This document shows, one piece after another, positions 1 through 5,349 of a stretch of 5,349 bases of DNA. The DNA is taken from the IMG/VR virus record IMGVR_UViG_2585427776_000008; one strand, 5' to 3'. The DNA comes from a virus. Taxonomy: Duplodnaviria; Heunggongvirae; Uroviricota; Caudoviricetes. Numbering within the stretch: the stretch's first letter is position 1; the number at the start of each line of letters is the position of its first letter. A model generated the notes under the pieces. That model was given only the letters and a program-made list of their open reading frames with translations, was not told the origin of the DNA and made no database searches. The translations under genes were made by a program, and so were the position numbers.

Positions 1-732
1 TTTTTTCCACGTATCAAGCGTGATAGCACTCGTCACTTTGCATATGGCATTAAATGCCTCCGTTGATGGTAGTCTTTCACAGCCACGACCACCACAACGC
101 TGGCAGTCTCTGATAACAGGCATACCACGTTTTACCGACTCTTCACGATGAATGGCGACACCACGCCCACGGCAATCCTTACAGGCGGTGGAAACCTCAC
201 CCTTTCCGCCACACTCCGGACAGGCAACTTTTACCACCTCCCTGACTTTTTTCCATTCTTCCCAGTAAGACGGATACACACCTTTCGTACACTTTGCCCA
301 TACCGGCGGCTTACCATCCGGATACTGGACCTTGTTTGTAAAAACTACGCTTTCAATAAATTTTTCCCCATAGCAACAAGGGCACTGCTTTTTACTCGCT
401 GCGCTGCGGGCATAATCCTCAAAAGCGTACGAAGCCATAATGCGCATCACTACCGGTTTTATTTCTGCCGGGAGTTTTCTTAACGCCGCCACGCGATCAC
501 ACCGACTGAGTGCATATTCTGTCAGCAATTCTGTTGCCCGCTCTCTGTCATTCATACTAATGCCCATTTTCCCAAGGAACGCAGAAAACCCCATCTCAGC
601 CCGATTCTGTGTCATGCCCTGCGCGGCCATCACATCAGTGATACTCAGCGCATCTTTCGACGTTGAGGCCGATGCATCAGTCAGGCCGGGGGATTTTGGG
701 GAGTAGTATTTCGGTAAATCTTCCAGTTTCAT
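1..732 (-). CDS. Phage late-gene antitermination protein Q (Q82/QuuQ-like family), C-terminal end truncated by the window edge
   Basis: Hand translation of the minus strand from ATG at 732-730 gives 244 codons with no stop down to position 1 (MKLEDLPKYYSPKSPGLTDASAST...). It contains DnaJ-like CxxCxGxG zinc-finger repeats (CPECGGKG, CKDCRGRG, CQRCGGRG). The start overlaps the rusA stop in an ATGA arrangement. Position immediately downstream of rusA matches lambdoid gene order. Family assignment is from memory, not a search. Confidence 0.75.
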   Translation of the reverse strand, partial: MKLEDLPKYYSPKSPGLTDASASTSKDALSITDVMAAQGMTQNRAEMGFSAFLGKMGISMNDRERATELLTEYALSRCDRVAALRKLPAEIKPVVMRIMASYAFEDYARSAASKKQCPCCYGEKFIESVVFTNKVQYPDGKPPVWAKCTKGVYPSYWEEWKKVREVVKVACPECGGKGEVSTACKDCRGRGVAIHREESVKRGMPVIRDCQRCGGRGCERLPSTEAFNAICKVTSAITLDTWKK

Positions 733-1109
733 TTTTTGACCTGCCCTTCAAGCATTATGGGGTAAATCTTCACCCCCAGACGTCCACCAGATACTGGCTG
801 AGCACGAACGATATTGATTTCATCAAACTGCTCATCGTCCATTAGCAACCCCGCATGCGTCAGCGCATCCAGCGGCGCTTTCAGAATATTGTCCAGGTCA
901 CGGCGGCGCTTATCCGGTGGTTCTGCAATAATTTTTATTGCCAACCTTCCGGACAGGCTTAATTTCAGCCGCTGCTGGCGAACAATAAGCGCCACTGCCC
1001 GGCGATAACGCTCCCCGGCTTTTGATACAAAATATGTGCTGCCACGACGACGCCAGTAAGTGTTCACCGTTGGCGGGTAAGGCAAAACAAATTCTATGCG
1101 TTCAGTCAT
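729..1109 (-). CDS. rusA: Holliday junction resolvase RusA (crossover junction endodeoxyribonuclease)
   Basis: 126-aa ORF with the RusA acidic active-site region (PDKRRRDLDNILKAPLDAL) and overall similarity to K-12 RusA as recalled. Start ATG at 1109 directly abuts the TAA stop of the upstream ORF (TAAATG), with a GGAAAG Shine-Dalgarno about 7 nt upstream. Confidence 0.9.
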   Translation of the reverse strand: MTERIEFVLPYPPTVNTYWRRRGSTYFVSKAGERYRRAVALIVRQQRLKLSLSGRLAIKIIAEPPDKRRRDLDNILKAPLDALTHAGLLMDDEQFDEINIVRAQPVSGGRLGVKIYPIMLEGQVKK

Positions 1110-2165
1110 TTATGCTTTCCACTTCAAAACACCCGAATTTCTCGCGTGCATTAAAAAACGAATCAGCAACAACAGTTGGCTGCCGTGTTTTTCTTCAAAA
1201 TCTTTTACCCCGGCGTGTAGTTCGCTATGGCATTTACGGCACAGCGGAATAACAAACAAATCATCAGCCTTTGTTCCCATCCCTCCCAGTCCATGACCAA
1301 TGATGTGATGCGGATCATCTGCCTGATTGCCACACGTCATGCATTTCTGCGTTTTTACCCAACGCGTGTATACAGGCATCTCTTCCCGTTGTGATTTCTG
1401 GCGCTGGAGATACTGAGCCGGTGACTCCGGATCAACGGCAATGCTGACCACCGTCTTTTCCTGTGGCGGGGTTTGCTGGTGGGGGTGAGGCAGCGGCGCA
1501 AGATTTTTTGTGCGCTGCTTCAGTATGCTGGTGGCGGTCTGCTCTCCCGGTACGATGTCGCTTTCACGGTACATTGAGCGGATTTTTTCCGCACGCAACC
1601 CCAGCGAACGACGTAATACCGCTTCCGGTAGCGCGTCCGCCACCTGATTGCGGACCGCCCACCAGGATAATTCAGCCAGCGATAATTCCCGTTCCTGCGA
1701 GCCATTCATTGCATGGCGTATGACGTCAATCATCCATGCAAACAGGTTTTGGTGAGCAAGTTGCCCGAGTGATTCGGAGGTCTGGTCGCGCAGCTGGTTG
1801 TCGCAGTGCCAGCACAACACCATTGCGCCGGTACCATAACGGTGAATGACGGTTTCACTGTGGTGATAATCGCCGTGTGGCCACTGGCAGGATTTAACAT
1901 GGCGCAGTAACCAGTCAGACAATGCGCCAGCGCCACCAGCAGCACGAATCACTCGTTCGTCGCTGAAAAATGGCAGTAATGATTTATCCTCCGCCAGCGG
2001 CTGGCGAACGGCAGGAACGACCCCGGACGGCAGATTACGCATGCTTTTCGGTTCCGGCTCCACCAGTACCCGGGTATTGTGGAATACCGGCATGGATTCA
2101 CGGCCCGGCTTAACGATCACCAGCCCGAGTTCCGGTACCAGAACAGGTCGAAGTAATACCCGCAC
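1110..2165 (-). CDS. DUF968 family prophage protein (YdfU-like) with Cys/His-rich HNH-like zinc-binding motifs
   Basis: 351-aa ORF beginning MRVLLRPVLVPELGL, which I recall as YdfU-like. It has CWHCDNQ and CMTCGNQ...HHIIGH...CRKCHSELH motifs. The start is GTG at 2165-2163, preceded by a strong GGAGG Shine-Dalgarno 5 nt upstream that lies in the end of the preceding ORF. Confidence 0.8.
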   Translation of the reverse strand: MRVLLRPVLVPELGLVIVKPGRESMPVFHNTRVLVEPEPKSMRNLPSGVVPAVRQPLAEDKSLLPFFSDERVIRAAGGAGALSDWLLRHVKSCQWPHGDYHHSETVIHRYGTGAMVLCWHCDNQLRDQTSESLGQLAHQNLFAWMIDVIRHAMNGSQERELSLAELSWWAVRNQVADALPEAVLRRSLGLRAEKIRSMYRESDIVPGEQTATSILKQRTKNLAPLPHPHQQTPPQEKTVVSIAVDPESPAQYLQRQKSQREEMPVYTRWVKTQKCMTCGNQADDPHHIIGHGLGGMGTKADDLFVIPLCRKCHSELHAGVKDFEEKHGSQLLLLIRFLMHARNSGVLKWKA

Positions 2166-2166
2166 G

Positions 2167-2439
2167 TTACCTCCAGATGCGTTGCTGGAATGTGCGGGAC
2201 GGACGCGGTGGGCGTTCAGAGTAAGGAAGCCTGACGGAGATTATCCAGTGACGATAATCGAGGCTGAGGGCTTTCTTAATCTCGTATCCGCGTCTGCGGT
2301 AGTTATGAATTAGCCATTCGGCCTGTTCTTCAGTACATGGTGGGTGTTGGTACCAGTCGGTTTTAAATGCGTGTGAACGCCGCCCATGCCGGATGGCAAG
2401 GTCGGTATCAGAATTGTGAAATTTGGTTTTGTGCGCCAT
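2167..2439 (-). CDS. Hypothetical small prophage protein (90 aa); positional equivalent of rem in K-12 Qin, identity not confirmed
   Basis: Open frame MAHKTKFHNSDTDLAIRHG... with TAA stop at 2169-2167, one nucleotide before the GTG start of the downstream gene (translational coupling). The Shine-Dalgarno is weak and no recognisable motif was found. A candidate promoter (-10 TACAAT at 2491-2496) sits just upstream. Confidence 0.5.
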   Translation of the reverse strand: MAHKTKFHNSDTDLAIRHGRRSHAFKTDWYQHPPCTEEQAEWLIHNYRRRGYEIKKALSLDYRHWIISVRLPYSERPPRPSRTFQQRIWR

Positions 2440-2507
2440 CTGTTTTCTCTGCTGGCGCAGCAGGTGTCAGGTGTTCAGGCTGACGTGCGAATTGTAAACC
2501 AGAATGC

Positions 2508-2548
2508 CAGAAAAAAACAAACCCCGCCGAACCGGGTTAAGTGCGGGT
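2508..2548 (-). terminator. Putative intrinsic terminator at the 3' end of the hok mRNA
   Basis: On the minus strand, a GC-rich stem (CCCGC...GCGGG) is followed by GUUUGUUUUUUU (plus-strand A-run at 2511-2521), about 60-100 nt downstream of the hok stop. Confidence 0.45.
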
Positions 2549-2558
2549 GCGTTGAGGA
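2543..2558 (-). promoter_or_regulatory. fbi-like 3' element of the hok mRNA, complementary to the mRNA 5' end
   Basis: The mRNA sequence here (UCCUCAACGCACCCGC) is complementary to the predicted 5' end of the hok transcript (GCGGGUGCUUGAGG, plus coordinates 2921-2938), with an 8-bp and a 6-bp helix around a small bulge. This matches the tac/fbi long-range pairing described for hok mRNAs. Confidence 0.4.
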
Positions 2559-2606
2559 TGCCTGACACATCAGAGGTGGCGAGGGATTTCTCCCCCGCCA
2601 GGTCTC

Positions 2607-2762
2607 TTACTCCTCAGGTTCGTAAGCTGTGAAGACAGCGACCTCCGTCTGGCCGGTTCGGAGTCGTACCTCGCAGAGGTCTTTCCTCGTTACCAGTGCC
2701 GTCACTATGACGGTTAAACAGATGACGATCAGGGCGATTAACATCGCCTTTTGCTGCTTCAT
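2607..2762 (-). CDS. hok: Hok/Gef family type I toxin (HokD/RelF-like), 51 aa
   Basis: Translation MKQQKAMLIALIVICLTVIVTALVTRKDLCEVRLRTGQTEVAVFTAYEPEE is near-identical to E. coli HokD (RelF) as recalled. It has a single transmembrane helix and a TAA stop at 2609-2607. Confidence 0.9.
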   Translation of the reverse strand: MKQQKAMLIALIVICLTVIVTALVTRKDLCEVRLRTGQTEVAVFTAYEPEE

Positions 2763-2819
2763 AGCCTGCTTCCCCTTGCCTTTCGGCACGTAAGAGGCTA
2801 ACCTACATTTGTGAGACAT
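2607..2819 (-). CDS. mok: mok-like reading frame (in-frame 19-codon N-terminal extension of hok)
   Basis: ATG at 2819-2817 with a GAGG Shine-Dalgarno 8 nt upstream, same frame and stop as hok. This is the arrangement annotated for chromosomal mokC/hokC. Function is inferred by analogy only. Confidence 0.55.
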   Translation of the reverse strand: MSHKCRLASYVPKGKGKQAMKQQKAMLIALIVICLTVIVTALVTRKDLCEVRLRTGQTEVAVFTAYEPEE

Positions 2820-2824
2820 AGATT

Positions 2825-2900
2825 GGGCCTCAGATTAATGTTAAGCGTCTTGCAGGACGCGAAATGTTAACTGGGGCTTTTCTCTATCTGCCTTTCAGTG
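2825..2900 (+). ncRNA. Candidate Sok-like antisense RNA covering the mok translation initiation region (coordinates approximate)
   Basis: Inferred from hok/sok architecture: the region antisense to the mok Shine-Dalgarno and start. A plus-strand hairpin GCGTCTTGCAGGACGC lies at 2845-2860, followed by a T-rich stretch (GGGGCTTTTCTCTATCTGCCTTTC). No strong sigma70 promoter was identified; the best candidate is TTGCCT-17-TAACCT at 2776-2804. Confidence 0.3.
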
Positions 2901-2920
2901 TTCATGCCTGAGACAGATAG

Positions 2921-2938
2921 CCTCAAGCACCCGCAGCC
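2921..2938 (-). promoter_or_regulatory. tac-like 5' element of the hok mRNA
   Basis: The minus-strand sequence GGCUGCGGGUGCUUGAGG resembles the conserved 5' end of hok mRNAs and is complementary to the 3' element at 2543-2558. Confidence 0.4.
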
Positions 2939-2967
2939 ATTCTACTTAACTCACGTCACCTCGCCAA
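2939..2967 (-). promoter_or_regulatory. Candidate sigma70 promoter for the hok/mok transcript
   Basis: Minus-strand -35 TTGGCG (2967-2962), 17-bp spacer, -10 TAGAAT (2944-2939). The predicted start near 2932 would place the tac-like element at the transcript 5' end. Confidence 0.4.
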
Positions 2968-2999
2968 TATGAAATCAATCAGAAAGGTGATCCATAAAA

Positions 3000-3686
3000 T
3001 CACTCCTTCTCTTCTTTTCCGTAGTGGAGTTGGCCAATTTTGATAAGAGGGCGTCCCTGAGATTTGCGGTGTAGATTGGTATCGCGCAGAGAATACACAC
3101 AGCCACAATATTCCTGCTGATAGAATTTTTCGCGCTTGCTGATTTCAATCATACGGGACGAGCCGCCCTGCTTGCGCCAGTTATAATCCCAGTACACCAT
3201 ACCCGGATAATGCGCAACAGCTCGCCGCCCACACTCGTTAACCTGCTGCATATTTTTCCAGCGTGAAATGCCCAGTGAACTGCTGATCACACTGAAACCA
3301 TTTTCAGCAGCGTACAACGCTGTCCGCTCAAAACGCATGTCAAAACACATGGTACAACGGATCCCCCTCTCAGGCTCCCATTCCATTCCTTTGGCACGTT
3401 CAAACCAGTTGTCGGTGTCGTAATCAGCATCGATAAACGGCACGCCGTGTTGTTCAGCAAAGCGAATATTTTCATCCTTACGAATTAAATACTCTTTCTG
3501 AGGATGAATGTTCGGGTTGTAGAAAAAGATGGTGTAGTCGATTCCCGAGGCCTGAAGCGCCTCCATCACTTCACCGGAACATGGAGCACAGCAAGAGTGC
3601 AGTAGTAGTTTGTTTGCCCCGTTTGGGAGCTCCAATTTAGGCCGTTTGAAATCAGCAATAGTCATAAATATTTTTATTGGGGTCAT
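3000..3686 (-). CDS. queH: QueH-like epoxyqueuosine reductase (DUF208 family), putative prophage cargo gene
   Basis: 228-aa ORF carrying the DUF208/QueH hallmarks as I recall them: [35 protein letters not shown] and [12 protein letters not shown] (the Cys ligand set). There are two in-frame candidate starts (ATG at 3686 and 3665), both with weak Shine-Dalgarno sequences. The protein has N- and C-terminal extensions relative to the recalled core. Confidence 0.8.
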
Positions 3687-3862
3687 GAAAATAGCACAGA
3701 GTGTAGCATCAGAGCAGGGCTATCGGGAATATATGTCTAAATCTGGTAATATCTGGTTTTGACGCAAAGCGGACAACCACGCTGGCTCTACCCTGCGCCA
3801 TGAAAATGTCAATTCACATCTGAACTAATGCTCTTTAATCTAGTAACGTCTAAAATACCTAA

Positions 3863-3878
3863 GGAAGGTGCGAACAAG
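3863..3878 (+). repeat. IS5 left terminal inverted repeat
   Basis: GGAAGGTGCGAACAAG; the flanking 4 bp outside is CTAA (3859-3862). Confidence 0.9.
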
Positions 3879-3885
3879 TTCCTGA

Positions 3886-4911
<1,026 letters not shown>

Positions 4912-5042
4912 AAACCGGAAATAACGCCAGAAATGGTGGAAAAAATAGCCTAAATAGGCTGATTCGATGTGTTTGCGGGAAAAAAATCGGCCCAGATCCG
5001 AGAAATTTTAATCAGCGAGTCAGCTTGGGAAGAAATGACCTG

Positions 5043-5058
5043 CTTATTCGCACCTTCC
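5043..5058 (+). repeat. IS5 right terminal inverted repeat
   Basis: CTTATTCGCACCTTCC (reverse complement GGAAGGTGCGAATAAG); the flanking 4 bp outside is TTAA (5059-5062). Confidence 0.9.
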
Positions 5059-5097
5059 TTAAGTGACAACCCCGCTGCAACGCCCCCTGTTATCAAT

Positions 5098-5155
5098 TTT
5101 CTGGTGACGTTTGGCGGTATCAGTTTTACTCCGTGACTGCTCTGCCGCCCTTTTT
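5098..5155 (+). ncRNA. dicF: DicF small regulatory RNA (Qin prophage sRNA that inhibits ftsZ translation) with its terminator U-tract
   Basis: TTTCTGGTGACGTTTGGCGGTATCAGTTTTACTCCGTGACTGCTCTGCCGCCC followed by TTTTT matches the 53-nt DicF sequence as I recall it. The GGCGG...CCGCC terminator stem is present, and dicB lies about 170 bp downstream, as in the K-12 dicB operon. Confidence 0.8.
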
Positions 5156-5159
5156 AAAG

Positions 5160-5307
5160 TGAATTTTGTGATGCGGTGAATGCGGCTGAGCGCACGCGGA
5201 ACAGTTAAAACCAAAAACAGTGTTATGGGTGGATTCTCTGTATCCGGCGTTAATTGTTAACTGGTTAACGTCACCTGGAAGCACCAGGCACCGCATCACA
5301 AAATTCA
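5160..5307 (+). repeat. Perfect 19-bp inverted repeat (arms 5160-5178 and 5289-5307) enclosing a 110-bp spacer between dicF and dicB
   Basis: Arm 1 is TGAATTTTGTGATGCGGTG; arm 2 is CACCGCATCACAAAATTCA, its exact reverse complement. The spacer contains three GTTAA motifs (5249, 5256, 5264) and a small CCTGG/CCAGG hairpin. Arm 2 ends 18 nt before the dicB ATG. Confidence 0.8.
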
Positions 5308-5324
5308 TTGTTGAGGACGCGATA

Positions 5325-5349
5325 ATGGAAACGTTATTACCAAACGTTA
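5325..5349 (+). CDS. dicB: Cell division inhibitor DicB, first 8 codons only (continues beyond the window)
   Basis: ATG at 5325 with a GAGGA Shine-Dalgarno 7 nt upstream. METLLPNV matches the DicB N-terminus recalled as MKTLLPNV, directly downstream of DicF. Confidence 0.7.

Follow-up and report, generated by a model that had tools for sequence, protein, structure and literature searches.

The window, that is, the whole 5,349-nucleotide stretch filed as IMG/VR virus record IMGVR_UViG_2585427776_000008, is Escherichia coli DNA, and its positions 1-3862 match many genomes at 99.8-99.9% identity. Across the equivalents of this portion, RefSeq genes encode an antiterminator, RusA, a DUF968 protein, a hypothetical protein, HokD and QueH; at the locus considered here, RefSeq names hokD in O104:H4 and many other genomes and marks the hokD coding sequence only. 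On the minus strand of the window, positions 2511 to 2967 very probably hold a complete hokD/hokW-type member of the hok/mok/sok family of type I toxin-antitoxin systems, with an R1-type mechanism. The locus is part of the nin/Q region of an E. coli prophage that is lambdoid and Qin-like, a context identified by DUF968 together with DicF/dicB (DicF at 5099-5150), and near-identity of the toxin to K-12 HokD, combined with this Qin-like setting and the adjoining DUF968/ydfU, places it in the HokD (RelF) orthologue group. An IS5/ISKpn26 element (about 3863-5062) adjoins DicF, and, relative to the O104:H4 prophage, approximately 3.9 kb carrying DUF977, replication and repressor genes is missing through an IS5-linked deletion; the prophage is therefore probably defective and not inducible. 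At least 80% of the 2440-3000 region is found in 3307 of 5426 complete E. coli genomes. Isolated phages and P1-like plasmids also carry the locus, and a blastn search against plasmids in 'distant' mode returned hokD/hokW-like copies, mostly on non-mobilizable plasmids of about 95 kb.

The toxin is encoded by a 51-codon open reading frame of HokD type (2607-2762, minus strand) with AAGGGGAAG upstream. Its product matches Pfam PF01848 HOK_GEF over profile positions 1-42 of 42 with 79.3 bits, against a cut-off of 22 bits; NCBIfam Hok models match it under their curated cut-offs (49.1 versus 73 bits), and the identical O104:H4 protein is RefSeq HokD WP_000813262.1. Within the AAGGGGAAG region, GGGG at 2775-2772 (minus strand) serves as the candidate Shine-Dalgarno (SD) sequence of hok, a form found here and in O104:H4, while most homologs have GGAG. 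Homologs were obtained by fetching 47 loci of Hok relatives from one-genome-per-species contigs, from which 37 distinct transcripts of Escherichia, Shigella, Kluyvera, Pseudocitrobacter, Citrobacter, Photorhabdus, Pantoea and Erwinia were aligned. The preliminary description of the window, made from its letters alone, had also proposed a mok frame with a Shine-Dalgarno sequence of its own, and one is present: a 70-codon frame on the minus strand (2607-2819, ATG at 2819), in frame with hok and ending at the same stop; the GAGG at 2831-2828 precedes its ATG by 8 nt and is invariant in 37 of 37 homologs. An upstream ATG occupies the same alignment column in 36 of the 37; it is in frame with hok in 25 of these and in the +1 frame in 7, and the remaining 4 open short frames of 19 codons. 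The annotated mokC of K-12 and mokW of 933W follow the same pattern as the mok described here. Since mok is in frame with hok, its translation would yield a Hok protein of 70 amino acids with an N-terminal extension.

Transcription of both frames is predicted to begin at a sigma-70-like promoter on the minus strand (2939-2967), with the -35 element TTGGCG at 2967-2962, a 17-nt spacer and the -10 element TAGAAT at 2944-2939. This is the candidate promoter that had been claimed, and it was the only promoter-like site reported by a consensus scan of 2400-3100. The predicted start lies near G2932. Position 1 of the Rfam family RF01794 'sok' falls on the same nucleotide, in a match (2932-2757, minus strand) that covers the full length of the model (1-157) with 120.5 bits and E = 5.5e-28, the gathering score being 59. 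Despite its name, RF01794 was rejected as evidence for the antisense gene: the model fits the hok-sense strand, and because it runs from GGGUGCUUGA to the hok AUG it describes the leader of the hok mRNA and not the antisense RNA. At the other end, a terminator-like hairpin (2538-2520) and a U-tract (2519-2511) were found on the minus strand by direct folding, as the earlier reading of a terminator-like stem followed by a U-tract had it. A terminator consensus scan of 2400-3100 reported no site; the simple scan missed this one because its stem is irregular. Taken together, promoter and terminator/U-tract delimit a predicted full-length mRNA of about 422 nt (2511-2932, minus strand), and transcripts of 423-425 nt fold with z = -6.9 relative to shuffled sequences. 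Between 2440 and 3000 the window differs from the closest genomes at a single position, G2522 on the mRNA (C on the plus strand), which is U in O104:H4, TOE17 and K-12 and is thus private to the window. With this change the terminator stem is shifted and predicted to be less stable, at -7.7 kcal/mol compared with -10.4 kcal/mol in O104:H4 and -11.8 kcal/mol in K-12. The same region overlaps a 59-amino-acid plus-strand frame (2386-2565), annotated by RefSeq as a hypothetical protein, which was considered as an alternative meaning of the sequence; it has no Pfam match, and the RNA elements explain the region.

The central claim of the preliminary description was that the 5' end of this transcript is complementary to a segment of its 3' untranslated region (UTR). 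The 5' segment GCGGGTGCTTGAGG is indeed found at 2934-2921, although the extension to 2938 was wrong; G2934 and C2933 lie upstream of the likely start, so that the transcribed part is GGGUGCUUGAGG, the translational activator element tac (2921-2932, minus strand), nearly invariant in the 37 homologs. Its partner had been placed at 2543-2558 and needs only a small correction, to 2557-2545: here, in the 3' UTR and just upstream of the terminator, lies the fold-back inhibitory element fbi, CCUCAA(C)GCACCC, which forms 12 base pairs with tac and leaves C2551 bulged. The folding of the full-length transcript that had been suggested as a check favours this 5'/3' pairing. The helix is part of the minimum free energy (MFE) structure of the 423-425-nt transcript, and each of its pairs has an ensemble probability of 0.97-1.0.

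The view that the match arose by chance and plays no part in how the RNA folds would have in its favour that the helix is predicted and comprises just 12 base pairs with a bulge, but it is effectively refuted, and we give it next to no credence. The tac/fbi duplex has an energy of -21.1 kcal/mol, whereas a set of 2000 shuffled 3' UTRs gave -12.4 +/- 2.0 and not one of them was as good. Partners of the 5' end were then sought across homologs with a 13-nt 5' probe against sliding windows, a procedure that replaced RNAduplex with long flanks, which gave over-extended and uninformative duplexes. In 35 of the 37 homologs the homologous 3' UTR site is the best partner anywhere in the transcript, and both exceptions are visibly damaged loci, one a K-12-type hokC whose 3' UTR is cut by IS186 and the other a Shigella copy with a garbled hok reading frame. 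For one fixed register of the alignment, the share of paired cells is 88%, and it drops to 32-55% once the partner is shifted along. The register itself differs among homologs, with a bulge in Escherichia and Kluyvera and none in Photorhabdus and Pantoea, so one structure string cannot fit both, and most of the remaining 'unpaired' cells are artefacts of register. Compensatory changes occur at tac position 4 (U-A in 22, C-G in 11) and position 12 (G-C in 18, A-U in 5). From the shuffles, the ensemble probabilities, the best-partner result and the compensatory changes, it follows that the tac/fbi complementarity is real and far beyond chance.

Besides fbi, tac has two further partners. In the nascent transcript it pairs with a downstream arm at 2904-2914 (minus strand), and the first 32-40 nt are predicted to fold into an 11-bp metastable hairpin of -16.9 kcal/mol. 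Across homologs 96.6% of the cells of this hairpin are paired, and tac position 4 covaries with the arm (U-A in 24, C-G in 12) as it does with fbi. Such 'coupled covariation' was reportedly described as a signature of the hok family by Gultyaev, Franch and Gerdes in 1997. The other partner is the upstream complementary box ucb, or anti-SD, AAGCCCC (2873-2879, minus strand), with which tac pairs once fbi has been removed: the predicted probability of tac/ucb is 0 when fbi is present and 0.8-0.98 when the 3' end lies at 2558-2575. The tac/ucb helix is 99% paired across homologs and invariant, so that covariation neither supports nor opposes it. What ucb does in the full-length RNA is less sharply predicted: the fold in which it is paired to the mok SD has -167.6 kcal/mol and the fold with the hok SD GGGG as its partner -168.1 kcal/mol, almost the same energy, and the predicted accessibility of the mok SD, computed for 2832-2829, changes little between full-length and truncated RNA. 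Because the two partners of ucb are nearly equal and SD accessibility shifts only a little, thermodynamic folding supports the tac switch better than it supports the details of SD masking.

Two other stems complete the mRNA. The downstream complementary box dcb, GCCUC (2794-2798, minus strand; name taken from PMC9841398), is complementary to the mok SD region, with which it makes up the predicted target hairpin of Sok; the GAGGC/GCCUC stem appears in MFE folds and AGCCTCTTAC is invariant across homologs. In the 3' UTR, a stem-loop that had been described as 8 bp at about 2578-2599 is present and somewhat larger, with 10 bp and a GAAA loop at 2600-2577 (minus strand) in MFE folds. Among homologs 96.9% of its cells are paired and both partners have changed at three of the pairs; by analogy with R1 data (PMC9841398) it is presumed to be the protective 3' stem-loop of the processed mRNA.

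Opposite the start of mok lies the predicted gene for the antisense RNA Sok (2811-2881, plus strand), placed by alignment to the annotated sokW of 933W. The antisense RNA had been expected at roughly 65 nt between 2800 and 2900; at the level of sequence a Sok gene does fall within that interval, with a predicted length of about 71 nt, and when the K-12 sokC annotation is transferred instead the 3' end comes to lie at about 2887. The RNA is predicted to fold, at -28.1 kcal/mol, into a 14-nt single-stranded 5' tail, which covers mok codons 1-3, a long hairpin and a terminal UUUU. Its putative promoter (2776-2804, plus strand), placed by alignment to the annotated sokW and sokC, has TTGCCT at 2776-2781 as its -35 element, a 17-nt spacer and TAACCT at 2799-2804 as its -10 element, followed by 6 more nucleotides before the start of Sok. 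The -10 element agrees with the consensus at 3 of 6 positions, and the consensus scan of 2400-3100 did not report this promoter, which at 7 of 12 consensus positions is below its threshold. Both elements occupy conserved positions. Phage 933W has an identical promoter region, and its sokW promoter has been mutated in experiments (PMC8621323).

The locus as a whole thus bears out the reading of a hok/mok/sok-type system, by its Hok/Gef domain, the Rfam leader match, mok with its SD, the tac/fbi pairing, the tac/ucb switch, the metastable hairpin and a Sok gene aligned to sokW and sokC. That it is intact is supported by this complement of elements; the further statement that it is functional is an extrapolation from sequence, and we regard actual physiological activity as reasonably probable, given the full set of elements, the visible signs of purifying and compensatory evolution and a close homolog already tested by experiment.

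One of its closest known relatives is hokW/mokW/sokW of the Stx2 phage 933W, or Sakai prophage Sp5, an experimentally demonstrated type I toxin-antitoxin pair with 92.3% nucleotide identity from promoter to fbi. Both have mok in frame with hok and a lambdoid phage context, their Sok genes agree exactly in promoter region and 5' end, and in both the Sok hairpin carries the same 18-nt extension when compared with hokC. The 71-nt sokW begins 9 nt within mokW. They differ at the C-terminus of the toxin (FTAYEPEE here, FVDYESEK in HokW), in the hok SD (GGGG versus GGAG), downstream of fbi, where the 933W sequence is unrelated and lacks the terminator seen here, and in their position and neighbours within the phage genome, which are QueH and DUF968 in the window. 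HokW arrests growth; sokW transcribed from its native promoter counteracts the toxin, an effect that depends on RNase III and Hfq, the complementarity being 71 nt; and deletion of hokW-sokW halves the release of Sp5 phage after mitomycin C (PMC8621323).

The hokD (relF) gene of K-12 belongs to the Qin prophage, of the same family as that of the window and with ydfU/DUF968 downstream, and it shares with the window, at 98-99% identity, the hok ORF, the hairpin of the 3' UTR, fbi and the terminator; the hok ORFs differ in a single codon (CTC here versus ATC). Upstream, homology extends no further than 17 nt before the hok ATG, the point at which relBE is fused and relE takes over, and promoter, tac, ucb, mok start and sok, all present in the window, are accordingly missing from K-12 hokD. 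The contrast that had been drawn with the degenerate hok loci of K-12 is correct for hokD; for the other K-12 hok loci, the literature names insertion sequences or rearrangement as the cause of inactivation (PMC12214031). The hokC/mokC/sokC (gef) locus of E. coli has the same tac sequence, a mok in frame with hok and sharing its stop, a Sok 5' end 9 nt inside mok and a Hok about 80% identical, whereas it lacks the 18-nt extension of the leader hairpin, and in K-12 IS186 cuts its 3' UTR and removes fbi.

The order of elements is also that of the archetype, hok/sok of plasmid R1, namely tac, metastable arm, ucb, mok SD, dcb, hok, 3' hairpin, fbi and terminator. In R1, mok is in a different frame from hok, whereas mok is in frame here, and Sok is about 64 nt long compared with about 71 nt here. 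The 'distant' blastn search against plasmids gave no IncF hok match, R1 being too diverged, and the comparison was therefore made through the published model, with which the predicted refolding logic agrees (PMC9841398). HokW is 44% identical to R1 Hok (PMC8621323). According to the R1 model, the tac/fbi helix keeps the full-length RNA locked, the mok SD is hidden by ucb, and a metastable hairpin at the 5' end guards against premature translation (PMC9841398).

A scheme for the window can be proposed by carrying the R1 model over to the hokD locus. It builds on the sequence elements, the thermodynamic pairing preferences, the homology to a tested locus and the covariation of tac/fbi, the metastable hairpin and the 3' hairpin; we infer the transcript ends, the 3' processing, the expression of Sok, the toxicity and the biological role. 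A constitutive promoter would produce the mRNA of about 420 nt, and during synthesis tac would be kept in the metastable hairpin. Once the 3' UTR had been transcribed, tac would pair with fbi, leaving ucb free to sequester the mok SD or the GGGG at the hok SD, and the full-length RNA would be neither translated nor bound by Sok. Slow exonucleolytic trimming from the 3' end would strip the terminator and fbi and halt near the conserved 3' UTR hairpin, whereupon tac would switch to ucb, the mok SD would enter the SD/dcb target hairpin, mok would be translated and ribosomes would reach hok. As long as it was made, the unstable 71-nt Sok would pair with the mok start region, and the duplex would be destroyed. 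Were Sok to fall, through loss of the element or through prophage induction as demonstrated for hokW, Hok would be made and the inner membrane depolarised.

It is possible, at roughly one-in-four confidence by our judgement, that the locus is structurally intact and yet physiologically silent, a conserved prophage passenger and not an addiction or lysis module at work, with no killing on loss and no response to transcription arrest. Its prophage lacks the immunity/replication region through the IS5-linked deletion and is probably not inducible, the -10 element of Sok is weak, the hok SD is atypical and the terminator carries a private change. Structurally intact chromosomal hok loci have been reported to lack post-segregational killing (bioRxiv 10.1101/2025.08.07.668861, citing Pedersen and Gerdes). 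Silence is harder to reconcile with the 92%-identical hokW/sokW, which is toxic, is neutralised by sokW and aids phage release (PMC8621323); with the compensatory changes that keep the pairings across genera, which argue for continuing selection; and with the retention of most of the region in 3307 of 5426 complete E. coli genomes. A slightly stronger, still tentative case can be made that the main role is lysis or phage release on induction, as for hokW, or abortive infection directed at other phages, and not stabilisation of the element. The location in the nin/Q region of a lambdoid prophage fits such a role, as do the halved Sp5 release on hokW-sokW deletion and the effect of mitomycin C, which lowered sokW and raised HokW (PMC8621323); with the repressor/replication region absent here, however, release coupled to induction is unlikely, and the sequence favours none of the candidate roles.

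The interpretation we prefer remains a complete locus with an R1-type mechanism. Several observations count against it, namely the weak -10 element of Sok, the weakening of the terminator by G2522 and the GGGG of the hok SD, as well as a canonical closed state of ucb with the mok SD for which ViennaRNA shows no clear preference over ucb with GGGG in the full-length RNA, the small shift in mok SD accessibility, NCBIfam scores below cut-off and the earlier-tested, structurally intact chromosomal hok loci reported to lack post-segregational killing. Some of these peculiarities could have consequences of their own, an idea we consider improbable: in the full-length RNA, ucb may clamp the GGGG of the hok SD in place of the mok SD or by turns with it, its CCCC being, with G2773, a perfect complement of that GGGG; the 70-amino-acid extended Hok may be active or modulating; and G2522 may alter the 3' end and the kinetics of processing.

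The locus is already known and annotated, it is widespread, and the family to which it belongs is a textbook one; the end-to-end pairing of its mRNA, real as it is, is a textbook feature of that family. In that the tac/fbi pairing was read from the letters alone and then confirmed by covariation, it forms a clean positive control. Beyond correct annotation the locus matters little, and the coordinates given here permit mok, sok and the mRNA elements to be added to the existing annotation of the hokD coding sequence. For the family, natural E. coli prophages commonly carry hokD in its complete, ancestral form, of which K-12 retains a remnant fused to relBE.

The type of prophage to which the window belongs can be read from its right-hand end. 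A full-length DicF small RNA lies on the plus strand at 5099-5150, where the Rfam model RF00039 scores 76.7 bits (gathering score 48). It confirms a Qin-like prophage context, and the stretch running to 5349 is 99% identical to its counterpart in the Escherichia coli O104:H4 prophage, the DicF-dicB region. Within the DicF-dicB interval, at 5162-5302 (+), there is also a match to the Rfam STnc100 family (E = 6.8e-6) that, at 38.4 bits, falls below the gathering score of 47.

Immediately to the left of DicF is the right end of an IS5/ISKpn26-family element, spanning about 3863-5062 with its transposase open reading frame (ORF) on the plus strand at 3931-4911. At this junction the window lacks approximately 3.9 kb relative to the O104:H4 prophage, in which the corresponding segment carries DUF977, replication, YdaT and cI/cro-like regulator genes. 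In strain TOE17, the same element interrupts a DUF977 gene and the remaining prophage is intact. Judged from these sequence comparisons, an IS5-associated deletion appears to have removed the immunity and replication region in the window.

Directly upstream of the hok promoter, at 3000-3686 on the minus strand, is a gene for epoxyqueuosine reductase QueH (Pfam PF02677, 221 bits), a tRNA-modification gene carried on a lambdoid prophage. On the other side, downstream of hok, a 90-amino-acid minus-strand ORF at 2167-2439 has no match in Pfam or NCBIfam. RefSeq also annotates a 59-amino-acid hypothetical protein on the plus strand at 2386-2565, overlapping the hok terminator and fbi, the 3' untranslated partner of the mRNA 5' end; a Pfam search with this ORF returned no match, and it is probably not a gene.

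Across 2440-3000, the window differs from the closest genomes only at position 2522, a private substitution (plus-strand C, mRNA G) that affects the hok terminator hairpin in its 3' arm. A second variant, shared with O104:H4, affects the hok Shine-Dalgarno sequence at 2773, which reads AAGGGGAAG in these two and AAGGAGAAG in almost all aligned homologs, including those of Stx phage 933W and K-12. The AAGGGGAAG form has perfect complementarity with the CCCC of ucb, the upstream complementary box.

The pairing of ucb with tac, the mRNA 5' end, is the consensus structure of the Rfam model RF01794, which is named 'sok antitoxin' and matches the hok-sense strand at 2757-2932 (-), beginning at the mRNA 5' end and reaching the hok AUG. 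Because the model covers the hok-sense leader, automated annotation based on it would misplace sok, on the wrong strand and at excessive length.

The UACG motif is recognized by the adenosine deaminase TadA. In hok, the Tyr47 codon UAC is followed by G at 2621-2624 (-), inside an invariant TTACGAA block, and alignment shows this UACG site to be kept in all 37 homologs. Low-level A-to-I editing that recodes Tyr to Cys at the Tyr47-equivalent codon has been described for the hokC, hokD and hokE mRNAs (PMC12214031; bioRxiv 10.1101/2025.08.07.668861).

Genes of the E. coli hokD type, with 93-100% protein identity, are also found in unrelated taxa, where the contigs that carry them are very short, namely in Acinetobacter idrijaensis (L016, 275 nt), Xanthomonas pisi (L020, 431 nt) and a Candidatus Scatousia metagenome-assembled genome (L048); assembly contamination, rather than horizontal transfer, is their most likely source. 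In Kluyvera sp. CHPC 1.2972, positions 1-816 of the fetched locus (L024) contain a relBE-hokD fusion of the K-12 type, with 89% identity over 824 nt, so loss of the hok leader through this rearrangement is not confined to K-12.

Follow-up and report, generated by a model that had tools for sequence, protein, structure and literature searches.

Why should one toxin gene stand at the same place in related prophages with two quite different sets of neighbors and controls? In the Qin prophage of Escherichia coli K-12, hokD lies behind relB and relE; in the 5,349-nucleotide stretch of prophage DNA analyzed here (the window), its counterpart lies behind queH and appears to be equipped for its own regulation. 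The first-pass annotation read this as modular replacement of cargo at a fixed prophage location and raised the question of whether queH and hok are co-transcribed. The window shows a common segment of E. coli prophages in its ordinary state and without interruption: queH and, after it, an apparently complete hok/sok locus. Very likely it represents the unmodified block with two independent accessory units, from which the relBE-hokD of K-12 was derived by an insertion and then a deletion. This unmodified state would belong to a block conserved among lambdoid prophages, Qin-like ones included, and its location would be the early-right ("nin") region, with the replication module on one side and the DUF968-RusA-Q module on the other. 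The downstream backbone, assigned with Pfam and PHROGs, consists of:

1–732, minus strand: Q antiterminator, cut by the window end
729–1109, minus strand: RusA
1110–2165, minus strand: DUF968/HNH protein
2167–2439, minus strand: ORF of 90 aa

The order across positions 1–2439 is common to K-12, strain 405, the isolated phage HannyBb and 10 metagenomic or genomic contexts. The opposite end of the window holds:

3863–5058, plus strand: IS5-like ISKpn26, 1196 bp (Pfam DDE_Tnp_1; transposase at 3931–4911; flanks CTAA and TTAA)
5099–5150, plus strand: DicF sRNA (Rfam RF00039, 76.7 bits)
5325, plus strand: start of dicB (METLLPNV), downstream of DicF

Here ISKpn26 cuts short a DUF977 gene, adjoins the dicF region and stands in place of 3,734 bp that are present in a comparison locus (L001). 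In strain DLI.5a the same element is a simple insertion.

The hok/sok locus

Pfam, Rfam, the ORF list and the predicted fold agree with the first-pass annotation in placing a queH-like gene and an autonomous hok/mok on the minus strand between 2607 and 3686. The hokD-type locus (2932–2511, minus strand) appears complete, from promoter, leader, in-frame mok and hok to a predicted antisense sok, 5'/3' pairing and a terminator:

2939–2967, minus strand: hok promoter, TTGGCG-17-TAGAAT, found by promoter scan and ending 6 nt short of the predicted +1
2511–2932, minus strand: predicted full-length hok mRNA, its 5' end at Rfam model position 1 and its 3' end at a hairpin and U-run
2757–2932, minus strand: hok leader (tac, ucb, mok start region and Sok target; Rfam RF01794)
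2921–2932, minus strand: tac, the 5'-terminal element GGGUGCUUGAGG, pairing with fbi in the minimum-energy and centroid folds
2607–2819, minus strand: mok frame, 70 aa, with its ATG at 2819, in frame with hok and sharing its stop (ORF list)
2607–2762, minus strand: hok, hokD-type toxin of 51 aa (Pfam HOK_GEF, PF01848, E=1.6e-22, profile positions 1–42 of 42)
2545–2557, minus strand: fbi, the 3' fold-back element CCUCAACGCACCC, pairing with tac
2511–2538, minus strand: hok terminator AACCCGGUUCGGCGGGGUUUGUUUUUUU, a hairpin and U-run that a simple terminator scan missed
2776–2885, plus strand: predicted sok gene, read from the sequence, with −35 TTGCCT (2776–2781) and −10 TAACCT (2799–2804)

The window Hok differs from K-12 HokD by a single change, I34L, leaving 50 of 51 residues identical; its product matches the MokW-like PHROG 251 at 4e-33 and carries the RefSeq annotation hokD. 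The 70-aa mok frame is likewise annotated as a HOK_GEF product in public assemblies (L008, L012, L014). The leader model RF01794 matches 2932→2757 over positions 1–157 of 157 with 120.5 bits (gathering score 59; E=5.5e-28), running in the hok sense and ending at the hok AUG. In the minimum-energy fold of 2932→2495, positions 2932–2921 pair with 2557–2545 to give the tac/fbi fold-back; this fold has a z-score of −4.3 and is equalled by 0 of 100 shuffles. The predicted hok mRNA has a minimum free energy of −169 kcal/mol. The full hok-type leader, the mok frame and the 5'/3' pairing proposed at first reading are all borne out by the end-to-end model match, the ATG at 2819 and the fold. On the opposite strand, the sok promoter (TTGCCT-17-TAACCT) has a weak −10 and falls below the promoter-scan threshold; the predicted Sok RNA, at about 2811–2885, forms a long hairpin (−30 kcal/mol) followed by a U-run. 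The placement of sok presumes the layout of plasmid R1 hok/sok.

By homology with that plasmid system, hokD/mokD/sokD would constitute a type I toxin-antitoxin locus, in which the hok mRNA would be held silent by 5'-3' (tac/fbi) pairing and mok-coupled translation of Hok would be blocked by cis-antisense Sok RNA. The R1 locus (parB), whose mechanism is described in PMC9841398, has the same architecture: promoter, tac/fbi fold-back, mok-coupled hok, cis-antisense Sok (predicted in the window) and terminator. The window locus differs in that it resides on a prophage rather than a plasmid and has mok in frame with hok. The chromosomal mokC has the same in-frame arrangement. Closer relatives abound. 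The hokD/sokD loci of non-K-12 E. coli have the same toxin (no more than one residue away from K-12 HokD), the same leader and the RefSeq name hokD, with no essential difference from the window; loci of Stx phages and phage Rac-SA53 are 92–93% identical to it and are annotated mokW, hok or gef. In Stx2 phages, the hokW/mokW module lies near the genome end and not beside queH.

Given that the chromosomal hok loci tested so far gave no post-segregational killing, according to earlier work cited in a preprint (bioRxiv 10.1101/2025.08.07.668861), the window locus may be functionally quiet. That the locus, complete as it looks, has become inactive as the chromosomal hok loci of K-12 have is nonetheless unlikely. 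The weak Sok −10 and the terminator stem, which is weaker than that of K-12 (AACCCGCUUCGGCGGGUU) and has one substitution and an extra G relative to it, would suit an inactive locus. However, all canonical elements are recognizable, sok as a prediction, the covariance model score is twice the threshold, the locus is conserved at at least 90% identity in thousands of genomes, and the intact Hok ORF is all but one residue that of K-12 HokD, which is toxic in a published assay (bioRxiv 10.1101/2025.08.07.668861).

queH as a probably independent neighbor

Upstream of hok lies the second accessory gene:

3000–3665, minus strand: queH, predicted cobalamin-independent epoxyqueuosine reductase, 221 aa (Pfam, PDB match, and RefSeq WP_000150294.1 annotated QueH)

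The RefSeq start at 3665 gives the 221-aa product, and an alternative upstream ATG at 3686 gives an ORF (3000–3686) of 228 aa. The product matches Pfam PF02677 (QueH) at full length (E=1.1e-65, profile positions 1–174 of 175) and the solved QueH of Thermotoga maritima (DUF208; 7LC5) over residues 20–196 (E=7.6e-22). Beyond the full-length Pfam match, the likeness consists of conserved cysteine motifs, CCAP(C), RC-x2-C and YCGC, which align with those of 7LC5; the first reads CCAPC in the window and CCAPD in 7LC5. In the QueH family, the motif cysteines are ligands of metal centers. The NCBIfam models returned no QueH match for the window product and only sub-threshold matches for Hok, and PHROGs carries the QueH family of the window as unknown function. 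As an Fe-S, cobalamin-independent enzyme, this QueH would let the lysogen complete queuosine-tRNA synthesis without the B12-dependent QueG of the host, a function we infer for this prophage from the motifs and matches above. Unlike the Thermotoga enzyme, it is encoded by a prophage, and its host has QueG already.

Among 5426 complete E. coli genomes, queH is present in 985, the queH and hok pair in 741, and an intact hokD-type leader (at least 90% identity) in 3730. In the 10 contexts sampled, the identical QueH protein always lies within the block DUF977-QueH-Hok-DUF968-RusA-Q, set in different immunity and replication backgrounds, and HannyBb, a Qin-like phage, also has the pair. The cargo that precedes hok varies from genome to genome: some have queH there, others small ORFs, a gene of the SIR2 family, a Kiwa system or an NgoMIV-type restriction-modification (R-M) system. 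O157 Z885 has queH without hok, an R-M system taking the place of the hok coding sequence. Within this mosaic, queH appears to be common and probably ancestral content.

The 180-bp gap first described between queH and hok is correct if the queH stop and the mok ATG are taken as its limits, but only 67 nt separate that stop from the predicted start of the hok mRNA (2932), and the hok promoter lies within them. This spacing, the shared strand and the adjacency of the two genes in so many genomes might suggest one functional transcription unit, in which hok expression depends on, or is coupled to, transcription of queH. Both genes also point along the early-right operon of the prophage, and read-through on induction is plausible. 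A terminator scan of 2400–3900 called none, between queH and hok or elsewhere, which is weak evidence because the scan also missed the evident hok terminator. Such a unit is nevertheless quite unlikely. A promoter scan of the same interval found two promoter-like sites over both strands, the hok promoter being the sole one on the minus strand, and its position is right for the conserved 5' end, which has to pair with fbi. This promoter is conserved where queH is absent, its −10 being kept in hokD loci with other upstream genes (SIR2 in L019, a second leader copy in L007). Moreover, the hokD-type leader far outnumbers queH, hok also stands behind unrelated genes, and queH exists without hok in O157 Z885. 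Two independent units remain the preferred reading of the window.

A probable route from the intact block to relBE-hokD in K-12

The first-pass annotation was right to place hokD third in relBEF of K-12, where the order is relB-relE-hokD-rem-ydfU-ydfT, and K-12 hokD is indeed without regulatory elements of its own: homology to the window ends at 2776, 14 nt before the hok ATG, and the entire leader is missing, together with promoter, mok and sok. What lies directly upstream in K-12 is an ISEsa1-type right inverted repeat and relBE. In contrast, the hok coding sequence, 3' UTR and terminator of the relBEF operon are 97.4% identical to the window over 265 bp, and the downstream 90-aa ORF, DUF968 gene and Q are shared, so that the two hok genes are, on alignment, orthologous in position. 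relBEF is co-transcribed, the relB promoter driving K-12 hokD (PMC3598666). With a complete hok leader and no relBE homology, the window is not of the relBEF type.

Two prophages connect these forms. Between ydfT and hokD, HannyBb and K-12 Qin share 92.6% identity; the intact leader and queH of HannyBb begin exactly where the K-12 homology stops. The Qin prophage of strain 405, 99.97% identical to that of K-12 over 6.3 kb, has the order queH, KwaA/KwaB, complete hok leader, IRL, transposase, ydfW, flxA, ydfV, relBE, IRR and hok coding sequence; it is one of 155 genomes with queH upstream of relBE-hokD, and hok-leader fragments flank its Kiwa insert on both sides. Relative to this fuller Qin, K-12 has a deletion of 5,955 bp with defined end points that includes queH and the hok leader.

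Two steps would account for the K-12 arrangement. First, an ISEsa1 (IS1202-family) element of 3.26–3.29 kb, with flxA-ydfV-relBE beside its right inverted repeat, would have inserted at the hok start codon; it would have duplicated 15 bp including the hok Shine-Dalgarno sequence, separated the hok coding sequence from its leader and sok, and put hok directly behind relE. Later, the 5,955-bp deletion would have removed the separated leader, the Kiwa system, queH and replication genes. This order of events is read back from present-day genomes. That queH with autonomous hok and relBE-hokD are instead alternative cassettes swapped by recombination at one prophage slot is highly improbable: the mosaic upstream of hok and the recombination-like leader fragments around the Kiwa insert would fit such an exchange, but a single prophage can contain both, IS inverted repeats and a 15-bp target duplication delimit relBE, and queH is missing from K-12 only through the later deletion. 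Of the first-pass idea of modular cargo at a fixed site, the shared position of the hokD genes and the variable upstream segment hold; replacement does not, as queH and relBE coexist in strain 405 and the other genomes of its kind. Alignment with K-12 Qin and Qin-like prophages indeed came close to what that annotation had named as speaking against it, queH as common ancestral content.

A relBE-carrying transposon and its probable target

The site at which the insertion would have occurred is preserved in the window:

2761–2775, minus strand: GGGGAAGCAGGCTAT, target site of the ISEsa1-relBE transposon in unoccupied form, reaching from the hok Shine-Dalgarno sequence into the ATG, whose A and T it includes

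Since the 15-mer (2775–2761) is present as a single copy and inverted repeats are absent, the site is empty. At occupied sites, GGAGAAGCAGGCTAT lies on both sides of the element (L007, L019), and in K-12 on the right side only. The terminal inverted repeats of the 3.26–3.29 kb element are imperfect, with 19 of 26 matches and TGT first. Its transposase, to whose C-terminus K-12 ydfW corresponds, is intact in plasmid copies and has the same protein accession as that of plain ISEsa1. Of the 5426 complete E. coli genomes, 678 have the leader-IRL junction, 1165 the relBE-hokD arrangement and 1166 some part of the element.

The element is not confined to hokD. Direct repeats of 15–16 bp, each from the target's own sequence, flank it in hokD, IncI pndA, IncF R1-like hok and a fourth hok type, which holds a 6,093-bp variant; duplications were checkable at these four target types only, many loci being cut close to the match. 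The relBE-IRR end, a 713-bp piece with 99% identity, is found directly beside at least seven hok paralogues in prophages, IncI and IncF plasmids and several enterobacterial genera, each insertion with its own duplication where both element ends are visible. Across species, 3 of 19 such ends have no adjoining hok gene, most species share only the 713-bp part, and a species-wide search extending 5 kb from each right inverted repeat failed to recover the left one. Metagenome-assembled loci with the 23-mer and without relBE homology (L036, L037, L039) were treated as unrelated. Two other routes to this distribution were rejected. One ancient insertion followed by divergence is at odds with relBE and the right inverted repeat being 99% identical beside different hok paralogues, and with each duplication matching its own target; spread by homologous recombination between hok leaders fails on the same two observations. 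The relBEF arrangement is likely to be no chance rearrangement but the trace of a transposon of the ISEsa1/IS1202 family, one whose right end bears relBE and which inserts specifically at hok-family translation starts. Insertion there, duplicating 15–16 bp with the Shine-Dalgarno sequence, would free the toxin from Sok and mok control and place it under relBE transcription.

ISEsa1 was previously reported to lack any known target preference, and no description of hok-targeted transposition was found in the searchable literature. ISEsa1 has been reported without detectable target duplication (PMC10132070). The plain ISEsa1 carried by a Klebsiella plasmid (L023) lies at a site other than hok and has no obvious duplication; hence hok targeting may be a property of the relBE-bearing derivatives or of their right end, which differs from the right end of plain ISEsa1. 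Target specificity exists elsewhere in the IS1202 family, the ISAjo2/ISAba32 group being directed to dif and pdif sites (PMC10132070; bioRxiv 10.1101/2022.12.17.520857). The relBE element resembles this group in its TGT-terminated inverted repeats of about 26 bp, its helix-turn-helix and DDE transposase and its repeated insertion at one kind of site, and differs in targeting hok-family starts rather than Xer sites, in its 15–16 bp duplication and in its relBE cargo.

The window itself is ordinary, with intact hokD and prophage queH annotated in hundreds to thousands of genomes, and K-12 hokD has been known as a rearranged remnant since 1999, its inactivation by genomic rearrangement being attributed to Pedersen & Gerdes 1999 (as cited in PMC12214031 and PMC7232551). 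What changes is that a vague "major genetic rearrangement" would become a defined two-step history, transposon insertion with a 15-bp duplication followed by a 5,955-bp deletion. Likewise, the type II pair relBE, among the most studied of toxin-antitoxin pairs, would be the cargo of a transposon that has repeatedly landed on hok-family genes. If confirmed, an IS1202-family element would have a new kind of target specificity, and two classes of toxin-antitoxin system would interact in an unusual way. Finally, a widespread prophage with a QueH predicted to work without B12, in hosts that depend on a B12-requiring enzyme of their own, makes lysogenic conversion of tRNA modification open to test.

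The queH-hok block of the window

All genes left of position 3863 lie on the minus strand, and positions 1-3862 are 99.9% identical to many complete E. coli genomes; RefSeq has the same genes there, "hokD" and "epoxyqueuosine reductase QueH" among them. The window comes from an E. coli prophage, and the locus itself is ordinary and already annotated.

Features of the window (coordinates, strand or position, identity, basis)
3665/3686->3000, minus: queH (Pfam, PDB match)
2967->2511, minus: hok locus (profile and sequence reading)
2439->2167, minus: 90-aa ORF (ORF list)
2165->1110, minus: DUF968/HNH gene (Pfam/PHROG)
1109->729, minus: rusA (Pfam/PHROG)
732->1, minus: Q antiterminator, truncated by the window end (Pfam/PHROG)
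3863-5058, right of the minus-strand gene block: IS5-like ISKpn26 (Pfam, end/flank reading)
5099-5150: DicF, with the dicB start beyond (Rfam)

QueH covers the entire Pfam profile PF02677 (1.1e-65) and matches the solved Thermotoga QueH 7LC5 (7.6e-22) in an alignment where the CCAP, C-x2-C and YCGC motifs correspond. Hok matches PF01848 (1.6e-22) and differs from K-12 HokD at a single residue. The leader (2932->2757) scores 120.5 bits against Rfam RF01794 (gathering score 59) over all model positions, in hok sense orientation and terminating at the hok AUG; a promoter-like TTGGCG-17-TAGAAT site (2967->2939) stands 6 nt ahead of the predicted mRNA 5' end, and mok opens with an ATG at 2819 as a 70-aa frame entering hok in-frame. 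The 12 5'-terminal nucleotides pair with 2557-2545 in both MFE and centroid folds of 2932->2495 (z-score -4.3), a predicted tac/fbi fold-back that would hold the full-length mRNA inert. On the plus strand, a weak promoter (TTGCCT-17-TAACCT) precedes a strong hairpin and U-run (2811-2885), where a predicted sok would be expected. The first-pass annotation of queH and a full hok/mok locus here is confirmed. Its 180-bp gap between them holds when counted from the end of queH to the mok start codon, but the predicted hok transcript starts only 67 nt past queH.

Several smaller observations attach to hok. Its terminator (2511-2538, minus) carries a C-to-G change and one extra G in the stem relative to K-12 (K-12 locus L002 13025-13060), leaving 4-5 bp, whereas the K-12 stem has 7 perfect base pairs and a UUCG loop; transcription may thereby continue towards DUF968-RusA-Q. 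The Tyr47 codon (2619-2627, minus) lies in GCUUACGAA, inside which is UACG, the context reported for TadA A-to-I editing in hok mRNAs, with a level of 6% for K-12 hokD (PMC12214031); editing here would recode Tyr to Cys. The RefSeq hypothetical protein WP_001112740.1 (59 aa, 2386-2565, plus), encoded antisense to both the hok 3' UTR and the 90-aa ORF start, matches no family and was probably called in error. The spacing from hok to the 90-aa ORF is only 56 bp (2457-2512) in the window and in DP051; rem lies there in K-12 (L002 12603-13024), strain 405, N196 and phage HannyBb, and a 98- or 130-aa ORF in some other prophages. The interval is a second small variable slot.

On the other side, ISKpn26 occupies the 3' end of the DUF977 gene, and does so in strain DLI.5a too; in the window, by contrast, its right end adjoins a TTAA that lies 36 nt before DicF. 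With CTAA on one side and TTAA on the other, the flanks are unequal and there is no target duplication. Relative to an intact prophage (L001 15863-19596 against window 3863-5349; L018 was also compared), 3,734 bp holding DUF977, the replication gene, ydaT, cro, the repressor and ydfABC are absent, which makes the window prophage cryptic. Neither the repressor nor the promoter region of dicF and dicB remains, and the two now lie 3' of, and co-oriented with, the IS5 transposase gene. Between DicF and dicB, a stretch spanning an imperfect long inverted repeat (5162-5302, plus) matches the Rfam sRNA family STnc100 below threshold (38.4 bits, gathering score 47, E=7e-6).

Origin of the K-12 relBE-hokD arrangement

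The first-pass annotation had queH and an autonomous hok standing in place of the relBE-hokD genes of K-12 Qin. Its K-12 order is right (relB-relE-hokD-rem-unannotated 90-aa ORF homologue-ydfU-ydfT), as is the lack of regulation proper to K-12 hokD: K-12 is 97.4% identical to window 2513-2776, a match that begins at the terminator and stops 14 nt short of the hok ATG, with no homology beyond, and hokD therefore keeps fbi and terminator while lacking promoter, tac, mok start and sok. These missing elements agree with co-transcription of relBEF (PMC3598666) and with the inactivation of K-12 hokD via genomic rearrangement given in PMC12214031 and PMC7232551, both citing Pedersen & Gerdes 1999.

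That queH is the counterpart of relBE does not survive comparison. Over the stretch ydfT-rem-hokD, the isolated phage HannyBb shares 92.6% identity with K-12 Qin, and at ydfX/dicC 98%; its K-12 homology ends at the K-12 breakpoint, beyond which lie an intact hok leader and queH. Strain 405 holds both queH and relBE. Its Qin shares 99.97% identity with K-12 across the 6.3 kb between cspB and ydfW and keeps cro-ydaT-rep-DUF977-queH, followed by the hok promoter with 29 nt beyond it, a Kiwa system of KwaA and KwaB (PADLOC 1e-101 and 3e-159), a complete second hok leader, a gene for an IS1202-like transposase, ydfW, flxA, ydfV, relB, relE and the hok coding sequence. K-12 equals this arrangement less 5,955 bp (strain 405 locus, L007 5372-11326), a deletion ending inside the ydaT-like gene, of which ydfX is the N-terminal remnant, and inside the transposase gene, of which ydfW is the C-terminal remnant. 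The apparent replacement is best read from these alignments as insertion in the hok locus, then deletion.

Among 5426 complete E. coli genomes (at least 80% query coverage unless otherwise stated), the hokD-type leader (2757-2999) occurs in 3730, relB-relE-hokD in 1165, this queH in 985 and the queH+hok pair in 741. The queH/Kiwa junction is found in 155 genomes. Since 678 E. coli genomes have the leader/left-repeat junction, the K-12-type deletion is the minority form.

A relBE-bearing ISEsa1 element at hok start codons

In strains 405 and EC01307, the transposase-to-relE segment lies between a left (TGTTAACACCAAGCTGTAATGTCCCC) and a right (GGTGACACTTCTGCTTTGCGTTGACA) inverted repeat, which match at 19/26 positions and both begin with TGT. 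A direct repeat, GGAGAAGCAGGCTAT, flanks the element and covers the hok Shine-Dalgarno through the AT of the start codon. The K-12 71-nt relE-hokD spacer keeps the right repeat and the right 15-mer copy. In RefSeq the transposase is labelled an IS1202-like ISEsa1 family protein; plasmid copies are intact (446 aa), with an accession identical to that of plain ISEsa1. Three further hok-family targets are occupied, two by the same 3,288-bp element and one by a 6,093-bp variant carrying an IS110-family transposase, cytochrome b561 and a cation-efflux gene.

Further occupied hok-family targets (carrier, position, flanking repeat)
IncI plasmids, E. coli and Salmonella: between trbA and a pndA-type hok gene; TGGAGGGGCTATGAT(G)
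IncF Enterobacter plasmid: ahead of an R1-like hok; GGAGAAGAAGGCCA(T)
6,093-bp variant: ahead of a fourth hok type; perfect repeat GGAGAAGAAGGCCAT

Each flanking repeat is the target's own sequence, so the transposition events were separate. Elements with flxA-ydfV-relBE, or with other cargo and relBE, have inserted at start codons in four or more hok-family genes, duplicating 15-16 bp (L007 10124-13397; L019, L020, L021, L022, L026, L042; K-12 L002 13274-13314). Surveys describe ISEsa1 as 1609 bp without detectable target duplication, unlike these relBE-bearing elements, and Xer-site targeting for another subgroup only (PMC10132070; bioRxiv 10.1101/2022.12.17.520857).

A scan of one genome per species with the last 23 nt of the right repeat gave 22 loci, 19 with relBE homology; in 16 of these 19 the repeat adjoins a hok-family gene or its start region, HokE-like and MNMKQPRQ types being among the paralogues at scanned loci. 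At L034 the repeat adjoins the leader side in inverted orientation, and at L035 and L040 an intact Hok ORF was not found. Only the 713-bp relBE-plus-repeat end is constant across species (99% identity). On an Enterobacter IncFII plasmid (L024 2187-2253), the relBE right repeat, a 15-bp spacer (GGAGAAGAAGGCCTG) and the left repeat of a second IS copy (92% identity) lie head-to-tail at the same hok-derived target, which suggests that the site was hit twice.

The window has one GGGGAAGCAGGCTAT copy (2775-2761) and no inverted repeat at its hok start; it holds the empty target of the element. Two useful by-products come from the comparison: the origin of the K-12 relBEF operon is now defined, and a probable hok-targeting relBE transposon emerges. 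Searches found no literature linking ISEsa1, relBE and hok, the 1999 rearrangement paper lying outside their reach.

Cargo, transcription and function

The first-pass interpretation was partly right: modular replacement fails for queH versus relBE, but variable cargo in a fixed place does describe the stretch between DUF977/queH and hok. Depending on the genome, it holds queH alone, queH and Kiwa, a SIR2-family gene or small ORFs; in O157:H7 Z885 an NgoMIV-type R-M pair takes the place of the hok coding sequence, leaving 105 nt of leader. Defence systems found there are a complete Kiwa, the NgoMIV-type pair and a SIR2-family protein (L007 8075-9714; L005 2978-4988; L019 6579-7538). The Kiwa insert lies between two partial or complete hok leaders, 96% and 89% identical to the window.

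As to co-transcription, which the first pass had asked about, no terminator is predicted between queH and hok and both are oriented along the early-right operon, so that read-through on induction is plausible. The hok promoter is kept behind unrelated genes, and the two lie apart in many genomes; they are, as far as gene order tells, neighbours rather than a unit. All 10 non-redundant QueH contexts listed have the order DUF977-QueH-Hok-(0-1 extra ORF)-90/92-aa ORF-DUF968-RusA-Q, with hok not called at its usual position in one (L010). Given that this order is constant amid several repressor/cro, replication and Q types, the pair is a stable block within a population of mosaic phages. The identical QueH protein occurs in >25,000 blocks of the assembly collection.

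E. coli QueG is cobalamin-dependent, and E. coli lacks de novo cobalamin synthesis; QueH would finish queuosine synthesis without cobalamin. Related prophages carry tRNA gene clusters 3' of Q (Arg, Arg, Ile, or Gly, Thr, Ile; L001 9988-10237, L003 1480-1789), which are of interest beside a tRNA-modification gene in the same prophage. The hok/sok locus would be expected to act like the plasmid R1 system, in which model (PMC9841398) the stable folded hok mRNA would be activated through 3' trimming, mok and hok translation would be coupled, and Sok pairing would bring on RNase III decay. Within a prophage, hok/sok would help to retain the element or to exclude other phages.

Follow-up and report, generated by a model that had tools for sequence, protein, structure and literature searches.

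A queH gene carried as a mobile cassette in a Qin-type prophage of Escherichia coli, with a possible role in cobalamin-independent queuosine completion

Introduction

Queuosine (Q) is completed on tRNA in two steps, the first being the formation of epoxyqueuosine (oQ) by QueA and the second the reduction of oQ to Q by either QueG or QueH (PMC9508795, PMC10570037). QueG, the native enzyme of E. coli (YjeS), and QueH carry out the same reaction on the same tRNAs and are regarded as non-orthologous replacements of each other (PMC9508795, PMC12632869), but they are unrelated in fold and in cofactor, and only QueG requires B12. QueG belongs to the cobalamin/[4Fe-4S] enzymes, and in E. coli the reduction of oQ has been shown to require cobalamin (PMC4646009, PMC5175355, PMC11841063). 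Coexistence of QueG and QueH has been reported in some streptococci (PMC12632869).

The QueH of known structure is that of T. maritima (DUF208/PF02677/IPR003828; PDB 7LC5, 7LC7, 9DEU). The QueH described here has the same domain over its full length, the same fold and the same six cysteines in the CC, RCxxC and YCGC motifs, but it is only 31-33% identical to the T. maritima enzyme, which has CCAPD (with Asp13) where our protein, like most of the family, has CCAPC. It is also longer, by an N-terminal segment of about 16 residues and a basic C-terminal tail of about 11 residues, both of which are found throughout its subfamily; in length class and termini it is the same as the proteobacterial QueH orthologs. 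Furthermore, the T. maritima comparison enzyme has a housekeeping chromosomal location, whereas the gene studied here is encoded by a prophage.

As prophage cargo, the gene is best compared with the morons of lambdoid phages, such as relBE in the Qin prophage of K-12. Like these, queH occupies the slot next to hokD, varies in presence between related prophages, is dispensable for the phage and has a promoter-like element of its own upstream. Unlike these, which are toxin-antitoxin, exclusion or virulence cargo, queH encodes a tRNA-modification enzyme. We propose that this queH is a functional gene, captured from a chromosome together with its own promoter, and that as prophage cargo it would provide lysogens with a B12-independent route from oQ to Q. 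From the comparisons given below we consider this reading probable.

Results

Layout of the prophage region

The DNA analysed, referred to as the window, is a stretch of 5,349 nucleotides from a virus record of IMG/VR (IMGVR_UViG_2585427776_000008), and it is evidently a piece of a Qin-type lambdoid prophage. It contains:

1-728, minus strand: 3' part of the Q antiterminator gene, with 94.5% identity to its counterpart in the E. coli O104:H4 locus
729-1109, minus strand: rusA, encoding RusA (Pfam, 1.5e-16)
1110-2165, minus strand: gene for a DUF968/HNH protein (Pfam DUF968, 6.9e-64)
2167-2439, minus strand: hypothetical ORF of 90 amino acids (phrog_1212)
2607..2932, minus strand: complete hok/sok type I toxin-antitoxin locus, with the hokD coding sequence at 2607-2762 and the leader and sok extending to 2932
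3000..3665, minus strand: queH coding sequence, 221 amino acids when started at the second ATG, stop codon at 3000-3002
3863..5062, plus strand: IS5-family element, ISKpn26-like, with its transposase at 3931-4911 (NCBIfam transpos_IS5_4, 1.3e-109) and terminal repeats that were read directly
5099..5150, plus strand: DicF small RNA (Rfam RF00039, 76.7 bits, full length)

The hok product matched Pfam HOK_GEF (1.6e-22), and sok matched Rfam RF01794 with 120.5 bits (2757-2932, model positions 1-157 of 157). The Qin-type flanks are 97-98% identical to the hokD and dicF-dicB regions of K-12 Qin, with 98% for the dicF-dicB flank, where DicF is now joined to the queH region via IS5. These matches, together with that of the IS5 transposase, bear out the preliminary description of this DNA, which had placed the gene as cargo between hok and IS5 in a Qin-type lambdoid prophage. 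It had also placed relBE in this slot of K-12 Qin, and hokD-relE-relB was indeed found there. Since the homology between the window and K-12 ends at 2776, inside the hok leader (blastn), relBE in K-12 replaces both the sok/mok leader and queH.

In E. coli O104:H4 the same arrangement is found in a full prophage integrated beside ompW, where queH has hokD on one side and, on the other, the DUF977 (Ren-like) gene that closes the replication module. Among 80 IMG/VR prophage loci fetched as encoding the identical QueH protein, DUF977 was upstream of queH in at least 78, ending 178 bp from it in 75. A survey of queH next to hok, which had been suggested beforehand, found hok downstream in about 56 of these loci, 240-241 bp away in 52 and at exactly 241 bp in 46. 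In the Rac-like prophage and the plasmid contexts of queH (see below) hok is absent. We considered a functional link between queH and hok and rejected it, since hok adjoins queH only in the Qin-like backbone; hok/sok is part of that backbone and lies outside the queH cassette.

The IS5 element sits 197 bp upstream of the queH start and marks the left end of a 3.9 kb deletion. Three complete genomes carry IS5 at this position too, where it interrupts the 3' end of DUF977 as a simple insertion; a simple insertion with a DUF977 remnant is found in strain DLI.5a. In the window, however, the right flank of IS5 corresponds to the O104:H4 locus from position 19754 onward instead of 15864 onward, which means that about 3.9 kb is missing. 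The segment lost carried DUF977, an O-like replication gene, ydaT, cro-like and cI-like regulators and ydfA-C. IS5 is flanked by unequal 4-bp sequences, CTAA to its left and TTAA to its right, a mismatch that fits a deletion or a recombination between two IS copies and not simple transposition. By this comparison the window prophage is defective, its immunity and replication genes having been removed by an IS5-associated deletion. With the repressor, cro and replication genes deleted, queH is cut off from the phage early-right promoter, which leaves its own putative promoter and IS5 read-out as the only sources of expression.

The queH reading frame and its termini

The ORF listing gives an ORF that spans exactly 3000..3686, starts with ATG and encodes 228 amino acids. 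It had been reported earlier with its QueH motifs and with no strand given; it is on the minus strand, and every motif quoted is present in the translation, with CCAPC at residues 32-36, FYNPNIHP at 55-62, RCTMC at 110-114 and YCGC at 193-196 (228-aa numbering).

Translation of queH most likely starts at the second ATG (3665), giving a protein of 221 residues, and the in-frame ATG upstream of it, at 3686, is probably unused. The identical RefSeq protein (WP_000150294.1, 221 amino acids) starts at the second ATG, and in our alignment the QueH alleles and orthologs all begin with MT[IVT]... or at the equivalent position, while the Rac-like, plasmid and Scandinavium copies have ATT or ACA in place of the ATG at 3686. 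On reading the sequence, no recognisable Shine-Dalgarno sequence was found before either ATG. Since the upstream ATG is not conserved and both RefSeq and the orthologs start at 3665, the seven additional residues represent an over-long ORF call.

Beyond the question of the start codon, the N-terminal segment contains R, L and P residues that are invariant in the proteobacterial subfamily, and the C-terminal tail (RDTNxHRKSQGRxxIKxGxxYYG) is kept from Enterobacterales to Lysobacter. The orthologs are 214-222 amino acids long. Because they are conserved across the subfamily, the terminal extensions are normal features of proteobacterial QueH. The extensions that the preliminary description had left unexplained are therefore accounted for by a seven-residue choice of start codon and by conserved termini. 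The basic nature of the C-terminal tail would be compatible with a role in tRNA binding.

Identity of the protein

Against the Pfam QueH family PF02677, whose curated cut-off is 23.5 bits, the protein scored 221.5 bits (E = 1.1e-65). The match covers residues 27-201 and profile positions 1-174 of 175, and goes far past anything that a chance reading frame would give. A phmmer search of the PDB matched T. maritima QueH (7LC5) with E = 7.8e-22 (residues 27-203 against 4-178), and the PDB sequence search returned only T. maritima QueH (7LC5 and related entries). In NCBIfam there was no QueH match at E <= 0.01, the library apparently being without an HMM for the family, since PGAP names the identical protein QueH. 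Full-length comparison with the chromosomal QueH proteins of Scandinavium, Kluyvera, Enterobacter, Erwinia, Serratia, Providencia and Photorhabdus gave identities of 79-92%.

A MAFFT alignment of the query with 12 proteobacterial QueH sequences and that of T. maritima showed six invariant cysteines, C32, C33, C111, C114, C194 and C196, so that the ligand set is retained on proper alignment, T. maritima included. We take these conserved cysteines to be metal ligands. C32 aligns with T. maritima C9, the position of a deposited C9S mutant, and C36, the third cysteine of CCAPC, takes the place of T. maritima Asp13, for which a D13N mutant was deposited; that both mutants were deposited implies that the depositors regarded both positions as functionally important. 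Position 36 was surveyed in the 150 best 50%-identity cluster representatives, which are 37-82% identical to the query. Among the 107 that cover the motif, 103 have CCAPC and 3 have CCAPD. In this sample a cysteine at the position of Asp13 is a normal variant of the family and not a loss, although the solved active site is not copied exactly.

The AlphaFold2 model of QueH, built from an input of 18 sequences, was of moderate confidence (pLDDT 72.9, pTM 0.74). With this model, the top five Foldseek matches in the PDB were T. maritima QueH entries (E = 5e-11 to 1e-9, TM 0.80-0.83 on the target), four of the five having TM 0.81-0.83, and the runners-up were adenine-nucleotide-alpha-hydrolase (AANH) folds of the TtuA/LarE type. 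The QueH (DUF208) assignment, which had been made from motifs, thus stands by profile, by sequence match and by the comparison with the T. maritima structure, and we regard it as nearly certain that the window protein is a true QueH.

A true QueH could nevertheless have been recruited to other 7-deazaguanine chemistry, such as phage DNA modification, or to an anti-phage or anti-defence role, as phages reuse enzymes of 7-deazaguanine metabolism for modifying their DNA, and defence systems reuse them too (PMC6884629; PMC13639016). We consider this very improbable. The protein has no domain beyond those of the housekeeping chromosomal QueH to which it is so similar, and the survey of phage 7-deazaguanine genes reports no QueH in DNA-modifying phages (PMC6884629). 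No DpdA/Tgt, FolE or QueC/D/E is annotated in the O104:H4 prophage or in positions 1-39,697 of the 45,272 bp of phage HannyBb, a check that rests on annotation and ORF sizes and not on a profile search of every ORF. PADLOC gave no match for QueH, for the DUF968 protein or for the 90-aa ORF.

Distribution and existing annotation

By megablast, queH is present in 995 of 5426 complete E. coli genomes, the carriers including O104:H4, some O157:H7, ST131, APEC and environmental strains. Essentially full-length copies account for 985 of the 995, and 707 are at least 99% identical. All 5426 genomes contain queG, in agreement with the earlier statement that E. coli normally uses QueG. In E. coli queG is therefore core and queH accessory, and since queG is universal, queH is always a second oQ reductase in this species.

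The RefSeq label on the matched feature is 'epoxyqueuosine reductase QueH' throughout. The preliminary description had considered the gene potentially novel, with the proviso that common annotation in E. coli prophages would remove the novelty, and with 995 complete genomes so annotated this suggestion fails; the identity of the gene is already known at scale, and the gene call as such adds nothing.

Origin, mobility and selection

When one genome per species was taken, 79 of the 80 species-representative loci had no lambdoid neighbours around queH, the only one with such neighbours being that of E. albertii. The nearest QueH proteins outside phages are those of Scandinavium (92% amino acid identity), Kluyvera (91%) and Enterobacter (88-90%), and in Enterobacter sp. 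ECC-175 the neighbours of queH are chromosomal genes for a pseudouridine synthase, icd, chorismate mutase and a GGDEF protein. Apart from the Qin-like backbone, queH was found in a Rac-like prophage adjoining trkG, on Klebsiella IncF plasmids, where it is flanked by genes for TonB fragments, and on a Salmonella IncFII plasmid beside fecC and fecE. Of 50,697 phage records one has a close copy, Escherichia phage HannyBb, an isolated lambdoid siphovirus with a complete genome.

The limits of the DNA shared with the window were determined by blastn as 2996-3714 for the Rac-like prophage, 2996-3715 for the Scandinavium chromosome, 2993-3730 for the Klebsiella plasmid, 2996-3761 for the Salmonella plasmid and 2994-3781 for HannyBb. 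Common to all contexts are thus the coding sequence and 50-115 bp upstream of it, with almost nothing downstream (window 2996 to 3714-3781). From these boundaries, queH evidently travels as a cassette that includes some 50-115 bp of its native upstream DNA, and has entered two lambdoid backbones, one isolated phage and plasmids of Klebsiella and Salmonella.

Comparison of the window allele with the other mobile alleles by the Nei-Gojobori method gave the following values:

Phage HannyBb allele: dN/dS 0.046, dS 0.29
Rac-like prophage allele: dN/dS 0.052, dS 0.45
Salmonella plasmid allele: dN/dS 0.039, dS 0.49
Klebsiella plasmid allele: dN/dS 0.027, dS 1.5

With dN/dS at 0.027-0.052, QueH is, on this measure, under strong purifying selection while mobile, which argues against a decaying passenger.

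These data bear on the possibility that queH is a neutral hitch-hiker, captured recently from a chromosome, having no role beside QueG and kept only because the prophage family that carries it is successful. That queG is universal in E. coli and that queH lacks a Shine-Dalgarno sequence would both be in keeping with this, and the 707 of 995 copies with at least 99% identity are consistent with the recent spread of one prophage lineage. However, alleles on different mobile backbones that have diverged to dS 0.29-1.5 keep dN/dS at 0.03-0.05, the occurrence of queH in Qin-like and Rac-like phages and in IncF plasmids, each placed independently, speaks for repeated retention, and only 10 of the 995 copies are not essentially full length. 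Neutral carriage therefore seems unlikely to us, and a functional gene retained as cargo remains the reading that we prefer.

The conserved upstream region

Two features lie upstream of queH in the window:

3666..3781, minus strand: non-coding block travelling with queH, of which the minimum shared extends to about 3714 and the maximum to about 3781
3700..3708, minus strand: extended -10-like element (TGcTACACT) that precedes the queH start codon by about 35 nt, a putative queH promoter

In the alignment of upstream regions, CTGATGCTACA did not vary among the queH copies from phages, plasmids and the Scandinavium chromosome. The Scandinavium version of the extended -10 element is TGcTACAAT, and TACACT or TACAAT is found at the same distance in chromosomal queH copies of Kluyvera, Enterobacter, Symbiopectobacterium and some Erwinia. 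From this conservation we propose the element as a putative promoter of queH. On the queH strand a generic promoter scan returned no strong sigma-70 site, the element having been passed over for want of a -35 match. In the queH leader, a permissive Rfam scan revealed neither a riboswitch nor any other RNA family, the only matches of the whole scan being sok, DicF and a sub-threshold STnc100, and inspection of the conserved block by eye for Fur-, Zur- and IscR-type sites gave nothing convincing. In other backbones a hairpin (CACGCC..GGCGTG) follows the queH stop codon; in the window it is absent, and a generic scan of positions 2400-4000 found no terminator-like site. Taken together, the conserved element and the limits of the cassette suggest that queH was taken up with its native promoter, and that it could be expressed independently of phage transcription.

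The alternative is that QueH is an active oQ reductase which serves the phage, being expressed with the early-right operon after induction and tuning the decoding of NAU and NAC codons in the late genes. It is true that in intact prophages queH lies within the cro-O-nin-Q transcription unit and in the same orientation, and that in the window no terminator separates it from its neighbours. Against this, the fraction of NAU was 0.567 in the late genes of HannyBb and 0.619 in the host gene sample, and hence there is no enrichment, and a difference in decoding between oQ and Q is not established. Moreover, queH keeps a conserved -10 element of its own, spreads on plasmids, which have no lytic cycle, and is intact in the window prophage in spite of the loss of repressor, cro and replication genes. 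We therefore think a role in the lytic cycle improbable, somewhat more so than neutral carriage, and consider below what a QueH serving the lysogen would do.

Discussion

To our knowledge, E. coli has no de novo synthesis of B12, and its cobalamin must be imported. Since QueG needs this imported cobalamin, a prophage-encoded QueH would free the completion of queuosine from the supply of B12, a lysogenic-conversion role that the preliminary description had already suggested and that we consider the best explanation. The following sequence of events is proposed. The queH gene would have been captured from a chromosome of the Enterobacteriaceae with some 50-115 bp comprising its own promoter region, and it would now reside as dispensable cargo in lambdoid prophages, at the junction of the replication genes with the nin/hok region. 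Its product would be a cobalamin-independent, iron-sulfur oQ reductase. In a lysogen, this enzyme may act on the host tRNA-Asn, tRNA-Asp, tRNA-His and tRNA-Tyr that already bear oQ34 made by QueA, and would reduce the epoxide of oQ34 to yield queuosine. In the window prophage, the enzyme would presumably be produced from the queH promoter itself or by IS5 read-out. Expression and activity of QueH in lysogens seem to us fairly probable.

Since every carrier also has queG, QueH would be redundant whenever B12 is available, as may be the case in the gut. A benefit could arise in B12-poor niches, or after loss of the B12 receptor BtuB through selection by phages or colicins. We put at about even the chances that, in roughly one of five E. 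coli strains and in certain Klebsiella and Salmonella, a self-promoted QueH cassette acquired on a prophage or plasmid uncouples queuosine completion from B12. If so, this would be a lysogenic-conversion trait that acts on the translation apparatus of the host, and not one of virulence or phage exclusion. It would also offer a testable case in which mobile elements alter the oQ versus Q status of host tRNA according to the availability of a cofactor. Conclusions on queuosine that are generalised from K-12, which is without queH, may fail for about 18% of E. coli strains.

Independently of its activity, a housekeeping tRNA-modification enzyme circulates here on temperate phages and plasmids among enteric bacteria that already have the B12-dependent isozyme. 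A full-text search, with the primary QueH papers outside its scope, found no paper discussing prophage-borne QueH copies in E. coli, and the published survey of viral 7-deazaguanine genes found no homologs of QueA, QueG or QueH (PMC6884629). The annotation of phages lags behind that of bacterial genomes in this respect. In PHROGs the QueH family is phrog_3217, of 'unknown function', with a truncated profile that begins at residue 34, beyond the CCAPC motif, and in HannyBb the gene is labelled 'hypothetical protein'; with annotation in this state, surveys of phage genomes can miss queH.

Alternative cargo in one slot

The hok/sok locus of the window is complete, with positions 1-157 of the 157-position sok model matched. 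When window 2513-2932 was compared with the Qin prophage of E. coli K-12 (L002 15025-15289), the homology was found to stop at window 2776, which means that K-12 hokD is without the leader present in the window and that relBE is found there instead. This is one slot with alternative cargo, either queH or relBE. A further small gene lies on the other side of hok:

2167-2439, (-) strand: ORF of 90 aa, flanked by hok and the DUF968 gene

This ORF had no Pfam matches and matched phrog_1212, a family of unknown function, at 2.2e-36; it is kept in nearly all prophage loci that carry queH.

In the alignment of queH loci (A3), a hairpin, CACGCC...GGCGTG, is found 3' of the queH stop codon in Escherichia phage HannyBb (L084 ~5622-5995), the Rac-like prophage, the plasmids and Scandinavium; the same alignment has none after the stop codon in the window lineage, where a promoter-like site of hok (2967-2939) is located ~30 bp from the queH stop. 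Since the hairpin is absent and the hok site is so close, it may be that queH transcripts read through into hok in this lineage.

The IS5/dicF junction

The region between queH and dicB contains the following features:

3863-5062: IS5-family element, with 4-bp flanks at 3859-3862 and 5063-5066
3859-4134, (-) strand: 91-aa ORF inside IS5, crossing the left IS5 end outward, toward queH
5099-5150, (+) strand: DicF sRNA, full length, 76.7 bits
5162-5302, (+) strand: STnc100 match, sub-threshold (38 bits against a gathering score of 47 bits)
5326 onward: start of dicB, with its ATG at 5326

The upstream region of queH is fused directly to dicF through the IS5-family element, the 4-bp flanks of which differ (CTAA versus TTAA), and DicF is followed by the sub-threshold STnc100 match and then by the dicB start. 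Compared with intact relatives, ~3.9 kb is absent from the window prophage, and with it DUF977, an O-like gene, ydaT, the cro-like and cI-like genes and ydfA-C, leaving the prophage without immunity and replication functions. None of the complete E. coli genomes of the collection had the same junction. IS5 insertions can activate neighbouring genes.

queH on plasmids and in Enterobacter

In partial gene tables of two IncF plasmids, queH is flanked by TonB-family gene fragments in Klebsiella pRHB38-C06_2 (L086 5344-8001) and adjoins the iron-dicitrate transport genes fecC and fecE in Salmonella pCFSAN024441_02 (L087 2157-6660). It is possible that plasmid queH is linked to TonB-dependent uptake of iron or B12. 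In Enterobacter sp. ECC-175 (L092 2906-9420), the chromosomal copy lies ~1 kb from icd. Lambdoid elements use icd as an attachment site in E. coli, and the proximity might therefore give a clue to how a phage acquired queH, although the search for phage genes within 6 kb came up empty.

Active-site residue and annotation of QueH

Residue C36 (228-aa numbering; codon ~3579-3581) aligns with Asp13 of T. maritima QueH, for which a D13N mutant has been deposited. Amongst the 107 nearest cluster representatives covering the motif, this position is Cys in 103 and Asp in only 3. The solved T. maritima enzyme has the less common residue at this position of the active site.

There is also an annotation gap for queH in phage resources. 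The gene (3000-3665) matches the PHROGs family phrog_3217 at 1.7e-138, the label of which is "unknown function" and the profile of which begins at residue 34, past the CCAPC motif, while the copy in HannyBb, an isolated phage (L084 6001-6687), is annotated "hypothetical protein".

Follow-up and report, generated by a model that had tools for sequence, protein, structure and literature searches.

The 5349-nucleotide stretch of caudoviral DNA analyzed here (hereafter, the window; IMG/VR record IMGVR_UViG_2585427776_000008) contains an insertion sequence that abuts, across a short native leader, the genes of the division inhibitors DicF and DicB. This arrangement is best explained by an ISKpn26-mediated deletion in a lambdoid prophage with a Qin-like dicF-dicB module, which would now be silent or expressed at a low level (an overall probability of about 0.7). 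The initial annotation had pictured the element as an insertion upstream of dicF, but comparison with related prophages indicates that the IS mediated a deletion, in which the repressor gene was removed as well. The net effect is most likely that a toxic prophage module was disarmed rather than activated. As a class, such events, that is, IS-mediated deletions in the course of prophage decay, are ordinary and already known.

The probable deletion joint and its ancestral alleles

The IS in the window (Table 1) is flanked by two different tetranucleotides, CTAA at its left end and TTAA at its right. IS5 inserts at YTAR targets, which are duplicated on insertion (PMC5009759). Both flanks of the window element fit this consensus but derive from two separate places, and the matching 4-bp YTAR duplication that is the mark of simple insertion is absent; given this mismatch, the junction is not the product of a simple insertion. 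The places from which the two flanks derive can be seen in related alleles. DP051 has the IS-free allele, with a single CTAA at the left position (site A) and the TTAA of the right position (site B) 3735 bp further on. In TOE17, DLI.5a and AST46, the IS resides at site A, with the same left site as in the window; in TOE17, the element has CTAA at each side, as in a simple insertion, followed by the 3735 bp and then by the TTAA that precedes dicF. Positions 1-5058 of the window, including the left junction, are 99.8% identical to TOE17, DLI.5a and AST46, positions 5059-5349 are 100% identical to TOE17 DNA located 3.7 kb further on, and DP051 and TOE17 share 99.97% identity across the stretch from site A to site B. 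As expected of a deletion, the left IS junction is the original one, the right end of the IS abuts DNA that is distant in the undeleted alleles of TOE17 and DP051, and the new junction lies at a TTAA that fits YTAR and has been used by three independent simple insertions. The window is the third member of an apparent allelic series that leads from the IS-free state to the IS at site A and then to a state in which the right end of this IS is joined to site B.

The segment that is absent from the window contains, in order, the rest of the DUF977 gene, an O-like HTH replication gene, ydaT, a cro-like gene, a cI-like repressor gene, the divergent/early-left promoter region, ydfA, ydfB, ydfC and a small hypothetical gene. 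The suggestion that dicF-dicB are severed from their native promoter is borne out by this comparison: the 3.7 kb with the early-left promoter and ydfABC, present in TOE17 and DP051, are missing here. The deleted cI-like repressor, as encoded in TOE17 and DP051, consists of 139 amino acids and shows 29% identity to DicA over 112 residues; it is a heteroimmune homologue. Exact searches with the 32-nt right junction yielded no match among GTDB species representatives or metagenome contigs, and neither this specific junction nor the recurrent TTAA target was found in the searchable literature.

The initial description of the immediate vicinity of the junction stands. DicF starts 39 bp from the right end of the IS, and the reading frame that runs from the IS end across the junction into DicF is open; this frame is probably an incidental by-product of the fusion. 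At the position that corresponds to the beginning of dicB in the window, dicB is annotated in TOE17, DP051 and K-12.

Table 1. Features of the window and of IS insertions at site B in other genomes
Feature	Sequence	Position	Strand	Basis or remark
CTAA, target tetranucleotide of site A, left flank of the IS	Window	3859-3862		Within the 3' end of the DUF977 gene
IS element, 1196 bp	Window	3863-5058	+	
Left inverted repeat of the IS	Window	3863-3878		GGAAGGTGCGAACAAG
Transposase gene, 326 aa	Window	3931-4911	+	ORF list; reads toward dicF
Untranslated 3' end of the IS	Window	4912-5058	+	Terminator scan, RNA fold
Chimeric ORF, IS end into DicF, 33 aa + stop	Window	5035-5136	+	ATG 5035, TGA 5134-5136
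Right inverted repeat of the IS	Window	5043-5058		CTTATTCGCACCTTCC
TTAA, target tetranucleotide of site B, deletion end point	Window	5059-5062		
Native leader retained upstream of DicF, 39 nt	Window	5059-5097	+	
DicF sRNA, 53 nt	Window	5098-5150	+	Rfam RF00039 and K-12 annotation
Best sigma-70-like match near the junction	Window	5133-5160	+	PWM scan, consensus match only
T-run directly after DicF	Window	5151-5155	+	
dicF-dicB spacer	Window	5151-5325	+	RNA fold
dicB, first 8 codons (METLLPNV)	Window	5326-5349	+	ATG 5326; ended by the window edge
ISKpn26 at site B	SCPM-O-B-9504, SCPM-O-B-7615			Orientation as in the window
Genuine IS5 at site B	F95			Orientation as in the window; dicF followed by kil
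Genuine IS5 at site B	B379			Opposite orientation; Qin-type prophage with dicA/dicC
TTAA duplication	L002 (SCPM strain)	5900-5903 and 7100-7103		
TTAA duplication	L004 (strain F95)	about 4889-4892 and 6088-6091		
TTAA duplication	L005 (B379)	about 3922-3925 and 5121-5124		

Identity of the insertion sequence

The element shows the characteristic features of the IS5 family, namely, a length of approximately 1.2 kb, 16-bp inverted repeats (GGAAGGTGCGAA...), which agree at 15 of the 16 positions, and one ORF, of about 326 codons, for the transposase. Its initial designation as IS5 has to be revised, given that the identity to genuine IS5 is 92.4% (73% in the last 100 nt), compared with 99.7% (four mismatches) to the ISKpn26 copies in complete Escherichia coli genomes. 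The transposase at the corresponding place in TOE17, WP_000019473.1, is assigned to the ISKpn26 family in the RefSeq annotation. The four mismatches to the canonical ISKpn26 (positions 4341, 4350, 4356 and 4386) are clustered, all fall in third codon positions, and the window has the IS5 base in each; no identical copy of the element was detected among 5,426 complete E. coli genomes. This patch could reflect either a short gene conversion from a co-resident IS5 or a consensus of mixed IS reads.

Proposed formation of the joint

The proposed sequence of events would begin with the entry of ISKpn26 into the CTAA at the 3' end of the DUF977 gene, a state that would survive in TOE17, DLI.5a and AST46. 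The right end of the element would then have been joined to the TTAA 3735 bp away, 39 bp upstream of dicF, either because a second copy, in direct orientation, hopped locally into the TTAA and the two copies recombined, or by a single-step intramolecular transposition of the right end into site B. Either route would take out the cI/DicA-like repressor, the cro-like gene, the replication genes, the early-left (dicBp-type) promoter and ydfABC, and both yield the identical final sequence. The IS copies in TOE17 and in the SCPM strains are themselves identical, so that polymorphisms within the IS are uninformative with respect to the route. In mutation-accumulation lines, IS5 prefers targets within a few kilobases of the donor (42 events were observed within 5 kb, where 7.8 would be expected), and recombination between such neighboring direct copies gives rise to deletions (PMC5009759). 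None of the 5,426 complete genomes searched was found to carry the IS at both A and B; the two-step route thus has no observed intermediate, and the one-step route is equally possible.

A recurrent IS target next to dicF

The native sequence of site B, ...ACGCTTAAGTGACAACC..., is found in K-12, TOE17 and DP051. The flank that includes dicF-dicB was identified 10,684 times, in 4,629 of the 5,426 complete genomes, and four of these 5,426 genomes carry an IS5-family element at site B; all four are simple insertions with a TTAA duplication (Table 1). The full configuration of the window was found in none of the 5,426. The initial annotation had named, as one observation that would speak against it, the possibility that the same junction is the standard K-12-like arrangement with the upstream genes intact; K-12 lacks an IS at this place, and elsewhere the IS is rare. 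The right junction, ...CCTTCC-TTAA-GTGACAACC, is identical across the three strains with the same orientation (the two SCPM strains and F95). The window differs from SCPM-O-B-9504, SCPM-O-B-7615, F95 and B379, all of which retain the upstream ydfABC and the immunity region and have matching TTAA duplications. Besides the window, these genomes represent at least three independent events at site B.

The ydfC-dicF interval of K-12 contains six YTAR sites, and all the events occurred at the one nearest to dicF, the TTAA at K-12 coordinate 1,649,343. For four events at one of six equal sites, a rough, post hoc estimate gives p ~(1/6)^3, or ~0.005. Destabilized AT-rich DNA of the SIDD type was considered as the cause of such a hot spot, but simple GC content gives no sign of it: the surroundings of site B are not AT-rich (51-59% GC within 25-50 bp on each side). 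Any upstream insertion would be polar on dicF-dicB, so that selection for polarity fails to explain the use of this exact site, and target preference is the simpler reading of the repeated use of the TTAA. A single TTAA used by two IS species, in both orientations, would be a small but testable addition to the known IS5 hot spots.

DicF and the sequences around it

The DicF RNA itself is unaltered. The Rfam model RF00039 matches positions 5099-5150 over its entire length (model positions 1-52 of 52) with 76.7 bits, compared with the gathering threshold of 48 (E=3e-16); the sequence is identical to K-12 dicF (b1574) at 53 of 53 nucleotides, and the terminator hairpin forms in RNA folds. The 39-nt leader is identical to that in TOE17, differs from the K-12 leader at one position (5086) and holds the RNase E-side context ...UAUCAA/UUUUCUGG. 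In the dicF-dicB spacer, a long-range stem is predicted between about 5158-5178 and 5283-5305 (fold energy of -87.6 kcal/mol, z=-4.78), which may provide a double-stranded RNase III substrate at the 3' side of DicF. The same spacer (plus strand) gives a sub-threshold match to STnc100, a Salmonella sRNA family (38.4 bits against the gathering threshold of 47).

In K-12, the only route to DicF is through cleavage of the polycistronic transcript initiated at dicBp: RNase III sets the 5' end of a 190-nt species, approximately 137 nt upstream of the 53-nt form, and RNase E generates the 53-nt DicF (PMC10448788). In the window, this repressor-controlled transcript, the known requirement for DicF biogenesis, is not available, the promoter, ydfABC and the region of the RNase III site all being missing. 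The 5' context on the RNase E side and the terminator of the 53-nt form remain intact; the RNase III site for the 190-nt precursor is lost.

Promoters, terminators and the expected expression of dicF-dicB

A simple scan for sigma-70 promoters on the plus strand detected none in positions 3700-5349; between 4900 and 5098, no convincing promoter was found by the simple scan or by the position weight matrix (PWM), and the 39-nt leader holds no sigma-70-like site of note. The best candidates for a hybrid promoter that span the IS end or lie within the leader, ATGACC-18-TTAAGT and GTGACA-19-TGTTAT, were rejected, with PWM scores of only ~3.3-3.5, where scores of 4 or higher occur 157 times in the window. 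The best sigma-70-like match in the vicinity of the junction consists of a -35 element GTGACT, a 16-nt spacer and a -10 element TAAAGT; with a PWM score of 9.2, it is among the top 15 in the window, both strands included. This match is native sequence that overlaps the DicF terminator and is located downstream of the 5' part of DicF, so it could serve dicB only. No internal promoter has been detected experimentally in the dicBF operon (PMC10448788), whereas older work (Cam et al. 1988), as cited there, proposed a promoter upstream of dicB. The 5133-5160 match may correspond to this proposed promoter, which recent work did not detect, and accordingly dicB may not be wholly dependent on upstream transcription.

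The scan for terminators and the RNA folds reveal no intrinsic terminator on the plus strand between the stop codon of the transposase gene (4911) and DicF (5098); the hairpin at 4947-4960 is followed by a T-run on the minus strand only. Read-through by transposase transcripts is therefore possible in principle. The dicA gene is essential in K-12 because DicA holds the dicBF operon down (PMC11481867). In the proposed scheme, dicF-dicB would have lost the only promoter that is backed by experiment, and the loss of the repressor would be tolerated because the promoter was lost along with it. DicF and DicB would be either silent or produced at a low, sub-toxic level via transcripts that read out of the co-oriented transposase gene.

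Alternative explanations

A simple insertion that separates dicF from ydfC and leaves the operon upstream of the IS whole is the exact arrangement found in SCPM-O-B-9504, SCPM-O-B-7615 and F95, but as an explanation of the window it has next to no chance, being refuted by the left flank, which is the queH/DUF977 region rather than ydfC, and by the unequal tetranucleotides (CTAA/TTAA). The joint is also quite unlikely to be an assembly artefact, in which one ISKpn26 copy at site A, the TOE17 arrangement, and another at site B, the SCPM-O-B-9504 arrangement, were collapsed and the intervening 3.7 kb dropped. Although each of the two junction types occurs separately in real complete genomes, none of these has the IS at both sites, and short-read assemblers usually break at multi-copy IS and seldom traverse them. 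The four IS5 bases in the window element, which has no identical copy among the 5,426 genomes, could fit a mixed-read consensus, but these third-codon-position differences fit a short gene-conversion patch equally well, and IS5-type deletions of such size are common (PMC5009759).

The initial annotation had also invoked the capacity of IS5 to activate silent operons when inserted upstream. Under this scenario, read-out from ISKpn26 or an enhancer in its 3' end would result in constitutive, physiologically meaningful and repressor-free expression of DicF and/or DicB, with the exclusion of ManYZ-using phages by DicB as a possible benefit. The transposase gene indeed faces dicF with no intrinsic terminator in between, and chromosomal IS5 insertions have been found to raise the expression of a downstream reporter, for which read-through was proposed, and in one chromosomal context, an upstream IS5 raised the expression of a promoterless reporter enough for selection; however, outward expression from the ends of IS5 was absent or very weak on plasmids (PMC5526668). 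The 3' end of the IS lies next to the gene, as in the activations of fucAO, flhDC and glpFK, but in the documented cases the IS acts on a silenced promoter that is already in place, and the effect requires the IS5 3' segment (PMC2753651), whereas the 39 nt left here contain no detectable promoter and experiments revealed none in the operon; moreover, the divergence between the 3' ends of ISKpn26 and IS5 is such that the properties of the latter cannot be assumed for the former. The intact 5' processing context and terminator of DicF and the phage protection conferred by DicB (PMC10448788) count in favor of this scenario, but strong expression of dicF-dicB would be toxic, and the reversed insertion at the same site in B379 points to target preference over orientation-dependent selection. 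Thus, IS5-type activation of dicF-dicB is unsupported, and meaningful constitutive expression appears unlikely.

Other features of the prophage

Further loci were noted in this prophage and in those of F95 and TOE17. A full-length match to the sok antitoxin RNA (Rfam RF01794; 120.5 bits against the gathering threshold of 59) is located at 2757-2932 on the minus strand and adjoins the hokD coding sequence at about 2607-2762 (minus strand), so that the type I toxin-antitoxin locus hok/sok is apparently complete here. The prophage also has a gene, at 3000-3686 on the minus strand and thus between hokD and the replication module, whose annotated product is the epoxyqueuosine reductase QueH, which acts in queuosine modification of tRNA. 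In F95, DicF is followed by a kil-type division inhibitor gene in place of dicB (L004 6359-6580), which shows that the inhibitor gene that follows a conserved DicF is exchanged as a module. An IS1 truncates the exonuclease gene located downstream of dicB in TOE17 (L001 11217-13001), a further sign of IS-driven decay in this prophage lineage.

Implications and comparison with known systems

An ISKpn26-mediated deletion leaves the current understanding of DicF/DicB and IS5 unchanged and will not surprise a specialist. It does provide a clean natural case, with the ancestral alleles kept in other strains, in which an IS strips the regulatory core of a prophage and spares the toxic cargo, and in which an otherwise essential repressor becomes dispensable when its promoter goes too. 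A more far-reaching proposition is that the TTAA is an IS5-family hot spot where insertions and deletions time and again uncouple dicF-dicB from the prophage switch, with weak read-out from the IS, in same-orientation cases such as the window, providing a constitutive, sub-toxic dose of DicB/DicF that is beneficial to the host. If true, this would mean that an IS had domesticated a toxic prophage module, with a benefit such as exclusion of ManYZ-dependent phages or metabolic tuning, but this is very unlikely to be the case.

Among the characterized systems, the Qin dicBF operon of K-12 (dicA/dicC - dicBp - ydfABC - dicF - dicB - ydfD) shares with the window DicF over 53 nt, the 39-nt leader, the dicF-dicB spacer, the start of dicB and the order of dicF and dicB. 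In contrast to Qin, the window lacks the promoter, ydfABC and the repressor genes, and its leader is bordered by an IS. The prophage from which the window derives is a different one as well: its repressor is only 29% identical to DicA, and its integrase is the one that in F95 is located next to potC, not at the Qin site. The local-hop deletions described for IS5 (PMC5009759) are similar in that YTAR is present at both ends, the ends are a few kilobases apart, and one IS copy remains, with non-matching flanks; the differences are that here the deletion is found in a natural isolate, that the element is ISKpn26, and that the two-copy intermediate is not seen. The IS5 'mobile enhancer' cases (bglGFB, glpFK, flhDC and fucAO; PMC2753651, PMC5493358) also involve an IS5-family element upstream of a silent locus, with the IS 3' end proximal and the site recurrently hit. 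In those cases, however, the resident promoter is kept, whereas in the window it is deleted; site B is not AT-rich, and one natural insertion is reversed. The orientation of the 177-bp 3' segment fits, but the last 100 nt of ISKpn26 are 73% identical to those of IS5.
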